A model generated the notes under the pieces. The model had not been told where the DNA came from. It did not search any database and saw nothing but the letters and a program-made list of their open reading frames with translations. The translations under genes and the position numbers were made by a program. 64,000 nucleotides of DNA from the IMG/VR virus record IMGVR_UViG_3300045988_009603; one strand, written 5' to 3'. Origin of the DNA: a virus. Lineage: Duplodnaviria; Heunggongvirae; Uroviricota; Caudoviricetes. How positions within the stretch are numbered: the stretch's first letter is position 1; the number at the start of each line of letters is the position of its first letter. This document shows positions 1 through 64,000 of the stretch, piece after piece.

Positions 1-732
1 TGAAACACCAACAGCTTCATACTCTTCAATCTGTACTTTATACTTCCACGGTACATAAGCATTAAGCAATGGTGAACGACCTTCTGGGTTACCATACTCA
101 TCGTCATACTTAAACAGCATGAATTTAGCTCGTGGGAGTTTTCTTGTTAGTGGTCTTTCTCCAAGATTAATTGCTCCAGCAATATGTGAAACATTTCTCA
201 GATTTTGTCTGACACCAGTAACTTTTCTAAAGTCTTCGTCAAAATACCACTTATCAAGTGTTGATTGGTTTCTGATTGGTAATTTAGCCCACCCAATTAG
301 ACCATCATCAAATTTTGACTGGTACTTTCCTTTTTTACCCTGACGTTTCTTATAAACCTTTTCGTTAACACAGAACCCATAAGTGCAGAATGACATTACA
401 GAGTTAATAAAATCTGCCCAATCATGCTCCATGTCATCCATTAAAGAATTAAAGAAGTCTGCTCTTTCAAGCATTTTAGGGTCTTGCTCTTTTCCCTTTG
501 GAGGTACGAATCTCCAGTTGACTTTTCTGACAAACATCTTAATAATATTTACAGATGCTGCTACAGCAGGGTCACGCATCATTAATTGGAAAGTTTTAAT
601 ACTTTCAGGGAACCTTAGTGCCTGACGAGGTTCTTCATAGATTCTACCATTCTTAACCTTCAGACCCAAAGAACCTACTTCACCCATTCTAAATGGTGGT
701 AAGCTTTCTTGTGTTTCTGTAATTTCTGCCAT
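1..732 (-). CDS. putative portal protein, N-terminal part; gene runs off the window start
   Basis: Manual translation of minus strand from ATG at 730-732 is open to position 1 (MAEITETQESLPPFRMGEVG...); AGGTGA RBS; lies directly downstream of terL. Function from synteny only. Confidence 0.4.
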   Translation of the reverse strand, partial: MAEITETQESLPPFRMGEVGSLGLKVKNGRIYEEPRQALRFPESIKTFQLMMRDPAVAASVNIIKMFVRKVNWRFVPPKGKEQDPKMLERADFFNSLMDDMEHDWADFINSVMSFCTYGFCVNEKVYKKRQGKKGKYQSKFDDGLIGWAKLPIRNQSTLDKWYFDEDFRKVTGVRQNLRNVSHIAGAINLGERPLTRKLPRAKFMLFKYDDEYGNPEGRSPLLNAYVPWKYKVQIEEYEAVGVS

Positions 733-748
733 TCTTCTCACCTAGCTA

Positions 749-2365
749 TCAACGTCTAAGCCCCTCATATGGGTTTCCTCTCACTAAGTCTGTGTGAGCA
801 CCCATTGATGGTGGCTTGAATAATTTAACTTCGTTAAGACTGTTGAAAGCATCACTGGTAGCATCCACTTGGTCATCTTTAGTTTTACCATCACCACAAA
901 AGCCTTCAAGTTCTTGAAAGTAAGCTTCGTTCCAACTACCTCTTAAGACTTTTACAAGTCCAGCTTCAGAAGCAGCAGAAAATCCCGCAAAGCGGGTAAC
1001 TTTATCTTTATTTGTTGGTTTAGCTCTTGCGCGATAACCTTTCTCGGCAAGTTTCCTGATGAGGGATGTTGCATAGGATTTACCAGCAGCGCCTGGGTCT
1101 TGAGGGATAAAAATACCAGTTCGCTTACCGTCACTTTCAGCAGTCAAATTAATTTGTGTTTCGACTCCAGAGGGTCTATCTCTAAATCTTACTACATCAA
1201 TGATATAATAGCAACCGTCTTTTTTAGATTTACCCATCTTAACACCCGCTGTCCAGTCTGGGTTAGGGTTAATCTCAGATGGTAAAGTTGCTGCTAAGTC
1301 CCATGCTCTGACATCAAATACATCTTCTGGGAGTGAATCAACAATTTCACACCATTGTCTTTGCCAATAGTTTGAACCTTCTGCACGAGCCTTCCAGTTA
1401 CCGAAACGAAGTCTTGCAACGTTTACAGGTGTGTTGTTTTCCAACTTACCACGATATTTAGGTTCTAAGAAGTCAAGAATTGGGTTATCATCAATCGTAC
1501 CAGAGATGAAGGTGTATGTCTGAGGAATCTCAAGAGGGAACATTTCCAGAATCTTGTCTCTTTCCCAATCAGAAACCATCACACCATCATTCATAACATA
1601 CCAACGAATACGACCACACTTCTCAGGGTCTGGATATCCTTCTTCATCTAAGAATGGTTCTACCCAATCATAAATAAAATGGTCTCTGTCTGGGTTCATA
1701 GAAATCTTCATGTATGAATCACCTTCAGCCCCAGAACGTAGACGAGTCTGTAGGTATGAAATCTGTGAAGCAGAGAAGTGTGTACCTTCGTCAAAGTAAA
1801 TGGCTGAGTACTCAATACCCTGATGACCTTCAGCGTGCTTTTCAAGTTCTAGGTAGGTAAACTTGATAGTTGCCCCAGAAGGGAACGTGATAGTCATCTT
1901 CTGCTCGTGAGGAACCCCACCAAACTTACCAAATAGTTTCTTTGCAGCAGGCCATAAACCACCTTGTAACTGTGTTGTATTTCGACGGAAATATACAGCG
2001 TTATAGTTAGGGTCTTCAATAAATCTTAAAGAGTCCATTAACAATGCAGCAGTCTTACCAGCACCAGCAGCACCACCATAGAGAACCAAGTCAGCATTAG
2101 TATTTAAAAAGACCTCTTGAGAACCCGGCTGAGGGGCTACATAGTTCTTATCAGTCATCAATTTGAAGATAAGTCTAACTTGGTCTGGTGTGTATCTTAA
2201 TAAAGTCAGAATTTGAGTTGGAAGGAATTTAGAGGGGTCTTTACCGAATGATTTGATAATTTCTTTTACTTCATCAGAAAGCCCCAACTCTCCAGCTAGG
2301 ACTTTCCTAACATCTTCCACTCGCTTCTGCTTAACAGCATTTAAGTCCATTAAGCACCTCCGCAA
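749..2365 (-). CDS. terL: terminase large subunit
   Basis: 538 aa ORF; Walker A-like LYGGAAGAGKTAALL near N-terminus; C-terminal nuclease-like region with acidic residues. Confidence 0.85.
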   Translation of the reverse strand: MRRCLMDLNAVKQKRVEDVRKVLAGELGLSDEVKEIIKSFGKDPSKFLPTQILTLLRYTPDQVRLIFKLMTDKNYVAPQPGSQEVFLNTNADLVLYGGAAGAGKTAALLMDSLRFIEDPNYNAVYFRRNTTQLQGGLWPAAKKLFGKFGGVPHEQKMTITFPSGATIKFTYLELEKHAEGHQGIEYSAIYFDEGTHFSASQISYLQTRLRSGAEGDSYMKISMNPDRDHFIYDWVEPFLDEEGYPDPEKCGRIRWYVMNDGVMVSDWERDKILEMFPLEIPQTYTFISGTIDDNPILDFLEPKYRGKLENNTPVNVARLRFGNWKARAEGSNYWQRQWCEIVDSLPEDVFDVRAWDLAATLPSEINPNPDWTAGVKMGKSKKDGCYYIIDVVRFRDRPSGVETQINLTAESDGKRTGIFIPQDPGAAGKSYATSLIRKLAEKGYRARAKPTNKDKVTRFAGFSAASEAGLVKVLRGSWNEAYFQELEGFCGDGKTKDDQVDATSDAFNSLNEVKLFKPPSMGAHTDLVRGNPYEGLRR

Positions 2366-2371
2366 ATAGAA

Positions 2372-2572
2372 TTATTCAGAGTCTGTAGCAGTCTCTTCTT
2401 TCTTAACTTCGAACTTTGCATCAACAGCATCAAGAAGTGCATCCATAGATGCTTCTTTGATATCAATACCTGTTGCTACAGACAATCTGTCTGCAATTGC
2501 CATGATAGTATTCTGCATAAATTCTAGCTTCTTATTAGCTTCATAAAGTTCTTTATAAACGGTCTCGCTCAT
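2372..2572 (-). CDS. hypothetical small protein immediately upstream of terL (small terminase not supported)
   Basis: 66 aa ORF, stop 7 nt before terL start; no recognisable motif. Confidence 0.35.
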   Translation of the reverse strand: MSETVYKELYEANKKLEFMQNTIMAIADRLSVATGIDIKEASMDALLDAVDAKFEVKKEETATDSE

Positions 2573-2608
2573 TATGTTTTCTCCAAATAGTTAACCATGT
2601 TTCCCCTT

Positions 2609-2632
2609 AAAAAAGACGGTACAGAGACCGTC
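2609..2632 (-). terminator. rho-independent terminator at distal end of tRNA operon
   Basis: minus-strand hairpin GACGGUCUCUGUACCGUC followed by U6. Confidence 0.6.
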
Positions 2633-2794
2633 AAGGAGAAACCACAATGTACGTCAGAGACATACTGTATAAGGCTTCTTATAAAGTATAACTCTGTAAA
2701 AAAGCCCTGTCTAAAAATACTCTTCGGTAGCGAAAGGAAGAATACTTATAGCAGGGCATTATTATTATTTTAATTGAGAGAGAGTAAAATAACT

Positions 2795-2870
2795 TGGAGA
2801 ATCCGAAGGGACTCGAACCCTTATAAACCTGTTTTGCAGACAGGCACATAGCCATTTCTGTCACGGATTC
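2795..2870 (-). tRNA. tRNA-Cys (anticodon GCA)
   Basis: anticodon stem-loop CCTGT-CTGCAAA-ACAGG; T-loop TTCGAGT; U73 discriminator; CCA encoded. Confidence 0.75.
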
Positions 2871-2874
2871 AAAT

Positions 2875-2967
2875 TGGAGGAAGATACCAGACTTGAACTG
2901 GTACACCGATTTCTCAGCTACTGGCAGTTTAGCAAACTGCTCCCTTACCTTTTAGGGTTAATCTTCC
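2875..2967 (-). tRNA. tRNA-Ser (anticodon GCU), long variable arm
   Basis: acceptor GGAAGAT/ATCTTCC; anticodon loop TGCTAAA; T-loop GTTCAAGTC; about 93 nt. Confidence 0.75.
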
Positions 2968-2968
2968 A

Positions 2969-3703
2969 TTATTTCTGTAATGCGTTCTTCATTTCTGGTG
3001 TTGCAATAGTGTCGATTACACCAGTTTTACAAGCATCATCAAACCAGTCTGGTAAGATACCTGCTAAGAACCCATTGATATTCGTTTTAAGGTACTCTGC
3101 AATAAGGGCAGTTTCTTCTTCAATCATCTGCACAACTTCATCTGCATAAGCTGTAATCTTCGAGATACCTTCATTAATCTTACTAACAGCTTGGTTAGCT
3201 AAATCAGAAATAGTATCAAGACCTTTATCAATAGCATCCTGTAAGTCGCTTAATACATCATTAACGCCATCTAGTGTACTGTTAATTGTATCCATAGCTT
3301 TTTGACCATACTCTGTAGCAACACCCATAATACCACTAAATGGTGTACAACCAACTTGCTCTCCTGCTGCACCCATAACATTAGAGTAGCCTTTTGCTAC
3401 CTGCATACGTGATGAAAACTCATCAATGGACTTTTGACCATAATCTGTCAGTGTCTTAGTAGTTGATGTAGTGCTTGTCAGACTCGTTGTAAAGCTATTA
3501 AGCAGAACTGTTGTAAGTCCAGCAGCAATAAGCTTATCCTTTATTGTGGGGTCTGTTACAGAGCTAATAGAGCTTACAAGTGATGTAGAGGCAGCTACGG
3601 TTCCACCTAGAACTGCTGCACCAGTAATAAGGGGATTAGAAAACCCTCTACCGGTTTTTAAGAGATTAAAAATCTCCTTACCTTGTTCTGTCATCTCTTT
3701 CAT
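2969..3703 (-). CDS. hypothetical protein embedded in tRNA cluster
   Basis: ORF track 2969..3766; internal start MKEMTEQ at 3703 preferred because upstream part overlaps tRNA-Phe; Thr/Ser-rich, no recognised domain. Confidence 0.5.
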   Translation of the reverse strand: MKEMTEQGKEIFNLLKTGRGFSNPLITGAAVLGGTVAASTSLVSSISSVTDPTIKDKLIAAGLTTVLLNSFTTSLTSTTSTTKTLTDYGQKSIDEFSSRMQVAKGYSNVMGAAGEQVGCTPFSGIMGVATEYGQKAMDTINSTLDGVNDVLSDLQDAIDKGLDTISDLANQAVSKINEGISKITAYADEVVQMIEEETALIAEYLKTNINGFLAGILPDWFDDACKTGVIDTIATPEMKNALQK

Positions 3704-3719
3704 TAAGCACCTTTGAAAT

Positions 3720-3795
3720 TGGTAGTCCAGTGGGATTTGAACCCTCTTCTCATGTTTTTCAGACACGCGCTTTAACCATATAAGCTACTTGGACT
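3720..3795 (-). tRNA. tRNA-Phe (anticodon GAA)
   Basis: anticodon loop CTGAAAA; T-loop TTCAAAT; A73; T-stem has one non-WC pair so boundaries +/-2. Confidence 0.6.
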
Positions 3796-3801
3796 ATAAA
3801 T

Positions 3802-3877
3802 TGGGGTGACCTACGGGATTTGAACCCGTATAGACCATGTTCACAGCATGGGTCATTACCATTTATGATAAGGCCAC
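3802..3877 (-). tRNA. tRNA-His (anticodon GUG)
   Basis: anticodon stem CCATG/CATGG, loop CTGTGAA; T-arm ACGGG-TTCAAAT-CCCGT. Confidence 0.8.
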
Positions 3878-3908
3878 ATTTAAGGACTCTCGTAAGAACC
3901 CTTAGAAG

Positions 3909-3984
3909 TGGCAGCGGCATAAGGATTTGAACCTTAATAAGACAGCTTCAGAGACTGCTGCATTGCCAGTTATGCTATACCGCT
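3909..3984 (-). tRNA. tRNA-Gln (anticodon CUG)
   Basis: standard cloverleaf, D-stem GCAT/ATGC, anticodon loop CTCTGAA. Confidence 0.65.
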
Positions 3985-3989
3985 AAATT

Positions 3990-4068
3990 TGGTACTCCAT
4001 ATCGGATTCGAACCGATACATAACACAGATTTTAAGTCTGGCCTCTCTGCCAATTGGAGTAATGGAGC
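3990..4068 (-). tRNA. tRNA with anticodon UAA (Leu isoacceptor by anticodon), short variable arm
   Basis: anticodon loop CTTAAAA; D-loop CAATTGGCAGA; A73; T-arm ATCGG-TTCGAAT-CCGAT. Confidence 0.5.
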
Positions 4069-4070
4069 AT

Positions 4071-4146
4071 TGGCGGGGGATGTTGGAATTGAACCAACTT
4101 CTTCGATTTCAAAGACCGAGGTTTTAACCTTGTAAACTAATCCCCT
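4071..4146 (-). tRNA. tRNA-Gln (anticodon UUG)
   Basis: anticodon stem TCGGT/ATCGA, loop CTTTGAA; T-arm GTTGG-TTCAATT-CCAAC. Confidence 0.6.
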
Positions 4147-4154
4147 TTAAATCT

Positions 4155-4712
4155 TTACTTCCTTAGTGGATGAATAAAGAATGCCAACATAACTCTTTCC
4201 CTTGAGAATGCTCTTTCTTCTGGGACAACACTTTTAAGTTTCCATCCAACATAAATTCTCCAGTAGAATTGTTTACCAAAGACTTTAATTGATGGGATAA
4301 AGGCGAATAACCCCCAAGCATTACTGTTCCACATTAGGAGATAACCTGTCTGATTATCTTCATGGTCAGAACTTACGTTGATATTACCTTTCCACTTAGT
4401 AACATCTTTTACATCTCTTCCTAACACATGGTAAGAGAAGTTATAAGCTTTGTTTCTCCAGAGCCATCCAACTCTCTGCAAATAGACACCAAGCTTACCA
4501 ATCTTTCTAATCTTAGCCCATCTTTTAACGTGACCTTCATCACCATCAATTGGGTTGTCATATGTCTCCATCCATCTGAATCCAAAAGGTAGATGTCCTT
4601 TCTTCTCACTATAGAATGGAACTACAAAAGGTGCTAAGATAACTGCTAAGATTGCTGCCAATGGGTCTAGCAAAGCTAGGAAAATCCATGAAGCATACTT
4701 CAAATATCTCAT
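4155..4712 (-). CDS. hypothetical membrane protein embedded in tRNA cluster
   Basis: 185 aa ORF; hydrophobic N-terminus IFLALLDPLAAILAVILAPFVVPF; Trp-rich. Confidence 0.5.
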   Translation of the reverse strand: MRYLKYASWIFLALLDPLAAILAVILAPFVVPFYSEKKGHLPFGFRWMETYDNPIDGDEGHVKRWAKIRKIGKLGVYLQRVGWLWRNKAYNFSYHVLGRDVKDVTKWKGNINVSSDHEDNQTGYLLMWNSNAWGLFAFIPSIKVFGKQFYWRIYVGWKLKSVVPEERAFSRERVMLAFFIHPLRK

Positions 4713-4731
4713 TTAAATAGCCTCTTTAAAT

Positions 4732-4807
4732 TGGCGCAGGATAAGGGATTCGAACCCCTATTAACAGCTTCGTAGACTGTTGCTCTATCCATTTGAACTA
4801 ATCCTGC
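4732..4807 (-). tRNA. tRNA-Arg (anticodon ACG)
   Basis: acceptor GCAGGAT/ATCCTGC; anticodon loop CTACGAA; T-loop TTCGAAT. Confidence 0.75.
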
Positions 4808-4812
4808 AAAAT

Positions 4813-4890
4813 TGGTGTTCCAAGACGGATTCGAACCGTCACTAGTACAAGGTTTGAGCTTGCATCCTCTGCCAATTGGGATACTGGAAC
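4813..4890 (-). tRNA. tRNA with anticodon CAA (Leu isoacceptor by anticodon), short variable arm
   Basis: anticodon stem GCAAG/CTTGT, loop CTCAAAC; D-loop CAATTGGCAGA; A73. Confidence 0.5.
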
Positions 4891-4891
4891 A

Positions 4892-4966
4892 TGGTACTCA
4901 CTAAAGGACTTGAACCTTTTTCTTCATCTTGTAAGGGTGATGTTTTACCATATAAACTAAGCGAGT
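4892..4966 (-). tRNA. tRNA-Val (anticodon UAC)
   Basis: anticodon loop CTTACAA; T-arm AAAGG-TTCAAGT-CCTTT; one C-A mismatch in anticodon stem. Confidence 0.6.
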
Positions 4967-5061
4967 ATGAAAGAGGTCTGAAGTTGTGCCGCTAACTCAA
5001 CTCCGTGGAATTTGTTACGGTCTTCAGTTGACACCAGCGGTCTTTCACTTGACCTCTGAAT
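4967..5061 (-). ncRNA. structured non-tRNA spacer (pseudoknot-like crossed helices)
   Basis: no T-loop motif; crossed complementarities CTGAAG/CTTCAG and GCCGCT/AGCGGT plus outer GAGGTC/GACCTC. Confidence 0.3.
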
Positions 5062-5138
5062 TGGTGCTGCTCACAGGACTCGAACCTGCATTTCCATCCT
5101 TACAAGGGATGTGTAATAGCCAATTATACGAAAGCAGC
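5062..5138 (-). tRNA. tRNA-Thr (anticodon UGU)
   Basis: anticodon stem CATCC/GGATG, loop CTTGTAA; T-arm GCAGG-TTCGAGT-CCTGT. Confidence 0.8.
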
Positions 5139-5139
5139 A

Positions 5140-5553
5140 TTAAACTTTTATGATACCAGCATGTACTTTTCTGTGACAGTTAGCGCACAAGACAATGCAC
5201 TTTCTGATTTCATCTTTTAATCTTTTTGTGGAGTATGAATAAAGTGATGCAGGATTCAAATCTTTCTGGGAAGGGTCTGTATGGTGTAAATCCAATGCAA
5301 CTGGTTCTTTCTCACCACATATATGACATTTGCATAAAGCTTTGTACCTTCTAGCTAGAGTCTTGTTATACTCTCTCTTGAAGTTACGAGTACTTTTAAT
5401 AGCCTCTTTCCTTTTATCATTTGCTTGATAACTCTTTGCATCACGAAGTCTTGCACAGTCTTTGCATTGACTTTGAAGACCATCTTTCTTGTTCTTATTC
5501 TTATGGAATAAGCTTTCATCTTTTGGTATTCTGCAAGTACTGCATATTTTCAT
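5140..5553 (-). CDS. HNH endonuclease embedded in tRNA cluster
   Basis: 137 aa; Cys-rich, LDLHHTDP...CANCHRKVH HNH motif. Confidence 0.75.
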   Translation of the reverse strand: MKICSTCRIPKDESLFHKNKNKKDGLQSQCKDCARLRDAKSYQANDKRKEAIKSTRNFKREYNKTLARRYKALCKCHICGEKEPVALDLHHTDPSQKDLNPASLYSYSTKRLKDEIRKCIVLCANCHRKVHAGIIKV

Positions 5554-5567
5554 ATCACACCTTAATT

Positions 5568-5642
5568 TGGAGCATCCAGAGGGAATCGAACCCTCAACCT
5601 CAGTTTGGAAGACTGTAATTTTCCCGTTTAAACTATGGATGC
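5568..5642 (-). tRNA. tRNA-Gly (anticodon UCC)
   Basis: acceptor GCATCCA/TGGATGC; anticodon loop CTTCCAA; T-loop TTCGATT. Confidence 0.7.
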
Positions 5643-5648
5643 ACTAAT

Positions 5649-5724
5649 TGGTGGAGTCACTGAGAATTGAACTCAGTTACCGAGTTTGCAAAACTCGAAT
5701 TTTAACCATATAAACTATGACCCC
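5649..5724 (-). tRNA. tRNA-Ala (anticodon UGC)
   Basis: anticodon stem CGAGT/ACTCG, loop TTTGCAA; G3-U70 pair in acceptor stem. Confidence 0.8.
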
Positions 5725-5730
5725 AATGTT

Positions 5731-5806
5731 TGGTACAGGTGGAGGGAATTGAACCCATCGTCTTACTGATTAAGAGTCAGCCGCATAACCATTTTGCTAC
5801 ACCTGC
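5731..5806 (-). tRNA. tRNA-Lys (anticodon CUU)
   Basis: anticodon loop CTCTTAA; paralogous to the UUU copy at 6957-7032; T-stem only GGG/CCC. Confidence 0.6.
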
Positions 5807-5813
5807 ATTAATT

Positions 5814-5891
5814 TGGTAGGAGACAAGGGATTCGAACCCTCAAACACCAACTTCTAAGGATGGTAGGTTTACCAATTACCGTCAATCTCCC
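5814..5891 (-). tRNA. tRNA with anticodon UAG (Leu isoacceptor by anticodon), short variable arm
   Basis: anticodon loop CTTAGAA (stem has U-U mismatch); T-arm GAGGG-TTCGAAT-CCCTT; D-loop TAATTGGTAAA. Confidence 0.45.
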
Positions 5892-5966
5892 ATTAAATCT
5901 TTTTAGAGAACTTCTAAGAACCTAAGCAACAAGGTTCCACAACAAGCTGTAATAACCTTAGAAGCC

Positions 5967-5990
5967 CTCTAAAAAGACCTAAATAGGTCT
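5967..5990 (-). terminator. internal terminator-like hairpin in tRNA operon spacer
   Basis: minus-strand AGACCUAUUUAGGUCU followed by U5. Confidence 0.45.
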
Positions 5991-6146
5991 TTGCATAGTC
6001 TTGTTTAATCCGGTGACTAGAACCTTTGGAGAGCTTGATATTATCTCTTCTCCGTGACACCTACTAGGTGCTTTATCAGTGTGTACGACAATACACGAGG
6101 GATACCAAAGCAACATCCGAATGAAGCTTGGCTTTAAATCTTATTA

Positions 6147-6236
6147 GGCGGTAAGTAAAGGAGTCGAACCCTCACCGTATCTCTACAGTGGCAACAGTTT
6201 TCAAGACTGTTTGGCTGCCATTAGCCGCTACCTACC
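6147..6236 (-). tRNA. tRNA-Ser (anticodon UGA), long variable arm
   Basis: anticodon stem ACAGT/ACTGT, loop CTTGAAA; about 90 nt; G73; 3' CC encoded, terminal A not. Confidence 0.7.
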
Positions 6237-6249
6237 CCTAATAAGACTT

Positions 6250-6332
6250 TGGCATGGGACGGAGGAGTTGAACCCCTTTGAAACGGTTTTGGAGGCCGTT
6301 GCTCATGCCTTAGAGTCTTAACATCGTCCCAC
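6250..6332 (-). tRNA. tRNA-Trp-like (anticodon CCA) with extra nucleotides between acceptor stem and D-stem
   Basis: anticodon arm ACGGC-CUCCAAA-ACCGU resembles E. coli tRNA-Trp; acceptor GTGGGAC/GTCCCAT; about 7 nt longer than canonical. Confidence 0.45.
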
Positions 6333-6474
6333 ACTATAATTCGAAGCTTACCGTATTTTCGCAACACTGTAAAGCCCCTTCTCAGATTATTTACATGTTC
6401 TGGAAAACATGAGATACAGACCACCTCCTTACACGGAGACCCGATAAGGTCGTCTAAGCAATCTGCTAACTATT

Positions 6475-6551
6475 TGGCACACCCTACAGGATTCGAACCT
6501 GTAACTAACGATTTAGAAGACCGTTGCTCTATCCAATTGAACTAAGGGTGC
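6475..6551 (-). tRNA. tRNA-Arg (anticodon UCU)
   Basis: canonical D-arm GTTC-AATTGGATA-GAGC; anticodon loop CTTCTAA. Confidence 0.8.
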
Positions 6552-6798
6552 ATTAATCTTTAAAGACTCTCTTAGAAAGCCCTTAAAGATGCCCACCTTA
6601 TTAATCATACCGTGGGCGAGTACGCCAAATTCTTTGATGAGGGATTGGAAGACCTCACTGGTGTTTAGCCTATCAAGCTACTGCCAGAAAAACATTGTCG
6701 TTTGCATTTATTTTAAATTTGCAAAATAGACGCTACGCAACGAAAACTAAGGTTACTATAAAGTGGTCACATGTTAATGTCAACAACTTTATTGAAAT

Positions 6799-6874
6799 TG
6801 GTACTGGTAGGTGGAATCGAACCACCGATGTTCCCTTATCAGGGGAGTGTTATAACCTTCTTAACTATACCAGC
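6799..6874 (-). tRNA. tRNA-Ile (anticodon GAU)
   Basis: anticodon loop CTGATAA; T-arm GGTGG-TTCGATT-CCACC. Confidence 0.8.
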
Positions 6875-6875
6875 T

Positions 6876-6952
6876 TGGAGGTTCAGATGGGAATCGAACC
6901 CACATTCATAGGGCTTATGAGACCCCTGCATTACCTTATCTGCGACTGAACC
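6876..6952 (-). tRNA. tRNA-Met (anticodon CAU; elongator Met or Ile2 not distinguishable)
   Basis: acceptor GGTTCAG/CTGAACC; anticodon loop CTCATAA. Confidence 0.7.
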
Positions 6953-6956
6953 ATAT

Positions 6957-7032
6957 TGGTAGAAGTGGAGGGATTCGAACCCATCGCCTGTCAGATTAAA
7001 AGTCTGCCGCATCACCATTCTGCTACACTTCC
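6957..7032 (-). tRNA. tRNA-Lys (anticodon UUU)
   Basis: anticodon loop CTTTTAA; same unusual T-stem as the CUU copy. Confidence 0.65.
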
Positions 7033-7179
7033 ATTAAATTATCTTTGTAGATAAGCTACCCAGACTTGCTTAAGGTCTGTAGCGATGTGCTTTGTTGGGT
7101 TTAAATCTAGAATTTACCCTTTCACCCTTTGTGGTCGCATACTCACAGGTAAGCTTAATAACTTATCTACAAAGATAAT

Positions 7180-7316
7180 TACCAGACCGTTGTTTATCAT
7201 CTTAAGTGCTACCATTACACCAACTCGACATCTGCCGAGTGAAGGAATCGAACCTTCGCCTTTTCTTTACCGGAGAAATAGATTGTTTAAGTTTTGCTGT
7301 AAACGGTCTTCTGTAA
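7180..7316 (-). ncRNA. tRNA-like element with permuted arm order, enclosed by a terminal inverted repeat
   Basis: minus strand reads terminal stem AGACCGUU, T-arm GAAGG-UUCGAUU-CCUUC, ACUCGGC, AGAU, GUCGAGU, D-arm-like GUGUAAUGGUAGCAC, closing AACGGUCU; no canonical 5'-to-3' cloverleaf. Confidence 0.3.
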
Positions 7317-7490
7317 ATTTGTTGAGCCAGACCAAGTTTTAAATTTTTTCAAAATTAAATTGGCTTGAAAATATCATACGTACTTGCTGAATTTGGTCTT
7401 CTGCTCCTTTAAAGAATACTCGTAAGAACTCTTTAAGGGAGGGGCTAAATAGCCCTCTCAAAACATCATCTTGAAATACTTATTATAATT

Positions 7491-7568
7491 TGGCGGTTAC
7501 GAAGGGATTTGAACCCTCATCATCTCCCGTGACAGGGGAGTATTTTAACCAGATTAAACTACATAACC
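7491..7568 (-). tRNA. tRNA-Asp (anticodon GUC)
   Basis: anticodon stem CTCCC/GGGAG, loop CTGTCAC; G73. Confidence 0.85.
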
Positions 7569-7574
7569 TTTATT

Positions 7575-7662
7575 TGGTGTGCCGTGTAGGAGTCGAACCT
7601 ACCGAGTCTCAATGACAAGGGATTTACAGTCCCCACCGCTACCATCTACGGGATAACGACAC
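7575..7662 (-). tRNA. tRNA-Tyr (anticodon GUA), long variable arm
   Basis: anticodon loop CTGTAAA; T-arm GTAGG-TTCGACT-CCTAC; about 88 nt. Confidence 0.8.
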
Positions 7663-7671
7663 ATTTAAATT

Positions 7672-7748
7672 TGGCGGTTAGTCAGGGATTCGAACCCTGT
7701 GCCATTCGCTTAACAGGCGACCGCACATACCTTATGTGCTTCCTAACC
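7672..7748 (-). tRNA. tRNA-Asn (anticodon GUU)
   Basis: D-stem GCAC/GTGC; anticodon loop CTGTTAA. Confidence 0.8.
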
Positions 7749-7825
7749 TTAATACATTGCCAGACCGTGTTTTTTCTTTTATCCGCAAAAAGTAGTTTGT
7801 TGCTGCATACGGTCTTCTGCAAAAT

Positions 7826-7902
7826 TGGAGGCGGGTGCAGGAGTCGAACCTGCCGATACCATGCTAATGAGACATGTGAGACGCCCTTTCTCTATACCCG
7901 CA
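7826..7902 (-). tRNA. tRNA with anticodon CAU (second Met-type; initiator or Ile2 possible)
   Basis: anticodon loop CTCATTA; T-arm GCAGG-TTCGACT-CCTGC; 1:72 mismatch. Confidence 0.55.
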
Positions 7903-7993
7903 ATTCTTAATGACCAGACCAAATATCTTCTTTGTCCGATTTATCTTCAGATGAATAAGATTAAGTTTGCTGCAATTGGTCTTCTGTCAAAAC

Positions 7994-8071
7994 TGGCGTT
8001 CCAGAAGGGATTTGAACCCTCAAATATCCACTTTGAAAGAGTGGTGACTTTACCGTTTTGTCTACTGGAAC
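7994..8071 (-). tRNA. tRNA-Glu (anticodon UUC)
   Basis: anticodon stem CCACT/AGTGG, loop CTTTCAA; acceptor GTTCCAG/CTGGAAC. Confidence 0.85.
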
Positions 8072-8078
8072 ATTAATT

Positions 8079-8155
8079 TGGTCTCTGTTGGAGGACTTGA
8101 ACCTCCGGCCTTACCGCCCCAAACGGAACGCTCTACCAAGCTGAGCTAAACAGAG
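8079..8155 (-). tRNA. tRNA-Pro (anticodon UGG)
   Basis: canonical D-arm GCTC-AGCTTGGTA-GAGC; anticodon loop TTTGGGG. Confidence 0.75.
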
Positions 8156-8181
8156 ATAAACTTTTCAAACTCTATGTAACC

Positions 8182-8211
8182 ACTTTAACATTATTTTTTA
8201 GTGGTTGTCAA
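8182..8211 (-). promoter_or_regulatory. putative sigma70-like promoter of tRNA operon
   Basis: minus strand TTGACA-N18-TAAAGT, A/T-rich upstream; about 25 nt upstream of tRNA-Pro 5' end. Confidence 0.45.
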
Positions 8212-8270
8212 GAACTTTTTTAAAATATTTTCAGTATCTTAGAAAAGCTCTCATTTCGTTTCTATGTAGA

Positions 8271-8311
8271 ACATATTAAAGGGTATCAAACACATTGTCA
8301 ATACCCTTTTT
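8271..8311. terminator. bidirectional terminator-like hairpin downstream of the vWA gene
   Basis: GGGTAT-N14-ATACCC flanked by T-runs on both strands. Confidence 0.45.
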
Positions 8312-8319
8312 AAAACTTT

Positions 8320-9735
8320 TTACCAGATGTAACGGTCAATCATTACTGCTTTGAGCATTACGCTGGTTGGGTCAAACTTCTCACCACCAAGCAGAGCTTT
8401 TAAAGTGGCTGGAGAGAACCCTGATACCATCGCTACACCATTATCCTTAACAGATACTTCGCAAGTACCATTACGGTTTGCTAAGTACCAGAATACTAGT
8501 TGTGGCATTTCGTACCCAGCTTTTTTGTACTTACTCTGAATTGCTTCAAAGTTTGTACGACCATTTGCACCATCAACCTGATTAAACTCCATATCAGAGA
8601 AGATAATAAGCTTACTTGGCATATCTTTCTGAGTCAAGTTGTTTCTCTTACCTACCTCAAGAATACGGTCAAAAGCTGCTTGTAAGTTAGTTGAACCATA
8701 TTCAACATGACGCATTACCTGACGATGACGGTTTCGTAAATCACCACTCAGTTCAATGAAATGAGGGTTTGTTGAATAGACCATTAACTCATCTTTAAAG
8801 CAACCTGTATTGCGTTCTGCTACATACAAGGCAAGTGATACACCAATATCAAGGGCAGTAATTGAGCCAAGATTCACCCAAGACATTGAGCTTGAAACAT
8901 CAGTCATACACAAGATGTTTTCACCTTCTGCCATCCAGTTTGGTAGTGCTTTCCACTGCTCATTAGCAACATCTGCATTACCATACTTGATAGATTTAAT
9001 CACATCGTATGGGTAAACAGCACCAGCGTTAATCTTGGCCTCACCTTTTGAGAGGGACTCGATGTAAGCTTTATAACGTTCCCCATCTTTACGGTTAAAG
9101 AGTTTTTGGTAACGTGCAGCAGCGAGTGAAGGAATCTTGCTGTAGTCAATCTTACCAAACTCATTAGCAGAGATTTTTTGCTCAACCGTATCAGACAGTG
9201 CAGATAACAGTGTGCGGTACTCTTTCTCGCTTAAGTTTGCAAACTTGCAGAAACGTTTTACAAACTGTTTGTGGCGTGGTTTTACTCGTGGCAACCACTT
9301 AGCTGCTAAACCTGCTGTTGCAGGGTCTAGTAATGCTGCTTCTAAATGTTTGAAGGCATCCGTCTCAAAGCGAGTACCTACGAAGATTTTGAAGTCATCA
9401 AAACGACCAAGTTCTGCAATCTTGTCCATAATGCGAAGAACCTGTGTAGGTTCTAAAACTTTATCTTCAATTGCTTGAAGTAAAACAGTTCGGAAAGCTT
9501 TACGCTCACCCATACCTTCTCGTACATCTCGCATATGCAGTAAAATACGAACTGCAACATCAACATCCTCACGCAAAGCTTTGTAGAACAGGTCTGGTAA
9601 GATTTCTACATTGCTACGGCTTGAGCCAGCGGCTTTGTAAAAGTCTACCAGAGCAGACATTGATGAAGTATGGTTTACAGCACCATTTTCAGTTCGACCT
9701 GCATGAAGGTGCGCATGTTTAAATAACTCGCTCAT
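8320..9735 (-). CDS. von Willebrand factor A (vWA) domain protein with alpha-helical N-terminal domain
   Basis: 471 aa; MIDAS-like DVSSSMS motif about residue 275. Confidence 0.65.
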   Translation of the reverse strand: MSELFKHAHLHAGRTENGAVNHTSSMSALVDFYKAAGSSRSNVEILPDLFYKALREDVDVAVRILLHMRDVREGMGERKAFRTVLLQAIEDKVLEPTQVLRIMDKIAELGRFDDFKIFVGTRFETDAFKHLEAALLDPATAGLAAKWLPRVKPRHKQFVKRFCKFANLSEKEYRTLLSALSDTVEQKISANEFGKIDYSKIPSLAAARYQKLFNRKDGERYKAYIESLSKGEAKINAGAVYPYDVIKSIKYGNADVANEQWKALPNWMAEGENILCMTDVSSSMSWVNLGSITALDIGVSLALYVAERNTGCFKDELMVYSTNPHFIELSGDLRNRHRQVMRHVEYGSTNLQAAFDRILEVGKRNNLTQKDMPSKLIIFSDMEFNQVDGANGRTNFEAIQSKYKKAGYEMPQLVFWYLANRNGTCEVSVKDNGVAMVSGFSPATLKALLGGEKFDPTSVMLKAVMIDRYIW

Positions 9736-9816
9736 ATTTTACTCTCTTCTCTCATTTGTTGTTTGATGTGACAGACTTTAGAGCAACTTTGTAGAGTCTG
9801 TCAACACCTTTTAAAA

Positions 9817-10188
9817 TTATTTTTTGAGAGTCGCTACAGCAGAGAACGTTGGTTTGTTATCTGTCTGTTGTTGACCACCATTATCAGGAGTCTTCTTAGT
9901 GTCTGCTGCAAGTGCTTTCATCTCACCTGCTGAGTGAGTAAAGATAGTTTTACCGACCTCAATCATACTCTTGATGGTTACGTCATCTGTGTTTAACCCG
10001 AACTCTGCAAGCTTAGCCGCGTCCCTTGTAACAATCGCCTCAAACAGCTTTGCAGCGAACTCAGCAGAATTATCAATGGTCAGTTGAGCTTTTACGAGTG
10101 AGCTTTTGTTACGAGAGCCTTTTGGTCTTCCAGATGGGTTTCCAGACTGGCCTTTTTTAAACTGGCCTTTGTTTGTTCTGTTTTTCAT
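9817..10188 (-). CDS. hypothetical protein with basic Gly/Pro-rich N-terminus
   Basis: 123 aa; KGQSGNPSGRPKGSRN motif. Confidence 0.5.
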   Translation of the reverse strand: MKNRTNKGQFKKGQSGNPSGRPKGSRNKSSLVKAQLTIDNSAEFAAKLFEAIVTRDAAKLAEFGLNTDDVTIKSMIEVGKTIFTHSAGEMKALAADTKKTPDNGGQQQTDNKPTFSAVATLKK

Positions 10189-10363
10189 TGGTATGCCTCT
10201 TATAAGACCTCTTAAAAGGCTTTTAAGATAAAAGATAGATATCCAGAAAGATATCTGTTTAAATAGCCTTTTTAGAGGAACCTTTTAAGTTATCTTCTAA
10301 GTATTTATAAGCCTACACCTTGTCAAGTCCTTTGTCAACAACTTTTTTAACTTGCAATAGTTC

Positions 10364-10392
10364 TTGACTTGTTGTATGGATTACTGTACCAT
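10364..10392 (+). promoter_or_regulatory. putative promoter of plus-strand early block
   Basis: TTGACT-N17-TACCAT; weak -10. Confidence 0.3.
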
Positions 10393-10437
10393 CTTACTTA
10401 AAGCTGTAGGTCTGCCTTGTTCTACAAAGGAGACTTA

Positions 10438-10599
10438 ATGAGAAAATCAAACAACCCGAAGAAAGGTAAAAATACCAATCACTGTAAGGAATCAAAAAGG
10501 GCAGAGTTACTCTACTATTCATCCTCTGAAATTGGTCTGTACCTGTTCTTTCAAAATTACAGAAGACAAGAGGATTATCTATGTGTAGTTCCCAATTAG
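10438..10599 (+). CDS. hypothetical small basic protein
   Basis: ORF with AAGGAG SD before internal ATG. Confidence 0.35.
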   Translation: MRKSNNPKKGKNTNHCKESKRAELLYYSSSEIGLYLFFQNYRRQEDYLCVVPN

Positions 10600-10814
10600 A
10601 AATCGCAGATATTATAGATTTATATCAAACTGCAAAGAGTCATGGCTATATAACCTCAATTGGAAAGAATAGTCACTACGATGCTTTGACTGGAATGTAT
10701 TTCAGGGCAATGGCTCAATCTAGTGAACAGCACTTGATGGTTTCTTCCAGTGAGTTTACTTCGTTTCTCTATTGCAGCAAAATCATAAATCGCAGGAGAA
10801 CTGAAAAATGTTAA
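10581..10814 (+). CDS. hypothetical protein
   Basis: 77 aa ORF with AGAGGA SD; overlaps neighbours. Confidence 0.35.
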   Translation: MCSSQLEIADIIDLYQTAKSHGYITSIGKNSHYDALTGMYFRAMAQSSEQHLMVSSSEFTSFLYCSKIINRRRTEKC

Positions 10815-11398
10815 CAGTAAGTTTTAATTACAATAGTGATGGCTCTGTATCAATTAATTCACCATATGCAAATGACCTATTGAAAGAGCTAGTTAATCAG
10901 TGTGATAGAGGTCTTCACTATGTCCCAAATTCTTTCAAGCAGAAGACTATTGCTAATAACTTGATGCGTGTGACGGTTACAACATCAAATCCAAACTACG
11001 ACATTGATAGTGAAAGCCCTTATTCTTTAGTGGCTCTTGGAGAGTGCAGTCAATTTAAACTTGTATGCCACGACTCAGAAACATTTCTTAAGGTGTTTTC
11101 CAACCTTATTCACAATAATAAGTACGGGTATGTTGACGGTAGTGCAAACTTCTATCCAGCAAACTATACATGCCTATTGATTGATAATATGAGAAGTAGC
11201 AAGCAAGAACCTACAGAAATCTCATTTGATGTGAACTCTAGTCCAGACGCAGAAACAAGTAATAACTTTGATATGAGCTACGCACTATCACTTAGTAAGA
11301 AATCCGAGTTCATTGATTATGTCAATGGATTTGGTTTTAAGTTTGACGAGAACATGAATCTCAAAAAACTTAAGAACCTACTTAAGACCAAAGCTTAA
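10808..11398 (+). CDS. hypothetical protein
   Basis: 196 aa ORF with AGGAGA SD. Confidence 0.5.
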   Translation: MLTVSFNYNSDGSVSINSPYANDLLKELVNQCDRGLHYVPNSFKQKTIANNLMRVTVTTSNPNYDIDSESPYSLVALGECSQFKLVCHDSETFLKVFSNLIHNNKYGYVDGSANFYPANYTCLLIDNMRSSKQEPTEISFDVNSSPDAETSNNFDMSYALSLSKKSEFIDYVNGFGFKFDENMNLKKLKNLLKTKA

Positions 11399-11406
11399 GT
11401 ATAAAC

Positions 11407-11432
11407 AGGGGCTAATGCCCCTTTATCTATTT
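11407..11432 (+). terminator. terminator-like hairpin
   Basis: GGGGC-TAAT-GCCCC followed by T-rich tract. Confidence 0.45.
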
Positions 11433-11445
11433 ATAAGGATATTTA

Positions 11446-11817
11446 ATGAAGGCTAAGAGTGCAAAAGACTTTTATTGCTTCCTACAATCCTATATCAATT
11501 CCGTGGAGAAAGGTGATAGATACAATCTTAAAGATGTTATTGCATCACCTTTAACATGGAGACTTAGCAAATGGCCTGAAGAAGATATCACACCCACTAG
11601 TAAACAACCTACCTACATCCCAGATATTAATCTCCCAGATTCAGATAAGTTATTGTATCCAATGTTCCACATTGTTGGGCTTGGTACATTTCTTATGGAT
11701 ATCCAGTATGTAATCGGTAAAGGTTATAAGGTTGAAGGTATTGTTGTTGGTGATGTATCTCCACAACATAAAGGCTATTTTAGATTAAACGCACGTTTAG
11801 AGGCTAAAAAGAAATGA
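11446..11817 (+). CDS. hypothetical protein, paralogous to N-terminal domain of next gene
   Basis: 123 aa; shares FLMDIQYVIGKGY-type motif with 11814..12698. Confidence 0.55.
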   Translation: MKAKSAKDFYCFLQSYINSVEKGDRYNLKDVIASPLTWRLSKWPEEDITPTSKQPTYIPDINLPDSDKLLYPMFHIVGLGTFLMDIQYVIGKGYKVEGIVVGDVSPQHKGYFRLNARLEAKKK

Positions 11818-12698
11818 TTAAAGCAAAGACTTACCCAGACTTCAAAGAATTTGTAAAGGGTTTCGTTGCAAATGTAAAGGCTGGTAAGAGATATGATTTT
11901 AGAACATACCAAGAAGCTATTTTACCACTCACCTATAGCTCATATTGGCCTGAAGCTGATATTGCAGAGGTTGAGAAGTTTGACTACAAACCAGACTACA
12001 AAGTTCCTTTCAGTGATGAACTTCTTTACAGTGTTGGTGCACAGATGAGAACTTCTGATTTCTTCATGGATTTACAGTATGCAATCATCAATGGTAAAGA
12101 TGTTGACACGGTGTATTGTGAATGGTTGGCAAGAGTTAAGCCGTTCTCAATGTTGAATGCTAAGTTGAAGGATGCCATTAAGCCACCAGTAATTACTCAG
12201 CAGCCAACAAACCAAACAGTCAATGAAGGTGGAGCACTTACCCTAAGTGTTCTCGCAACTAATGCCACTGGGTATCAATGGAAGAAGGATGGTGAGGACA
12301 TCTCCAGTGCCACTTCTGCAACTTACACAAAACAATCCGTAGCGCCTTCTGACGCTGGTTCATACACTTGTGTTGTATCTGGAGAGGGTGGGACAAGTGT
12401 CACCTCAGATGCAGCAACAGTGACTGTGAATGCCTTACCAGTAATTACTCAGCAGCCAACCAATCAAGAAATCACTGAAGGCGAGAACTTAACGCTGAAT
12501 GTTGTGGCTACTGGTGCAACAGGTTACCAGTGGAAGAAAGGCGAGGAAGTCATCCCAGACGCAACTGCTGCAACTTATACCAAAGAAGGTGCAACCGCTG
12601 CTGATGCAGGAAGCTACACCTGTGTAGTGACTGGCGCAGGTGGCTCTGTAACATCTAATGCAGCAACAGTTACAGTTAACCCAACAGGGGAGGCATAA
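11814..12698 (+). CDS. protein with two tandem Ig-like domains
   Basis: 294 aa; duplicated about 80 aa unit VITQQPTNQ...GSYTCVV...ATVTVN. Confidence 0.6.
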   Translation: MIKAKTYPDFKEFVKGFVANVKAGKRYDFRTYQEAILPLTYSSYWPEADIAEVEKFDYKPDYKVPFSDELLYSVGAQMRTSDFFMDLQYAIINGKDVDTVYCEWLARVKPFSMLNAKLKDAIKPPVITQQPTNQTVNEGGALTLSVLATNATGYQWKKDGEDISSATSATYTKQSVAPSDAGSYTCVVSGEGGTSVTSDAATVTVNALPVITQQPTNQEITEGENLTLNVVATGATGYQWKKGEEVIPDATAATYTKEGATAADAGSYTCVVTGAGGSVTSNAATVTVNPTGEA

Positions 12699-13162
12699 TG
12701 CAACTCTCAAGAAAAGGTTTAGATGCTATTAAGTTCTTTGAAGGTCTGAAGTTAGAGGCTTACGAAGACTCTGCCGGAATCCCAACAATTGGGTATGGTA
12801 CAATCCGTATTGACGGAAAACCTGTTAAGATGGGTATGAAAATCACTACTGAACAGGCTGAACAATATCTTCTCGCGGATGTTGAGAAGTTTGTTGCAGC
12901 AGTGAATAAAGCTATCAAGGTTCCAACCTCTCAGAATGAGTTCGATGCACTTGTAAGTGAAACATACAACATCGGTATCACAGCTATGCAGGATTCTACA
13001 TTTATCAAGCGCCACAATGCTGGTAATAAGGTAGGTTGTGCAGAAGCTATGCAGTGGTGGAACAAGGTTACAGTCAAGGGTAAGAAGGTCACTTCAAACG
13101 GTCTGAAAAATAGACGTAGAATGGAAGCTGACATTTATCTTGACAGTGTATATCCAAAGTAA
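12698..13162 (+). CDS. endolysin, T4-lysozyme-like muramidase (GH24)
   Basis: 154 aa; LKLEAYEDSAGIPTIGYGT...NIGITAM typical of lysozyme family. Confidence 0.8.
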   Translation: MQLSRKGLDAIKFFEGLKLEAYEDSAGIPTIGYGTIRIDGKPVKMGMKITTEQAEQYLLADVEKFVAAVNKAIKVPTSQNEFDALVSETYNIGITAMQDSTFIKRHNAGNKVGCAEAMQWWNKVTVKGKKVTSNGLKNRRRMEADIYLDSVYPK

Positions 13163-13172
13163 TATCTTTATA

Positions 13173-13199
13173 GGCTCCTTCGGGAGCCTTTTTTATTTT
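13173..13199 (+). terminator. rho-independent terminator
   Basis: GGCTCC-TTCG-GGAGCC followed by TTTTTTATTTT. Confidence 0.7.
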
Positions 13200-13213
13200 C
13201 TAAGGAGAAAATC

Positions 13214-13612
13214 ATGAAGCTTTGGGCTAGTGACTTTGGGACTTTTAAGTACACTCGTAATGGTTCGCTTGTACGCATTGTTGGAAACAATGTGGTTTCA
13301 AGAGGCGACAAGGTGTATACACGGTTTACTGTAGAGCTTGTTGAACTGTCACCTATTGAGTCTGTGAACAATGGCCTGTTCAAGTTTGAGACTTACAATG
13401 TCAATGAACATGGACAATTCAACCCTCTTGGTGAAAGTGGACTTGATATTATTTCAGAACACCCGTTGACAAAAGAGCAACTTGCAGGTTATTATAAAAC
13501 TGTTCTTGAAAGGCAGTTAGCAACACATGAACAAGAAGCTAACTACCATTTACAACATTGCGAAATTTTAAGAGAAAAAATCGAACAAGCAGAGAGAGGT
13601 TTTTATGAATAA
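13214..13612 (+). CDS. hypothetical protein
   Basis: 132 aa ORF, GGAG SD. Confidence 0.5.
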   Translation: MKLWASDFGTFKYTRNGSLVRIVGNNVVSRGDKVYTRFTVELVELSPIESVNNGLFKFETYNVNEHGQFNPLGESGLDIISEHPLTKEQLAGYYKTVLERQLATHEQEANYHLQHCEILREKIEQAERGFYE

Positions 13613-14000
13613 TAACAGTCATATTCACGTTAAAGTTGATGTCAGCCGTTACAGCGAAAATGAGGAACTAGACCTGCAAGATGCTCTTCTCTTTGAGAAG
13701 AATGGTAATCTCCATTTGCATTTTGAAGGCACAAACACATATCTCCACAGATGTCGAGATGATGCAGATGGTTGCCCTGTTTTTGCTTGGTATAATTTAG
13801 AGTTTCCACTTTACGCAATCCATTATCCAGATGGTGGAGAAGACTGGACAACTCAATCAATCTTTGATGAGCTTAACGGTATTCCGGTTGAGCAGGAAGA
13901 ACAAGAGCCTGTTGAGCTTACCTTCACCTTCGTCAAAGAAGAAACGATTGGTGATTTGTCAGTAACTGAAGCTATTCAGGTAACACAGGTCATTCGCTAA
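13605..14000 (+). CDS. hypothetical protein
   Basis: 131 aa ORF, start overlaps upstream stop. Confidence 0.5.
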   Translation: MNNNSHIHVKVDVSRYSENEELDLQDALLFEKNGNLHLHFEGTNTYLHRCRDDADGCPVFAWYNLEFPLYAIHYPDGGEDWTTQSIFDELNGIPVEQEEQEPVELTFTFVKEETIGDLSVTEAIQVTQVIR

Positions 14001-14293
14001 TGAGTAAAGTACAGGTTATTTTCCCTATTTGTGACTTCTCACTAGAGCGTGAACTTGACCTGTACGAAGAAATTACTGACGAAATCATCTGGTCTGTTGT
14101 AGAAGAGGCTATCAAGAAACTGTATGGTGGCCTCTTAAATCCATCAAGTAAAAAGCTCAACACTAAACAAGTAGCTGATACGTACACTTCATACGATGCC
14201 TACAACAAACCTTTTGAGAATACCTGCTTTGACCTTATGGTAGGTAATAATAAAGTCAACTATTTCTTCGTCAGAGAGTTTAACGATGAGTAA
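14000..14293 (+). CDS. hypothetical protein
   Basis: 97 aa ORF, coupled start. Confidence 0.5.
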   Translation: MSKVQVIFPICDFSLERELDLYEEITDEIIWSVVEEAIKKLYGGLLNPSSKKLNTKQVADTYTSYDAYNKPFENTCFDLMVGNNKVNYFFVREFNDE

Positions 14294-14630
14294 GCTCCAT
14301 GTCACAGTGTACAAAAACTTCTCAGATATCAAAGAGTCTTTAACCAATAAGCTTGACATGCAACGGAAAAGACTCTTTTTAATGTATGACATTGACAACT
14401 ATAACCATCCTAAAGAGTTCAACTACAAAGATGGTACAAAGATTGTTGAATTTGAAGATTCTGTAACGGTGTATGTCAAGCATGACTTACCAGCAAAGTA
14501 TATAGGGATGTTAGAGTACTATATATTCAAACATACAGGTATGCGTGGTGAATCTGTCAAGATATCTTCTATAGAAGTTTTTGAGAAACCTAACACACAA
14601 CTTAAAAAATATTTAATGAGGAAACTGTAA
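14286..14630 (+). CDS. hypothetical protein
   Basis: 114 aa ORF. Confidence 0.5.
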   Translation: MSKLHVTVYKNFSDIKESLTNKLDMQRKRLFLMYDIDNYNHPKEFNYKDGTKIVEFEDSVTVYVKHDLPAKYIGMLEYYIFKHTGMRGESVKISSIEVFEKPNTQLKKYLMRKL

Positions 14631-15220
14631 TGTCCGAAGAGCAACAGGATATCATCCCACAAGTAACATTAGTCCAACATTTTGGAAACATTGAAGGGTG
14701 TGTTGCACTTTTTCAACCAAGTATCAATTCCCCTGCAAAAGTTTGCAAGTTGACTATGAATGTTAATAACATTAGTATCTGCCTTGTTGATGAAGTCCAG
14801 TACTTCAAGTTTAATGACAGAGAGGTTGATGCTGCACTTTTGAAGTATCGAGCTAGTCTCGAAAAAGATATTGACCATAAAGAACTTGTAACACTGTTTG
14901 GTGACCTTCACAAGCTTCTTGAAAAGGTTATGAAGCGCACATACTACATGAACAATGGTTCAATTATCACCACCATGATTTCACCATGTATCTCTGAGCC
15001 AATTTTAACTGATGATGGCGGGTACTATGTTGTAGCATCAGCAGATTCTGATTGGTGGATGAAAAACACAGCACTTAAGACGGTTATTGAGGCTATTCGT
15101 GAGCATATCCCTTCATTCAGCCCGTGGAAAGGCAAAGGTGATGACTTTATCGCATTGTTGAGTGAAGAGAGTAGCAAACGTAGTGCATTAATGCCTAAGA
15201 AATACTCTTGCAGAGTATAA
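14630..15220 (+). CDS. hypothetical protein
   Basis: 196 aa ORF. Confidence 0.5.
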   Translation: MSEEQQDIIPQVTLVQHFGNIEGCVALFQPSINSPAKVCKLTMNVNNISICLVDEVQYFKFNDREVDAALLKYRASLEKDIDHKELVTLFGDLHKLLEKVMKRTYYMNNGSIITTMISPCISEPILTDDGGYYVVASADSDWWMKNTALKTVIEAIREHIPSFSPWKGKGDDFIALLSEESSKRSALMPKKYSCRV

Positions 15221-15236
15221 AATATTATCTATAATG

Positions 15237-15266
15237 GGAGCTATCGAGAGGTAGTTCCCTTTTTAG
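15237..15266 (+). terminator. terminator-like hairpin
   Basis: GGGAGCTA/TAGTTCCC stem followed by TTTTT. Confidence 0.45.
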
Positions 15267-15282
15267 TTTCTGGAGAATAGGT

Positions 15283-15828
15283 ATGGCTAAAGTAAAAGAA
15301 CACGATAAAATTATTTTGTATGTTAAACAGAACCCTTCTAAGAGTGTTGAGGCTGTTGTGACATATGTCTCTCATAATGGTACAGTTTATTTTCGACCAC
15401 TGAAGAACTTAGACTTTGATACAACCCCAAACCACACATTTAGTACCTCTGCTAGACTGTGTGCAGGGACTGTATACTCAACTTCTGAGATTGAGTCCTT
15501 ATCTTTCACAGGTGCTTACAAGAACTTTATCGGGATTGCTTTAAAGGACTCTGAAGAATCTTTTAAATTTTTCATGGAGACTAATAAAGGTTGCTACACA
15601 CATGTTATGCCAGTCTATAAGAAAGTTGACACAGAGCTTACCAGCAAGTGCGAAGAGATTAGTAGTGACTTAATAGAACTTCAAGCATCTACTAAGAATG
15701 CCATTTACATTATCGAGCGAGATTACTTAGAAGTTCTTTTTAGAGACATGTTAAAAGCTGGTTTTACTCCAAATGAAATTACAAAAGAAACTCAACGCCA
15801 GTTCAGAAATGCTATGGTGAAAGAATGA
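15283..15828 (+). CDS. hypothetical protein
   Basis: 181 aa ORF. Confidence 0.5.
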   Translation: MAKVKEHDKIILYVKQNPSKSVEAVVTYVSHNGTVYFRPLKNLDFDTTPNHTFSTSARLCAGTVYSTSEIESLSFTGAYKNFIGIALKDSEESFKFFMETNKGCYTHVMPVYKKVDTELTSKCEEISSDLIELQASTKNAIYIIERDYLEVLFRDMLKAGFTPNEITKETQRQFRNAMVKE

Positions 15829-16043
15829 AAAAACTAACTACAGTTGAAGATTACTACAAGCTGTCCCTGTTAGAGCAATATCGTAGAAGTCAGAATATAA
15901 GAAAGTGCTATGGTAAACACGCTGAAGGTGACTTTTACCGTTGCTACGATGCAGATTTAAAAGGTGTAACACCTAGAGGGAAAGTCCTGCAAAGACTTGT
16001 TGACCTTGAGTGGAACAAACGATTGAGAGAGGTTGGAAAATGA
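15825..16043 (+). CDS. hypothetical protein
   Basis: 72 aa ORF. Confidence 0.4.
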   Translation: MKKLTTVEDYYKLSLLEQYRRSQNIRKCYGKHAEGDFYRCYDADLKGVTPRGKVLQRLVDLEWNKRLREVGK

Positions 16044-16543
16044 TTTACGAAGAGAGATATAAGATAGATTATCAGGATACTCGTCATCACACTTCTTTGA
16101 GAGTAACCAAACCAAATGGAGATACCGGTATTATAGCACATTTTGGTGGTGATTATTGGTACGGCACAGGTTGCTTTGAAGGTTACAGTCAAGAATACTT
16201 GAAAGCATTCTACAGAGACTTTACAAATGACTACAACAGGGTTGTTGACGAAAAGAATAAGTGCATTAAGCATGAACACCATGCCAGAGGTTGTTTAAGT
16301 ACGGTAATGGTACTGGCATTTTTCTTAGCAACATTACTGGCAGTATCAGCAATCAGTTCCATAGCTCAAGACTTAACCATTACACAGATTACTGCAAAGG
16401 TATATGATGTTTGGTACTTGTATGCTGTCCCTTTAGTTGGTATCATCATCGCACTAATGAGATTCAGAGTTCATAAGAAACGTCTTAAGGATTCTGAGGT
16501 TAAACTTGAAGAGGTAAGTAAAGAATGCAACCTACAATTATAG
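16010..16543 (+). CDS. hypothetical membrane protein (two C-terminal TM helices)
   Basis: 177 aa; VMVLAFFLATLLAVSAISSI and VWYLYAVPLVGIIIALM. Confidence 0.5.
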   Translation: MEQTIERGWKMIYEERYKIDYQDTRHHTSLRVTKPNGDTGIIAHFGGDYWYGTGCFEGYSQEYLKAFYRDFTNDYNRVVDEKNKCIKHEHHARGCLSTVMVLAFFLATLLAVSAISSIAQDLTITQITAKVYDVWYLYAVPLVGIIIALMRFRVHKKRLKDSEVKLEEVSKECNLQL

Positions 16544-16619
16544 CTATATGTGTTCGTTTTGCAATCGCTGAAATGATTAACAAGGCAATCTTAAAAGATG
16601 CCTATGGAGAAACTAAGTA

Positions 16620-16844
16620 ATGATTAAGACACCTGTACCAATTTTTGGATTTCCTTCTATTGAAGAGTTCAAAGTTTATCTTGACAAAAACTTCTACAAT
16701 GAGCAGCCTGTTACTCTGCTGAAGAGTGATTTATCAGAGCTTCTTGATATGGTTATCAAGGCAACTTCTGAGAAGGAACCTGAGCAGAAAGCTGAGAAGA
16801 AGACTAGTAAGAAATCCGATAAGAAAACTGAAAAGTCTGAGTAA
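16620..16844 (+). CDS. hypothetical protein with Lys/Glu-rich C-terminus
   Basis: 74 aa ORF. Confidence 0.45.
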   Translation: MIKTPVPIFGFPSIEEFKVYLDKNFYNEQPVTLLKSDLSELLDMVIKATSEKEPEQKAEKKTSKKSDKKTEKSE

Positions 16845-16897
16845 TAACTTGAGGGGTTACTTGATAGCCCCTTTGTAGGAACTTAGAAGGTAGCGAA

Positions 16898-17362
16898 ATG
16901 AAAGTTAAAGTGGTAGTTCAAAAAGCAATGCTTAACAATTCAACGAAAGATAAAATGTACAAAGAGATTTGTGATAAGTTGAATTGTTCAAGACATGCTG
17001 CTAAGGCTCTTGTGCATTGCTTTATCTTGGAATGCTCAGAAGCTTATATGAAACATATAGCTTTTGAAAGTTCTAACTTACTAGGTGATGTAGAAGTTGG
17101 TGAGAAGTTAAAAGAACCTGAGATGAAAACAGTTCCTAAAGTTGGTAATGTATACCATCTTAAAGACTTCAAGGCTGGAAAGGTTGTTGCAAAAGGTGTA
17201 GTAGAGCATGTTTATGATGATGGCGAATACTTACTTAAAGTATTTGAGTATGATAGCCACTATACACACTTATGTGGGCTTACATTCTTTGTAACAAAAG
17301 AAGACCTCATTAAAAACAAAGACAACAAGTTTGCAGTCCCAGATTACCAAGTTTTACGATAA
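16898..17362 (+). CDS. hypothetical protein
   Basis: 154 aa ORF. Confidence 0.5.
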   Translation: MKVKVVVQKAMLNNSTKDKMYKEICDKLNCSRHAAKALVHCFILECSEAYMKHIAFESSNLLGDVEVGEKLKEPEMKTVPKVGNVYHLKDFKAGKVVAKGVVEHVYDDGEYLLKVFEYDSHYTHLCGLTFFVTKEDLIKNKDNKFAVPDYQVLR

Positions 17363-17924
17363 TGGTGTGATAGATATGAAAAAAGATAACTTAAAAGAAG
17401 TTGAAGGCAACTACCTAGTCCTTGACTGGAATGATATTCGGGAAGCACTATCCGAAGAAAACCTTGACATACTAAAGCAACTTATCTTCTCAGTACGTCA
17501 TACCAGAGGTATTGTAAACGGTAAAGAGCCACTTGAAGGAATCTTTGTAGAGAAGTCTTATCCGTTCTATGAAGACACTTTGCAGAAAGTTAAAATGCAC
17601 TTTAGACAGAAGAACCGTAAAGTGGTCACTATGGTATCTCTTGGTGGACAGAGCATGTCTGTGATGGAAGATATCAACCCTAAGAGACCGAGTAAAGGTG
17701 TTTGTATAAAAATCACAGGTCATGAAGAGTACATCTCAGTGGATGACTTTAGTGCATTCTGTAATGGTTCTGCTGTCTTTAATGGGTTCCACTATGATAT
17801 CCGAGTGTATCCAATCAAGGGAGATGATATCATGATGCAGATATTTGATAACAACAATGGATTTACTCATTTTTATCAGACAACTAAGTCATCACTGAAG
17901 ACAGTTCTGGAAACACTGATTTAA
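17331..17924 (+). CDS. hypothetical protein
   Basis: 197 aa ORF. Confidence 0.5.
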   Translation: MQSQITKFYDNGVIDMKKDNLKEVEGNYLVLDWNDIREALSEENLDILKQLIFSVRHTRGIVNGKEPLEGIFVEKSYPFYEDTLQKVKMHFRQKNRKVVTMVSLGGQSMSVMEDINPKRPSKGVCIKITGHEEYISVDDFSAFCNGSAVFNGFHYDIRVYPIKGDDIMMQIFDNNNGFTHFYQTTKSSLKTVLETLI

Positions 17925-17934
17925 AATATCTTAA

Positions 17935-17961
17935 GAGCCTCCTTAATTGGGGGCTTTTTAA
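17935..17961 (+). terminator. terminator-like hairpin at end of plus-strand block
   Basis: AGCCTCC/GGGGGCT stem followed by TTTTT. Confidence 0.5.
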
Positions 17962-17964
17962 TTT

Positions 17965-19525
17965 TTATAAAATTTCATCGGTTGTCCCAACCTCTGGGTC
18001 ACCATCATATGTGAATAAAATATCTACCCTTCTTAACAACCTTCTTAAGCTTACTCTCTATATAGTTATATAGTACTATATAGTATCTTAGTGTCTATCT
18101 AGTGGTCTTAATAGCCCATCTGTATAACCCTTCTAAACACTCTTCTAACAAGCCTTCTTAACAACCTATACAATCACCTTAACCATCCCTCTACACCCTC
18201 TTAGAAGCTCCTATACACCTCTTAATCTCTATGTCAGCTATGTTACCCTCTATAGATGTTCACTAGGTATTACTAAGCCTCTATATAGTCTGTTTTAACA
18301 AACTTAACAGGAATATCTTTACAGACCTTATCTCACAAGGTCTAACACGGTACTAACAAGGTATCTTATAAGCCTGTTTATGCCTGTATTTTTAAAAGAC
18401 TGTCTAGGTAATTATTCAGAATTTTAAAATTTTTATAAAATAGGGCTATCAAGTCATTTTTTAGGGTCTTTGAAGGAACTCAAAAATATCTGTAGAAGAT
18501 GTATATCTGCTTGGTAGCCCTTAACATCCCTGTAACATCCCCTTTGCAGAATTTTAAAATATCATTAACAATCTCTTAACAGTTGCTACATCTTCTTAAC
18601 GACTCTTCAAAGGTCTTAACAGTTTCTTAACAGAACTAACAAGGCTGTAACAGTTTCTTAACAGTTGATACATAGTCTTTACAGATGCTTAACAGATGAC
18701 TAACAAGAGCTAACAAGTTAATTTTTAAGAGTTATTTTGTAGGGATTGGTAACAATACCAATTAAGATAATTAACAAGTTCCTAACAAGTGTTTAATCTT
18801 TTTAACAAGCTATTAACATGGTCACTATCTCTTTTCTTATCGTTCCCTTTCCCTCTTAGTGATTCTTTAAATAGCCCTCTTAAAAGCTCTCTATAGCTTT
18901 TTGTAAGCTCTTTTAAGCCTCTTCCTAGTAATTACACCCCAACTATGTAGAAAGCTCTTTATAGGGCTTTACAGAAGCTTTAAAGGCTATGTCAAAGACT
19001 CTTACAAGGCTTTTACATGGTTTTAACAGAGATTTAACAAGGGGCTAACAAGTTGCTAACAAGTGTCTTAAAAGCATAACTATGTAGGATTTGTTAAGAA
19101 ATTGTTAAGAAAATGTTAAGGGGGCTAGCATTTACGTAACTTTATAGCCTCTTTTACGTAACTTTGAAGTAACTTCATAGCCCCTATAACATACTTTTAA
19201 AACACTAACAAGCCCTTTCTAGTAGTTCACAAGAGACTAACGAGATGGTAAAGCTTACACCCTTATAAGATTCTTTTAAGGCTCTGGGAAGCTTTATAAA
19301 GGGCTTTTAAGGGTGAGGTAATGCAATCCCTTAAGTTGGGTTGATAAGGCTGTTATAGAGCGTTACAGAGCGTTTAAGGGGTTGCCCTTCCCTTTCGGGT
19401 TATGGGCTTATATTTAAGTTGATTTGATAAAAGGCTATAGAGTAAGCTATAGAGTTATTGCTTTTAAGGTCTAGTAAGATTCTAGGAAGGAAAGGGAAAG
19501 GGTTTGTATAAGGATTGTATAAGAC
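17965..19525. repeat. ORF-free repeat-rich region: YTAACAR(G) iterons, 16 bp perfect palindrome, several direct repeats
   Basis: at least 25 copies of CTAACAAG/CTTAACAG-type heptamers on one strand, often 10-12 bp apart; TATATAGTACTATATA at about 18068; TTTACGTAACTTT x2 at about 19140. Confidence 0.7.
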
Positions 19526-19526
19526 G

Positions 19527-19552
19527 TAAAAAAGCCCCTATTCAGAGGGGCT
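19527..19552 (-). terminator. rho-independent terminator at end of minus-strand small-gene array
   Basis: minus-strand AGCCCCUCUGAAUAGGGGCU followed by U6. Confidence 0.6.
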
Positions 19553-19590
19553 GTAAAGGTATCTGGGGCTATTTAGCCCCGTTGCGTCGA

Positions 19591-19839
19591 TTAGTTGTAA
19601 CCTTGTTTGCTGTAGTACAGGGAGACAATCAAATCACCCCAATAATGGTAATGGTGTTCATCGTTTAATGCCTCTTTTACTGCATCTTTCCAGAAGTCAT
19701 CAGTAGGGTTATAATCTGGAATAACTTGCTTGATAACTGTCTTCACTAATGAAAAACACTCATCAGTCCCACCAATATCAAATTTAACGTCCAGAGTATA
19801 ACAGCCATAAGCATTGACAGTTGCGCGGATAGTTGCCAT
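19591..19839 (-). CDS. hypothetical small protein (array gene)
   Basis: 82 aa ORF preceded by conserved cassette and AGGAG SD. Confidence 0.5.
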   Translation of the reverse strand: MATIRATVNAYGCYTLDVKFDIGGTDECFSLVKTVIKQVIPDYNPTDDFWKDAVKEALNDEHHYHYWGDLIVSLYYSKQGYN

Positions 19840-19904
19840 TTTTGAATCTCCTAGTTTAAGGACTTTACTTAGTAGGGAGGTTATCCCTCCCGTTGATTAG
19901 TAAT
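19840..19904 (-). repeat. intergenic cassette type A (hairpin + SD)
   Basis: CAACGGGAGGG-loop-CCTCCC...TAAACTAGGAGATTCAAAAATG. Confidence 0.7.
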
Positions 19905-20168
19905 TTACTGCATGTTGGCGTATGTTGCAAGTCTTTTTTCGTTGTATTTTGTCAGAATCTCACAAGATAAAACATCAAACTTTGTAATAGCGTTGCCTTT
20001 GTCGAGGTCAAAGAATCCAAATGATTTACCATCTTTGAATCCGACCACTTCGTAAGATTCTTTAATGATTTCACCATTGAACAAATCACTTTCGATACGG
20101 TGGAATAATGCTACATCCTCTTTGTCGGTTGCAATTTGTAAAAGTGTGGTCAGTTCGACGTTTTCCAT
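19905..20168 (-). CDS. hypothetical small protein (array gene)
   Basis: 87 aa ORF, cassette upstream. Confidence 0.5.
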   Translation of the reverse strand: MENVELTTLLQIATDKEDVALFHRIESDLFNGEIIKESYEVVGFKDGKSFGFFDLDKGNAITKFDVLSCEILTKYNEKRLATYANMQ

Positions 20169-20234
20169 CTTGATAACTCCAGTTTAGGACTTTATTTAGT
20201 GGGGAAGGTCATTCCCTCCCCGTTGATTGACAAT
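20169..20234 (-). repeat. intergenic cassette type A
   Basis: GGGGAGGGAATGACCTTCCCC hairpin + SD. Confidence 0.7.
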
Positions 20235-20765
20235 TTACAGATTTTTGATTGTCTCGTCAATATCTTTTTCAATATCTTTTAAAGTTTTTTCTAAGTTCTT
20301 GATATTGAACGTTAAACCTTCACCGAGGGTCTGAGAGTAACCGTTAGGACGATGGTCGTAAAGCTCGATATCTTCCACATCGGATAGGCTTACTCTTTCA
20401 CCATTTGCAGCGTAGGCCATTGAAACAGTATTTACAGGGGCTTTATAGAACTTGTTTAAGGACTTGATAGAACGTTCGTAAGCCATTTTATAACCGTTTA
20501 AAAGGCTTTTAACGTGGTTGTGAACGTTTTTACACTCATCCAAGTAAATCCCTAAGAATAGCGGTAATAATTCTGCTACAGCTTGCATAAAGCGAGAGAC
20601 CACAACTGTTGCAACATTACGACGATGAACGTAATAAGCCCCGTTTTCTGATTTAGTGATGGTTGCAAAGTGTACCCCATTGCAGCGAAATTCATAGGTA
20701 TCTTTAACAGGCTTAGACATTACAGCATTTGAGCGAATGTAGTTGATAGCTTGAAATTTGTTCAT
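20235..20765 (-). CDS. hypothetical protein (array gene)
   Basis: 176 aa ORF, cassette upstream. Confidence 0.5.
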   Translation of the reverse strand: MNKFQAINYIRSNAVMSKPVKDTYEFRCNGVHFATITKSENGAYYVHRRNVATVVVSRFMQAVAELLPLFLGIYLDECKNVHNHVKSLLNGYKMAYERSIKSLNKFYKAPVNTVSMAYAANGERVSLSDVEDIELYDHRPNGYSQTLGEGLTFNIKNLEKTLKDIEKDIDETIKNL

Positions 20766-20830
20766 TTTTGAATCTCCTAGTTTAAGGACTTTACTTAGTG
20801 GGGAAGGTCATTCCCTCCCCGTTGATTAGT
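20766..20830 (-). repeat. intergenic cassette type A
   Basis: same conserved hairpin + SD. Confidence 0.7.
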
Positions 20831-20928
20831 AATTTACTTGTTTTGATATCTGATTGCAAGCAATTTTTTAAGTTTATCTTTAAAGAAATCTTTTAAGTGA
20901 ATCCCTTTAAGATAAACCCCCTCGAACA

Positions 20929-20958
20929 ACATTACCAATGTCAAGGGGTATTGTCAAC
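20929..20958 (-). promoter_or_regulatory. putative internal sigma70-like promoter
   Basis: minus strand TTGACA-N18-TAATGT with TTGACA direct repeat. Confidence 0.35.
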
Positions 20959-20989
20959 ACTTTTTTAAAAGTTTTTTGTAAGTTATTGA

Positions 20990-21331
20990 TTAACTGATGA
21001 ATATTTTTTCAGGTTTTACGTAGCTGATACGCTGATTTTTTAGCAAGTCATCCCAGATTAGCGCGGCGATATGGGAGTAACCGGATTCACGTAAAAGCTT
21101 CATTGTTTTACTTCTCGTTTCAAAACGGCTTGCGTAGTACTCACTATTCAGCGTCGTTTTATTCCCTTCATTGTCTACATGGATAATCTGCATCACTTGA
21201 AAGGGGCTGACATCCTCGCCTTTATTCCACTGCTCAAAGTATTTTAGGCACTGCATAGGTGACATCTTATCACTTACTTGAGTTGACCAAGATGAGCCAG
21301 CCTTGTCGGTAATTACGGTTACATAAGCCAT
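20990..21331 (-). CDS. hypothetical protein (array gene)
   Basis: 113 aa ORF. Confidence 0.5.
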   Translation of the reverse strand: MAYVTVITDKAGSSWSTQVSDKMSPMQCLKYFEQWNKGEDVSPFQVMQIIHVDNEGNKTTLNSEYYASRFETRSKTMKLLRESGYSHIAALIWDDLLKNQRISYVKPEKIFIS

Positions 21332-21410
21332 TTTTGAATCTCCAGTTTAGGACTTTACTTAGTGGGGAAGGTCATTCCCTCCCCGTTGATTGACAATTTA
21401 CAGACTTTTA
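21332..21410 (-). repeat. intergenic cassette type A
   Basis: conserved hairpin + SD. Confidence 0.7.
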
Positions 21411-21420
21411 TCAGGCTTGT

Positions 21421-21654
21421 CTAGTCTTTTTCAATGATAATTTCATATTGACCATCGACACTATCAAAATAAACGCCGTCATTATCTTCTGTTTTGAAGT
21501 AGCATTGTATATCATCACTGGCGGGGTAGTCTTGTCTTGCTATCTGGCAAACTTGAATAGCATTTTCTTTACTCCCTGTAAACTCCTCAAGCCCTTTAAA
21601 ATCGCATGAATGACCATTACAAATAGAAAGGATAAGATAAATGGTTGTAAGCAT
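21421..21654 (-). CDS. hypothetical small protein with hydrophobic N-terminus
   Basis: 77 aa; MLTTIYLILSICNGHSC. Confidence 0.45.
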   Translation of the reverse strand: MLTTIYLILSICNGHSCDFKGLEEFTGSKENAIQVCQIARQDYPASDDIQCYFKTEDNDGVYFDSVDGQYEIIIEKD

Positions 21655-21720
21655 GATTTAAGCCTCTTAAAAGCCCCTGTGAGGGGCTAATCAGTGTTTA
21701 TAAGGTGATTGTATAGGTTA

Positions 21721-22263
21721 TTAGAAAAAGCTCTTCAAATCCTCTTCTGCGATGTTTTCCGTTAGTGTGTCCATGATGTCACAAAAAACCTGAATACTGT
21801 CCGATTGTTGAACACTTTTAGCAAGTAGTTCTAATGTCTCATCAAGATAATTCATATTTGGGTTATCCAGTGAAGGAAGACAAAAAGGCGAATACATAGC
21901 GTTAAACTCGGTTACATAAACCTTTTTAATCCAATTTAAATCGAAGTATTCTGTAAAACTTGCTACGCCAGACATATTATCACAAGAATAATCATCATTT
22001 AGGTCATCCTCTGGGATATCAAGCTCTAAGATAACAATATTTTGGGTTTTCATCTGGAAAGCTGCGGTGATAGCGGCATTACCCAGAGATTGTTGGATAC
22101 CTTCAGAGATTATTTCTTCCTCATCGTCACCATAGATTTTATTTTCTGGGTAAACGTAAAAATTCCCATCCATATCCGAACAATTCCATGCACCTGATGG
22201 CTTATCGCCGTTATTAATCAGGTTGATGAAGTTTTCTTGAGTAGTACCGTGGAAACATTTCAT
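21721..22263 (-). CDS. hypothetical acidic protein (array gene)
   Basis: 180 aa ORF. Confidence 0.5.
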   Translation of the reverse strand: MKCFHGTTQENFINLINNGDKPSGAWNCSDMDGNFYVYPENKIYGDDEEEIISEGIQQSLGNAAITAAFQMKTQNIVILELDIPEDDLNDDYSCDNMSGVASFTEYFDLNWIKKVYVTEFNAMYSPFCLPSLDNPNMNYLDETLELLAKSVQQSDSIQVFCDIMDTLTENIAEEDLKSFF

Positions 22264-22350
22264 TTTTGAATCTCCTAGTTTAAGGATTGAGTGATAAAGC
22301 TCTTTATCTGGGGCTTACTTTATCGAACTATAAGCCCCTTGTAAAGTACT
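22264..22350 (-). repeat. intergenic cassette type B (two hairpins + SD)
   Basis: GGGGCTTA-loop-TAAGCCCC and GATAAAG-CTC-TTTATC, then TAGGAGATTCAAAAATG. Confidence 0.7.
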
Positions 22351-22554
22351 TTAACGATTATTTTTGACAACTTTTAAAACTGCGCGATAACCTAAGCAAT
22401 AAGAATCACCGAAGAGTGACCGGCCCATGAAAGAATCCTCTTTGATATCCTTTGAAGTAACAGTTTTTTCTACGCCGTGAAAAAGGACTATATCGCCAAC
22501 TTTAATATCTTTGATGTGAGTAGTTTCAATGTTTAAGCCGTTAATAATAGCCAT
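22351..22554 (-). CDS. hypothetical small protein
   Basis: 67 aa ORF. Confidence 0.45.
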   Translation of the reverse strand: MAIINGLNIETTHIKDIKVGDIVLFHGVEKTVTSKDIKEDSFMGRSLFGDSYCLGYRAVLKVVKNNR

Positions 22555-22653
22555 TTTAGAATCTCCTAGTTTAAGGACTTTACTTAGTGGGGAGGTTATC
22601 CCTCCCGTTGATGTGTAATTTAATCTATCTGAAAACCAGTGTCAACAAAATTT
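22555..22653 (-). repeat. intergenic cassette type A
   Basis: conserved hairpin + SD. Confidence 0.7.
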
Positions 22654-23058
22654 TTATAGTTCTGCGTAAATTGCGTCACAGATATCACGAAAATCATGAT
22701 TTGTTAAATTACGTTGCAACCATGTTGCGAAAAAGTCAGCGATTGCAAAATTTGCGTCATACTCGACAGATAGCCACACTTTAACAGCAAAACGAAACAT
22801 TTTTAAATCAAGCTCTTTATTCATTACCTTAGATTTGCCTAACATGTCAGACATCTCATGTTGTGCACCGTCTAGCGTGATACCTGCTGCAACGTCAGCC
22901 AGTGAGTTTTTTACGTTTTCAACGTCTAAGATAACACTTTGAATCTTCCCGATAATGTTGTGCAATGTCTCATCCGGTGCTGATGATGTAATAACATTAA
23001 TCCGGTTAACGGTCAAACGTGCTTTTAAGATTGATAACTCACGGTTATTAATAGCCAT
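22654..23058 (-). CDS. hypothetical protein
   Basis: 134 aa ORF. Confidence 0.5.
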   Translation of the reverse strand: MAINNRELSILKARLTVNRINVITSSAPDETLHNIIGKIQSVILDVENVKNSLADVAAGITLDGAQHEMSDMLGKSKVMNKELDLKMFRFAVKVWLSVEYDANFAIADFFATWLQRNLTNHDFRDICDAIYAEL

Positions 23059-23143
23059 TTTAGAATCTCCAATTTAGGATTGAGTGATAAAGCTCTTTAT
23101 CTGGGGCTTACTTTATCGAACTATAAGCCCCTTGTAAAGTACT
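23059..23143 (-). repeat. intergenic cassette type B
   Basis: conserved hairpins + SD. Confidence 0.7.
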
Positions 23144-23416
23144 TTATACTAAGTGTAATTTTTTACCTTTTACCATGATGTAACTTGTTGCGCTATTGCT
23201 GTATACATCTTGATAAATTCTACGCAAACGGCCTTCGTAGTATACTTTCCAACTAGTTGGAATCTTTTTCCCGTATCCGGTAGCAGTTTTTTGGAATCCT
23301 GCAAGTTGCCAATCCAAAATGTGCTGTTCAGCTTGTAAATCCTCGAAGTGCATTACACCGTTCACATAGTGGCGCAGGGTTACGTTTAAGGTGTGACCGT
23401 TGTTAGTAGTGTACAT
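23144..23416 (-). CDS. hypothetical protein
   Basis: 90 aa ORF. Confidence 0.5.
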   Translation of the reverse strand: MYTTNNGHTLNVTLRHYVNGVMHFEDLQAEQHILDWQLAGFQKTATGYGKKIPTSWKVYYEGRLRRIYQDVYSNSATSYIMVKGKKLHLV

Positions 23417-23506
23417 TTTTGAATCTCCTAGTTTAAGGACTTTACTTAGTGGGGAAGGTCATTCCCTCCCCGTTGATTAGTAATTTACTTGTTTTAAAAA
23501 CCAAAA
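23417..23506 (-). repeat. intergenic cassette type A
   Basis: conserved hairpin + SD. Confidence 0.7.
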
Positions 23507-23839
23507 TCAAGAGGAATTTTTTCGTTTGCTCAATTCTTGAACTATTACAGCATGATAATCTTTTAAATCACTGATATTTAAAGCATTTATCAGAGAGTTA
23601 TAATCATCGACAAGCTGAAAATCATCTTTGAAAATGTCGCTGATTTGATAAGTTTTTGATTGAAATCTGAAGCTCATTTCTAACCGTTTTATTTGTTCAT
23701 CGCTTAAACGCTCCAGAAAGCTCATCACAAGGTTATTATTGACCTGCTGCGTGATTGCCTTACTTGCCAAATTATATGCGCTATAAGCCTTGTAAAGTGC
23801 TATAATGGCAATGATTGCAGTGATACCCATCATTAACAT
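23507..23839 (-). CDS. hypothetical protein with N-terminal TM helix
   Basis: 110 aa; MLMMGITAIIAIIALY. Confidence 0.5.
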   Translation of the reverse strand: MLMMGITAIIAIIALYKAYSAYNLASKAITQQVNNNLVMSFLERLSDEQIKRLEMSFRFQSKTYQISDIFKDDFQLVDDYNSLINALNISDLKDYHAVIVQELSKRKNSS

Positions 23840-24129
23840 GGTGCTTCCTCTTTACGTGATACCTTGCCATTTACAGTTATCTCATAAGATTCTAATAAAT
23901 CACTTTTAGATTTTACTGGACTTTTAAAAGTATCGTCATAAATATTTACTTGCAATACAGGTTTTTTATACTCCCTGCAACTATTCCATAAGCAAATCAC
24001 TACGCGACGGCCTTTTATTTTGCCGTGCAACCATTCCATAACATCATGATTATTTCTTGATGTTTCAATAAAATCAATTTTATTAAGTAACTTGCTTAGA
24101 TTTTCACGAACTTTATTGGATAATTTCAT
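23833..24129 (-). CDS. hypothetical protein
   Basis: 98 aa ORF. Confidence 0.5.
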   Translation of the reverse strand: MKLSNKVRENLSKLLNKIDFIETSRNNHDVMEWLHGKIKGRRVVICLWNSCREYKKPVLQVNIYDDTFKSPVKSKSDLLESYEITVNGKVSRKEEAPC

Positions 24130-24220
24130 TTTTGAGTCTCCTAGTTTAAGGGTTAATTTGATAAAGCTCTTTATCTGGGGCTATCATATCAGCTTGTTAG
24201 CCCCGTGTAAAGAGGTCTAT
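24130..24220 (-). repeat. intergenic cassette type B (variant)
   Basis: GGGGCTA-loop-TAGCCCC variant hairpin + SD. Confidence 0.65.
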
Positions 24221-24733
24221 TTAGCTCTTAAAGATATTCATCACTGAATCTTTCAACGATTCCAAACGTTCTAATACTTCAGATTCTGCGTCTGCGTTGT
24301 TCACCTCTTCTTTTAGTCTATCCTCTAAATCATCGCCGTCACGATAGCACCAATCGAAAGCATAACCAAGATAAAAACTTTCTAAAACCGTGCTACCGTT
24401 TGCATCCACAACTTTCGCGGCAAGGTTATACTCTGAAGCCTCTAAATCTCTTTCTAGTTCTTTCTGTAAGCTCGTGTAAGCCTCTTTCGATGGATTCTCA
24501 CGGCCTTGTTTTGCATAGTCACTTGAAAGCTGCTTAAGGCTGTAATGCAAAGGGATTGCATATTTAAATTCATTACGCTGACAGTTAGGATTTTTAATCG
24601 TCACACCGCCTTGATGGTCATCTGTAAACTTCCAATTATCAAGATTATGGCTTGCTTCAAAGCAATTGACAGCTTCATAAATAATGGTGAATTTTTCTTT
24701 TACAACTTCAAAGGTAGCATCTACAGTTTTCAT
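24221..24733 (-). CDS. hypothetical protein
   Basis: 170 aa ORF. Confidence 0.5.
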   Translation of the reverse strand: MKTVDATFEVVKEKFTIIYEAVNCFEASHNLDNWKFTDDHQGGVTIKNPNCQRNEFKYAIPLHYSLKQLSSDYAKQGRENPSKEAYTSLQKELERDLEASEYNLAAKVVDANGSTVLESFYLGYAFDWCYRDGDDLEDRLKEEVNNADAESEVLERLESLKDSVMNIFKS

Positions 24734-24828
24734 TTTTGAATCTCCTAGTTTAAGGACTTGATTTAGTGGTAAAGCTCTTTATCTGGGGCTTAAGATATCA
24801 ACTTTTAAGCCCCTTGTAAAGTACTTTA
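24734..24828 (-). repeat. intergenic cassette type B
   Basis: conserved hairpins + SD. Confidence 0.7.
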
Positions 24829-25101
24829 TCAGATTAAATTGCCAGTTAATGATAAGTGCATTTTATAGCCTTTTTTGGTAAAAACGTTCACTTTACCGAG
24901 TGATTTTACACCTTTAAAAAGGTTGTTTGAACTGCGTTTTAAGGTTAGTTGCTTATCAGCTTTCACGCCCCACCTTACAGCAGTTTGTTTTCCGTTGTCA
25001 ACCACTTTTCCGCATAACTTTTTAGCCATAACGCGAGCGTCATCACGAGTCTTTGCAGTAATTACAACGTTTTTTATAATAGCCATTTTTAAGTTCTCCA
25101 A
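24829..25101 (-). CDS. hypothetical basic protein
   Basis: 90 aa ORF. Confidence 0.5.
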   Translation of the reverse strand: MENLKMAIIKNVVITAKTRDDARVMAKKLCGKVVDNGKQTAVRWGVKADKQLTLKRSSNNLFKGVKSLGKVNVFTKKGYKMHLSLTGNLI

Positions 25102-25175
25102 TTTAGGATTTAGTGGTAAAGCTCTTTATCTGGGGCTTACTTTATCGAACTATAAGCCCCTTGTAAAGTACTTTA
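25102..25175 (-). repeat. intergenic cassette type B
   Basis: conserved hairpins + SD. Confidence 0.7.
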
Positions 25176-25556
25176 TCAGTTAATTTTGAAAATTGTCACA
25201 TAGCCGTCACTGCCGATTATTTGAGACACTCCAGCTTTTTCCACTGAATAGCCCATATTTTCAAGATGGTAAACAGCATCATCGTAACCATATGCGCCGC
25301 CCTGATAACGTCTCTTATCGCATCTTACTAATACTTTTCCGCGTCCTGCCAGTGCATTCAGTACGGCTTTTTCACTTGATAGTGTACCGTCTATCATGGT
25401 TGCCGTGTAATGGTTGATTTTATTCCCGTTGATATCATACTTGAAATTGAACGCATGAACAACAATTATTTTACCGTTAAATTTTTCATCAAGTGCCTTC
25501 TCCAGTGCGTTGCGAAAGTTGTCTTTGTTGATGAATTTCGGTGCACGATAAGCCAT
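25176..25556 (-). CDS. hypothetical protein
   Basis: 126 aa ORF. Confidence 0.5.
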   Translation of the reverse strand: MAYRAPKFINKDNFRNALEKALDEKFNGKIIVVHAFNFKYDINGNKINHYTATMIDGTLSSEKAVLNALAGRGKVLVRCDKRRYQGGAYGYDDAVYHLENMGYSVEKAGVSQIIGSDGYVTIFKIN

Positions 25557-25644
25557 TTTTGAATCTCCTAGTTTAAGGTTAATGTGGTAAAGCTCTTTAT
25601 CTGGGGCTTAAGATATCAGCTTTTAAGCCCCTTGTAAAGTACTT
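25557..25644 (-). repeat. intergenic cassette type B
   Basis: conserved hairpins + SD. Confidence 0.7.
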
Positions 25645-25851
25645 TTATCTATCGTAATAGTAAACCGCTGTCTGTTTTATATGTCGCTTTGTATTCTTCG
25701 TAAGGTAGCGATTAGAATTGATTGCCGTTTCTACATAGTTGCAATAATCAGCTTCTGATATTCTACGCCATGCGCCGCACACTTGCATATAAAAACGTTT
25801 TACCTTTGTGTTAACGTTAGTTGTAACCATCAATTCACGACTGTACAGCAT
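25645..25851 (-). CDS. hypothetical small protein, first gene of array
   Basis: 68 aa ORF. Confidence 0.45.
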   Translation of the reverse strand: MLYSRELMVTTNVNTKVKRFYMQVCGAWRRISEADYCNYVETAINSNRYLTKNTKRHIKQTAVYYYDR

Positions 25852-25901
25852 TTTTAGATTCTCCAGTTTAGGAAGTGGGCTGGCTTGCCCGTCTGATGCA
25901 A

Positions 25902-25930
25902 ATATTAGATAACCATACTCAAAGAGTCAA
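25902..25930 (-). promoter_or_regulatory. strong sigma70-like promoter driving the small-gene array
   Basis: minus strand TTGACT-N17-TAATAT with A/T-rich upstream element. Confidence 0.6.
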
Positions 25931-25959
25931 TAGGAATTTTAAAAATATTTTTGCAAAAA

Positions 25960-26330
25960 CTGTAATGAAACGGGCGCACGAGACTACCACAAAACAGAAC
26001 TACAATCAAGAATTATTTTTCAATCCGCTACAAATTTTTCTGTTGACTTTTATTTCCAGATGTGGTAGCCTTGTGAGAAATGGCGACATTCCCACCTGCA
26101 CCCACCTACCTGCACAATTCTAAAATGATTTTTCTTGCCCGACCTGATTTTTATCTGCACGTTTTGAAAATGAAAAAGCTCTTTGGAGATTACCTGCACA
26201 GTTTGAAAATGAATTTTCTCTTTGGAGTTCAAAATTCTCTCTACAGATTTCTCTACAGAACTCTACCTGCACAATCCTGAAATAAAAAAGCCCTCCTTAC
26301 CTGAAAAATTTACCAGATAAGAAAGGCTTA
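25960..26330. repeat. tandem imperfect direct repeats in non-coding region
   Basis: repeated TACCTGCACA (at least 3), TTTTGAAAATGAA (2), CTCTTTGGAG (2), TCTCTACAGA (2). Confidence 0.55.
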
Positions 26331-26358
26331 GCCTATTGTGAATATTCTACAGAGTTTC

Positions 26359-27144
26359 TTAGTTCTTTGCGTCTAAGAAGGTAACTTCCGGTGAAGAGAA
26401 GACCGTCTCGATATCCTCATCAGTTCTTGCATAGATATATGTATCTGCATCACTACCAAACGTTACAGCTATCCTGTGATTGCTCTTCGACAGGTGGGTA
26501 ACTAGAGCGTTACTTAGAGACATCTTCTCAACCGGAGGGTTACTTTGATGTATCTTACCTTTTCTTCGTCTGAAGAGGGTAACTGCATCCTCTGTGAACG
26601 TTACTACACCTGCAAAGTATTCTGGTTCACAGTAGTTATTCCAACCTGAGCGTAACTTGTGGTACATCTCTCCTTCGTAGACATACAGATAAACATCTAC
26701 ACTCTTCATCACCTGATTAATGATAACTGTGACGGCTTGAGGGTCTAGCCCACCGATACCTGCACCAATCATAGGTAACCCAACTTTCTTCAACTGATTA
26801 ACTTCACAGTATCTGTTAAGCTGTTTCAAAGATGACTCTAAAGCACTGTATCTGGCATCTTTACCAGTCTTAAGCTGAGTGTAAAGATTAGCTATACGAC
26901 CTTGTTTTAAACGTGCTACAGAGAAATTACCTAGTAAATTTTCACAGGGTTTGTGACCTATACCACCTGCATACAGATAAACTTCTGTATCAGTCTCATA
27001 TGCTTTTGGGTAAAGTTTAGAAATCTTGTCAGCGATACCTGCACCCATTAAGTTCATACAGTTGCAACCGTGACCAATAATATCAAACTTACCTTTATCA
27101 AATGCGTCAAAGATATCACCTTTGATGATTTTTACAATACCCAT
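26359..27144 (-). CDS. macro-domain-like protein (putative ADP-ribose binding/processing)
   Basis: 261 aa; IKGDIF...DIIGHGCNCMNLMGAGIADKI...GLPMIGAGIGGL resembles macro domain N-x-N, glycine-rich and P-loop-like motifs. Confidence 0.5.
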   Translation of the reverse strand: MGIVKIIKGDIFDAFDKGKFDIIGHGCNCMNLMGAGIADKISKLYPKAYETDTEVYLYAGGIGHKPCENLLGNFSVARLKQGRIANLYTQLKTGKDARYSALESSLKQLNRYCEVNQLKKVGLPMIGAGIGGLDPQAVTVIINQVMKSVDVYLYVYEGEMYHKLRSGWNNYCEPEYFAGVVTFTEDAVTLFRRRKGKIHQSNPPVEKMSLSNALVTHLSKSNHRIAVTFGSDADTYIYARTDEDIETVFSSPEVTFLDAKN

Positions 27145-27145
27145 A

Positions 27146-27346
27146 CTAATAATGCTCCCAACGTTGCATGTCTTCGGATGGTTTTACACGGTTACCTTCA
27201 TGGTCTACATAACCTGCACCACAACCTTCACAGATAACTGGCATAGCCGAGCCAGCTTCAAACTCTTCTTTGGTGAAGAGACCTTTCAAGTCCCCTGTAT
27301 CAACACCAAAATGTTCTATTGCACACTTCTTGCAGAAATCAGCCAT
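27146..27346 (-). CDS. small zinc-ribbon protein
   Basis: CKKC...CEGC; start taken at MADFCKK. Confidence 0.4.
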   Translation of the reverse strand: MADFCKKCAIEHFGVDTGDLKGLFTKEEFEAGSAMPVICEGCGAGYVDHEGNRVKPSEDMQRWEHY

Positions 27347-27566
27347 GAATAATTGCCTCTTGAATGATGATACCTTTACCACAACGACTTTTAAAGTCTT
27401 CCAATGGTTCAGAGATAAAGCCACGTAAGCAGTCAGTGAATACTAAGTTCTTCCGGTAAGCTATCACATCATTTGCTGTAAATGGTATGACCTTATTTCG
27501 TCCAATGAACACCGCTGACCTGATAAGTTTCCGTGTCTTTTTATCTCTGGCTAGTATTACTTTCAT
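27339..27566 (-). CDS. hypothetical protein
   Basis: 75 aa ORF. Confidence 0.4.
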   Translation of the reverse strand: MKVILARDKKTRKLIRSAVFIGRNKVIPFTANDVIAYRKNLVFTDCLRGFISEPLEDFKSRCGKGIIIQEAIIHG

Positions 27567-27867
27567 AGTTTACCTTCTCAGTTAGCTCGTATAAATCAAC
27601 ATGCTCAATACTATCAATGTTGATACCAATCTTTTTGAAGCGTTCTATCACTTCGTTGTCAGTCATCCATATCAGACACCAATGATTATGGATGGATTCT
27701 TCAAGAAGGTCAACACAATCTTTAAAAGTTTTTGTATCACTCCTTGTTCCGACTACTGCGATTGTTCCATACAACCACTTACCATTACCATAAGATACTT
27801 GTGCTACGCCAACTTCTTTATCTTTCTCGTAGTAAACAGCTACAAAGTCTCTTCCATTAATTTGCAT
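27541..27867 (-). CDS. hypothetical protein
   Basis: 108 aa ORF. Confidence 0.45.
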   Translation of the reverse strand: MQINGRDFVAVYYEKDKEVGVAQVSYGNGKWLYGTIAVVGTRSDTKTFKDCVDLLEESIHNHWCLIWMTDNEVIERFKKIGINIDSIEHVDLYELTEKVNYESNTSQR

Positions 27868-27869
27868 AG

Positions 27870-28139
27870 TTACTTCCTCGTTTTAAGAACTGCTAAGATT
27901 TCTTTAGAATCTGGTAAGAACCATGTGTAGTGATTCTCTTTGATTTCTGGATGAGTGTCAACCTTTATTTTGCACTCTTTACCAACATGCTTAAGCTGTG
28001 CTGTGACACCTTGCATAAAGATATGACACATCACATTATCCATAATGGTTGGTGAGAAATCAATTCGCATATAAGTTTCTTTTGGTCGTGGCAACAGTAA
28101 GTAACCTTCTACATAGAAAGTGTCTTGATTCTCTGTCAT
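27870..28139 (-). CDS. hypothetical protein
   Basis: 89 aa ORF. Confidence 0.45.
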   Translation of the reverse strand: MTENQDTFYVEGYLLLPRPKETYMRIDFSPTIMDNVMCHIFMQGVTAQLKHVGKECKIKVDTHPEIKENHYTWFLPDSKEILAVLKTRK

Positions 28140-28405
28140 TGCTGCTTATTCCCTAATAAAATCATGTCAATAAGGTTATTAGTTTTAATTGTACACTGGT
28201 AAAAGCCGTCACGGTAGAACTCAAGTGCTGCTGCTACATCACTACCTGTGTTGCCTTTGATGATATACTGTGACTCTTCTTGAGTGTACTTATCACCCTC
28301 ACTTACTTGGGAGTTTTTGAATGTACTGTTCACTTTGTTCGTTGAACACCCTGACATAATTATCAGTAACACAAACATTATAAAACTCTGGCTTAGTTTT
28401 TTCAT
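28136..28405 (-). CDS. lipoprotein, candidate outer-membrane spanin
   Basis: signal peptide with lipobox-like IIMSGC; overlaps 3' end of upstream TM protein gene in another frame. Confidence 0.45.
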   Translation of the reverse strand: MKKLSQSFIMFVLLIIMSGCSTNKVNSTFKNSQVSEGDKYTQEESQYIIKGNTGSDVAAALEFYRDGFYQCTIKTNNLIDMILLGNKQQ

Positions 28406-28646
28406 ATGTTAGTACCTCTTTTGTATGCTTATTCTTAGCAAGCACATCTTTCAAATCATTTTTGTAATTGGTGCTCAATGTAACTAATCCTTCCTGATAA
28501 GCATCTTTAGCAACACTTATGAGCTTTTGATTGTTTAGCTCAGTTTCAGCAACTTGGTAGTCTCTGTAAGAGTACCCTCCCCAGACACCCGCCCCAACTA
28601 AGAAAACAATTATGAAAGTAGCTTGACAGAACTCTTTAAATGTCAT
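28299..28646 (-). CDS. type II membrane protein, candidate inner-membrane spanin
   Basis: N-terminal TM FIIVFLVGAGVWGG followed by predicted helical periplasmic region. Confidence 0.45.
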   Translation of the reverse strand: MTFKEFCQATFIIVFLVGAGVWGGYSYRDYQVAETELNNQKLISVAKDAYQEGLVTLSTNYKNDLKDVLAKNKHTKEVLTYEKTKPEFYNVCVTDNYVRVFNEQSEQYIQKLPSK

Positions 28647-28666
28647 TTAACAATCTCCTGAAATGA

Positions 28667-28687
28667 AAAAGGCTCCCGAAGGAGCCT
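28667..28687 (-). terminator. rho-independent terminator
   Basis: minus-strand GGCUCC-UUCG-GGAGCC followed by U5. Confidence 0.6.
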
Positions 28688-28698
28688 GTATCTTAACC

Positions 28699-29178
28699 TT
28701 AACTGAGGACTTTAGCAAGGACATTTGCAGCCATCGAAGAAGCTTTTGCAGCAGCAGCTACCCCAGCTTTGACAGTGCTATCCTTAATAGCAGATACCGT
28801 TGCAGCATCAGTAAAGAGATAAGTAGTTGTTTTATAACCACTTGTAAAGGAAAGCATAAGAGCAGTTTCCAGATTGAAAGAGCGATACGGAGCACCTTCT
28901 TTAACGATACCTTCAGCACCTAACTCTGAAGCCATACCCATATCATAGATAGTCATCAGGTTTTCTTTGTGTGCAGTCGTTGAACCAGCACCTTTGACGT
29001 GTTTCTTAACATTCAGAAGAGCACGGTATTCTCGGATGTTACCGTCTGCTTTTACATTGACAGCACGGAAGATTTTACCCTCAAAGTTGCTTTTGATAAT
29101 GTTACGAACTACTTCAGATTTGTTTGCCGTAACGTCCAGTGCTACCGTAATGATATTGTTCATAAGTTTTTCTCTCAA
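28699..29178 (-). CDS. hypothetical protein
   Basis: 159 aa ORF. Confidence 0.5.
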   Translation of the reverse strand: MREKLMNNIITVALDVTANKSEVVRNIIKSNFEGKIFRAVNVKADGNIREYRALLNVKKHVKGAGSTTAHKENLMTIYDMGMASELGAEGIVKEGAPYRSFNLETALMLSFTSGYKTTTYLFTDAATVSAIKDSTVKAGVAAAAKASSMAANVLAKVLS

Positions 29179-29870
29179 TGTTTAACTAACATGGTTTTAA
29201 TGTGTGGAAGGATTCTGTTTACCTTCTGAACATTCTTCTCTGTATCTTCTATAAAGCATACTATATTAAAGTAAGGAAGAATGCAAGACTGAATCATCCT
29301 AACTTTTAAACTTTCTGCACTTATAGAGTTAGTTCCAAAACCACGCATGAAAAGCATGTAATCATGCTCTATGTTATGCCTTAAAAACATCTCAGTAGGT
29401 ATTCTCTGAGATTCACCTCTTGCTGTCAAGAGTCCAATGGCAGCATGATTAGCAATTGCATCAATAATACTAAAAACATACGTTGGTTTTGCTCTTACAG
29501 AGTCAAGAAGATTAGTGTACTGTGAGAATGACCCATCAGTCAATTCCGTTGAGCAATCTTCGTGATTAAAATTTGTAAGAACACCATCAATATCTGCTAA
29601 GATGAGGTTACCTTTTTCTACAAGGTCTTTATTGACTATGACTAAACTGTCACGTCTTACACCTACAGTTTGTCCAGTCTCTTTGTCCACAACGTTCACA
29701 ATTGGTTGTGATGTGTGGAACTCTTCAAGTGAACATACAACTTCTCTTGCAGTGTCTTCAAAATCCCTGCACTGTTCTGGAGTCCATATACAGGAATCAA
29801 GACCTAACTCATGAGGATGCAAGTCGTAAGCATGACACAGTACTTCATCAGACTTTCTTAATTTTTTCAT
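29175..29870 (-). CDS. HAD-superfamily hydrolase-like protein (possible nucleotidase)
   Basis: ILADIDGVLT (DxDGx motif I), GLLTARGES, IEDTEKN. Confidence 0.45.
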   Translation of the reverse strand: MKKLRKSDEVLCHAYDLHPHELGLDSCIWTPEQCRDFEDTAREVVCSLEEFHTSQPIVNVVDKETGQTVGVRRDSLVIVNKDLVEKGNLILADIDGVLTNFNHEDCSTELTDGSFSQYTNLLDSVRAKPTYVFSIIDAIANHAAIGLLTARGESQRIPTEMFLRHNIEHDYMLFMRGFGTNSISAESLKVRMIQSCILPYFNIVCFIEDTEKNVQKVNRILPHIKTMLVKH

Positions 29871-30396
29871 GATTTACCTTAGAAATGTTTGTTGCAAATT
29901 CACATTGAGCAATGACTTTCATATTGTTATAGACATCTTGAGAGTATTTCTTAGCTTTAGGGATTTTGTACGAATACCCAGCATTATATGATGCTAAAAC
30001 TTTTTGTAAAGTCTTCTTTGACTTTGGTTGACCGTGTACCTTAGTCCAAAATTCAAGCTCTTTGTGTGTTTCCTTTGCAGCATAGTCAAAATCTTTTAAG
30101 AGTTTCTTTTTAGCCACATTAGGACTAATTTTGTTACGCTTTACAACAGTCTTCAAGTGATTCTGGAAAATACCATAGTCATGGGTCTTTTTATTCTCTA
30201 CCTTCAGACCTAACTCTGACTCTTGTAAGGCTATAGCAGCTAGAGTAATACCCCAACCTTTACCCATATTATTCTCACCATACTGGTAAGCTTTTAACAT
30301 GTTTACTTTTTGGCTAATTGATAGCTCTGGGCAGTCAACTGCATAAGATAAGTGTGCTGTAAACATTAAGCACAAACCTAGAATCAACTTCTTCAT
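29848..30396 (-). CDS. secreted lytic transglycosylase-like protein
   Basis: signal peptide MKKLILGLCLMFTAHLSYA; ALQESELGL...HDYGIFQ resembles SLT catalytic region. Confidence 0.45.
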   Translation of the reverse strand: MKKLILGLCLMFTAHLSYAVDCPELSISQKVNMLKAYQYGENNMGKGWGITLAAIALQESELGLKVENKKTHDYGIFQNHLKTVVKRNKISPNVAKKKLLKDFDYAAKETHKELEFWTKVHGQPKSKKTLQKVLASYNAGYSYKIPKAKKYSQDVYNNMKVIAQCEFATNISKVNHEKIKKV

Positions 30397-30456
30397 TGGT
30401 TCTCCTGTTTAGTTTATCGTGACAACAATTATACAGCACTCTACACAAAATACAAA

Positions 30457-30484
30457 TAAAAAAAGGCCGCCGAAGCAGCCTTTT
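30457..30484. terminator. bidirectional terminator-like hairpin
   Basis: A8-GGCCGCCGAAGCAGCC-T4. Confidence 0.45.
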
Positions 30485-30497
30485 AAGAAATTACTTA

Positions 30498-31607
30498 TTA
30501 GATTTCACGTTTACGTTGAGAAATGAGTTCACCAGCAGTACCAACGATGACATGCAAAGCTTCAGTCTTACCATCCCACGCTTTCAGCACTTTACGCTGA
30601 TTATCAACGATTGCTGCAACTTCATAACGGGATGAACGCATCTTCATATCGTTGTAATCAGTTGGAACAGATACAACATCTCGTGGATGGACACGAACCT
30701 TCAGGATTGTATCACCTGAGAAGCAACGAACATAATCCCAAGCACCAACATGAAGACCCTGAGAGCAAGTTACGTTACGGTTGTTATCAACCATCCAACG
30801 TGGCATTTCTACAATATTACCTAAATCATTAGGTACTTTATAGGTGTGGGAGTCAACCAACTTGCCTTCACGAGTAGAGACTTTCTTCCAACCAATGATG
30901 TAACCTTCTTCATCAATTTCAACATCAAGGTGAGATACGAATCCCCAAAGTTGTTCTACAGAATCTTTAGATGGGTTTTCCATCAGTTTTTCGAAGAACA
31001 TTACAAGTCGTTCAAAACCTTTATCACCAGTCTTCATCATGTGAAGAATACGGTCAACCAGAGTAGAACGCATCTCAACAGCACCGTAGAATAACTTGTC
31101 ACCTTTGATTGTGATAGCACCCTGAGTGAAGTTTTCGATAGACTTACGAATGTTCATCAGTTCAAAAGCTTTCTTGTACTCACCACCTACAACAGCCATT
31201 ACGATTTCTTTGTAGTTTGGATGGGTAGACTCAACGATTTCAGAATCTGCACCGAAAGTCATGATAACAGAATCGCCAGTAATCATATACTCAATCTGGT
31301 TACCATTCTGCATAGCTTCGTGTAGTTTATTTACTGGAGCTTCCTGTACAGCCTCTTTAACAACCTTTTCAACTGGTTTTCCAGCTTTCTTTTTAACTGA
31401 TTTAGCAACTTGCTTCAAAGTCTTCGTAGCTGGTTTAGAAGCTACCTTTTTCTTACCTTTTAAGGTTGCTTCATGACGCTCTACAGCACGACCAACTGAA
31501 CGGGTTGAAGTATTGAACTTCTGTGCAATAGCTGTTTTAGTCAGCTTACCTTCTTTCACCAGTTCGTAAATTTCTGCGTCAATCTGTGCTTTAGTTTTAA
31601 TAGTCAT
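30498..31607 (-). CDS. rIIB-like protein (by position next to rIIA-like gene)
   Basis: 369 aa ORF immediately downstream of GHKL-ATPase gene; no independent motif recognised. Confidence 0.35.
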   Translation of the reverse strand: MTIKTKAQIDAEIYELVKEGKLTKTAIAQKFNTSTRSVGRAVERHEATLKGKKKVASKPATKTLKQVAKSVKKKAGKPVEKVVKEAVQEAPVNKLHEAMQNGNQIEYMITGDSVIMTFGADSEIVESTHPNYKEIVMAVVGGEYKKAFELMNIRKSIENFTQGAITIKGDKLFYGAVEMRSTLVDRILHMMKTGDKGFERLVMFFEKLMENPSKDSVEQLWGFVSHLDVEIDEEGYIIGWKKVSTREGKLVDSHTYKVPNDLGNIVEMPRWMVDNNRNVTCSQGLHVGAWDYVRCFSGDTILKVRVHPRDVVSVPTDYNDMKMRSSRYEVAAIVDNQRKVLKAWDGKTEALHVIVGTAGELISQRKREI

Positions 31608-31686
31608 CTTATTACTCTCTCTTGTTAGTTAATAAATCATTTTGTAAGGCTATTCTAAGGGGCTTCAAAGCCCCTTGTCAAACACT

Positions 31687-34053
31687 TTAATCGTAAATTG
31701 TAGTCCCTTCTGGAACACACTTCACATCAAAGCCTAAGAATTTACTCACTTCAATGGGTGACACTTTATTCCAATCTAAATGAGAAAGCAAGAAGTTTTC
31801 TTGTTTTCTTTTTGAAAGATAGTTTGTCACCTTAATAATCATACGGTCACCAGCTTTCTTAATTTTCTTGTATAGCTTTGTATCGTTGTCAAGGCATTCT
31901 TTCAAAGTTTGCAACCGACTAATAGTGTAGGTGTATGCAAACGGTGCAGCAACGTATTGGATTTTACCAAACATTGCCTCAACAGCATCTTCATTACCTT
32001 CTAAGAAGATAGTTTTGTTTGTGTCTCGTGAATAGCAATAGCCACGAGAAATCTTCTTGTTATTGAACGTAAAGTTTCTGGCAATAATCCAACTGCTTGT
32101 AAGGTCTAGAACACCATTCATATAGATACGTGTCATATACCTGTTATGATTAATCCAGTGAACATCAGTTAAGCTGTCGTTCAAGAGTTTCTCATCTACT
32201 TCAATCCAGTCTTCTGGTATCTTTTTCCAATTTGCTTTTCGGAAAACATAGACTGTCTTTTCAATGACATTGGCAACTGACTTAGCTACATCTTCTGGAG
32301 ACGAGCAAAAACATTCACCATCAACAGTATCACCTACTGCCTTGATATAAAGTTGAGGCTCTTCAATTGTGTCTAAGTCTTCTGACACCTCTTTATAGGA
32401 AGCTACACCTTCTGCTGGAACAGCTTTCCAGAGTTTTACAACACCTCTTACAGCTTCTTTACGCTGATAATGATGTTCCTTATCAGACATCTTCACAATC
32501 TTTAACAAGCTTTTATCAAGTTTGTGCAGATTGATTAGGTCGTCTAACTCTTTTTCAGTCGAGAATACAAAGACAATACCATTATATCTGTGAAACAGAC
32601 TTGACTCACTGGCATAGTCTCGACATGCACCACGCAAGATTTGGTTGCGTCCTACAGTCTTCTCAGTACCATTTTTATTGCGACGGTCATTGATAACAAA
32701 CAAAAACTGTTCAATTTGGCTTTTGCGCATTGCGCCAAAGATATTGAACATACTTGCCTCTTGAGTGTAGGAAAGTGCTGTTGCACGAATCTTACTTTCT
32801 AAAGAGTTGAACTTAACATAAGCAACTGGATTATAAAGATAATCTACTTTAGGGATGTTGTTTCCGTTCCTATCAACCTTAATATTACCTTTACCATCAC
32901 GTTCATAAATAACTGAGCCGTCTTCTGCGTAGATAATTCCACGACGAATGTTTAGTAATTCTTCTTCCAGAGAATCAAGCTTAACACCACCCCACTCTAG
33001 CTTTGGACACACAGCATTAAACATCTCTCGTGAGTTCAAACGTAACTCAGCATAAGCCTGTGCAGCATCCATGAGTGTAGGTTGGCTATTAACTTTCTTG
33101 ATAACATCCTTTGTAATGGCTTCAGTTATCTTTTTAGTAGCCTCAATGATAACATTTTTTGTCGTGTCATTCATCTGTAATGCTTCACGAGAAGCTGCGA
33201 TAGCAACTGAACCAATAGGCATATAGATGTTTACAAGGTCTACGCTCCTACGGAAAAATTCTGGCAAGACTTTGAAGAAATCATCACCAAGTAATGCTTC
33301 CATGTTAACAGGGTATGCAATGTTACCCATCACCACATTAAACTCTGTCCTGTTACCACTAGAACGCCAACTTTGCTTATGAATCATAGCATCATAAACA
33401 CCTTCTTCACGGGCAATGACGTTCATATCTGCTAATACATCGTCATACTCGATATTGCTTTCTGGTTTTACAGCAAAGTATGAGTATACGTGACCAGCTT
33501 CTTCAAAGAATTTTGAGATACGATGGTCAGCAACTGCTACACGTACAGCTAAACCATTAGGTTCTTTTGTTGGATTGGTGGTCAGCTTAGTTACTTGAGG
33601 GATACCATTCTCAAGATAAACAGAGTACTTATTAACAACACCATCAACATAACTGGACACTGTGAATGACTGAGCAATTGCAAATGGGGATTTTGAGCCG
33701 ATACCCATTGCACCAATGTAGTCATTAGAGTCATTCTTCGTAGAAGCCCCGTAGTTTAGATACAAACTCATAACTTTATCATGAGTCAATCCAGTTCCAA
33801 AATCACGAACTTCAAAGTAAGGCTCAAAACGAGTAGGTAAATGCACATGGAACGGGATGTTCTCTTTTCCAGCTTCTTTCTGAGCATCCACTGCGTTACA
33901 TGACAGTTCACGAATAACTGCCCTTTCTTTAAAGGTGTATACACCAGAACTCAAAAGGCTGAACATTTCGGGTGTCATTGTAATCTGTGCTTGAGACGTC
34001 TCTAAAGAAGTTGAACTCTTAATCACTTCTGCGTGGTCATTTACCATGCGCAT
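31687..34053 (-). CDS. rIIA-like protein with N-terminal GHKL (HATPase_c) ATPase domain
   Basis: 788 aa; ELSCNAVDA, DFGTGL, GAMGIGSKS Bergerat-fold motifs. Confidence 0.55.
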   Translation of the reverse strand: MRMVNDHAEVIKSSTSLETSQAQITMTPEMFSLLSSGVYTFKERAVIRELSCNAVDAQKEAGKENIPFHVHLPTRFEPYFEVRDFGTGLTHDKVMSLYLNYGASTKNDSNDYIGAMGIGSKSPFAIAQSFTVSSYVDGVVNKYSVYLENGIPQVTKLTTNPTKEPNGLAVRVAVADHRISKFFEEAGHVYSYFAVKPESNIEYDDVLADMNVIAREEGVYDAMIHKQSWRSSGNRTEFNVVMGNIAYPVNMEALLGDDFFKVLPEFFRRSVDLVNIYMPIGSVAIAASREALQMNDTTKNVIIEATKKITEAITKDVIKKVNSQPTLMDAAQAYAELRLNSREMFNAVCPKLEWGGVKLDSLEEELLNIRRGIIYAEDGSVIYERDGKGNIKVDRNGNNIPKVDYLYNPVAYVKFNSLESKIRATALSYTQEASMFNIFGAMRKSQIEQFLFVINDRRNKNGTEKTVGRNQILRGACRDYASESSLFHRYNGIVFVFSTEKELDDLINLHKLDKSLLKIVKMSDKEHHYQRKEAVRGVVKLWKAVPAEGVASYKEVSEDLDTIEEPQLYIKAVGDTVDGECFCSSPEDVAKSVANVIEKTVYVFRKANWKKIPEDWIEVDEKLLNDSLTDVHWINHNRYMTRIYMNGVLDLTSSWIIARNFTFNNKKISRGYCYSRDTNKTIFLEGNEDAVEAMFGKIQYVAAPFAYTYTISRLQTLKECLDNDTKLYKKIKKAGDRMIIKVTNYLSKRKQENFLLSHLDWNKVSPIEVSKFLGFDVKCVPEGTTIYD

Positions 34054-34081
34054 AATACTTTCCTCTTAGTTTACTGTTAAA

Positions 34082-34258
34082 TTACTTATTAAACATTTTA
34101 CCAGAACCACCACATATAGGGCAACAGCCTGTTCTTGTATAACCTTCCCCATTACAGAAGTCACATTTTTTGTGCTCTGCGTAGTACTTGCAAAGAAGGT
34201 AAACAAACACTGCTACACTACCAAGTGACAGTAAAATTTCTATCCAATATGCTTGCAT
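34082..34258 (-). CDS. small membrane zinc-ribbon protein (below ORF-track size cutoff)
   Basis: manual translation MQAYWIEILLSLGSVAVFVYLL...CDFCNGEGYTRTGCCPICGGSGKMFNK. Confidence 0.3.
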   Translation of the reverse strand: MQAYWIEILLSLGSVAVFVYLLCKYYAEHKKCDFCNGEGYTRTGCCPICGGSGKMFNK

Positions 34259-34587
34259 GACTCACCTCTCATATTTTTGTAAAGGATAAAGCTTCTGTCA
34301 TGGACGATACTTGTAGATACTGCAAAGTTACTTTCAAGCATCTGTTTGTTTGGATTGTAGAAGTTTTCTTTAAACTCGTCAAGTGCAAATTGGTGATTGT
34401 CTGGAAGACCTTTTACACAGACCTTTATTGTAATTGCTGCTGCAACCTTGCCAGTCAGTTCTTCTTTAGCTGCTACTAAGATTTTGTTGAGGAACTTATG
34501 ACCATTTTCAGGCTTCTTGATATTCTCCCAGCGTTCTTCTAAGACAATATTGATGTTCATTTCTTTGATTTTCATAATTTTCACCAA
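34240..34587 (-). CDS. hypothetical protein
   Basis: 115 aa ORF. Confidence 0.45.
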   Translation of the reverse strand: MVKIMKIKEMNINIVLEERWENIKKPENGHKFLNKILVAAKEELTGKVAAAITIKVCVKGLPDNHQFALDEFKENFYNPNKQMLESNFAVSTSIVHDRSFILYKNMRGESCKHIG

Positions 34588-34925
34588 GTCCAGTTAACGA
34601 GTATACCATCAAAACCTTTTGCTAAGGGTACACCCTCATGCTCATAAAATTCAGGATTAACTTCGAATCCACGATTTTCAATATAATCTATCATATATTT
34701 CATTACAAAGCTAATCTCTTCGTGGTCATCTGGGTCTCTGCCAAAGAACTGTTCTATGACAAACATACCTTCTTTTGTAGCAAATTGGCAGTGGTGATTG
34801 TGGATACCTTCACAAAACTTTTCAAACTTTTCTTTACCGAGAACTTCAAGGATGTCTGTATAGGCAACTTGTAAGTATTTCGGTTGTACAGGTTTCTTGT
34901 TAAACCATATGGAAAGGTTGTCCAT
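34581..34925 (-). CDS. hypothetical protein
   Basis: 114 aa ORF. Confidence 0.45.
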   Translation of the reverse strand: MDNLSIWFNKKPVQPKYLQVAYTDILEVLGKEKFEKFCEGIHNHHCQFATKEGMFVIEQFFGRDPDDHEEISFVMKYMIDYIENRGFEVNPEFYEHEGVPLAKGFDGILVNWTW

Positions 34926-34942
34926 AGCATTCTCCAGAAATT

Positions 34943-34963
34943 AAAAAGGCTCCCGTAGGAGCC
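34943..34963 (-). terminator. rho-independent terminator
   Basis: minus-strand GGCUCC-UACG-GGAGCC followed by U5. Confidence 0.6.
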
Positions 34964-34978
34964 TCTTATCATATACTT

Positions 34979-36760
34979 TTAAAGCTGCTTGTCAATATTA
35001 TTTCGAATATCACCAAGAGATGTGTAACCGAACTGCTCAGAGTCACTAAAGACTAAACGTAAAGCACAAGCTGGATGTTCAAGCACATCTGCAAAGCTCT
35101 GGAATCCATAGCCATCTACAGCTTGCAGCTTATCACCATCCCACATAGGTGCTACACCACCAAAAGCAGACTTCTTAACACCACTATCTGTTTTAGGGTC
35201 TTTTGCAAGCATAATCTCTTTACCGCCAATGCTTGCAAGAGTTGCTTTGACAGCAAATGCAAAGGTGTCACGAGTCATGTACTGGTAAGTGTAAGAACCT
35301 ACACCAAACACTACGTTAGAGCTTGCAAAACCCATTTCATACAAACGCTTCAAGATTTCGTTTGCACGTTCCAACGTGATAGAGTCACCATAAATAAGTC
35401 CGATGTGCTCATCCAGTACTTTAAAACCTTTAGAGTTGATAGTTCCCCCAAAGATGTTATACAGTGTCTTGATAGCTCCATCAATCTCTGCTACAGGACG
35501 TGTTACAACGTTTGCAGAACCAACCATATAAGCGTTTTTCAACATCACTGTATCAGCAACTTCAAAGTCTTCTCTGTCAACAACCATTTCGTAGCCTTCT
35601 GACAGTAGCCACCCAGCAATACCATAGTTGATGTTTTCAAGCTTCATGTTCAGAACAGCATTCAACATTGTGTCGCTGGCTTCCAGCTTGCTTAGGTGTT
35701 CGTAATAAGATTTTTTAGCGCACTCTAAATGGATTGCTTTGTATCCTGTGACAATATGTACAGGGTCTCCAGAGTCAGGACGGATTACCAGTTTACCATC
35801 ACGTTCCATAATCTCTTTACGAAGTGCTGGTAAGATTTCTGATACAGTTCTCCAGAAATTATAAGTGTCTGAAACAACACTTGCAATACCAGTTGGGTAA
35901 GTTTCTGTTAAGAAACGACGGAAGGTTTGTAACTCACCTTTAAAGCGTCTTTCTTCTTCAACCAACTCGTTACCACCTTCCCAAGCAATGTTTGCACACA
36001 TTACAGAGTGTTCAGTGGCTGGTACAGAACCACCAATATCAGAGATTGGGTAAGATTGTCCGTAGATGCGTTTAGCTGTATATACAGCAGGGAAGCTATC
36101 AGTCCCTTTAAAGCTGGTTAAGTGGCCTACAGCGTTAAATGCGTCATCGGTAAAGCCAGACATACCACGCATAGCAAAGTCATGGCACTGATAAGGTAAA
36201 TGCAAGGTATTGTCGCAAGTAAGGTCAGCCCACTTCTTACAGATACGTTTGTAGTGCAATGCAATAGTTGCAATGGTACAAGCCTTCCAAATCTCAGCAG
36301 AGAAAGCATCTTCAAGATACCCCGCTACCCAATGGAAACCTGAAACAGTGTTCTGGAAGATAATCATTGGTACACGCATAGGGACAACTGTGCCTTCTTC
36401 TACAGCGTATACTTCAACTGGTAGATAACCTAAGTCGTGAAGTGCTTCCCAATGTTCTCGACCAATAGCATCTTTACCCAGAACACCGTTCATGACTTCT
36501 AAGATTTCGTCAATTGCTTCTTTTTTGTCACGTTCAAAGAAAGTGGCGTTCCAATGGTCTATCAAGTAATCTTTAACGAAACGTTGAATACCAAAAGCCA
36601 CTACACCGTCAATTGCTAAAGGACTGTTAAACCATTTATCACTACGTGGTGTCAGGTTCAACATAAGATATTGCGTAGCATCTGGATACTGATATACATG
36701 TGATGCCTTGTAAGCATCTGCATTAAGACCTGCTGGTACTGCATAAAGTGATTTAGTCAT
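34979..36760 (-). CDS. nicotinamide phosphoribosyltransferase family protein (NadV/Nampt-like; possibly Namat of NARP1)
   Basis: 593 aa; N-terminal TDAYKASHVYQYP matches Nampt signature region. Confidence 0.75.
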   Translation of the reverse strand: MTKSLYAVPAGLNADAYKASHVYQYPDATQYLMLNLTPRSDKWFNSPLAIDGVVAFGIQRFVKDYLIDHWNATFFERDKKEAIDEILEVMNGVLGKDAIGREHWEALHDLGYLPVEVYAVEEGTVVPMRVPMIIFQNTVSGFHWVAGYLEDAFSAEIWKACTIATIALHYKRICKKWADLTCDNTLHLPYQCHDFAMRGMSGFTDDAFNAVGHLTSFKGTDSFPAVYTAKRIYGQSYPISDIGGSVPATEHSVMCANIAWEGGNELVEEERRFKGELQTFRRFLTETYPTGIASVVSDTYNFWRTVSEILPALRKEIMERDGKLVIRPDSGDPVHIVTGYKAIHLECAKKSYYEHLSKLEASDTMLNAVLNMKLENINYGIAGWLLSEGYEMVVDREDFEVADTVMLKNAYMVGSANVVTRPVAEIDGAIKTLYNIFGGTINSKGFKVLDEHIGLIYGDSITLERANEILKRLYEMGFASSNVVFGVGSYTYQYMTRDTFAFAVKATLASIGGKEIMLAKDPKTDSGVKKSAFGGVAPMWDGDKLQAVDGYGFQSFADVLEHPACALRLVFSDSEQFGYTSLGDIRNNIDKQL

Positions 36761-36806
36761 CTTTTAATCTCTCTCAAAATGGGGCTTGAAAGCCCCCTAT
36801 AAAGTT

Positions 36807-37706
36807 TTAATCAAGGTTTGCTACAGTAACTTGACCATAATGTGTTAAACCACGGTCTTTAGCTTCCCCTAAAGAGTTTGTAGTGTAGATGTGGTCAATA
36901 CCATTGTCAAGAAGGTTTTCAACCCCTTTAGAGAAGATACCATGTGTTACATAGAGTTCCACACGTTTTGCACCTGCTTCACGAAGATGTTTAGCTGCTT
37001 CTATGAAGGTTCGACCGCCATCACAGATGTCGTCGAGAATCATAACAGTTTTATCGGTCAAATCAACATCATCAAGGATTCGCATACCAGTAATTTCACC
37101 AGTTTTGAGGTTACGTACTTTAGACATTGTGATGTATGGCTTATCCACCTCTTTAGCAGTTTCTGCAATCTTCTTAGAAGCACCTGCATCTGGGGCTACT
37201 AAGTAATCAACCAGTGGGTCATTTGCATAGTGGACTGCAATTTCATTTTGAGGAATACTTTGGAAGCAGTTAAACAGGTTATCTGGTACATAACTGTGAG
37301 GGTCAACTGCACAGACTGCACCAAACCCCATTGCATTGACCTGTTTAGCAAAAACCTTTAAAGCTGCTGCATCACCTTTAAACATGTGACGGTCATATCG
37401 TGCATTTGGTAAGTAGTAAAAAATGACAGTCTTTAAGGCATAGTCATGAGGGACTAAATCATCAATTGCTTCTTTAGCAAGTGCCACAGCAAACAATGTG
37501 TCCTTGTCATAACCTTTCACAATAATAATCACATTGTTGATAGACGATGCTGCATAAGCAGTAAAATCAACAAGCTCTTGTGAAAAATGTCCACCAATCT
37601 CACCAGAAGGGAATTGGATGATGTTAAACTCTTCTTCATGAGTTCCTTTAGTCGGTGAATGAACTGTAACACGGATAGATGTTTTCATAGTTTCTCTCTT
37701 AGTCAA
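36807..37706 (-). CDS. ribose-phosphate pyrophosphokinase family protein (Prs-like; possibly ADPR-PP synthetase Adps of NARP1)
   Basis: 299 aa; VAPDAGASKK and PRPP-binding VMILDDICDGGRT motifs. Confidence 0.7.
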   Translation of the reverse strand: MTKRETMKTSIRVTVHSPTKGTHEEEFNIIQFPSGEIGGHFSQELVDFTAYAASSINNVIIIVKGYDKDTLFAVALAKEAIDDLVPHDYALKTVIFYYLPNARYDRHMFKGDAAALKVFAKQVNAMGFGAVCAVDPHSYVPDNLFNCFQSIPQNEIAVHYANDPLVDYLVAPDAGASKKIAETAKEVDKPYITMSKVRNLKTGEITGMRILDDVDLTDKTVMILDDICDGGRTFIEAAKHLREAGAKRVELYVTHGIFSKGVENLLDNGIDHIYTTNSLGEAKDRGLTHYGQVTVANLD

Positions 37707-37977
37707 AAGTTACGTTTGTTACTGCCATTGCAGATTTGCATTTTGCAGGGTCTACAACGTGATAAAGTACACTACAGTTACCTGTGCTGTCTGGTACAGG
37801 CTTTACCCATTGATGCTTTATAGTTGGCTCTCCTAAGTCTTTGTAAGAACCATCTGTAAAGTTGTTTACCATCTCAAGTGCAATTGGTTCTGGAACATGA
37901 CCACGTATCATGTACATCTCACAACCATTACCACCTTCACTGACTAATGGTAAAATCTCCCACTTTTCTTTAGCCAT
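37699..37977 (-). CDS. hypothetical protein
   Basis: 92 aa ORF. Confidence 0.45.
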   Translation of the reverse strand: MAKEKWEILPLVSEGGNGCEMYMIRGHVPEPIALEMVNNFTDGSYKDLGEPTIKHQWVKPVPDSTGNCSVLYHVVDPAKCKSAMAVTNVTFD

Positions 37978-38485
37978 TGTAAGTTGCCCTATAAACTGTC
38001 TCGAACTTCAACAGGAGAGATATTGCCAAATCTGTATAGTTGTTGTCAAGCACATCTGGCATATTATTTTTGATATATTTCTCTTGCTCTTCATAGGTCA
38101 TCTTAGGGGTGCTTAAAAGATTATCCCCTTGCTTCTGGTTATCAAGTTTAGTCTGGATAAACCAGTTTGCACAGTGGTGCTCACCACCCTTTGTAACAGG
38201 TTTGTGGTGGCCTAATGTGAAGGATTGACTACCTGTATATCTGCAAAGTTTATTGAGTACTGTAATGGTGTTCTTCACAACAAAACATTCATACAGGTTG
38301 TCTATGGTGTAGTATGGGTAATATCGGAATAATACTCTTTCACGAGTACTCTCACGATTCCAGAGAATCATGTGATTGGAGTTGGAAGGGTCATATTGGT
38401 GGGAGTCAATGAACTCTTGACGTTCCTCAAAGCTGAGCCTTAACACTGACATTGCAGCCGAACGTTTCAGGTTTGACAGGTACAT
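37970..38485 (-). CDS. hypothetical protein, possible HNH-type nuclease
   Basis: GHHKPVTKGGEHHCANW...KQGDN motif; weak. Confidence 0.35.
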   Translation of the reverse strand: MYLSNLKRSAAMSVLRLSFEERQEFIDSHQYDPSNSNHMILWNRESTRERVLFRYYPYYTIDNLYECFVVKNTITVLNKLCRYTGSQSFTLGHHKPVTKGGEHHCANWFIQTKLDNQKQGDNLLSTPKMTYEEQEKYIKNNMPDVLDNNYTDLAISLLLKFETVYRATYNG

Positions 38486-38537
38486 ATTGTCTCCAAAATA
38501 AAAAAGGGAACCTTTACAGTTCCCTAATCATAGACTC

Positions 38538-38849
38538 TTACTGAACTAATTTCAATACTTTGAAGAAACCTTCTTCGCCAATTGCATCATAGACCTTTTC
38601 AGTTGGCTTGATAAGGTTGTTCAAGCAGATTATTTTCTTACGTTTCTTATCATAAGAGAGTTTAAGCTGCTTCAGCTCTTTATCATCTTCAGGGTGCTCA
38701 TTGTACATCTTTACAGCCTCTTTGAAGCTAATGTAACCGCCACCAAGAGTAAGGAAACCTGTGCCACAATAATGTGAATTGTGTTTATCAGCCATAAACT
38801 GACACAGAACAGAAATCTGAATTTTACGGGTGTTATAAATCTTTTCCAT
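38538..38849 (-). CDS. hypothetical protein
   Basis: 103 aa ORF. Confidence 0.45.
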   Translation of the reverse strand: MEKIYNTRKIQISVLCQFMADKHNSHYCGTGFLTLGGGYISFKEAVKMYNEHPEDDKELKQLKLSYDKKRKKIICLNNLIKPTEKVYDAIGEEGFFKVLKLVQ

Positions 38850-38860
38850 TTTAGTTATCC

Positions 38861-39109
38861 TTACTTGTTGCGTTTACGGTTACGAGCTTTCTTAGCTGCC
38901 CGTTTAATAGCTGCTGCACCAGTTGGTCGATGTGCTTGTTTCTTACCACCTTTACCACGGCCTACATAGATACTTTTCATAATCTCATTAGCCAACTTCT
39001 CATCCATCTTGAAGTTCTGCATGAGATGAGTCACATCAACACCAGTGAGCATACCTAGTGATGCCAGTGCTGCTTTTACTTTTGATTTAAAACTGTTCCA
39101 GATTCCCAT
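38861..39109 (-). CDS. hypothetical protein with basic C-terminus
   Basis: 82 aa ORF. Confidence 0.4.
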   Translation of the reverse strand: MGIWNSFKSKVKAALASLGMLTGVDVTHLMQNFKMDEKLANEIMKSIYVGRGKGGKKQAHRPTGAAAIKRAAKKARNRKRNK

Positions 39110-39453
39110 TTCTTATCTCTCTCAATCTTTTCACAAAATGTTTTAAGTTCTTCTTCAGTGACACCAACAACACTGTCACCAACGTTTAAATTTGTTCTAT
39201 AGAACATTGTAAAGTGGCCTTTACCAATAACTTCAAATGTTCCAGCCTTCTCAATCTCTGCTAAGGCTTCCATTCCAACATTACCGAAGAGTGAGTTTGT
39301 ATACTTTTTCCACTCATCAAGGAGTTCGGTCTTAACCTTATAAGTGCCTAATAGGGCACTGTTGAAAGAGATAATCATTATCTCACCTTTTCCGTAGCCA
39401 ATTTTACGGCGAGATTTATTCTGCTCGCCATTGACAATCACCTTGCCACCCAT
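39076..39453 (-). CDS. hypothetical protein
   Basis: ORF 39076..39534 trimmed to internal Met to limit overlap with nrdG. Confidence 0.35.
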   Translation of the reverse strand: MGGKVIVNGEQNKSRRKIGYGKGEIMIISFNSALLGTYKVKTELLDEWKKYTNSLFGNVGMEALAEIEKAGTFEVIGKGHFTMFYRTNLNVGDSVVGVTEEELKTFCEKIERDKKWESGTVLNQK

Positions 39454-39901
39454 ACTCTTTTCTCCAGAGGTTTTGGTTATCAGAACCACGATATGGTTTA
39501 ACTGTTGGTTTAGATGAATCATACTTACCATCAATCACCACGTCAACATATTTCATCACATCAAGGTGGATTTTTTCGTGTAACTGAAAACCTGTCCAAA
39601 GCCATATAGACTTTTCTGGATAAACAGTTTTAATACGCTTGCATATGTTGGTGACTTCTTGAATGTTTCTGTCATCCAGAGGCTCCCCACCAAGTATTGA
39701 CAGCCCACTGATAGCATTATCATCCATTAACTTAATAATGCCATAGAGGTTTGCATAAGTAAACTCTTTACCAGCATTAAATTTCCAAGACTCCCTGTTA
39801 AAGCAGCCTTCACAGTGATGTTTGCAGCCAGCTACGAAGAGGCTTACACGAACCCCTTCACCATTAGCTGTGTCAAATGGTCTAATCTCCATGTAATTCA
39901 T
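39416..39901 (-). CDS. nrdG: anaerobic ribonucleotide reductase activating enzyme (radical SAM)
   Basis: 161 aa; CKHHCEGC cluster, GGEP motif; collinear with E. coli NrdG. Confidence 0.8.
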   Translation of the reverse strand: MNYMEIRPFDTANGEGVRVSLFVAGCKHHCEGCFNRESWKFNAGKEFTYANLYGIIKLMDDNAISGLSILGGEPLDDRNIQEVTNICKRIKTVYPEKSIWLWTGFQLHEKIHLDVMKYVDVVIDGKYDSSKPTVKPYRGSDNQNLWRKEYGWQGDCQWRAE

Positions 39902-39936
39902 CTAGTTACCTCACCAATATTATTTAAGCCTTTTAC

Positions 39937-40332
39937 TCATTCAAACACCACCTGACAAGGAACTTGTTTAGTAATAAATTCTTCACAGTGTTCTTTAATG
40001 AAGTTTTGTAATGGCACACAGTCTTGTGCACAAGTCATTAGCATAATGTACTCTGGATTCATAATATTTTCAATGGTGTAGAAGACAACATTGTCAAATA
40101 ATTCATGACCGTCTTCTTCAGACCAAGTTCCAGTGACTATAGCTAATTTGTCAAGCAATTCATTAGGCAACGCTACACCATCTTCTACGGAATCACTTAG
40201 AACGTTGTCACCTATGTACAATGTGAAGACCGTATGAAATGTTGAGTATCTTACGTGATTCTTTTCACAAGAGCCACACTCTGAGGCGTAATCTTTAATC
40301 CACTCTAACTGTTTTTTGTTCAACTTAATCAT
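39937..40332 (-). CDS. hypothetical Cys-containing protein
   Basis: 131 aa ORF. Confidence 0.45.
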   Translation of the reverse strand: MIKLNKKQLEWIKDYASECGSCEKNHVRYSTFHTVFTLYIGDNVLSDSVEDGVALPNELLDKLAIVTGTWSEEDGHELFDNVVFYTIENIMNPEYIMLMTCAQDCVPLQNFIKEHCEEFITKQVPCQVVFE

Positions 40333-40544
40333 AATTTCACCTTAGTTGGTAATGCACTGAATGCTATAGCTAACCCTAAAAATGGTTTGAAGCATGACCA
40401 TAAATCCATTTGTCCATGATATGATAAACTCCATTGTGGGTCTGAAAAACCCCATACCATAACACTAACCCCAAAGAAGAAGATTGCTATGTATAGTATG
40501 GGTGCTAATACCCTTAAGAGTGTTGTCATTATTAATTCCACCAT
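40329..40544 (-). CDS. small membrane protein
   Basis: 71 aa, two hydrophobic segments. Confidence 0.4.
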   Translation of the reverse strand: MVELIMTTLLRVLAPILYIAIFFFGVSVMVWGFSDPQWSLSYHGQMDLWSCFKPFLGLAIAFSALPTKVKL

Positions 40545-40918
40545 ATAGTTTTACCATTATCACATGTGTAAAGATACTCTACAGAAGTTTGTGGGACAAG
40601 TATAGTGGTGTTCCCACTAAGTACACTCACAAAATAAGTAGCCTCACGATGTTGATGAGTTTTTACACAATGGTTTGCCTCCATCCATATCACAGTTTTG
40701 TATGAATAGAACACCGCCAAGACACAAAGTGTAATAACCCCAACTATCATGGCAAACTCAGGCAAAAAATCTGACTGTATGATGTCTCTAAATCTCATTA
40801 TTCCAAGAATAAATAAGATTATCAGACATACAATCCCACAAACTGCTACATAAAGCCACAAGTCCATAATGCAACTCCAAAGAAAAAGGTGATGTAAGCC
40901 TATCAAGAACCACATCAC
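40532..40918 (-). CDS. membrane protein
   Basis: 128 aa, multiple hydrophobic helices. Confidence 0.45.
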   Translation of the reverse strand: MMWFLIGLHHLFLWSCIMDLWLYVAVCGIVCLIILFILGIMRFRDIIQSDFLPEFAMIVGVITLCVLAVFYSYKTVIWMEANHCVKTHQHREATYFVSVLSGNTTILVPQTSVEYLYTCDNGKTIWWN

Positions 40919-40939
40919 CTTGTCAAGTTTTACATAAGG

Positions 40940-41548
40940 TTATTTTTTCTTACAATTGTCAAAATGATATCGAGTCATGTTACCAGCACCACCAGTCATA
41001 CCACAATGAGGGCAAGTTTTCTTTTTCTTTGGCTTTTTTCCGGCTTCTGACATCTTCTTCCTTGTTTCTATAGACCTTTTACAACCTTTTGATTTTGTAT
41101 TGCCTATTTGAGATTCTCCTAACCGTCTTCGATGTTCTTCAGTGAAAACCCTACCTTTATTCACAATAGATAGAGCTTTCGAGTTCAAAGCCCTTACCTT
41201 TTCATAGTCTCTGGATGATATTTTCCTATCTAGGCCATCATGGGCTAACCTGTTCCATGCAAACCATAACTTATGATTGTTTGGATACATCTTAACCAGT
41301 AATTTATGAGCTATATAATGCTCTCTAGGTGTAAGTAAAGCAATATTATCTCCACTAATTTTATCGCCACCTAGACATACTGGTGTGATATGGTGTCTTT
41401 CATAACCCTTACCTTGACATTTGTAGTATGTAAGAGGCACACCCCTTTCAGAATGTGCCTTCTTAATAATTGCATTATATATTAGTTCGTAATTCATTTG
41501 TATGCTACATAGAAACCCTATCCTTAATTTCTGCCATCTTAGCGTCAT
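40940..41548 (-). CDS. HNH homing endonuclease with NUMOD-like repeats
   Basis: ERHHITPVCLGGDKISGDNIALLTPREHYIAH; repeated basic K/R helix motifs; overlaps 3' end of nrdD. Confidence 0.7.
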   Translation of the reverse strand: MTLRWQKLRIGFLCSIQMNYELIYNAIIKKAHSERGVPLTYYKCQGKGYERHHITPVCLGGDKISGDNIALLTPREHYIAHKLLVKMYPNNHKLWFAWNRLAHDGLDRKISSRDYEKVRALNSKALSIVNKGRVFTEEHRRRLGESQIGNTKSKGCKRSIETRKKMSEAGKKPKKKKTCPHCGMTGGAGNMTRYHFDNCKKK

Positions 41549-42473
41549 TCATTCGAGACTGACCTTTAATTTTTGTGAATGACAAGTACCCGCACACCCT
41601 GTTAATCACAGAGATGTCATGTGAATGGCAAACCTCACATTCTTCAACATCAGCCTTTGGTCTGTTACCACAATGTTCACAGATTGCTAAGTCAAAGTTA
41701 AGTCCCTGATAGAAGCCTTTCAACATCCCTCTTGTAATACAACTTTTAAGTGCTGGTAAGTTTTCTGGGTTAGCTACCCTTACATACTGGATTCTGCCAC
41801 CTCTACAAATATGGAAGAATGGTTCTTCTAAGTCCTGCTTCTCAAATGGTGAGATATCTGCTGCAACATTCATATGAAAACTGTTTGTAAAGTATTCCTT
41901 ATCAGAAACACCTTTGATAACGCCAAACATATCTCTGAACTGTTTTAGTTGAGTCCCACAAAGTGATTCTGCTGGAGTACCATATACCGCATATAAGAAG
42001 CCATCTTCATTCTTAAACTCTTCAGTTTTCATGTTAATGTATGCCAGAACATCGTATGCAAAACTACAGCTTCCAACTTCATGAAGTCGTTTACCCTCAG
42101 CAAGAACAGATAACTCATCAAGCGCAGTAACACCAAAAGAAGCTGTGAAAGACTTCACAATATCCCAGCCAACCTTGTCAGTAGGTTTCTTAGTCCCTTT
42201 GTACAGACCACCTTGTGTGAATGCAAGAGGGTTAGAGCTTGCTGGCATATTAGCAATCATTTCGTAGCGTTTCTTGTGGAAGCTGCGAATCATCTCTAGG
42301 TACTTATCAAGCTCTTTCCAGAAATCTAAGCCATTCTCTTTAGAATACTGGTAAATCATTGGTAAGTTCAAAGATACAGCACCAATGTTAGCACGACCTA
42401 CATAAAACTCTTCACCATCTTCGTTATGGTATGGTGATAAAAACGCTCTACACTTGTTGTTCAGGTAAGTTCG
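41505..42473 (-). CDS. nrdD: anaerobic ribonucleotide reductase, C-terminal exon region
   Basis: glycyl-radical motif RVCGY, Zn-ribbon CEHCGN...CEVC; upstream in-frame region contains NIGAVSLNLP. Confidence 0.75.
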   Translation of the reverse strand, partial: RTYLNNKCRAFLSPYHNEDGEEFYVGRANIGAVSLNLPMIYQYSKENGLDFWKELDKYLEMIRSFHKKRYEMIANMPASSNPLAFTQGGLYKGTKKPTDKVGWDIVKSFTASFGVTALDELSVLAEGKRLHEVGSCSFAYDVLAYINMKTEEFKNEDGFLYAVYGTPAESLCGTQLKQFRDMFGVIKGVSDKEYFTNSFHMNVAADISPFEKQDLEEPFFHICRGGRIQYVRVANPENLPALKSCITRGMLKGFYQGLNFDLAICEHCGNRPKADVEECEVCHSHDISVINRVCGYLSFTKIKGQSRMNDAKMAEIKDRVSM

Positions 42474-43215
42474 CTACGCTTACCCCGCTTTATTCAAGCT
42501 GCTTACTGTCACCAGTAAGTCCAGACTATATCTTCTACTTATTTCTAAGTAGCGTACCATTTCGAGTCGCTTGACCCTACACCGCTACATTCATCACGGT
42601 TAGTCGTTTGGCATTTAGATGTACTCAAATTCATGTTCAAAGTTATTATATTCTTTTACACCCTTCAGTATTGAAGAGATAGTCTTGCGATTATACCCAA
42701 GTATCTTGGATAACTCTCGTATCGAGTTCGCAACAATAACTTCTTTTGTTACTTTGTGTGTAGCCTTCACAGCATATGAACGCTTACAAAACTTGTAGCA
42801 ACCATTCTCATAACCTTCTTTAACATTCTCAGAATGAGTTCCCCATTCTAAGTTAGAAGCATGGTTATTCAGTTTGTTGTCATCTTTGTGTTTTACAATT
42901 GGAAGATTGTTCGGGTTAGGTACATATTTCTCAGCAACTAACCTATGAACATACATGTCACGATTCTTCTTACCGTAAAACCTCACTTTCATATACCCAG
43001 TGTTGGATTTCCACTGCTTAAGTTCTACACCATTTTTCCTAAAGACTCTTCCATCTTCAGTAACATGATAATTTGGCATGTAATACTCCTATGTTATATA
43101 GTTTCTTACATCGTACATCATTTAGCACAGGATTGTCTACATCTGTAGAGTTTCCCTGTTTAGGCACGTTTTAGATGAGCTATAGAGCTTGTTAACCCAT
43201 CGGTGAAATTACCTT
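42460..43215 (-). other. group I intron-like insertion in nrdD (boundaries approximate)
   Basis: separates N- and C-terminal NrdD ORFs; contains HNH ORF; 3' region has P7-like GACUA...UAGUCUGG and a P9-like hairpin. Confidence 0.5.
42615..43079 (-). CDS. intron-encoded HNH homing endonuclease
   Basis: 154 aa; HKDDNKLNNHASNLEWGTHSEN. Confidence 0.75.
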   Translation of the reverse strand: MPNYHVTEDGRVFRKNGVELKQWKSNTGYMKVRFYGKKNRDMYVHRLVAEKYVPNPNNLPIVKHKDDNKLNNHASNLEWGTHSENVKEGYENGCYKFCKRSYAVKATHKVTKEVIVANSIRELSKILGYNRKTISSILKGVKEYNNFEHEFEYI

Positions 43216-44391
43216 GCCAGAACGCTCAAAAGCCTCTGCTACAGCACCATGACCAGATACACTTAAGAAATCTGGATACATAGCTTTAGAGCAACACTCT
43301 ATAGCTTTTTCAAACAACCTTGCTTGGCATACATCAAGCTTATGTCTTGTCTCTTCATAGATATACACAAGTTTAGGGAACACCACAGGTTTTTTGCTTT
43401 TACCTTGCCCATTCATTCTTACATTAAGAATTGTATTAGCAATCATAAACTGAAGACGGTTATCTTCATTGTGCATATCTGGTTCCAGCAAACCAAATGT
43501 CAGAGTAGTAAATGCAAAATCACCGCGACTGCAAGGAACAGTGTTAAGTTTCATTTCAAGAGATTGGAAACCCTGTGTTAACTCATTCTGTAGTTGTTCC
43601 ATTACGTAATTATAGTGTTGCTCTTTAGGGATTCCGTACTCTTCAGCTTTCTCTGAATGGTACACTAAAGACTTCTTAGCATACGGTACAAGCACCTTAT
43701 CAATCTCTGCTAAAGTAAATCCACCAAATTGCTGTGCAGTTGCTGAAAGAACTACATCACCAATAACCTGTAAGGCTGACAGCACAGACTTTGGTTCACA
43801 GTATTCAATGCCAGACATTTCAAAGCCACCTTTTAGTACTTTACCAATGTCAAACAGGCAACAGTTGATACCACCAAAAATTAGGTCTCTTAAGTCATGG
43901 ATGTAGATAAATCCTTTTTCAATGGCTTCAAGTTCCTCTGGTGTTAAATGGTACTGTTTAAAGATTTCTTTAGTCAGGTAACCACGAATAATTGAACCTT
44001 TTGTAGAAATTAAACTGCTGTCAAAGTTAGCATTTTCACGGTCACCTAAGAAGAGTGTGTCTTTAGTCTTCTGGTAAAGCTCATCCCAATTTTGAGCAAC
44101 CTCTTTACGGTAATTTCTATATGTTGAGTAAGACTCATAAATCTCGTGATTTACTTCTGCCAAAGCACCCTCAACAATGCTGTGAATATCGTTTACTGAG
44201 ATGAGCAAATTATTCTGCTTAGTGGACTTTACCAGAATCCTCATAAATGCTGATTCAAGAGCTTGGGTAACATCTGGTGGCAGTTCTTTATATCCAACCC
44301 TGTTAGCTGACTTAGTTACTGCTGCTAAAACTTTTTTGATATCCGGTTCTTCAAGTGAGCCATTCTTTTTAATAATTTGTACTTTGTTCAT
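43192..44391 (-). CDS. nrdD: anaerobic ribonucleotide reductase, N-terminal exon region (3' end reads into intron)
   Basis: ATP-cone-like N-terminus VQIIKKNGSLEEPDIKKVLAAV; 399 aa ORF. Confidence 0.7.
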   Translation of the reverse strand: MNKVQIIKKNGSLEEPDIKKVLAAVTKSANRVGYKELPPDVTQALESAFMRILVKSTKQNNLLISVNDIHSIVEGALAEVNHEIYESYSTYRNYRKEVAQNWDELYQKTKDTLFLGDRENANFDSSLISTKGSIIRGYLTKEIFKQYHLTPEELEAIEKGFIYIHDLRDLIFGGINCCLFDIGKVLKGGFEMSGIEYCEPKSVLSALQVIGDVVLSATAQQFGGFTLAEIDKVLVPYAKKSLVYHSEKAEEYGIPKEQHYNYVMEQLQNELTQGFQSLEMKLNTVPCSRGDFAFTTLTFGLLEPDMHNEDNRLQFMIANTILNVRMNGQGKSKKPVVFPKLVYIYEETRHKLDVCQARLFEKAIECCSKAMYPDFLSVSGHGAVAEAFERSGKVISPMG

Positions 44392-44410
44392 TATTGCCCC
44401 TTTACATGCT

Positions 44411-44431
44411 AAAAAGGTCTCCGAAGAGACC
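44411..44431 (-). terminator. rho-independent terminator
   Basis: minus-strand GGUCUC-UUCG-GAGACC followed by U5. Confidence 0.55.
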
Positions 44432-44439
44432 CTTTCATT

Positions 44440-44646
44440 TTAAATCTTTTTAGAAAACTTCGAAAAGAGTTCTCTTAGTTTTTCAGTGATACCTAACTGT
44501 ATTTCTAATATTTCAAAGATAACCCATAGTAACATGGCTCCGAACAACGAACCTTGTTCAAAATCAGTAAATAGGTTAACAACAAGCATACCAATCACAA
44601 TAACTGGTGCATCAACAACCAAACCTTCCCAAAGGCGTTTAAGCAT
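44440..44646 (-). CDS. small membrane protein
   Basis: 68 aa, hydrophobic. Confidence 0.4.
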   Translation of the reverse strand: MLKRLWEGLVVDAPVIVIGMLVVNLFTDFEQGSLFGAMLLWVIFEILEIQLGITEKLRELFSKFSKKI

Positions 44647-44881
44647 TATTCACCTCTGCCATGAAATTCTGTAGCGTTCCAACAGGTTTTAGGTTTTGAC
44701 CGTCAGTTTTCATGATGAATGGCATCTGACGAACTGGCATCTGTGCAATATCCATCAGGTCTGACAGCTCATAATCCTGCCCTAACATTCTCACAACATG
44801 GTCAATACCACGAGCTTTCGCAAAATTCTTTGCAGTCTCACACTGAGGGCATCCAGTTTTGGAGTAAATTACATAAGTCAT
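44639..44881 (-). CDS. glutaredoxin/NrdH-like redoxin
   Basis: 80 aa; CPQC active site after beta1. Confidence 0.7.
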   Translation of the reverse strand: MTYVIYSKTGCPQCETAKNFAKARGIDHVVRMLGQDYELSDLMDIAQMPVRQMPFIMKTDGQNLKPVGTLQNFMAEVNNA

Positions 44882-45954
44882 TAAGGAACCTCTAAAAATC
44901 CACTATTCAAATCATCTACAACAGTATTCAATAGATACGCACCGTTCTGTTGCTCCTGATTAGCATTCTGCTCTTTATCAATTTCCATCTTCTTAATCAT
45001 ATACTTCAAAGGTGGTTCTTTAGGAGCTACAAAATCTCTAGGAATGCCAAACATATCATACAGTGGGGCAGCATTATAGTAAACCCACTCATGAAGAAGC
45101 TTTGTATTTAACCCAACTACAGCACGTCCTTCGGAGAAGATATAATACGACCATTTCTCTTCACTTTCAACTACTTCATCTAAGATTACTTTAATCTCTG
45201 GAAGAATTTGTTGGAAAGCTTTTTGCCACTCATCATCTCTTAAAGTTTCTTTTAAAACTTCAATATCAATTTTAGTGTGAAGGATTTCGTCAAGCATAAT
45301 TTTCTGGACAGCTTGAGCAATACCTTGAAATTTATCTTGAGCATCAAGTGCAAAAGTACATGCAAAGGATGCCATAAAAGAAATGCCTTCAAGTGCAGTC
45401 ACTGCAAATAGACCTTTTAGAATCACTTTATGGAAGTGCAAAGGGTCTTTGTCCAGAAGTGAGTCACGGACATAGCTTAGCCGATAGTTTATACCTTCAT
45501 CTAGTAATTCTTCAAGAACACGATTCACAGTTTTTAATCGGTCTTGTACAGCAATATTCTGGTTAATCTCATCTAAGATTGTTTCAGGATTTTTAATACA
45601 TTGTCTTACAATCTCCGAGTAAGTAAGAGCATGTAGGTTTTCAATCTCAGACTGCTTCATAATTGAAGTTGCATAAATGTCATCAGAGATAAATGGTGCA
45701 AAGGCAAATGCTAAGCTCTTAGCAACTTGGGTGTCTGCTTCCCACTGCCACTTAAGAATCTCAAGCATTACACCTGACATTGATGCTGGCACACTCTCAA
45801 AATCAAGACGTGATTGCTCAAAAGGGAACTCATCTTCTGACCAATCTTGTGCTTTTTGTTGTTTATAGAGTTCAAAGATTTTTGGGTAGTGCTTATTAAG
45901 TGAGTCAAATGTTTTTCTCTCACCACCTAAAAAGATTGGGTGTTGGTTAATCAT
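44881..45954 (-). CDS. nrdB: ribonucleotide reductase class Ia beta subunit
   Basis: ferritin-like diiron fold motifs; ORF track 44881..46014, start trimmed to MINQHPIF. Confidence 0.85.
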   Translation of the reverse strand: MINQHPIFLGGERKTFDSLNKHYPKIFELYKQQKAQDWSEDEFPFEQSRLDFESVPASMSGVMLEILKWQWEADTQVAKSLAFAFAPFISDDIYATSIMKQSEIENLHALTYSEIVRQCIKNPETILDEINQNIAVQDRLKTVNRVLEELLDEGINYRLSYVRDSLLDKDPLHFHKVILKGLFAVTALEGISFMASFACTFALDAQDKFQGIAQAVQKIMLDEILHTKIDIEVLKETLRDDEWQKAFQQILPEIKVILDEVVESEEKWSYYIFSEGRAVVGLNTKLLHEWVYYNAAPLYDMFGIPRDFVAPKEPPLKYMIKKMEIDKEQNANQEQQNGAYLLNTVVDDLNSGFLEVP

Positions 45955-46208
45955 AGTGTGATTTCTCCTTTCTTTATCATCTCTAAGGCTTGTTTTCTGT
46001 CTAAAACTTCCCAATTTTCTTTGTTAAACATGTCATAAGGTCTTGCATAGATTTTACCATCTGCTGTAGAGATGTAAGAGACACCAGCGACCCATGAGTC
46101 ATCATTTTGTTTTATCATCATATCTGTGCTACTCACATAGTACAGCGTTTTCCGAGGTTTGTGGAGCAAATATATGGGCCACTCGTGATTTGCTATTAAA
46201 TCTTTCAT
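45951..46208 (-). CDS. hypothetical small protein between nrdA and nrdB
   Basis: ORF 45951..46292 trimmed to MKDLIANHEW; ATGA overlap with nrdB start. Confidence 0.35.
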   Translation of the reverse strand: MKDLIANHEWPIYLLHKPRKTLYYVSSTDMMIKQNDDSWVAGVSYISTADGKIYARPYDMFNKENWEVLDRKQALEMIKKGEITL

Positions 46209-46263
46209 AGTTTCTCCAAAGTTAATTTTAGAGGGTCTTTTACGACCCTCATAGTTATTAAAA

Positions 46264-48498
46264 CTAAACACCACAACCCTCGCAATAAGCATCTTGCAGT
46301 GCAGATTTACCTACACCAATGCGACTGTTAAGGTAGTACATGGTTTTCATACCTACTGAGTTGGCATAAATCATGTACTTCAAAGCCTGAGCCAATGATA
46401 CCTTCTTAGACTTTGCGTAGTCAACATAGAAGTCTGAAGAGATAGCTTGACCAGTGAACTTTTGAACAATTGCATAACAATCAATCAGGTCAAAGGTGTC
46501 AATACCCCAAGCAATTTCATAGACATACTTCAACTCTTCATAATCTGGAACAATAAACAGTACGTTACCAGTTGCAGACTTTTTAGTTAAAATAAAGTCA
46601 CGAATTGGATACAAGCCATTTGTCGTATTAGTTGCCAGTGAAGAACTCTCATTAGGCATGTAAGCCTCTAATACAGAGTTACGGATTCCACCGTTTTCTT
46701 TAATACGTTGTGCTAAGTCATCCCAATCATAACGAAGTTTTGCATCATGCTTCTCATCAATCTTCTTGTTAGCTGTCTTCGGAGGAACCCAACCTTCAGG
46801 GTATTTAGTGAACTGCATATACTCAGGCACACCACGTTCTTTAGCAAGTCTTAAAGAAGCTTCGTGTAAGTAGTAAGAGTGCATTTCAGCAAGCTCATGA
46901 AGCTTTGTCTTACCCGCTCTTGAAGAATAGTTCACGTAGTTTTTCGCAAGGTAATGAGCCACATTTGTAAGGCCAATCCCAACAGAACGACGCTTCTGAA
47001 CATGGTTACGCATCGACGGATACGGATAATCCATAAGGTCAATAACGGAGTCAACCATTGCAAGAGCATAATAAGCAACGTCAGCGTATTCATCTTCTGA
47101 AATTCTCCCTGCAACCAAACTAGCTAGGAAGCAAAGAGCTACCTCACCATCCTCTTTCACAGCGTCATCTCTGTAAAGGTCTGTCTCTTTCTCAAAGCCG
47201 TACACTGGCAACACAATTTCCATACAAAGGTTTGACATCTTCAAAGGCTCTTTAAATGGTGTATGTGTGTTTGCATTATTTGTGAAGAATGGATACACAC
47301 GGCCTGTTGCATAACGCTGCTGGATAAACAGTTTAGCAATTTCACGAGCCTTCACACGTCTGTGTTTGACACCTGAATGTACTGCATGACCAACTGCCAT
47401 AGCAAACTCATCAGCAGATGCTGTGTAGAACATGTCATAGAGCTTTGGTGCATCCTTGTAAGAGAATAACAACCAGTCTGTATCATATTGAACACACTGC
47501 CAGAAGTAATCATTTGTACCAAATGAGTAGTCCATCTCGTTAATACGTTTCGAAGGAACCGTTGTAGGGTGCTTCAAACGCAGTAAATCTTCAATCTGTG
47601 GGTCTAGAGCAGTGTAGAAGTTGTTAGCTGAACCACCACGACTCTTCTGTTTGTTTGCCTCTACAGATGAGCGTACAAGCTTGTAATAAGGCAGTTTACC
47701 CATGTGCTCAATAGTATTTTGACGGATACCATCACCAATAGTACGAGTCTCCATCAGCATCCCAATGCCAGCTTGCTTTGTAGTCATATCATAAGCAACC
47801 TTTGCAGCAATACCGAGAGATTCAGCGGTATCATTCGCCTTAATCAAACAGCACGACGCATAACCTGATTTAGTAGCTCTTAAACCATTCAGATAAGGCG
47901 TAGGAGCGTTAATCTTCAGGTCAGATAGGTAAGTGTACAGCTTAATCACATCTTGCAGCCTACGGTGCTTTGGTTGCTTCTCAAAGGCTTTCATAGCCAT
48001 ACCCATAAACATAAATTGTGGTGACTCAAAAAGTCTTCCTGTTTTAATATCACGGATACCATACTTGTCTCTGAACTGTTTCAGGACTGCATAACCGTAA
48101 GAGATATCCTTTGAGTGCACAATGTACCCTTGCAGATATTCAAGCTCTTCCTGAGAATAGTCCATCTTCTCCCAAAGTCCTGCTCTCTCCATATTTTTAA
48201 CGAAGGTAACCAGCGTAGGAACCTTAGTAAAGCCTCCAAAGGCTTCTTTGTAGATAATTCCCAGAAGTAGCCGTCCAGCCATGTCTGAGTACTCTTGAGT
48301 TTGTTTATCAACACAAACATCAATCATGGCTTGGTGCATCTCTTTTGTAGTGCAACCTTCATAGACACGTTTCATAGCTTCCATAGTGACTTCTGACCAG
48401 ATAATCCCACGCTTATCTGCCCATGATGCCCACTTATTCAATCTTTCTGGGTCAAAGCTTACTACTGTACCATTTGATTTTTTAATTGTCTTAATCAT
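46264..48498 (-). CDS. nrdA: ribonucleotide reductase class Ia alpha subunit
   Basis: 744 aa; NLCMEI active-site region; C-terminal CEGCGV. Confidence 0.9.
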   Translation of the reverse strand: MIKTIKKSNGTVVSFDPERLNKWASWADKRGIIWSEVTMEAMKRVYEGCTTKEMHQAMIDVCVDKQTQEYSDMAGRLLLGIIYKEAFGGFTKVPTLVTFVKNMERAGLWEKMDYSQEELEYLQGYIVHSKDISYGYAVLKQFRDKYGIRDIKTGRLFESPQFMFMGMAMKAFEKQPKHRRLQDVIKLYTYLSDLKINAPTPYLNGLRATKSGYASCCLIKANDTAESLGIAAKVAYDMTTKQAGIGMLMETRTIGDGIRQNTIEHMGKLPYYKLVRSSVEANKQKSRGGSANNFYTALDPQIEDLLRLKHPTTVPSKRINEMDYSFGTNDYFWQCVQYDTDWLLFSYKDAPKLYDMFYTASADEFAMAVGHAVHSGVKHRRVKAREIAKLFIQQRYATGRVYPFFTNNANTHTPFKEPLKMSNLCMEIVLPVYGFEKETDLYRDDAVKEDGEVALCFLASLVAGRISEDEYADVAYYALAMVDSVIDLMDYPYPSMRNHVQKRRSVGIGLTNVAHYLAKNYVNYSSRAGKTKLHELAEMHSYYLHEASLRLAKERGVPEYMQFTKYPEGWVPPKTANKKIDEKHDAKLRYDWDDLAQRIKENGGIRNSVLEAYMPNESSSLATNTTNGLYPIRDFILTKKSATGNVLFIVPDYEELKYVYEIAWGIDTFDLIDCYAIVQKFTGQAISSDFYVDYAKSKKVSLAQALKYMIYANSVGMKTMYYLNSRIGVGKSALQDAYCEGCGV

Positions 48499-48516
48499 TT
48501 TTGAATCCTACAGATG

Positions 48517-48538
48517 AAAAGAGCCTCCGAAGAGGCTC
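48517..48538 (-). terminator. terminator-like hairpin
   Basis: minus-strand GAGCCUC-UUCG-GAGGCUC followed by U4. Confidence 0.5.
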
Positions 48539-48544
48539 CCTAGT

Positions 48545-48883
48545 TTAAATCTTGAAAATTTGCTCATTCTGCCACATATCGTAAAACTTATCACTTACTT
48601 TTGTGACTGAAGAAGTGTGCATACAATTCAGGGAGAACCATGATGATGTATTATCATCCATAATTGTTTCAAGTTTTTGTGTAACGTTCACATCCATGTC
48701 TGCAACAACGTAATTACCTCGCATCTTGCAAACAATTCTTCCAAACAAGATTGCACTTCTGCCTCTTCGGTCATCACAGTACATAACTGTGTCTCCGTGC
48801 TTAACGTCTTGTCCGATACTGTCAACACCTAACTTAGCACCTGAGATAATGTCATCATAAGATAACTTTTTTGCTTTAGACAC
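48545..48883 (-). CDS. hypothetical protein
   Basis: 112 aa ORF. Confidence 0.45.
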   Translation of the reverse strand: MSKAKKLSYDDIISGAKLGVDSIGQDVKHGDTVMYCDDRRGRSAILFGRIVCKMRGNYVVADMDVNVTQKLETIMDDNTSSWFSLNCMHTSSVTKVSDKFYDMWQNEQIFKI

Positions 48884-49208
48884 GGTATTTCTCCAAGTTT
48901 CTTTTTAGATATAACCAACCATAGTCAGTTCTTTCTACACCCATGAAGAGTGGAGCCATTACAACTTTACCAAAAGTATTTCTGTGTAGGCAGATTTCAA
49001 AGGAATACTCTTTCTCAATATCAATCCCATATTTGTACAGGACTGCTTTTAAAACTTGTTCATTATCCAGAAGTGTATCTGGAGTCTCACCATACTTCTC
49101 AAGTAACGGGTCATTCATAAACACCGTCATCGAAATATTGTAGTTTGAGAAGTGGCTCTTCTGAGCCACAACCTCTTTATTAATGTTCTGTGAATCCATT
49201 ATAACCAA
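48876..49208 (-). CDS. hypothetical protein
   Basis: 110 aa ORF. Confidence 0.45.
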   Translation of the reverse strand: MVIMDSQNINKEVVAQKSHFSNYNISMTVFMNDPLLEKYGETPDTLLDNEQVLKAVLYKYGIDIEKEYSFEICLHRNTFGKVVMAPLFMGVERTDYGWLYLKRNLEKYRV

Positions 49209-49935
49209 CCCCTTTTAACCAGCACTTCAGGTTATTAGCATCATAATTCAGTTTCGGGTATGAGGTTACATGGAACTGCTCACCATCATAGTAGACAATA
49301 TCTGCAATCCATAGTCCATTCTCTTTACAGAAATCTTTATCTGCTTTAGAGGTAATTGGATTAACTTCTACAAAACCATCTACACCCAAATCCTTTAAGC
49401 TACCTACAATACCTTTGCAGATAACGCATGTCTCAGATACTACCACAAAAAGTTCTTGGCTTTCAAGCTCTACAATGTATTCACCAAGCTGTACTTTAGG
49501 GAGATTTGATTGCTTCATAATCTTCCCATCGGCTGCACGGACAATCGCATACCACTCTTTACCATCAACCACTGACATTCTGATGATACACTCTTGACCA
49601 GTACGCTTCTCAATATCTGCAAGACGTTTTAAAGCTTCTTCATAGTCATCTGTGTACTTCAGGTCATTATTATGACAAACAGCTTTCATCGCACCGTTAT
49701 GGTCATGTTGTGACAGGTAAATCAAACCGTCAAGAACATATTGCAAATCTGCCTGAGCATCCAATGTCTCAATTGGGTCTTTCTCTTCAATTGCTTTCAC
49801 AAGCTCTTTTGCTTCTTCAAGCATACATAAAGATTGAGACTTTAAAGATTCCCAATACTCATCACTGTAAGGTTGCTTTTGAGTGTTCCCACAACGAAGG
49901 TTCCAGTTTTTTACTGATTCTCTTGAGTTAAACAT
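49180..49935 (-). CDS. hypothetical protein
   Basis: 251 aa ORF. Confidence 0.5.
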   Translation of the reverse strand: MFNSRESVKNWNLRCGNTQKQPYSDEYWESLKSQSLCMLEEAKELVKAIEEKDPIETLDAQADLQYVLDGLIYLSQHDHNGAMKAVCHNNDLKYTDDYEEALKRLADIEKRTGQECIIRMSVVDGKEWYAIVRAADGKIMKQSNLPKVQLGEYIVELESQELFVVVSETCVICKGIVGSLKDLGVDGFVEVNPITSKADKDFCKENGLWIADIVYYDGEQFHVTSYPKLNYDANNLKCWLKGVGYNGFTEH

Positions 49936-50174
49936 TCGGACTCCTTAAAATATTTGTTAACCTTTATCTCTCGTGTTTCAATATATTCCAGATGCTCACG
50001 TAGCTCTTGACGTTTAAGCATTAGGTGCTGCATTTGAGATTCAACAGCTTCAACCTCTTTAATTATTGACTCTCTGGCATTTGCAAGAATGCGCTCAAGT
50101 TCTTCAATCTTACTGTCAACTTTTGCTACATGACTCACAGCTTTACTTTTGTTAAACATTTTATTCTCTCTCAA
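49911..50174 (-). CDS. hypothetical coiled-coil protein
   Basis: 87 aa. Confidence 0.4.
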   Translation of the reverse strand: MRENKMFNKSKAVSHVAKVDSKIEELERILANARESIIKEVEAVESQMQHLMLKRQELREHLEYIETREIKVNKYFKESECLTQENQ

Positions 50175-50180
50175 TAGTTA

Positions 50181-50678
50181 TCAAGCACAGTTTGCTTTCA
50201 TTACCTTATGGATTCTTTTTTCAGCATCTTCATAAGTTTCTTTAGTAATAAACTTAATTGCTGCAATATTGGCATTGTAGAAGAGTCTGAGCTTAGAGTC
50301 AATCCTTTTTGTCATTACATCGAATTTATGTTGGAGGTTTGCTTCACCATAAACTAGGCCACCTTTCGTGTAGTAGGTTTGGATAATGTAAAAGTCAAAA
50401 AATTCCTTTCCAAAGCTCTCGATATCTTTTTTAATATACTCAGAAGAAGTCTCATAAGTCATCCAATCACTCTCCTTAGTGACTACCTTCTTCCGAGTCT
50501 TGCCAGCAACTTTTCTTTTGGTCACACTATTAAGCTGTTTCTTTCCTATGTAATATTGTCCGGTTTTCTTACAGTGTACTAAATAGACAAAACCAAAATG
50601 TTTAGTGGGGTCAACTTCCCCACATAAAGATACCCAATGACCATAGGTGGGACAATTGCCAAATCCTTTAATCTTCAT
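50181..50678 (-). CDS. GIY-YIG-like endonuclease
   Basis: FGFVYLVHCKKTGQYYIGKK resembles GIY...YIG motif. Confidence 0.45.
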   Translation of the reverse strand: MKIKGFGNCPTYGHWVSLCGEVDPTKHFGFVYLVHCKKTGQYYIGKKQLNSVTKRKVAGKTRKKVVTKESDWMTYETSSEYIKKDIESFGKEFFDFYIIQTYYTKGGLVYGEANLQHKFDVMTKRIDSKLRLFYNANIAAIKFITKETYEDAEKRIHKVMKANCA

Positions 50679-51708
50679 TCATACACGGCTCCCAATTATA
50701 TTTCTTAAAAGAGAAATTATCTTTTGGATTTCTCTCTTGATATGCTACCCAGAAATGCTGCTCCATTAACTCTAACGGTGTCTTTGTAACAGTTTGTCCA
50801 TCCCATGACACATAGGTATAAGACTCTTTTTTAGCATAGAGTTCATAGATAGCGTCAAGACACTCTTTATAGGTCTCTTTACCATCTAAAGCATTCATCA
50901 CAGCTACTTTTCCAGCACCTTTAAGTCCGAAGTAGTTGTCTGCATTATCCCCAGCAACAGCCTGATAACACAAGAATTTAAAACCTACACCAACTGTTTT
51001 TGCAGCTTTTGGTTTTGATTTGATAGGGCAATCCCAGATATCACCAACATTATTGTCAGCAATAAAAATTAGTGGTGACTTTTCATAAGTCATGTCAATA
51101 CAATAAGTCCCTTCAGCTTGTCGAAGGTCTTTGTCAATACTCATAAGAGCAGCCTTTTTACCCATCTTCTCAGCTTTAGCAATTACGATTGAATCAGCTT
51201 CGAATCCACCCTTTAAGAGTTTGAACTCTGGTCTGGATAAAAGATATTCACGACAAGCGACTAAATGTGTTGGTGTGACAGCATCTTTACGGTTACCTTG
51301 ATATTGGTGCTCAAGACCTTTAATGTCTTTATGTTTATGTACACCCTTCTCTGTTAAATAACCTAACCAAGTTCTTTCTTTACCAACAACCTTAAGCCAT
51401 TCCTGAAGAACCTGCTGAGTAGCCATGATAGCTTCTTTTTCACTCTTAGCTTCTTTCCAAGTCTGTCTTTCCCATTCATCTTCATCAAATGTTAGGCCAA
51501 GCTCTTCTACAAGGATTCTCTGGTCTGCTAACCATCTTGCAGCATCTTTTGCATTATCAAATGGTTCAGATTCTTCTGCTGTGAGTTTATTGACGTATTT
51601 ATATTTTGCTTTCTCAACTACACAAGCACCTTTATAGGCAATACTGTCAGAGTCAATAAAGACATGTGTAACTGAATCGGGAAGTTTTGTTAGTGTATAC
51701 TTCTCCAT
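50668..51708 (-). CDS. 5'-3' exonuclease, T7 gene 6-like
   Basis: SIDKDL...IWDCPIKS...AVAGDNADNYFGLKGAGKV parallels T7 gp6 CDKDF...LWDCIKS...IKGDITDGYSGIAGWG. Confidence 0.6.
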   Translation of the reverse strand: MEKYTLTKLPDSVTHVFIDSDSIAYKGACVVEKAKYKYVNKLTAEESEPFDNAKDAARWLADQRILVEELGLTFDEDEWERQTWKEAKSEKEAIMATQQVLQEWLKVVGKERTWLGYLTEKGVHKHKDIKGLEHQYQGNRKDAVTPTHLVACREYLLSRPEFKLLKGGFEADSIVIAKAEKMGKKAALMSIDKDLRQAEGTYCIDMTYEKSPLIFIADNNVGDIWDCPIKSKPKAAKTVGVGFKFLCYQAVAGDNADNYFGLKGAGKVAVMNALDGKETYKECLDAIYELYAKKESYTYVSWDGQTVTKTPLELMEQHFWVAYQERNPKDNFSFKKYNWEPCMNED

Positions 51709-51770
51709 TATGACTCTCCATATGAAAAAGCCCCATACTAAGTACAGGGCTTCAAAGTAACTTTTAGAGA

Positions 51771-52628
51771 TTAGTCTTCTGTATCGAAGTCTTCATCTTC
51801 TTCGTCATCTGGGTCTGGCAAGTCTTCATCATCGCCATCATCAGAGTGATTCGAAGGTTTGTGGTCTGTTGCGTCTTCTTCAGTGATTTCACCGTTATCT
51901 TCAACACCATCAAGACCAAGCATAGCCAGTTCGTCTTCATCCAGCTCAGGTTCACCGTTAGCACCGTTACCACCAGTGTAAGGTACAAGAGTATCAATGA
52001 TAAACTGTTCCTGAATAGGTTTTGTCAGAACATTGTTCTCAAAAGTGTAGAAGTGAGTAGAAAGAATCACACTACCAAAAGAACCGTTACCAACTGCAAT
52101 ATCTGGATGAATCACATCATAGTTCTTGTCATCTTCATGTTTATCAGATGCTTGAGCTTTGATTTTCTTCATCGGCTGCTTAACAGCTACACGCTTACCA
52201 TTTACTTCTTCAATCAGCATTACAGGGAATGACTGTTTAGCTGTCCACACAGCACCATCTTTATAAGCTGCTGCACGACTTACTTTCAGGATGTAGTAAG
52301 TGTCTGCTTCAAATGGTGGTTTACAACCAAACTTCTCTTCGAAGTCATCTGCATCAACTGCTTCAGTAGTAACTTTATCCCAACCTTCTGGGTTTTTCTT
52401 AGACTTAGTAAACTCTTTAAACAGCTTGTTACCATCTTCTGCCAGAATTGAAACACTGTAGTTGCAGTCTTTGCCTGGGAATTTCTTATCAATGGATTTA
52501 CCTTTTCCCGGACGTGGTGAAGTGTTCAGGTAATAAAACCAAACATCTTTCAGCAGGTAACGCAGAGTTTGACGTTCAGTACCGTTGTACTTCTCTACCG
52601 GAGCTTTCATTTTAACAACTTTAGACAT
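51771..52628 (-). CDS. single-stranded DNA-binding protein-like (acidic C-terminal tail)
   Basis: 285 aa; C-terminus DEDLPDPDDEEDEDFDTED as in T7 gp2.5-type SSBs. Confidence 0.45.
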   Translation of the reverse strand: MSKVVKMKAPVEKYNGTERQTLRYLLKDVWFYYLNTSPRPGKGKSIDKKFPGKDCNYSVSILAEDGNKLFKEFTKSKKNPEGWDKVTTEAVDADDFEEKFGCKPPFEADTYYILKVSRAAAYKDGAVWTAKQSFPVMLIEEVNGKRVAVKQPMKKIKAQASDKHEDDKNYDVIHPDIAVGNGSFGSVILSTHFYTFENNVLTKPIQEQFIIDTLVPYTGGNGANGEPELDEDELAMLGLDGVEDNGEITEEDATDHKPSNHSDDGDDEDLPDPDDEEDEDFDTED

Positions 52629-52700
52629 TATTTAAACCTCTATCTCAATTTATGAAGAGTACCAATTCTAGTTTGTTGATACTCTATTGTCAAATATTAA

Positions 52701-52850
52701 TTACTGGAAGTTGTGCTTATCTTTAGAAGCTGCTTTACGTGCAGTTTTTCCAGTTCTTACACGCTTCTCTTCATAGTATTTTGCTGGTTTGCCAGCAGTG
52801 GCTTTTAAGGAATCCCCAAAAACTTTTTCAAATGCTTTAGAGTGTTTCAT
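52701..52850 (-). CDS. small basic protein (below ORF-track cutoff)
   Basis: manual translation MKHSKAFEKVFGDSLKATAGKPAKYYEEKRVRTGKTARKAASKDKHNFQ; GGAGAA SD. Confidence 0.3.
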   Translation of the reverse strand: MKHSKAFEKVFGDSLKATAGKPAKYYEEKRVRTGKTARKAASKDKHNFQ

Positions 52851-53102
52851 GATATTCTCCGATATACTTGATATTCAAACACATTTTCTTTTATTACAAA
52901 CAGCCAACCAATATTATGTTGAGGTATAGTAATAGTGACTGTGATAATGCTGTGATGGAACTTTTCTTCTACCTAAACGCCTCCATCACATTTCATGTAG
53001 AGCATTCTATAGAACCTATCAACCTTTGTCAAACACTCTTCCTGAAATTCATTTAAACTTTTTTCTTCAAAGAAGGGTATGAACCCCTCTCTTTTATAAC
53101 TT

Positions 53103-55094
53103 TCACTCAGTTTCGAACGGGCAGTCATCTGCATCCTCACTTAATACAGGTGGAATCGTTGAGCTTTGACGCTGCTCTTCAGTATAAACTTCACCAGTCT
53201 CACGGTCAAACACTTCATCCTCATAATGAGGTAAAGAGTCATCGTAATGGTCTTCAGCTTCACCAATACCAAACTGCTGGCGAATATTTTCTGCTGCACC
53301 GTCAATATCAACACCACATCCAGAAGCTTTGATAAGACGTCCTGTATCTGGATTGTACCAAGTATGACCAGCAATACCTGTTGACTTACCATGACGACGA
53401 CACTTAGTTAACTTGATTTTTGTCAAGTTTTTCTTAACAGGGTCTGGGTCAACCTTGTTACGCATTAACAGAATGTTGTTCATAGAAATCTGGAAATACG
53501 CACCAGAACCTTTAATATCCTCTTCAGAGATATCTCCACCTTCAGAGTTGGCTTTCTGACCACCTGCACTCTTACGAACGTGACATACGTTTACCTGTGC
53601 ATACTGGTAGCGTTTGCAACGACGCAATAGCTCAGACAAAACTTCCTCTTCATCCGTATCTGAACGTGACAGAGCCAACGTAATAGGGTCAAGAATAATA
53701 ATCTTGCAATCTAAGCTGTTAACAAGATAGTCAACAAACTCCAGCAAATTATCTTGGTCAATTGCCCCTTGATGGTCTACGATATGGATACGACGACCTT
53801 TAGATAGCTCTGCGTGTGCTCCCTTTAGTTCATCCCAATCCCGTTCATCATAAGGAATCTCAGAAATCTGCTTGCTCAGGTGGATTGCACAGAGCATTTC
53901 CATAAGTTCTTCGTAAGTATCTTCTACAGGAATTACACCGATATTATAATCAGTTTCTTTCCAAGCTGAATAAATCATCTCACGAGTGTAAGCTGACTTA
54001 CCTACTGAAGATGGTGCTGCAATAGTTGTAATCTCACCTAAACCATAACCACCATAAGTCAGCCTGTTCAAATCTCCGAAAGACTCTGGGAAAGGAATCA
54101 ATGGAATCTGACCACGATTCTTCATCGCCTCAAAACCATCTGCAAAGTTCTTGATACCAGCAGGGCAGTAACGAGGTGCGTTGTAGATACGCTGTTTAAA
54201 TCCTTCCAGAACTGTGTCTTTCTCTTTATAGAACTTTGTCCACCATTCATTAAGGTCTTTTACACCTTCTGGATACTGGAATAAACGAACCTTCTCAATA
54301 GGTAGGATGCCAGCGGCCTCTTTGGTAGCTTTAGCACCTGCTTCATCGTTATCAAAGCACAAGTAAATCTCATCAAATGATGTGATGTACTGATAGTTGT
54401 CTTTGATAGACTTAATGTTTGCACCTGATGGAACAGATACGTGACAGTAATTCTTACGACGAGACTTATCTTTAATTGCCAGAGAAGTCATGTAGATTGC
54501 TGTAGCACATTCCATCTCACCTTCCCAGATGAATAAACGGTTACCACCTTCTGGAGCAATCCATGAACCGAACATTGCCAGTTCACCTTTAATATCCCCA
54601 ACACCACCTGAAAAGTCTTTTAGCTTACCACGTAGGTGTTCTTTTGGATGGTCTTCTGGGTAACGGTGACGAACACGGTAACCAACATGTTCTAGTTTGC
54701 CATCTTCATTACGTTTGTAAGTTGGATAGAAATGTGCATCAATTTCACCATCACTATCAATGTCAACCTTGATACCTAAACGTTCAAGGACTTTTGCAGG
54801 GATTTTCCTGTCTTTCAAGTCCATTGCTTCTAGGTTTTCTTTTACATCATCTAAATCCATTCCACGGAAAGTACGGTTTTTATTATCTGAACCAGTAGAA
54901 TAAGTGCTCACGATTTGTCCTTTATCAAAATCCCACTCTGGGAAACCTTTGTTACAGCTAAAGCAAGTCATCGAATAAGAATCATCGTCATGATGGTAGA
55001 TTGAACCAGCATCTGATGAACCACAACGTGGACATGCACAATGACCAACAAACTGACCAGCCTCTTTCAATTTACGACCTTTAGACATTAGCAC
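53103..55094 (-). CDS. DNA primase/helicase (zinc-binding primase domain + DnaB-like helicase)
   Basis: Cys4 cluster CACPRCGS...CFSCNK; Walker A GLGEITTIAAPSSVGKS. Confidence 0.8.
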   Translation of the reverse strand: MLMSKGRKLKEAGQFVGHCACPRCGSSDAGSIYHHDDDSYSMTCFSCNKGFPEWDFDKGQIVSTYSTGSDNKNRTFRGMDLDDVKENLEAMDLKDRKIPAKVLERLGIKVDIDSDGEIDAHFYPTYKRNEDGKLEHVGYRVRHRYPEDHPKEHLRGKLKDFSGGVGDIKGELAMFGSWIAPEGGNRLFIWEGEMECATAIYMTSLAIKDKSRRKNYCHVSVPSGANIKSIKDNYQYITSFDEIYLCFDNDEAGAKATKEAAGILPIEKVRLFQYPEGVKDLNEWWTKFYKEKDTVLEGFKQRIYNAPRYCPAGIKNFADGFEAMKNRGQIPLIPFPESFGDLNRLTYGGYGLGEITTIAAPSSVGKSAYTREMIYSAWKETDYNIGVIPVEDTYEELMEMLCAIHLSKQISEIPYDERDWDELKGAHAELSKGRRIHIVDHQGAIDQDNLLEFVDYLVNSLDCKIIILDPITLALSRSDTDEEEVLSELLRRCKRYQYAQVNVCHVRKSAGGQKANSEGGDISEEDIKGSGAYFQISMNNILLMRNKVDPDPVKKNLTKIKLTKCRRHGKSTGIAGHTWYNPDTGRLIKASGCGVDIDGAAENIRQQFGIGEAEDHYDDSLPHYEDEVFDRETGEVYTEEQRQSSTIPPVLSEDADDCPFETE

Positions 55095-55281
55095 CTCTTC
55101 GTTGTAGTTCTGCCTTCAATCCGTTTTCAATCTTGTCCAGTTCATGAATTTCATCTGCAATCTCTTTCCTTCGTGATTCAACTCTCTTAAGACGTTCAAT
55201 CATTACCTCATTGGAAAGAGATGAGAGTTCCACTAAACGATGGTCAATAACTTTAAAATTATCTTTTACTCTCATCTTCAT
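55081..55281 (-). CDS. hypothetical small protein
   Basis: 66 aa. Confidence 0.4.
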   Translation of the reverse strand: MKMRVKDNFKVIDHRLVELSSLSNEVMIERLKRVESRRKEIADEIHELDKIENGLKAELQRRGANV

Positions 55282-55289
55282 TCTCTCTT

Positions 55290-56033
55290 TTAAATTTTCA
55301 GGATAGCTCTTAGCTTACTTTCAAGGTCTTCAAGAGTACCATTATTATGGATAATGTCACGCGCATATTTGGTAGAAATTCCATTTTCTGAAACATGTGA
55401 TGAAACTTTATCCACATTGTCTCTTTTTACTTCAATAGTTTGGTGTGCAAATCTGCTCAACCACTCAGCTTCAGAGTCAAACCTTAAGTCACTGATTAAA
55501 ACAACACCTTCTTGATTTCTAAGTGAACAAGATTCAAAGAATCGAACCATCCGTTTTTCGAGGTCTTTAGACCAGAACTTGTCACCCATAACTTTACGGA
55601 TAACTTCAGTGCCCCAAATCTGTTGAATTTGCCTTGATGAGAATTTATACTTTTTACTAAACCCCAGACGTGTCAATATGGTCGGTTTAGCGACCTTCTT
55701 AAGCTCCATGATTAATCGTCCTGTTAGCTCTGACATAAGTTTAAAGTCCATATGGTAACGTTCATCTCTGAAGGTGAACTCAATAGCTTCCGTAACTTTA
55801 GGCATAAGTTCAGAGTATGATAAATCAAAAACCTGTGGAGTCTCTTTAGTTTCGCCGTAAAGGTCATTCCATGTCAGGTCAAATATCTTTGATGCAGATA
55901 GCTTAAGATTGTCTGCATAGGCCATTACTGCAACATTGTAGCCATACTCATCTTCTAAGATATTCTTGACAATAGAACATGAGGTATCCTTTCCAGAACG
56001 TGCTTTTCCAGTAAATGCGATAATATTACTCAT
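55290..56033 (-). CDS. deoxynucleoside monophosphate kinase
   Basis: N-terminal P-loop FTGKARSGKDT. Confidence 0.7.
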   Translation of the reverse strand: MSNIIAFTGKARSGKDTSCSIVKNILEDEYGYNVAVMAYADNLKLSASKIFDLTWNDLYGETKETPQVFDLSYSELMPKVTEAIEFTFRDERYHMDFKLMSELTGRLIMELKKVAKPTILTRLGFSKKYKFSSRQIQQIWGTEVIRKVMGDKFWSKDLEKRMVRFFESCSLRNQEGVVLISDLRFDSEAEWLSRFAHQTIEVKRDNVDKVSSHVSENGISTKYARDIIHNNGTLEDLESKLRAILKI

Positions 56034-56094
56034 TTTATCTCCATTAATTACTAAAAAGCCCCCAATTAAGGAGGCTTGTAAGGTTTATAAAGAC

Positions 56095-56907
56095 TTAGTG
56101 CAGTTGGTCAGTACTAATCTGTGAATACTCTTTTTCAGCCATAGCTGAGACTTGCTTCACAAAATCGTCACCAAAGTGGATGCGAAGCTTCTCTTCAATG
56201 ATTGAAGCGCCAATGTTTACCAAAACATCATTGATTGCTTGCATACTGACACCACCAGTCATCTCCTCAACGAACTCAATGGTTACACCCAACATCTGAG
56301 AAAGTTGGATTAGTGCAACAATATTCATCATTGTAGAAATAGCTGGAATCATCAGAGCGACCTTCACCTGTAGTGGTTCTACATCAGCTACAGAATCATC
56401 TTTCACAGCTTCTGCTAAAGAGTCTTTAGTTTGCTGGATAATCTCTTTGATTCGTGGGTTTAACTCTTCTACACCCCAATCAAGTTTTTCATATCGTGAC
56501 AGCTTCTCTTCCATGCGCTTCTCAAGAGCAGCCATAACAGCACTCGTTGACGAAATTAATAGGTCAACTAGCTCATTATTACCTAAGAGCAGTAGTGAGT
56601 CTTTTTCTTCAGAGGTCATGGCAATATAGTCATTTTTCTGCATCTCATAAAAAATGAACTCTGCAAGGGCATCAACACCTACAACGATAGATGCTAAGGC
56701 AAGTGTTTTGTCACACAGCATCATGTTAACCTGTTCTGCAAAAGCACCGTTATCAGACTTATCTTTAGGCAAGTTATAGCTTGCAGGCATAAACTGTTCT
56801 GTGTAGTTGTTTCCACGAAGAATCATAGCCATGCTTTCTACGGCATTGATTAAGAATGCTTCGTCAATACCTTTTTCTTTAAGCATTTGGTCTACAGTAG
56901 TGTTCAT
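56095..56907 (-). CDS. hypothetical protein
   Basis: 270 aa ORF. Confidence 0.5.
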   Translation of the reverse strand: MNTTVDQMLKEKGIDEAFLINAVESMAMILRGNNYTEQFMPASYNLPKDKSDNGAFAEQVNMMLCDKTLALASIVVGVDALAEFIFYEMQKNDYIAMTSEEKDSLLLLGNNELVDLLISSTSAVMAALEKRMEEKLSRYEKLDWGVEELNPRIKEIIQQTKDSLAEAVKDDSVADVEPLQVKVALMIPAISTMMNIVALIQLSQMLGVTIEFVEEMTGGVSMQAINDVLVNIGASIIEEKLRIHFGDDFVKQVSAMAEKEYSQISTDQLH

Positions 56908-56908
56908 A

Positions 56909-57331
56909 TTATTTCTCTCTCAGTTGGTTAAGTTTCTTTCTAGAACATTTTAAGTTTTCTGATGAAGAAAAGTCAAGTGTCTTTTCAGAACGTGGATAGT
57001 AATGTCTATCCCAAGAAGTTTCAACATCGTTAATCAGTGACGCTAGATTACACAGGTCTGTACCACTTTGCAACCTCTTTTTAAGAGAATCTAGTAAAGC
57101 AACTGTATCTTTAGCTTTACGCCTTGCTGTAGCAACATCTTTCATATGCTCAAATACAGAGCATTTTAAGTCATCTTCATAGTTTTCAGACAACTCTATT
57201 TCATGTTGTATATCAACCATCCTCCTGTGATGGTGAGCATATTCCCGTTGAGCAGCAATGTCAAGTTCTTCCAACTTCTGCAAAGCTCTAACAAAGTCAG
57301 CTATGTCTGGGTGAACAAACATTTTCTGCAT
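56909..57331 (-). CDS. hypothetical protein
   Basis: 140 aa ORF. Confidence 0.5.
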   Translation of the reverse strand: MQKMFVHPDIADFVRALQKLEELDIAAQREYAHHHRRMVDIQHEIELSENYEDDLKCSVFEHMKDVATARRKAKDTVALLDSLKKRLQSGTDLCNLASLINDVETSWDRHYYPRSEKTLDFSSSENLKCSRKKLNQLREK

Positions 57332-57493
57332 GTAAGCCTCTTTTAAGTAACTATTAAGTTTTAATCTTTTATCTTAACGTATTCTATACGTTATACTTTA
57401 AAGCTTTTTAAAAGCTATTAAATAATCTTTTAAGAGTTTTAAAGTAACTGTATAGTTAAACTGTTAAGTAACCTTTTAAGTAAAAACCCACTT

Positions 57494-57530
57494 CGCAAAG
57501 ATTAACACCTTGTCAAGTACATTGTCAACT
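57494..57530. promoter_or_regulatory. divergent promoter region with conserved TTGTCAA direct repeat
   Basis: CCTTGTCAAGTACATTGTCAAC...TATAAT; near-identical motif at 10321-10350. Confidence 0.4.
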
Positions 57531-57587
57531 TGCTTTTTATAATTTTTTGCAGTAATGTATGAGGTTAATGAATTAGAGGGAGTACAA

Positions 57588-59730
57588 ATGGAAAACGTAG
57601 ATTTTAAAAACTTACACTTAGTTGGTGATACAGAAACTGATGGTTTACTCCTTGAGTTCACTAAAGTCCACGTCATGGCTTTCGCAGACTATAAATCTGA
57701 CGATGAAGAGCCACCTGTATGGGTCTTTACAGATGAGCCTATCCTCGGTCACAAGTATACCAAGTACATTAAAGGTGGTTTGCGTGAAGGTATTGAGTTT
57801 GCGTTAAAGGCAAAACGGCTTTGCATCCATAATGGTCTGGGGTATGACTGGTGGGTTTTCAATCACATTGCACCTGATTTGTGGAACTTTGATAATCCAA
57901 AGTGTAAGCCGTGGAGTAATTTCTTTCAGGATTCTCTTATCCAGTCTCGTGTTCAGTGGATGGATAGACCAACTCCAAAAGGCTATAAAGGTGCTCATGG
58001 CTTGGCAGCATGGGGTGCTCGTGTTGGTGTACGTAAACCAGAGATTGAACATTGGGGTGTGTGGAATGCAGAAATCTTCACTCGTGTTGTAGAGGATATC
58101 CGTATTAACGCCAAAACTAAACGAGCACTGGATAATGAATATCTCAAGTTAAAGAAGTGTGGTATAGACACTTATGAAACCTATATGCGAGCTAAAGAGA
58201 CATCTTTCTGGATGAGTCAACAAGCTATTAATGGTTGGAAAGCTGATAAGGAGCTTATGGAGTTCCATGTAAAGGAACTTGACAAGTTGACTAATGAGCT
58301 TGCTTCAGAAGTTGAACCACACCTTCCACCAACTATTAAGACCAAAGGTAAAGTCACTGGAGAAGAGTTTGCAAAAGCTTGGAATGAGTATGTTGAAGCG
58401 TTTGGTCATGCAGATGGACTGAAAAGAATTACCAAGTACCCTAAGACAAAGTATCGTCAGCAGGTACGTAACGGTGAGATGCAGACATATGAAATCAAGC
58501 CATTTGGTAAGCCAACTACAAAGATTTTTAACATTGAAAAGCGGAATTGCTATACACCAACCAACACTGTAACTGGCGAAGAGTACAAAGAAGGTTTTGT
58601 AGCAATGAAGGATGCTCGTGCAATTTGCAATGAGTTGAATGCAAAGATTGGTAAGAAATGCAAAGACTGGAAGCCAGTAAAAACAGTCAAAACTGTGAAG
58701 TACTATAACAGTCACGTTGTTAACCACTTTGAACTTGAGTCAAGTCGCTACACAGGATTGATTGATGCACCATATACACCAATTGAGTTTGAAGTTTCTC
58801 GTATGACTCAGGTAGCAGTTGTTAAAGACTACTTGAAATCAGTTGGTTGGATTCCAGATGACTGGAACTACAAGAAAGACTCAGACGGTCGCCCTGTCAA
58901 AGTTTGTCGTTTCAAAGACAATAAAAAGATGATTACAAAGCATCCTAAGTGGCAGGAGATGGTTGAGCGTTGTGGATTGAGCTATGTTGAACATGAAGGT
59001 GTACAGTACATTGAGCATAACTGGTCTGTGAAGAAGTACACAGATTTGCTTGAACCTTGTCTGATTAGGACTTCACCAAAACTTACTGAATCATCTTATG
59101 ATACGATTGAAGGTGAGCTTGGACAGAAGATTGCTAAGTACTACACTTTGATGCACCGACGCAGAACTATTGAGAACTCAAAGGATGATGAAAAAGGTTG
59201 GTTGAACCAGATTCGTCCTGATGGTCGCCTTAGTGCTGGCGCAATGGTGTTTGGTACTTCAACTGGACGTATGACACAATATGGTATTGTAAACGTACCG
59301 TCTGGCGCTGCTGTCTATGGAGCACCCATGAGGGAAGTTTGGACTTGTGAAGAGGGTACTAATATTGTTTCAGCCGACATGAATAGCGCCCAACTTGTGC
59401 TACTGTGTAACTTTATGGGTGATAAAGATTTCACTAAAGCGGTGACAGAGGGTAAAGAAGAGGTTGAGTTTGTTAAACAAGATGATGGTAGATACTATTG
59501 CAAACATTTTGACCAGTATCTAAACCCAGCTATTGACAAGTATTTACATTATGATTCGGAAAATGACTTATACGTGGTGTACTCAGGGACTGATGCACAT
59601 ACTTTAAATAGTATCTACTTCAGTCTTAATAAAGAGGAAGACATCTTGACGTGTCGAGCTACTCAGGATACAAATCTTCTTCAAGAAATTAGTAAAGGTC
59701 GTAAGAAAGCCAAAAATGGCATTTATGCGT
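57588..59730 (+). CDS. DNA polymerase I family (family A), exon 1: 3'-5' exonuclease and N-terminal polymerase region
   Basis: Exo I VGDTETDG; motif A-like SADMNSAQLVLL; first half of motif B RKKAKNGIYA. Confidence 0.8.
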
Positions 59731-60534
59731 CAGTGGCGCATGTAAAACGTTGTGAATTGCTGGAAGCCTAAGTCTGTAAAGATATGGTAATCAGCAGCGA
59801 AGTCTCTGTTAGGACTCCTAAAACAAAGGAGAGAGAGACAATGGCAGGTTACGAAGAGAGATTATGCACTGAGTGTGGCACGGAGTTTAAACCATACCAA
59901 TACAATCAGAAACGGTGCAGAAGCTGTGTATTAAAATTTGACAGAAGGGCAGAACACAGGGTTCTTACTAAGAAATGCCCTAGCTGCGAGAAGGTGTTCA
60001 TGCCGAGAACAGCAAGGCAAGTTTATTGCTCTTCACATTGCGGTGAGAAAGGTAGAGTTAAAAATTACTACCTAAGAACATATGGCTTGGAAAGGGAAGA
60101 GGTTGAAGCTCTACTCCGCAACTGTGATTACAAATGTCAAATTTGTGGCGGTGAAGGTTTTATCATGAATGGTTCACGACACAAGGCTAAACTTGTTGTT
60201 GACCATGACCACAAAACCGGAAAGGTAAGAGGTATGCTATGCCACAATTGCAACAGAGCTTTGGGGTTGCTTGCAGATAGCGTTGATAATATGCAAAGAG
60301 CAATTGACTACCTAAGCAAATAATATAATTGTAGAGATTCCTAACAGAGAAACGTTCAGAGACTATCGAAAAGCATACTTAACGTATGAACTGAGTAGAG
60401 TAGGGTGGTAAGCTAATGACCATCCCCAAGTGCAACGGTAGCACCAATGCTACGTGATATAGTCCGACACTCCGTAGAAATGCGGAGAAGTTCATAAGAG
60501 AACTGGTACACCTTGCGAGTGTATTGACCAGATG
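59731..60534 (+). other. group I-like intron in DNA polymerase motif B
   Basis: exon 1 ends with U, intron ends with G; joining gives IYALLFGAGDEK (T7: IYGFLYGAGDEK); P7-like GACUA...UAGUCC in 3' region. Confidence 0.55.
59784..60323 (+). CDS. intron-encoded HNH endonuclease
   Basis: LVVDHDHKTGKVRGMLCHNCN HNH motif plus Cys4; true start may be MAGYEERL. Confidence 0.8.
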   Translation: MVISSEVSVRTPKTKERETMAGYEERLCTECGTEFKPYQYNQKRCRSCVLKFDRRAEHRVLTKKCPSCEKVFMPRTARQVYCSSHCGEKGRVKNYYLRTYGLEREEVEALLRNCDYKCQICGGEGFIMNGSRHKAKLVVDHDHKTGKVRGMLCHNCNRALGLLADSVDNMQRAIDYLSK

Positions 60535-61091
60535 TATTGTTCGGGGCTGGCGATGAGAAATTTGCTAAGACGATTAAAGCATCTACAACTGAGGAAGGTG
60601 CTTTAACTAAGCAAACATACTTTGTACGCCTCCCTAAAATTAAGAAGTTGATAGATGATTTAGAAGCAGACTTCAAAGCCACTAAGAAGGCTCTTGAAGA
60701 GGTATTTGGTAAGACTGCTGCAATCTCTAAAGGGGGGTTTGTAAAGGTTGCTGGAGCTTGGTTGTGGTGCAAATCTCCACATAAGTTATTGAATTATTTG
60801 CTCATGGGTTCGGAAAGTCAGGTTCAGAATGAAGCCATCAACCTTGCTTGTAGAAGAACTTGTGAAGAAGGTCTTACAAAGTTGAATGGTCGAAAACCAG
60901 CTATTGGTGCTAGATTGCTTTTGGCATATCACGATGAGAATAGTTGGGAGTGTCCAGAAGACATGACGCAGGATGTTAAAGCAGTAATTGACTGGATGTA
61001 TGGTCAAGCATCAAGAAATTTAGGGCTTAAGGAGGAAACTCTTGTAACTGGCACTGGTAAAGTTGGTAAAAATTGGCTTGAGGTACACTGA
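60535..61091 (+). CDS. DNA polymerase I family, exon 2 (second half of motif B, motif C)
   Basis: LFGAGDEKFAKTI; LLLAYHDEN (motif C HDE). Confidence 0.8.
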
Positions 61092-61152
61092 TTAGTATTG
61101 ACAAGGTGCTCATGGAAGAGTACCTTATACAATATCTTATATAGGAGGGCTT

Positions 61153-61362
61153 ATGAGCCACCGTGGAAGAACCCATGCAGCGATGATGAAAGGTGCTTCA
61201 AAGGAAACTATCAAGAATCGTAAACAGAAGTTGTTTGAGAGGATGAACAGGTTAATTGACAATTCATCTCTGTCAGGTTCTGAGAAGGTTTTCTTGAAAG
61301 GTAATCTGAAAAGCATTGCACAAGAGCTTATTGATATTGAATATTGGAGACACCAAAAATGA
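61153..61362 (+). CDS. hypothetical small protein
   Basis: 69 aa. Confidence 0.45.
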   Translation: MSHRGRTHAAMMKGASKETIKNRKQKLFERMNRLIDNSSLSGSEKVFLKGNLKSIAQELIDIEYWRHQK

Positions 61363-61577
61363 AACTTGCAGATGTTATCCAACAACTTCACGACAACTGC
61401 TACACTCCAGAGTTGATTCAAGAGATGCTTATTGTGGTGATGCCTAGTAAGTTCTTAAAAGGTTTTAATCGTGAGGCTTTAAAGGTCGCGCATATCCTTA
61501 TCGTTGACGGTAAGATTGCAAGAGACCGTACAGGTGTTCTTAAGGGTGAACGTATTGATATCTTGGAATTGCTATGA
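61344..61577 (+). CDS. hypothetical small protein
   Basis: 77 aa. Confidence 0.45.
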   Translation: METPKMKLADVIQQLHDNCYTPELIQEMLIVVMPSKFLKGFNREALKVAHILIVDGKIARDRTGVLKGERIDILELL

Positions 61578-61734
61578 ATAAGTTATATAGTCTCTGGGGA
61601 AGGATGGGTAAAGATTCTGACTGGAATCTGCTCAAAACAAATGTAAAAAGTAATGAGATAGCGTACTACAAAATTCATTACTACAAAACTTTCAGAGAGC
61701 TTGAGTATCGTGAACAACAGACAGGAGAAGTATT

Positions 61735-61980
61735 ATGTGGAAATCAGTAATTGTGCTTGGTGTTATTTTTCTAGCTGGCTGCAACCCTTCTTATGAAGAT
61801 AAAAATGCTTCTTATAGTCTCCCACCAGAGATGCAAGATTGTAAAGTCTATAAGCTAAATGGTGATACTATAAGCAGGGATATTGTTGTTGTCAGATGCC
61901 CCAACTCTCAAACAACAACATCTTATAGATATGGCAAAAATGGTCAATCTCACACCACTGTTATTGATGGAGGGTACTGA
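61735..61980 (+). CDS. small lipoprotein
   Basis: signal peptide with canonical lipobox MWKSVIVLGVIFLAGC. Confidence 0.6.
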   Translation: MWKSVIVLGVIFLAGCNPSYEDKNASYSLPPEMQDCKVYKLNGDTISRDIVVVRCPNSQTTTSYRYGKNGQSHTTVIDGGY

Positions 61981-62188
61981 TATGCAAATTTTAGTAAACT
62001 ATATCTATTGCTACGATGTTGTTTATTCCACTGCAACCGTGGCCCAACAAAACCCAATAGTACCACGAGAGGGTGAATGGGTTCGTATTGATGGTTGGAC
62101 TTACACTGTGGAGAGTATTACTCACAAGTTTGATGTTGCTGGTGATGTTCAAGTTATCGACGTAGAGATTGGTGGTAAGAGAAAATGA
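61883..62188 (+). CDS. hypothetical protein
   Basis: 101 aa ORF overlapping lipoprotein gene end. Confidence 0.35.
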   Translation: MLLSDAPTLKQQHLIDMAKMVNLTPLLLMEGTDMQILVNYIYCYDVVYSTATVAQQNPIVPREGEWVRIDGWTYTVESITHKFDVAGDVQVIDVEIGGKRK

Positions 62189-62403
62189 CTGTAGAAGACA
62201 AATTTAAGAACGCAGTTCTTACAGAAGATGGTGAGCTTGAAACATTCATTCTCCGTGTTGATGGTAAACTATTCCGGTGTCGTTGTGGGTCAAACTGTTT
62301 TCATAAACCAGATAAAAATGACTTAGAGCTTTACGCATGTAATGCTTGTTACACTTGGTATCACTCAGAGGTTAAAAATGACAATTCTGTACAAACAAAA
62401 TAA
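62185..62403 (+). CDS. small zinc-ribbon protein
   Basis: CRCGSNC...CNAC. Confidence 0.45.
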   Translation: MTVEDKFKNAVLTEDGELETFILRVDGKLFRCRCGSNCFHKPDKNDLELYACNACYTWYHSEVKNDNSVQTK

Positions 62404-63481
62404 AGATGGTTCTTTCAATGTCTGGTCATGTGTCGCTGTAGGTGACAAAGTTATTACAACCTATGGTAAAGAAAATGGCAAGATGATGTTTGAAGAGTAT
62501 ACAGCAGAACCTAAAAACATCGGTAAAAAGAATGAGCGTAACGCTGGACAGCAAGCTCTCTTTGAAGTTTCTGCTAAGTACAAGAAACAAGTAGACCGTA
62601 AAGGTTATGCTTACACAAAAGAGTCTGCACAGAATACTGAGAAGGTAGGTGTACAGCTTGCTCATGATGCTGCAAAGGTTAGTCATGCAAAGTATCTGAA
62701 GTTCCCTGCTGATGCTCAACCAAAACTTGATGGTGTACGTTGTAGGATTTCAAGGCACTTAAGTATTGGCAGTGTATTCACAGCATACTCTCGTGAAAAT
62801 ACTGTTTACAAAATCCCTACTGAACTAATACCTGACATTATGGCAATGTTAAGGCTCCACAAAGATGTTGATGAATTTGATGGAGAGATTTATGCTCATG
62901 GGTGGGACTTAGAAGATATTGTCTCTATGATTAAAAATGAAGACAATCCTGACAGACACTTGCTCAAATTTTACTGGTATGATATCTGTGACAGTACTAA
63001 GACGTGGCCTGAGCGTAGAGATATTATTGAGACTTCACCATTGAATGACTTTAGAGATGGCTGTAAAGTTATCCCTGTTAAGTCTCGTCGTGTAAATTCT
63101 TGGGAAGAGTTTGATGAAGCTCATGATAAGTGGGTTGAAGCTCAGTTTGAAGGTGCAATGTACCGTTCAATCTCTGAAGACTCATTCTATGAGTGTTGTC
63201 ACCGTTCATACTTCTTGATTAAGCACAAGAAGATGCACACTGAAGAGTTTAAAGTGACTGGTGTAAAGACCGATAAACGTGGTCATGGCAAGTTTGTTGT
63301 AGAGACTCTCCCTAACGTCTTTGTAGATGTCTCATGGAAGACTACTCATGAGAAGAAACAGTATCTTGCTGAACATCCTGAAGAGTTTATCGGGAAGCCT
63401 TTAACGGTTCAGTTCCAGAAGATGACTCGTAAGGGTTCTTTACAGTTCCCTGTCGGGCTAGTTATTAGGGATTATGAATAA
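62378..63481 (+). CDS. ATP-dependent DNA ligase
   Basis: adenylation motif I PKLDGVR; EGAMYR motif; start trimmed to MTILYK. Confidence 0.75.
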   Translation: MTILYKQNKDGSFNVWSCVAVGDKVITTYGKENGKMMFEEYTAEPKNIGKKNERNAGQQALFEVSAKYKKQVDRKGYAYTKESAQNTEKVGVQLAHDAAKVSHAKYLKFPADAQPKLDGVRCRISRHLSIGSVFTAYSRENTVYKIPTELIPDIMAMLRLHKDVDEFDGEIYAHGWDLEDIVSMIKNEDNPDRHLLKFYWYDICDSTKTWPERRDIIETSPLNDFRDGCKVIPVKSRRVNSWEEFDEAHDKWVEAQFEGAMYRSISEDSFYECCHRSYFLIKHKKMHTEEFKVTGVKTDKRGHGKFVVETLPNVFVDVSWKTTHEKKQYLAEHPEEFIGKPLTVQFQKMTRKGSLQFPVGLVIRDYE

Positions 63482-63484
63482 ACT

Positions 63485-63631
63485 ATGTTCAGTACAGTCA
63501 TTCTGTTTATACTGGTTGTCTTTGTATTGTCATACGTTGCAAGTAAGCTTTTGGACACATCTTTTGCAATGGGTGTCTTGTTTACAATCTTTTGTTTCGT
63601 GACACATATAGCTATCAGGACTTTTATATAA
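63485..63631 (+). CDS. small membrane protein (below ORF-track cutoff)
   Basis: manual translation MFSTVILFILVVFVLSYVASKLL... Confidence 0.3.
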   Translation: MFSTVILFILVVFVLSYVASKLLDTSFAMGVLFTIFCFVTHIAIRTFI

Positions 63632-63699
63632 AAAGCTGTTGACATAGAAAATTTGGTGAGTATACTGAGCAGCATAAACCAACAGGTACTCACCAGCAT

Positions 63700-63970
63700 C
63701 ACTTAAGAGTCTTTCTAAGAGGGTTTTTAAGTGATGTGTAGCTCGGTCAGGTATGGTGCGGTGGTGTAAGGTGGTGTCAGGTGTAGTATGGTGCGGTGAT
63801 GTGAGGTATGGGTAGTTAGTCTCAGCTACATTAAAATGAGACTTACCTTTTTAAAAGGCCTTTTAAGAGGGTCTTTTAATGAGGTGGGGTGGTGTAAGGT
63901 GGTGTAAGGTCTGGTTCGGTGTGTCGCGGTATGGGTGGATGGTAGTAGCCACGTTAAAAATCTACCAAGT
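63700..63970. repeat. G/T-rich direct repeats at window edge
   Basis: two about 80 bp units rich in GGTGTAAGG/GGTATGG each ending near ACRTTAAAA. Confidence 0.45.
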
Positions 63971-64000
63971 TTCTAAAGAGTCTTCTGTTGAGGGTTCTTT

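Follow-up and report, generated by a model that had tools for sequence, protein, structure and literature searches.

Predicted homing elements in the nrdD gene of a Felix O1-like phage: a td-like group I intron and a free-standing HNH endonuclease cassette

The nrdD exons and the inserted endonuclease gene

The window, a 64,000-nt stretch of Caudoviricetes DNA (IMG/VR record IMGVR_UViG_3300045988_009603), belongs to a Felix O1-like phage (Felixounavirus) and carries nrdD on its minus strand as two open reading frames with an HNH endonuclease ORF between them, an arrangement already reported in a preliminary description and recovered here unchanged (Table 1). The N-terminal ORF (44391..43192) matched the ATP-cone in Pfam (E 3.8e-12), as its start had suggested, together with positions 1-250 of NRDD. 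The C-terminal frame covered NRDD positions 264-560 and the Gly_radical domain, and both the RVCGY motif and the Zn-ribbon cysteines attributed to it lie in exon 2, which ends in the TAG stop at 41507..41505.

Table 1. Coordinates of the nrdD exons, the intron with its predicted helices, and the endonuclease genes in the window
Feature	Positions	Strand	Content
nrdD exon 1	43195..44391	-	399 codons; ATP-cone and N-terminal NrdD half; ends CCG AUG GGU, final U (43195) the 5' splice-site nucleotide
Group I intron (self-splicing predicted)	42453..43194	-	742 nt; td-like (IA2-type), without P2; opens with UAA, an in-frame stop directly after exon 1; 3' end omega-G at 42453
P1	43174..43201	-	exon GAUGGGU (43201..43195) and internal guide GCUCAUC (43180..43174)
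P10 guide	43187..43181	-	CUCUAUA
P3, 5' strand	43168..43163	-	CGUGCC
P4-P5-P4', including the P3 5' strand	43127..43168	-	ACAGGG / UCUAC-AGAU-GUAGA / UCCUGU
P6/P6a	42611..43126	-	GC...GC; GAUGUAC (43119..43113) with GUACAUC (42624..42618); loop holds the endonuclease ORF
Intron-encoded HNH homing endonuclease	42615..43079	-	154 aa; HNH_3 and C-terminal NUMOD1-like helix-turn-helix
Intron 3' domain	42453..42610	-	J6/7, P7, P7.1, P7.2, P3', P8, P9, P9.1, P9.2, tail
P7	42605..42601 / 42528..42524	-	GACUA/UAGUC
P3'	42558..42553	-	GGUACG
P9.2	42484..42464	-	GGUAAG-CGUAGCGAA-CUUACC, by homology with the T4 td intron
Intron tail			UGAACAACAAG, terminating in omega-G
nrdD exon 2	41505..42452	-	315 codons and TAG; opens with UGU, Cys400 (equivalent to T4 NrdD Cys290); initial 7 nt UGUAGAG the P10 exon partner; RVCGY glycyl-radical motif, Zn-ribbon cysteines
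Intron-linked exon 2 tract (+3 to +54)	42399..42450	-	nine near-fixed differences from intron-less Felixounavirus alleles
Cassette-linked nrdD 3' tract	41524..41593	-	19-88 nt upstream of the stop-codon end
Endonuclease cassette	40937..41504	-	about 570 bp; homology with cassette-less genomes ends at 41506 and resumes at 40936
Free-standing HNH homing endonuclease gene	40940..41497	-	185 aa; colicin-type HNH motif and NUMOD3

Joining GGU to UGU yields SPMG|CRAFL and a NrdD of 714 aa, colinear with the uninterrupted alleles of sister phages and 99% identical to them over residues 1-714. The intron-less sister alleles read CCGATGGGT|TGYAGAGC, unbroken across the junction, and ATGGGT|TGC is contiguous in one such allele (warpig, L001). 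Joining at Gly399|Cys400 gave an intact 714-aa ORF in all 25 Felixounavirus alleles. The alignment of the joined protein to uninterrupted NrdD thereby placed exactly the splice sites that the preliminary description had left open: the insertion, estimated at about 750 bp, is real and measures 742 nt (43194..42453), and exon 2 resumes not at NIGAVSLNLP but 20 codons upstream, at the TGT of Cys400 (42452).

The inner ORF has an AGGAG Shine-Dalgarno sequence 7 nt upstream. Its product matched Pfam HNH_3 (E 2.7e-10; 40.2 bits, cutoff 24.8), PHROG 59 (5e-45) and the I-HmuI structure PDB 1U3E (E 1.3e-10; residues 3-140 of 154 against 12-158 of 174), while NUMOD1 stayed below threshold (18.9 vs. a cutoff of 22.8). 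Judged by sequence, it is a full-length HNH endonuclease of the I-HmuI family, for which nicking activity is predicted. His64 and Asn85 align with His75 and Asn96 of I-HmuI, in which the His is reportedly catalytic and the Asn and Asp metal-binding. Since Lys63 occupies the place of Asp74, the catalytic competence of the enzyme is not certain. A scan of 39300..44800 for sigma-70 promoters, in which terminators were also sought, gave 18 promoters against 16.4 expected, which is the chance level, and no promoter specific to the ORF.

The group I core and its alternatives

The insertion, formerly described as intron-like, is a group I intron, and self-splicing is predicted for it; this identification draws on covariation, on the Rfam scores of ORF-less alleles and on the exact colinear junction. 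At the gathering threshold, an Rfam scan of the whole window returned tRNAs alone and no group I match, whereas a permissive scan gave 35.4 bits (42682..42502) and 17.0 bits (43159..43085) flanking the ORF, against the 50 bits set for Intron_gpI (RF00028). Natural ORF-less alleles differing from the window core at only 7-10 of 316 nt pass (L019, 55.1; L002, 54.8; L016, 53.6 bits), as does a distant 279-nt homolog (L045, 55.0 bits). The covariance-model search proposed earlier was thus negative for the window and positive for ORF-less alleles of the same intron; the window copy scores low because the 465-nt ORF interrupts the P6 loop.

In a structural alignment of 10 introns, including that of T4 td, 97.9% of the cells in 14 helices were standard-paired, a percentage biased upward by the registration of the alignment by hand to the proposed structure. 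Changes on both sides of a pair were compensatory in 58 of 95 pairs, with some six independent lineages at most contributing. None of 500 shuffles was as good, and slid registers reached 30-42% paired. The alignment was N-padded and verified by script; a plain MAFFT alignment of the core had been dropped, as it misaligned P5, P6, P8 and P9.1. P1 was paired in 100% of cells, with the U.G wobble at the splice site in all 10 introns, each of which also ended in G. Compensatory pairs made up 5/6 of P3, 9/13 of P6a, 4/4 of P7.1 and 5/6 of P7.2; P4 and P5 were 100% paired, and P7 was invariant and hence uninformative for covariation. P10, a 7-bp CUCUAUA/UGUAGAG helix in the window intron, was weaker in some relatives (78.6% of cells paired; 5/7 pairs compensatory). 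The P7-like GACUA element and the P9-like hairpin near exon 2, both pointed out before, correspond to P7 of this core and to its P9.2, the latter assigned from the homologous T4 td intron. The 3' strand of P6a shares the final three codons of the ORF (GAG UAC AUC). Minimum free energy and centroid folds recovered P7.1, P7.2, P8, P9, P9.1 and P9.2, and an unbiased fold P4 and P5; the folding-energy z-scores of about -1.3 were not significant, and only the identity of hairpins was taken from the folds.

The Michel-Westhof traits of subgroup IA2 are two extra hairpins, P7.1 and P7.2, placed between P7 and P3', along with the P9.1/P9.2 extensions. With these present in its predicted fold, the intron belongs to IA2 and is td-like, albeit lacking the P2 of td. 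Helix by helix, it can be aligned to the T4 td intron (IA2, I-TevI), with which it shares P1, P3-P9, P7.1/P7.2, P9.1/P9.2 and an ORF looped from P6; the 3' domains are about 71% identical and the 3' tails nearly so (UGAACAUAAUG in T4 td, UGAACAACAAG in the window). The T4 intron differs in its host gene (td), in having a P2 hairpin and in its ORF, which is GIY-YIG (I-TevI) and not HNH.

It is very unlikely that the intron has decayed and no longer splices, with an nrdD pseudogene tolerated while the aerobic NrdAB suffices. The gene is conditionally dispensable, and both the sub-threshold Rfam score of the window copy and the metal-ligand position unlike that of I-HmuI would fit decay. However, the ORF within P6 accounts for the score, all 12 intron-containing alleles have both exons intact, and the non-ORF part of the intron is conserved to 98.2% (the ORF to 93.2%), with changes that are compensatory and not disruptive. 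Moreover, the ORF is intact in all nine full alleles with a pN/pS of 0.07, which indicates strong purifying selection.

Another explanation is a split gene without splicing, in which the HNH gene cut nrdD and the two NrdD polypeptides assemble. This is how relatives' records present the gene, as two separate CDSs, and the literature says just "split gene" (PMC4837284); a functional split RNR has a precedent in NrdA of Aeromonas phage Aeh1, divided by mobE, as cited in a passage of PMC3653736. Such a reading is nevertheless exceedingly improbable. The non-coding flanks of about 277 nt are more conserved than the ORF and form a covarying group I core, which is exactly what the ORF-less version, passing Rfam, retains. 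In the exon 2 frame, no ATG, GTG or TTG occurs between the in-frame stop at 42476..42474 and a TTG at 42371, so Cys400 would be translated only after splicing; a start at this first possible codon, 427, would leave out the catalytic Cys400 together with another 26 conserved residues. Furthermore, in a second phage group the sole exon positions linked to the intron are -1, +3 and +6, the P1 U.G and P10 partners, which vary with intron presence as the pairing demands: intron-containing alleles always have GGU, and empty alleles any Gly codon. Joining of the NrdD halves by an intein or by programmed translational bypass has a practically negligible probability and was rejected, for although phage RNR genes often carry inteins (PMC3653736), the reading frames exclude both (exon 1 runs straight into a UAA stop, and the inner ORF lies in another frame with its own Shine-Dalgarno sequence and ATG), no intein domains were among the Pfam matches, and 742 nt far exceeds known bypass gaps.

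The HNH cassette downstream of nrdD

The second HNH gene had been described as a free-standing HNH/NUMOD gene overlapping the nrdD stop. The former holds, as seen from its PHROG 655 match (4.9e-56), sharp boundaries and presence/absence polymorphism; the overlap does not. Its ATG at 41497 lies 7 nt past the stop, and the 41548 start is a longest-ORF artefact, since L008, a sister phage, carries an in-frame TAA immediately ahead of ATG 41497 and relatives annotate that start. Pfam matches were to NUMOD3 and Col-Pyo DNase, with a further match to the colicin E9 HNH. From these comparisons, the gene forms a free-standing homing endonuclease cassette of its own, with ATGTAA repeated at the cassette boundary (40936). 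Genomes with and without the cassette differ at 23 linked positions in the nrdD 3' tract, where identity is about 80% vs. about 94% over the whole gene. Besides the window, warpig and JH2, 4 of another 21 Felixounavirus loci carry the cassette, independently of the intron; in L009 and warpig the gene is frameshifted.

Two T4 systems resemble this region. The T4 nrdD (sunY) intron with I-TevII and mobC has a like layout, in which nrdD holds an intron and its stop codon adjoins a free-standing HNH gene. The possibility that the T4 nrdD intron occupies the same site was rejected: it is found some 120 codons further upstream, at residue ~280/281 in the numbering of the Felixounavirus NrdD and not at Gly399|Cys400, and its ORF is annotated as GIY-YIG. 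T4 mobE-type elements are likewise polymorphic HNH genes between nucleotide-metabolism genes with a flanking co-conversion tract; mobE sits between nrdA and nrdB and the window cassette after nrdD. One relative's record labels the downstream gene "MobE-like".

Distribution, homing and meaning

Three states of the site occur in Felixounaviruses: empty, with the full intron, and with an ORF-deleted intron (32, 18 and 9, respectively, in a sample of 60 records). The ORF-deleted form of 316 nt arose by a natural in-frame deletion of 426 nt that takes out the loop only. Divergence in the intron-linked exon 2 tract is 0.19-0.20 between groups, about 0.05 within intron-containing and 0.06-0.10 within intron-less alleles, and one tract is chimeric (L014). 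Across 300 nt of exon 1, no intron-linked sites were found in the Felixounavirus alleles. The tract is, by its pattern of differences, a footprint of either one-sided co-conversion or the endonuclease target. I-HmuI and I-BasI (from the DNA polymerase introns of SPO1 and Bastille) and gp210 of PhiPA3 have the same family and domain order by sequence and are also encoded in phage group I introns; they differ in target gene and host range, and the window enzyme in its Lys at the Asp74 equivalent. Enzymes of the I-HmuI type cut a single strand of exon 2 close to where the intron inserts (PMC3428280), and the exon 2-only footprint agrees with this.

An intron-encoded HNH nickase is known to mediate competition between co-infecting phages (PMC11620839). 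The possibility that positions +12 to +54, which invariably accompany the intron, are a determinant of immunity and marker exclusion, beyond passive co-conversion, with the nrdD of co-infecting Felixounaviruses nicked downstream of the insertion site and the diverged tract protecting the phage's own genome, is put forward tentatively and appears somewhat doubtful. This reading is modelled on I-HmuI/I-HmuII (SPO1/SP82) or gp210 (PhiPA3). If true, the intron would be a weapon between competing phages used in Salmonella and E. coli biocontrol, and the Gly|Cys hotspot would be traded among at least five phage lineages.

At least four other phage groups have related introns at the identical Gly|Cys site: ECGD1 (Justusliebigvirus), phita32 and A141 (Vequintavirus-like), Vibrio F100 and a group of ~42-kb IMG/VR contigs. 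All share the MG|CR point and homologous cores, but their NrdD hosts are just 29-55% identical, and guide sequences, P3, P6, P8 and P9.x differ by compensatory changes. As in the window, phita32 and F100 have a homologous HNH ORF in P6; the ~42-kb contigs (L058, L073) have a 777/778-nt form whose far more divergent HNH ORF reaches into P7. The ECGD1 record already annotates a joined nrdD CDS.

Overall, nrdD has very probably been colonised by two independent homing elements, a td-type group I intron and an HNH/NUMOD3 cassette; splicing, nicking, the position of the cut and homing are predicted as follows. The pre-mRNA would fold into the P1-P10 ribozyme, with the guide GCUCAUC paired to the exon 1 end GAUGGGU, and free guanosine would attack after the wobble-paired U (43195). 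CUCUAUA would then position the exon 2 start UGUAGAG (P10), and ligation after omega-G (42453) would produce SPMG-CRAFL and the full 714-aa NrdD. By analogy with I-HmuI, I-BasI and PhiPA3 gp210, the HNH enzyme may nick the intron-less nrdD of co-infecting relatives on the exon 2 side of the insertion site and near it, and recombinational repair would transfer to the recipient the intron together with at most ~54 nt of exon 2. In other strains, the 426-nt in-frame ORF loss would leave a 316-nt intron still able to fold. The ~570-bp cassette probably spreads likewise, dragging along the last ~90 nt of nrdD.

Intron and cassette alike are selfish elements of an ordinary, familiar type and not conceptually new. 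A literature search for a prior description of the group I intron gave just "split nrdD interrupted by homing endonuclease" (PMC4837284). The finding corrects annotation: about 90 public Felixounavirus genomes file nrdD as two genes plus a "homing endonuclease", where there is most likely one spliced gene. With empty, full and ORF-deleted sites side by side, one genus offers a well-populated natural system, in which two independent endonuclease elements have left sharp one-sided exon footprints in the same gene. The active-site codon boundary that the intron occupies also harbours related introns in several phage groups unrelated to one another. Simple crosses could test directly both the homing cycle and any competition that the intron might mediate among therapeutic phages.

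Predicted splice junction and genomic setting of nrdD

A domain search found both nrdD halves, the inner HNH_3 ORF and the HNH + NUMOD3 ORF behind them where the preliminary description had placed them (see the table). On the minus strand, exon 1 ends with ...CCG AUG GGU directly followed by UAA, and the exon 2 frame is open upstream of NIGAVSLNLP back to a TAG at 42476..42474, reading ...K CRAFLSPYHNEDGEEFYVGRANIGAVS. With 43195 joined to 42452, the protein has 714 aa and reads ...SPMG|CRAFL... across the junction. A 600-nt probe of the joined exons had an uninterrupted match in many Felixounaviruses, wV8, warpig, heid and FO1a among them. The intron-less allele of warpig reads ...CCGATGGGT|TGCAGAGCC... 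across the junction. Joining at the GGU|UGU point produced an intact 714-codon ORF in all 25 of the 25 Felixounavirus alleles examined. Aligned with T4 NrdD, Cys400 falls on Cys290, the residue at the finger-loop tip that serves as active-site cysteine; this places the insert at the codon boundary preceding a catalytic residue. Since no ATG, GTG or TTG occurs in the exon 2 frame between the in-frame stop and codon 427, this cysteine could not be translated without splicing.

Features of the nrdD region and its surroundings in the window
Feature	Position	Strand	Remarks
nrdD N-terminal ORF	44391..43192	-	ATP-cone; NRDD profile positions 1-250
nrdD exon 1	44391..43195	-	
NrdD residues 200-399	43195-43794	-	
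Intron	43194..42453	-	742 nt
Intron ORF	43079..42615	-	154 aa, HNH_3
nrdD exon 2	42452..41505	-	
nrdD C-terminal frame	ends 41505	-	NRDD profile positions 264-560; glycyl-radical domain
Downstream endonuclease gene	41497..40940	-	185 aa, HNH + NUMOD3
Replacement region	40485-40880		between nrdD and nrdG
ORF in this region	40532..40918		PHROG 8826, function not assigned there; predicted membrane-like
tRNA gene cluster	2798-8155	-	24 genes, typical of Felix O1-like phages

Over 3.1 kb, the nrdD region is 92-95% identical at the nucleotide level to Felixounavirus phages (Felix O1-like, Ounavirinae); it belongs to a nucleotide-metabolism module of nrdA, nrdB, glutaredoxin, nrdD and nrdG, all on the minus strand. 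Independently of the intron, nrdD is mosaic, because residues 200-399 have ~87% protein identity to most Felixounavirus alleles but 99% to that of locus L019, and the warpig protein is 99% identical to the joined NrdD throughout (residues 1-714). Three GenBank records, GU169904 ('Staphylococcus phage SA1') and MG065668 and MG065672 ('Campylobacter phage A126' and 'A141'), have a Felixounavirus-like or Vequintavirus-like nrdD; they look misnamed, credited to the wrong host or drawn from mixed assemblies.

Identity and structure of the intron

An Rfam scan of the window did not reach the Intron_gpI threshold (50 bits), and a permissive scan gave two Intron_gpI pieces, one on either side of the ORF; the P7-P9 piece scored 35.4 bits and the P4-P6 piece 17.0 bits. 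Among an evenly spaced 60 of the 237 matching records, the site was empty in 32, held a ~742-nt insert in 18 and a 316-nt insert in 9. The shorter form equals the 742-nt element minus 426 nt, removed in-frame to leave ATG CCA | AAT AAC ... TAA, and is the same intron after loss of its ORF. Of the 316 positions in such natural ORF-less alleles, only 7-10 differ from the non-ORF part of the window intron; these alleles score 53.6-55.1 bits with Intron_gpI.

In its 3' 160 nt, the intron has ~71% identity with that of T4 td, and homology with td allowed the assignment of P1, P10, P3-P9, P7.1, P7.2, P9.1 and P9.2, with P2 being absent. A structural alignment was built with related introns that occupy this position in nrdD (Vibrio phage F100, ECGD1, phita32 and three ~42-kb IMG/VR contig forms), to which T4 td was added; the ORFs were trimmed, helix and loop fields were script-checked against the sequences, and N-padding held the MAFFT register. 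Standard pairs occupied 97.9% of 792 cells across 10 introns, in a register that was set by hand and favours the proposed structure. Both-sided changes occurred at 58 of 95 pairs, the observed values were reached in 0 of 500 shuffles, and pairing fell to 30-42% once the 3' partners were shifted by 1-3 columns. Compensatory pairs were found in P3 (5/6), P6a (9/13), P7.1 (4/4), P7.2 (5/6), P8 (8/11), P9 (5/7) and P9.2 (6/7); P7 was invariant, and the splice-site U.G pair and terminal G were present in 10/10 introns. Unbiased single-sequence folds of the 5' and 3' domains recovered P1, P4, P5, P7, P7.1, P7.2, P8, P9, P9.1 and P9.2, with fold energies not significantly below those of shuffles. Taken with the colinear junction, the covariation and the Rfam scores of the ORF-less alleles bear out the earlier notion of an intron-like insertion with an HNH gene and make a well-supported case for a real group I intron, which carries an I-HmuI-type endonuclease gene.

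Ribozyme function is favoured by the lack of a start codon in exon 2 ahead of codon 427, by conservation and by linked exon positions. In nine full-length Felixounavirus copies, mean identity was 98.2% for the non-coding intron vs 93.2% for the ORF. Among the alleles of the ~42-kb contig group, 5 of them occupied and 32 empty, intron-linked exon positions (counted from the insertion point) were confined to -1, +3 and +6, the nucleotides that form the U.G pair of P1 and the P10 helix. The intron-less loci L017, L041, L064 and L065 already have the intron-type exon 2 start TGTAGAGC, either after precise intron loss or as recipients pre-adapted for P10 pairing.

The intron endonuclease and the exon footprint

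The 154-aa product matched I-HmuI (PDB 1U3E) with an E-value of 1.3e-10 over residues 3-140 and PHROG 59 with 5e-45. His75 and Asn96 of I-HmuI align with His64 and Asn85, and Asp74 with Lys63; because of this lysine, the enzyme is probably, though not certainly, catalytically competent. The ORF was intact in 9/9 full alleles (pN/pS 0.07), and its last three codons are overlapped by the P6a 3' strand.

When Felixounavirus alleles with the intron (12) and without it (13) were compared, near-fixed differences showed up only at exon 2 positions +3, 12, 18, 26, 33, 39, 48, 51 and 54, and none linked to the intron in the 300 nt of exon 1 compared. Between-group divergence at +1..+60 was 0.19-0.20, against ~0.05 within the intron-containing and 0.06-0.10 within the intron-less group; outside this tract it equalled the within-group value. 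The intron-containing locus L014 has a chimeric exon 2 tract. I-HmuI-family enzymes nick exon 2 near the insertion site, and homing co-converts the flanking exon (PMC3428280, PMC3943268). Because of this published behavior and the exon 2-only footprint, we infer that homing would start from the exon 2 flank. The tract might also confer immunity. A related HNH nickase encoded in an intron favours PhiPA3 in competition with PhiKZ (PMC11620839).

The downstream cassette and related elements

nrdD ends with ...TCT ATG TAG (41507..41505), and the ATG at 41497 opens a protein matching PHROG 655 (4.9e-56), with a colicin-type HNH motif and NUMOD3. The start at 41548, from which the gene had been thought to overlap nrdD, is artefactual: in JH2 the annotated start is the downstream one, and locus L008 has an in-frame TAA right before it. 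The gene occurs in the window, warpig, JH2 and 4 of 21 further Felixounavirus loci, independently of the intron. Homology with cassette-less genomes breaks off at 41506 and returns at 40936, the point at which ATGTAA is repeated, and the last 19-88 nt of nrdD have diverged in linkage with the cassette. These sharp boundaries, the patchy presence and the linked nrdD tract uphold the reading of a second, free-standing HNH gene, which is a homing endonuclease cassette. The copies in locus L009 (frameshifted near codon 19) and warpig (after codon 155) are decaying, as the homing-cycle model expects. Further downstream, the segment before nrdG has no detectable homology to the matching ~150-nt stretch of cassette-less relatives and is another replacement region.

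The layout resembles that of T4, where mobC abuts nrdD. The intron is not that of T4 nrdD, which lies ~120 codons upstream with an ORF annotated as GIY-YIG: the gene is the same, the intron and the site differ. In Vibrio phage F100 (locus L005, 550-4684), nrdD is annotated in four pieces. HNH-bearing inserts interrupt it twice, the second time at the Gly|Cys site described here, and a further CDS break at 4303/4304 lacks intervening sequence. In one ~42-kb IMG/VR phage contig (L045:6966-7291), another group I intron, scoring 71.2 bits with Rfam, lies ~3.5 kb downstream of nrdD.

The Felix O1 paper reported no introns (PMC3185647), and the nrdD site of FO1a is empty. In the literature searched, we found neither a statement that this insert is a group I intron nor a splicing test; the ECGD1 record annotates nrdD as a joined CDS. 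UAB_Phi87, HB-2014, JH2 and FSL phages have been described as having an nrdD 'split' by the gene of a homing endonuclease (PMC4837284, citing PMC3728262). The intron and its adjacent cassette belong to an already known kind of element.

Follow-up and report, generated by a model that had tools for sequence, protein, structure and literature searches.

A probable mobile group I intron of IA2-like type, with an Endo VII-motif endonuclease ORF, in motif B of a Felixounavirus DNA polymerase gene

Introduction

The window, a stretch of 64,000 nt of DNA that is a segment of a Felixounavirus genome, carries on its plus strand a family A DNA polymerase gene whose reading frame is broken within motif B by an insert containing a nuclease ORF. 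Is this insert an intron, removed at the RNA level to yield a single polymerase, or a free-standing endonuclease gene that leaves the enzyme in two pieces? An earlier note on this DNA had proposed the former and kept the latter as its alternative; the features that it described are all found in the sequence at the positions given there. In our opinion it is very probable that positions 59731–60534 constitute a mobile IA2-like group I intron, devoid of P2 and inserted in phase 1 at the Ala/Leu codons of motif B. The basis of this opinion is the anatomy of the insert, the colinearity of the joined exons with uninterrupted genes, the pattern of conservation, the covariation and the families to which the RNA and the protein belong; the catalysis of splicing in vivo, as well as the cleavage specificity and the mobility of the endonuclease, is presumed from sequence.

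The intron-encoded status of the enzyme is already known: the orthologues of JH2, EC6 and FSL SP-010 have been described as intron-encoded homing endonucleases within an endonuclease clade (Fang et al. 2018, PMC6083498). The only literature found to recognize the intron consists of this study and the Meda announcement; a literature search found no paper linking Felixounavirus with a group I intron and none on the VpaE1 intron, the VpaE1 and wV8 papers being silent on DNA polymerase, homing and HNH and the Moreno Switt paper making no mention of introns. No introns are reported in the Felix O1 paper, and correctly so for this strain, whose polymerase is a single undivided protein of 906 aa (PMC3185647).

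The interrupted polymerase gene

Exon 1 (57588–59730, plus strand) is defined by its ORF, a Shine–Dalgarno sequence, its colinearity with PHB11 and its match to T7 gp5. The start at 57588 chosen in the earlier note proved preferable to that of the longer ORF at 57555, since GAGGGAG is found 5–6 nt upstream of it; the resulting polymerase of 899 aa has the length annotated in PHB11. Beyond the last base of exon 1, U59730, with which a Leu codon opens, the frame reaches a TAA at 59769–59771 after ...RKKAKNGIYASVAHVKRCELLEA. As the earlier note maintained, the polymerase sequence is resumed downstream; the second ORF is in another frame and contains FGAGDEK... from 60537 on, continuing to 61091. 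Exon 2 (60535–61091, plus strand), identified from this ORF, from the junction, from the Pfam match of the joined protein and from the T7 alignment, begins with UAUUG, the partner strand of P10, and continues with ..LFGAGDEK... up to the stop codon.

With the junction previously proposed, which joins U59730 to the base following G60534, one reads GGC ATT TAT GCG T/TA TTG TTC GGG (the slash marking the insertion point), i.e., GIYALLFG. Upon removal of the 804 nt from 59731 to 60534 the protein reads ...KAKNGIYA/LLFGAGDEK..., with the length and the residues of the uninterrupted polymerase of relatives such as PHB11. Comparison with intron-less alleles, suggested earlier as a check, demonstrated that the PHB11 polymerase is colinear with the spliced reading frame, its sequence ..ggtatctatgcac/tactgtttggtgca.. 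encoding GIYALLFGA with no codon gained or lost. With the exons joined, Pfam DNA_pol_A yields 57.9 bits (cut-off 34.3), whereas the separate fragments (18 and 26.8 bits) both remain below the cut-off. The break does lie within motif B, the alignment with T7 DNA polymerase being continuous over the junction (RDNAKTFIYGFLYGAGDEK vs RKKAKNGIYALLFGAGDEK), and falls in the middle of the O-helix region. Exon ligation restores an unbroken polymerase reading frame, colinear with both PHB11 and motif B of T7 gp5.

The predicted splice sites are the only ones combining a U·G pair in P1, a terminal G and a frame colinear with the intron-less alleles (GIYALLFGAGDE). If the register is moved by ±1 nt, the boundary no longer has the required U and G, or else the A-L-L residues of these alleles are lost.

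Anatomy of the ribozyme

The earlier claim that the insert is a group I-like intron is supported by the presence of all the sequence and structural hallmarks, the P/Q/R/S core included. The intron (59731–60534, plus strand, as are all its elements; 804 nt) is identified by partial matches to RF00028, by ORF-less alleles and by a covariance model, R1, described below. P1 (59724–59742), read from the sequence, is formed by exon UAUGCGU (59724–59730) and the internal guide GCGCAUG (59736–59742), with the wobble U59730·G59736 at the 5′ splice site; the guide GCGCAU is also present in the same-site introns of two uncultivated-phage contigs, L010 and L031, and the base at 59730 is U in all intron-containing alleles and C in the intron-less ones. 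In P10, CAGUG of the P1 loop (59731–59735) faces UAUUG (60535–60539) in 5 bp, two of them G·U, and the final intron base, as read from the sequence, is G60534.

The two strands of P3, CGUUGUG (59748–59754) and UGCAACG (60431–60437), were read from the sequence and are paired in the minimum-free-energy fold of the natural mini-intron. J3/4, P4 and P5 (59755–59799) are supported by the Rfam alignment, by RNAalifold with compensatory changes and by the minimum-free-energy fold; P4 pairs UGCUGG (59758–59763) with UCAGCA (59791–59796), the classical P element AAUUGCUGGAA and Q element AAUCAGCAGC are contained in this segment, and P5 is short and in part non-canonical. P6a, a perfect helix of 12 bp holding the endonuclease ORF inside its loop, consists of UCUCUGUUAGGA (59803–59814), read from the sequence, and its complement UCCUAACAGAGA (60339–60350). 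There follows the R element GUUCAGAGACUAUCG (60354–60368), located by the Rfam alignment and by a P7 invariant in nine related introns; the R sequence GUUCAGAGACUAU and the S element GAUAUAGUC (60455–60464; Rfam alignment, invariance among related introns) complete, with the P and Q elements, four out of four. The P7 pair noticed earlier was found as GACUAU (60361–60366) with AUAGUC (60459–60464).

The segment 60374–60425, derived from the minimum-free-energy fold and from the covariation of P7.2, comprises P7.1 (CAUAC, 60374–60378, with GUAUG, 60384–60388), a GUA linker (60400–60402) and P7.2 (GGGUGGU, 60403–60409, with ACCAUCC, 60419–60425; loop AAGCUAAUG), the loop of the latter being identical in contig L014, where the stem is wholly different. 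P8 (60438–60453; GUAGCA, loop CCAA, UGCUAC) is given by the same fold. The 3′ end (60470–60534) is likewise drawn from the fold, with at least three covarying pairs in P9, and contains P9 (CUCCGU, 60470–60475, with AUGCGGAG, ending at 60487), P9.1 (GUUC, 60490–60493, with GAAC, 60500–60503; its sequence GUUCAUAAGAGAAC is identical in the intron of Yersinia phage Yepe2), P9.2 (60504–60530) and a terminal AUG. P2 is absent from the fold.

A fold with P1 and with P3 to P9.2, P7.1/P7.2 included, is obtainable. P7.1 and P7.2 lie between P7 and P3′ and are linked by G-U-A, the feature that distinguishes subgroup IA2 (PMC3428280), and by this sequence character the intron is IA2-like. The unconstrained minimum-free-energy fold of the natural mini-intron recovers P3, P4, P5, P6, P7.1, P7.2, P8, P9 and P9.1, with a z-score of only −2.25.

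If translated beyond the splice site, the exon 1 frame enters the intron for 41 nt, through P1, P3 and P4, up to the stop at 59769, and ribosomes running into these helices could interfere with folding. Elsewhere in the window a second group I intron divides nrdD (43194 to 42453, minus strand).

Covariance-model searches

At the gathering score of RF00028 (50 bits) no intron match is obtained in the stretch itself, a miss attributable to the ~525 nt, ORF included, that are inserted in the loop of P6a and to the P7.1/P7.2 insertions; since the match is divided by the P6a ORF, this result was not taken as negative evidence. Two partial matches are found, at 59758–59850 (P4–P6; 24.1 bits, E 0.0012) and at 60456–60485 (P7′–P9; 12.4 bits). 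ORF-less alleles of the same site score 62.3 and 61.3 bits over the full model, values that belong to these near-identical alleles and not to the intron of this stretch, from which they differ by few bases in the shared segments (5′ end to P6, and R element to 3′ end).

The group I covariance-model search proposed in the earlier note was also carried out with R1, a model built exclusively from seven polymerase introns of unrelated phages, which finds the intron of this stretch at 60349–60514 (32.5 bits, E 4.8e-6). On both strands of the window, i.e., in 128 kb searched, R1 has only two matches, this place and one other. No group II intron was matched by Rfam in the region or in the whole 64,000 nt, RF00028 being the sole intron match.

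The endonuclease

The earlier note was right in placing a nuclease ORF inside the insert, but the ATG from which it counted this ORF (59784, the first one in frame) forms part of P5/P4′; the likeliest start is the ATG at 59841, preceded by AAGGAG (59827–59832) and in agreement with the EC6 annotation. The ORF so defined (59841–60323, plus strand; 160 aa plus stop) ends 15 nt ahead of the 3′ strand of P6a. Its designation as HNH is valid as regards an HNH-like fold and not as regards a classical HNH_3-type enzyme: the product matches Pfam Endonuclease_7 (PF02945) with 71.7 bits (cut-off 23.6) and has, at residues 99–138, the complete DHHRN motif, CQIC-x17-DHDH-x6-R-x4-CHNCN, as defined in PMC6083498. 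Its PDB matches are Hpy99I and T4 endonuclease VII, and its N-terminus contains zinc-ribbon-like CxxC pairs. By its motif, this putative homing endonuclease belongs to the DHHRN branch of the HNH-like nucleases.

A simple sigma-70/terminator scan of 57300–61400 detected neither a promoter nor a terminator for the endonuclease inside the intron, with fewer sites than in shuffled sequences. The Shine–Dalgarno AGGAG (59828–59832) can pair with an upstream CUCCU (59815–59819; local fold z −1.63); sequestration of this signal is a weak idea, the local fold being no better than that of shuffles.

Conservation, covariation and alternative explanations

If a free-standing endonuclease gene had been inserted, with the polymerase working as two non-covalently assembling polypeptides and no RNA splicing, one could account for the many GenBank records that list two “DNA polymerase” genes with “endonuclease VII” between them (PMC5968733), and the exon 2 ORF can in fact open at TTG 60537. 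This explanation, left standing in the earlier note, is contradicted on several grounds and we regard it as very unlikely. Neither a Shine–Dalgarno sequence nor an ATG precedes exon 2 at 60537, and the break would sever an O-helix region that is continuous in T7 gp5. Furthermore, ORF-less alleles retain at the identical site a non-coding insert of 268–311 nt that scores as a group I intron. Finally, in the comparison with phage EC6 the non-coding ribozyme segments flanking the ORF are 96–99% identical (91 of 92 positions in the 5′ core, 188 of 196 in the 3′ core), as opposed to 74% for the ORF, whose codon differences are synonymous in 64 cases and non-synonymous in 33, and 75–76% for the exons.

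Could the insert instead be a decayed, non-catalytic group I intron, whose removal depends on a host or phage factor, or which has left the polymerase gene inactive here? The weakness of P5, the absence of P2 and a score of the stretch below the Rfam threshold are compatible with decay. On the other hand, the polymerase is essential to a lytic phage and both exon ORFs are intact, as are the U·G wobble, the terminal G and every element of the catalytic core; self-splicing is known for close IA2 relatives that lack P2, such as the intron of Pf-WMP3 (PMC3428280), and strong purifying selection acts on the ribozyme core. In fact, of the eight 3′-core differences from EC6 four lie in loops, two form a compensatory pair in P8 and two are transitions preserving G·U or U·G, and none of them breaks a helix, although the exons of these lineages differ by 24%. 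We consider decay highly improbable.

The covariation was assessed on sets of introns from other phage polymerases. In RNAalifold, compensatory changes are seen in 17 of 28 predicted pairs of the 3′ domain and in 7 of 11 of the 5′ domain. For the P7/P7.1/P7.2/P9 structure 96.6% of the cells are paired, compared with 29–48% after sliding of the 3′ partners. Nine pairs vary at both positions, and the observed covariation score was reached by none of 500 shuffles; in P7.2 all five pairs covary among relatives. Within the genus, where the near-invariance of the core limits covariation, only two compensatory events are seen, namely C60442–G60449 → U–A in P8 of EC6 and Mushroom and U803–A60350 → C–G in P6a of tootiki, and no substitution disrupts a helix.

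An intein or a group II intron has a negligible probability here: either would suit an insertion that contains an endonuclease and interrupts a conserved replication-protein motif, but this one is out of frame, with its stop at 59769–59771 and its endonuclease ORF in another frame, exists in ORF-less versions, lacks intein blocks and matches in Rfam only the group I family RF00028, whereas an intein must be inserted in frame and a group II intron is excluded on sequence.

The presumed homing cycle

The mobile group I intron would operate as follows. The ribozyme fold would form in the polymerase pre-mRNA; exogenous guanosine would attack after U59730, positioned in P1 by the guide GCGCAUG; exon 2 would be aligned by P10 and ligation after G60534 would yield a single mRNA for the 899-aa polymerase. 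In mixed infection the endonuclease encoded in the P6a loop would presumably cut intron-less polymerase alleles near the site, and recombinational repair would then copy into the recipient the intron along with the flanking synonymous changes GCG T/TA TTG. The fixed synonymous differences seen around the junction are GCG T/TA TTG TTC in intron-containing alleles and GCA C/TA CTG TTT in intron-less ones.

All three homing stages are represented in the genus: some alleles have an empty site, others an intron that contains the endonuclease gene, and others an intron from which this gene has been lost. Among about 261 matching phage records the intron occurs in about 100, 41 of these having the ORF; its boundaries are the same in alleles of 268, 311 and 805 nt, and the natural ORF deletions of Mushroom and tootiki fall within or at the P6a loop.

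Relatives of the intron and its endonuclease

Several known introns resemble the present one to different extents. The T7-like phages PhiI and W31 (I-TslI; Bonocora and Shub, 2004 and 2009) are reported to have, in their gene 5, introns of type IA2 that encode Endo VII-motif endonucleases. A later account gives “site 881 (E. coli numbering)” as the position of this intron in PhiI/W31 (PMC3428280), which does not fit the motif B site of Yepe2. In this latter phage, a Berlinvirus, the gene 5 intron likewise interrupts motif B of a family A polymerase, lacks P2, has P7.1 and P7.2 joined by GUA, admits its ORF at P6a and encodes an endonuclease with ~51% identity to ours over residues 44–159; it was from introns of this group that the model R1, which finds ours, was built. 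Unlike it, our intron resides in a myovirus of the Ounavirinae rather than in a T7-like phage; the Yepe2 insertion is 11 nt upstream (ACG TT/T ATC vs GCG T/TA); the ORF of T7-like introns continues into J6/7-P7, whereas ours stops before the P6a 3′ strand; and our endonuclease has an additional N-terminal 43 aa, with the zinc-ribbon-like CxxC pairs.

The insertion point and phase (TAT GCG T/..) and the guide GCGCAU are identical in L010–L012 and L031, IMG/VR contigs of uncultivated phages for which no publication was found; their endonucleases are related (41–44% identity), although their polymerases are only ~25–28% identical to ours. F-CphI of cyanophage S-PM2, the DHHRN prototype (PMC6083498), has a similar C-terminal CxxC...DHDH...R...CxxC-N and 33% identity (tblastn), but is free-standing beside an intron-containing psbA (“collaborative homing”), while our enzyme is intron-internal.

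Group I introns with HNH-type endonucleases also interrupt the family A polymerases of phages Pf-WMP3 (I-PfoP3I), SPO1/SP82 (I-HmuI, I-HmuII) and Bastille (I-BasI), at another conserved site (E. coli position 674) and with classical HNH nicking enzymes; that of Pf-WMP3 is, like ours, an IA2 intron without P2, with GUA-joined P7.1/P7.2 and its ORF at P6a (PMC3428280). The T4 introns in td, nrdB and nrdD (sunY), which self-splice, resemble ours in their IA2 type, in their location in genes for nucleotide metabolism or replication and in the stop codon that follows in frame shortly after the 5′ splice site; as in our case, the endonuclease ORFs are optional and the introns are present in some relatives and absent from others. 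They differ in their host genes and, for td and nrdB, in their GIY-YIG endonucleases.

Insertion sites within motif B

It may be, even if we lean slightly against it, that one lineage of IA2 ribozyme plus Endo VII-motif endonuclease has colonized at least five insertion points within ~20 nt of motif B in unrelated phages. In the frame of T7 (ACG TTT ATC TAC GGA TTT CTC TAC GGT) these would be ACG TT/T in Yepe2, after the equivalent of TTT in L037 and L039, ATC T/AT in L034, GCG T/T in this stretch, L010 and L031, and CTT/TAT in L014, the junctions outside this stretch having been deduced by us from the reading frame, P1 pairing and a G at the intron end. In L013, L015 and other contigs, free-standing endonucleases related to ours are located directly downstream of uninterrupted polymerase genes. 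If the proposal is true, motif B would represent a natural series of intron and endonuclease retargeting by a few nucleotides; transfer between phage families would be implied by the recurrence of the exact site in polymerases only 25–28% identical, and with the Felixounavirus alleles the pathway in which a free-standing endonuclease invades an intron could be studied in a tractable E. coli/Salmonella system.

Significance

Many Felixounavirus genomes, among them those of phages considered for therapy or biocontrol, are recorded with “two DNA polymerase genes” and a “recombination endonuclease VII”, which one comparative paper takes for an enzyme of mismatch repair (PMC8300805, PMC5968733). 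The correct annotation is a single polymerase gene with a mobile intron, and the junction 59730/60535, together with the helix map presented above, permits such records to be corrected. Existing knowledge of group I introns is left unchanged, and the main value of the finding concerns annotation and the availability of an experimental system: because the three stages coexist in easily grown coliphages and Salmonella phages, the genus is a convenient one in which to follow homing, co-conversion and endonuclease loss.

Polymerase gene and predicted splice junction

The 3.7-kb region containing the polymerase gene is 94–97% identical to that of Felix O1-like myophages of the genus Felixounavirus (e.g., Salmonella phages OPT-SAL01 and BPS15Q2 and Escherichia phage JH2). 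In the ORF listing the polymerase frame ends with ...RKKAKNGIYASVAHVKRCELLEA and a TAA at 59769–59771, and is followed by a maximal ORF of 179 aa (59784–60323) and by a third ORF (60537–61091) opening with (L)FGAGDEK. Removal of the 804 nt from 59731 to 60534 brings GCG T and TA TTG together, so that the protein reads ...KAKNGIYALLFGAGDEK...; the predicted ligated junction is ...TATGCGT|TATTGTTC..., the homologous site of the spliced window being ..TATGCGTTATTGTTCGG.., and the predicted junction-spanning peptide is NGIYALLFGAGDEK. The joined protein scores 57.9 bits with Pfam DNA_pol_A (cut-off 34.3 bits), the separate pieces remaining under the cut-off with 18 and 26.8 bits, and the alignment with T7 gp5 is unbroken over the junction (RDNAKTFIYGFLYGAGDEK). 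The splice points placed by the earlier note after U59730 and after G60534 hold, in that they produce a polymerase colinear with T7 gp5 and with that of PHB11, a related phage with an intron-less gene. Its start at 57588, which has a GAGGGAG ribosome-binding site and gives a product of 899 aa, equal to the PHB11 annotation, is to be preferred to the ATG at 57555, which is without a ribosome-binding site of this kind. The reading frame of exon 1 (57588–59730) runs 41 nt into the intron and stops within P5; such translation into the intron is known from other phage introns, and a coupling of splicing to translation may result.

Empty, full and ORF-less alleles

A synthetic spliced-junction query matches many Felixounavirus genomes with an uninterrupted polymerase. 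In the comparison with intron-less alleles, proposed earlier as a check, the PHB11 site (ggtatctatgcac|tactgtttggt, encoding GIYALLFG) proved to be empty and exactly colinear with the spliced window, the PHB11-type intron-less site reading ..TATGCACTACTGTTTGG..; Felix O1 itself has one 906-aa polymerase (PMC3185647). Approximately 100 records match an intron-only query at ≥80% identity, most of the 804 nt being covered in 41 of them and only the two ends in the remainder. The inserts of Mushroom (311 nt) and tootiki (268 nt) begin and end with the same bases as the intron of the window, the deletions having taken the ORF out from inside the P6a loop. Felixounavirus therefore has alleles of three kinds side by side, with an empty site, with a full intron and with an intron lacking the endonuclease, and on this ground alone the alternative that a free-standing endonuclease merely splits the polymerase into two polypeptides is excluded.

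RNA structure of the intron

RF00028, the Rfam group I intron model (gathering score 50 bits), has no match at gathering score in the whole window and only partial matches in the region, namely P4–P6 (59758–59850, 24.1 bits, E 0.0012) and P7′–P9 (60456–60485, 12.4 bits); on the natural ORF-less alleles, whose core is almost that of the window, the whole model is matched with 62.3 and 61.3 bits. R1, a model built from seven polymerase introns of non-Felixounavirus phages, finds exactly two matches in the window, the polymerase intron (60349–60514, 32.5 bits, E ~5e-6) and the nrdD site.

The classical elements P (AAUUGCUGGAA), Q (AAUCAGCAGC), R (GUUCAGAGACUAU) and S (GAUAUAGUC) can be read from the sequence, as can, on the plus strand, P1 (59724–59730 with 59736–59742, including U59730·G59736), P10 (59731–59735 with 60535–60539), P3 (59748–59754 with 60431–60437), P4 (59758–59763 with 59791–59796), P6a (59803–59814 with 60339–60350, 12 bp, with the ORF inside its loop), P7 (60361–60366 with 60459–60464, the P7-like pair already noticed), P7.1 and P7.2 with GUA between them, P8, P9, P9.1, P9.2 and the terminal G60534. 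A P1–P9 fold, the lack of which the earlier note would have held against an intron, can thus be drawn from P1 and P3 to P9.2, without P2, a helix for which the intron has no space. The related Pf-WMP3 intron, with the PhiI and W31 introns as its models, has likewise been described without P2 (PMC3428280). When the tootiki mini-intron is folded by minimum free energy without constraints, all helices outside the P3/P7 pseudoknot are recovered.

The window and the phage locus L014 have the same 9-nt P7.2 loop (AAGCUAAUG, 60410–60418 in the window) on stems that have no pair in common (GGUGGU/ACCAUC and CACCAU/AUGGUG, respectively); the shared loop may form a conserved tertiary contact.

Covariation and selection on the RNA

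Searching with the endonuclease protein brings up IMG/VR phage contigs with a homologue that again lies between polymerase exons. The junctions of seven related introns (Yepe2, i.e., locus L005, and L010, L014, L031, L034, L037 and L039) were deduced from P1 pairing, terminal G and reading frame, Yepe2 gene 5 being a two-piece join in its RefSeq annotation. From these sequences and the window RNAalifold predicts P7, P7.2, P8, P9, P9.1, P4 and P5, with compensatory changes in 17/28 and 7/11 pairs. In the seven introns from outside Felixounavirus, the P7/P7.1/P7.2/P9 structure drawn here leaves 96.6% of the cells paired, as against 29–48% with the 3′ partners slid; nine pairs display two-sided changes, and the observed covariation score is reached by 0 of 500 shuffles.

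Between the window and EC6, a relative with an ORF-containing intron, the 5′ core is identical at 91 of 92 positions and the 3′ core at 188 of 196, whereas exons 1 and 2 (the latter at 60535–61091) are 76% and 75% identical and the endonuclease ORF 74% in nucleotides and 79% in amino acids, with 64 synonymous and 33 non-synonymous codon differences. The eight 3′-core differences consist of four loop substitutions, one compensatory pair, in P8 (C60442–G60449 in the window, U–A in EC6), and two wobble-preserving transitions; in P6a of tootiki, U59803–A60350 is replaced by C–G. Recent transfer fails to account for the conserved cores because the ORF lying between them has diverged as far as the exons. 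Judged from these alignments, the intron RNA is under purifying selection, as would be expected only if its folding and splicing were required.

The intron-encoded endonuclease

The probable start of the endonuclease is the ATG at 59841, 9 nt after an AAGGAG, the EC6 orthologue being annotated alike. The protein matches Pfam Endonuclease_7 (71.7 bits), aligns to restriction enzyme Hpy99I and T4 endonuclease VII and contains the motif CQIC...DHDH...R...CHNCN, by which it is assigned to the DHHRN family; Fang et al. 2018, who defined this family, expressly give the JH2, EC6 and FSL SP-010 proteins as intron-encoded (PMC6083498). The label “HNH” given to it initially is therefore correct as to fold and imprecise as to family.

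Relatives of the endonuclease (45–50% identity from residue 44) also exist as free-standing genes: in IMG/VR loci L013, L015, L017, L018, L020–L028 and L030 they directly follow a family A polymerase gene that is uninterrupted. The arrangement of T3 gene 5.3 reportedly resembles these loci.

Relationship to other introns

The closest described systems are the gene 5 IA2 introns of T7-like phages, which have related endonucleases. That of the T7-like Yepe2 has the same architecture and a P9.1 sequence identical to that of the window, and sits 11 nt upstream, also in motif B (RDNAKTF|IYGFLYGAG). In loci L010–L012 and L031 the intron occupies the exact site of the window with the same guide sequence, the polymerases being only 25–28% identical. 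Judged by their deduced junctions, the related IA2 introns of different phages are inserted at no fewer than five points within ~20 nt of the polymerase sequence encoding motif B. Unlike that of the window, the Pf-WMP3, SPO1 and Bastille introns lie at another polymerase site and encode classical HNH enzymes. The PhiI/W31 polymerase intron has been placed at “site 881 (E. coli numbering)” (PMC3428280); either this site and that of Yepe2 in motif B truly differ, or the numbering does.

Other elements in the window and its relatives

The gene nrdD, for anaerobic ribonucleotide reductase (exons 44391–43195 and 42452–41505, minus strand), is interrupted by another group I intron. This second intron is 742 nt long (43194 to 42453, minus strand) and contains an HNH_3 + NUMOD1 endonuclease ORF (43079 to 42615, minus strand). 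It scores 35.4 bits (E 2.4e-5) with RF00028 and, at 42617–42475, 71.7 bits (E 2e-15) with R1, above the R1 score of the polymerase intron; the predicted splice, ...VISPMG|CRAFLSPY..., would give an NrdD of 714 aa. Interruption of nrdD by an HNH gene is mentioned in the Meda announcement. An ORF of 202 aa (40940–41548, minus strand), which overlaps nrdD exon 2 at its 3′ end, has a NUMOD3 motif and weakly matches a colicin/pyocin DNase (HNH). The window also carries 24 clustered tRNA genes (2798–8155, minus strand), as is typical of Felix O1-like phages.

JH2, OPT-SAL01, Si3, SPT-1, VSe11 and others have 200–500 bp more than the window across 57500–61200, which they match in two pieces over 3.9–4.2 kb, and their annotation includes a further “HNH/homing endonuclease”. 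The extra sequence points to a second mobile insertion close to their polymerase gene, absent from the window.

Proposed mechanism and annotation of the locus

The anatomy of the intron, the logic of its splice sites, its conservation and covariation and its presence/absence polymorphism are established. Most likely, the polymerase pre-mRNA self-splices in a guanosine-initiated reaction and the endonuclease, translated from the intron, would cut intron-less alleles near GCAC|TACTG; repair-mediated homing would then co-convert the synonymous changes beside the junction (GCG T|TA TTG TTC), which would also supply the U required by P1.

The Felixounavirus polymerase intron had already been recognised, by Fang et al. 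2018 through the orthologous endonucleases and in the Meda announcement, which mentions a polymerase gene with an ORF-less intron; the literature search on Felixounavirus found neither a structure nor a junction map nor a splicing experiment for it. The records of relatives mostly annotate “DNA polymerase (x2)” and “endonuclease VII”, and mis-annotation of the locus, as a pair of polymerase genes with a “recombination endonuclease VII” (PMC5968733), is widespread in GenBank and in publications, one comparative paper discussing the intron endonuclease as a mismatch-repair enzyme (PMC8300805). The locus has been misread in several papers, and the analysis of the intron is useful for correcting its annotation.
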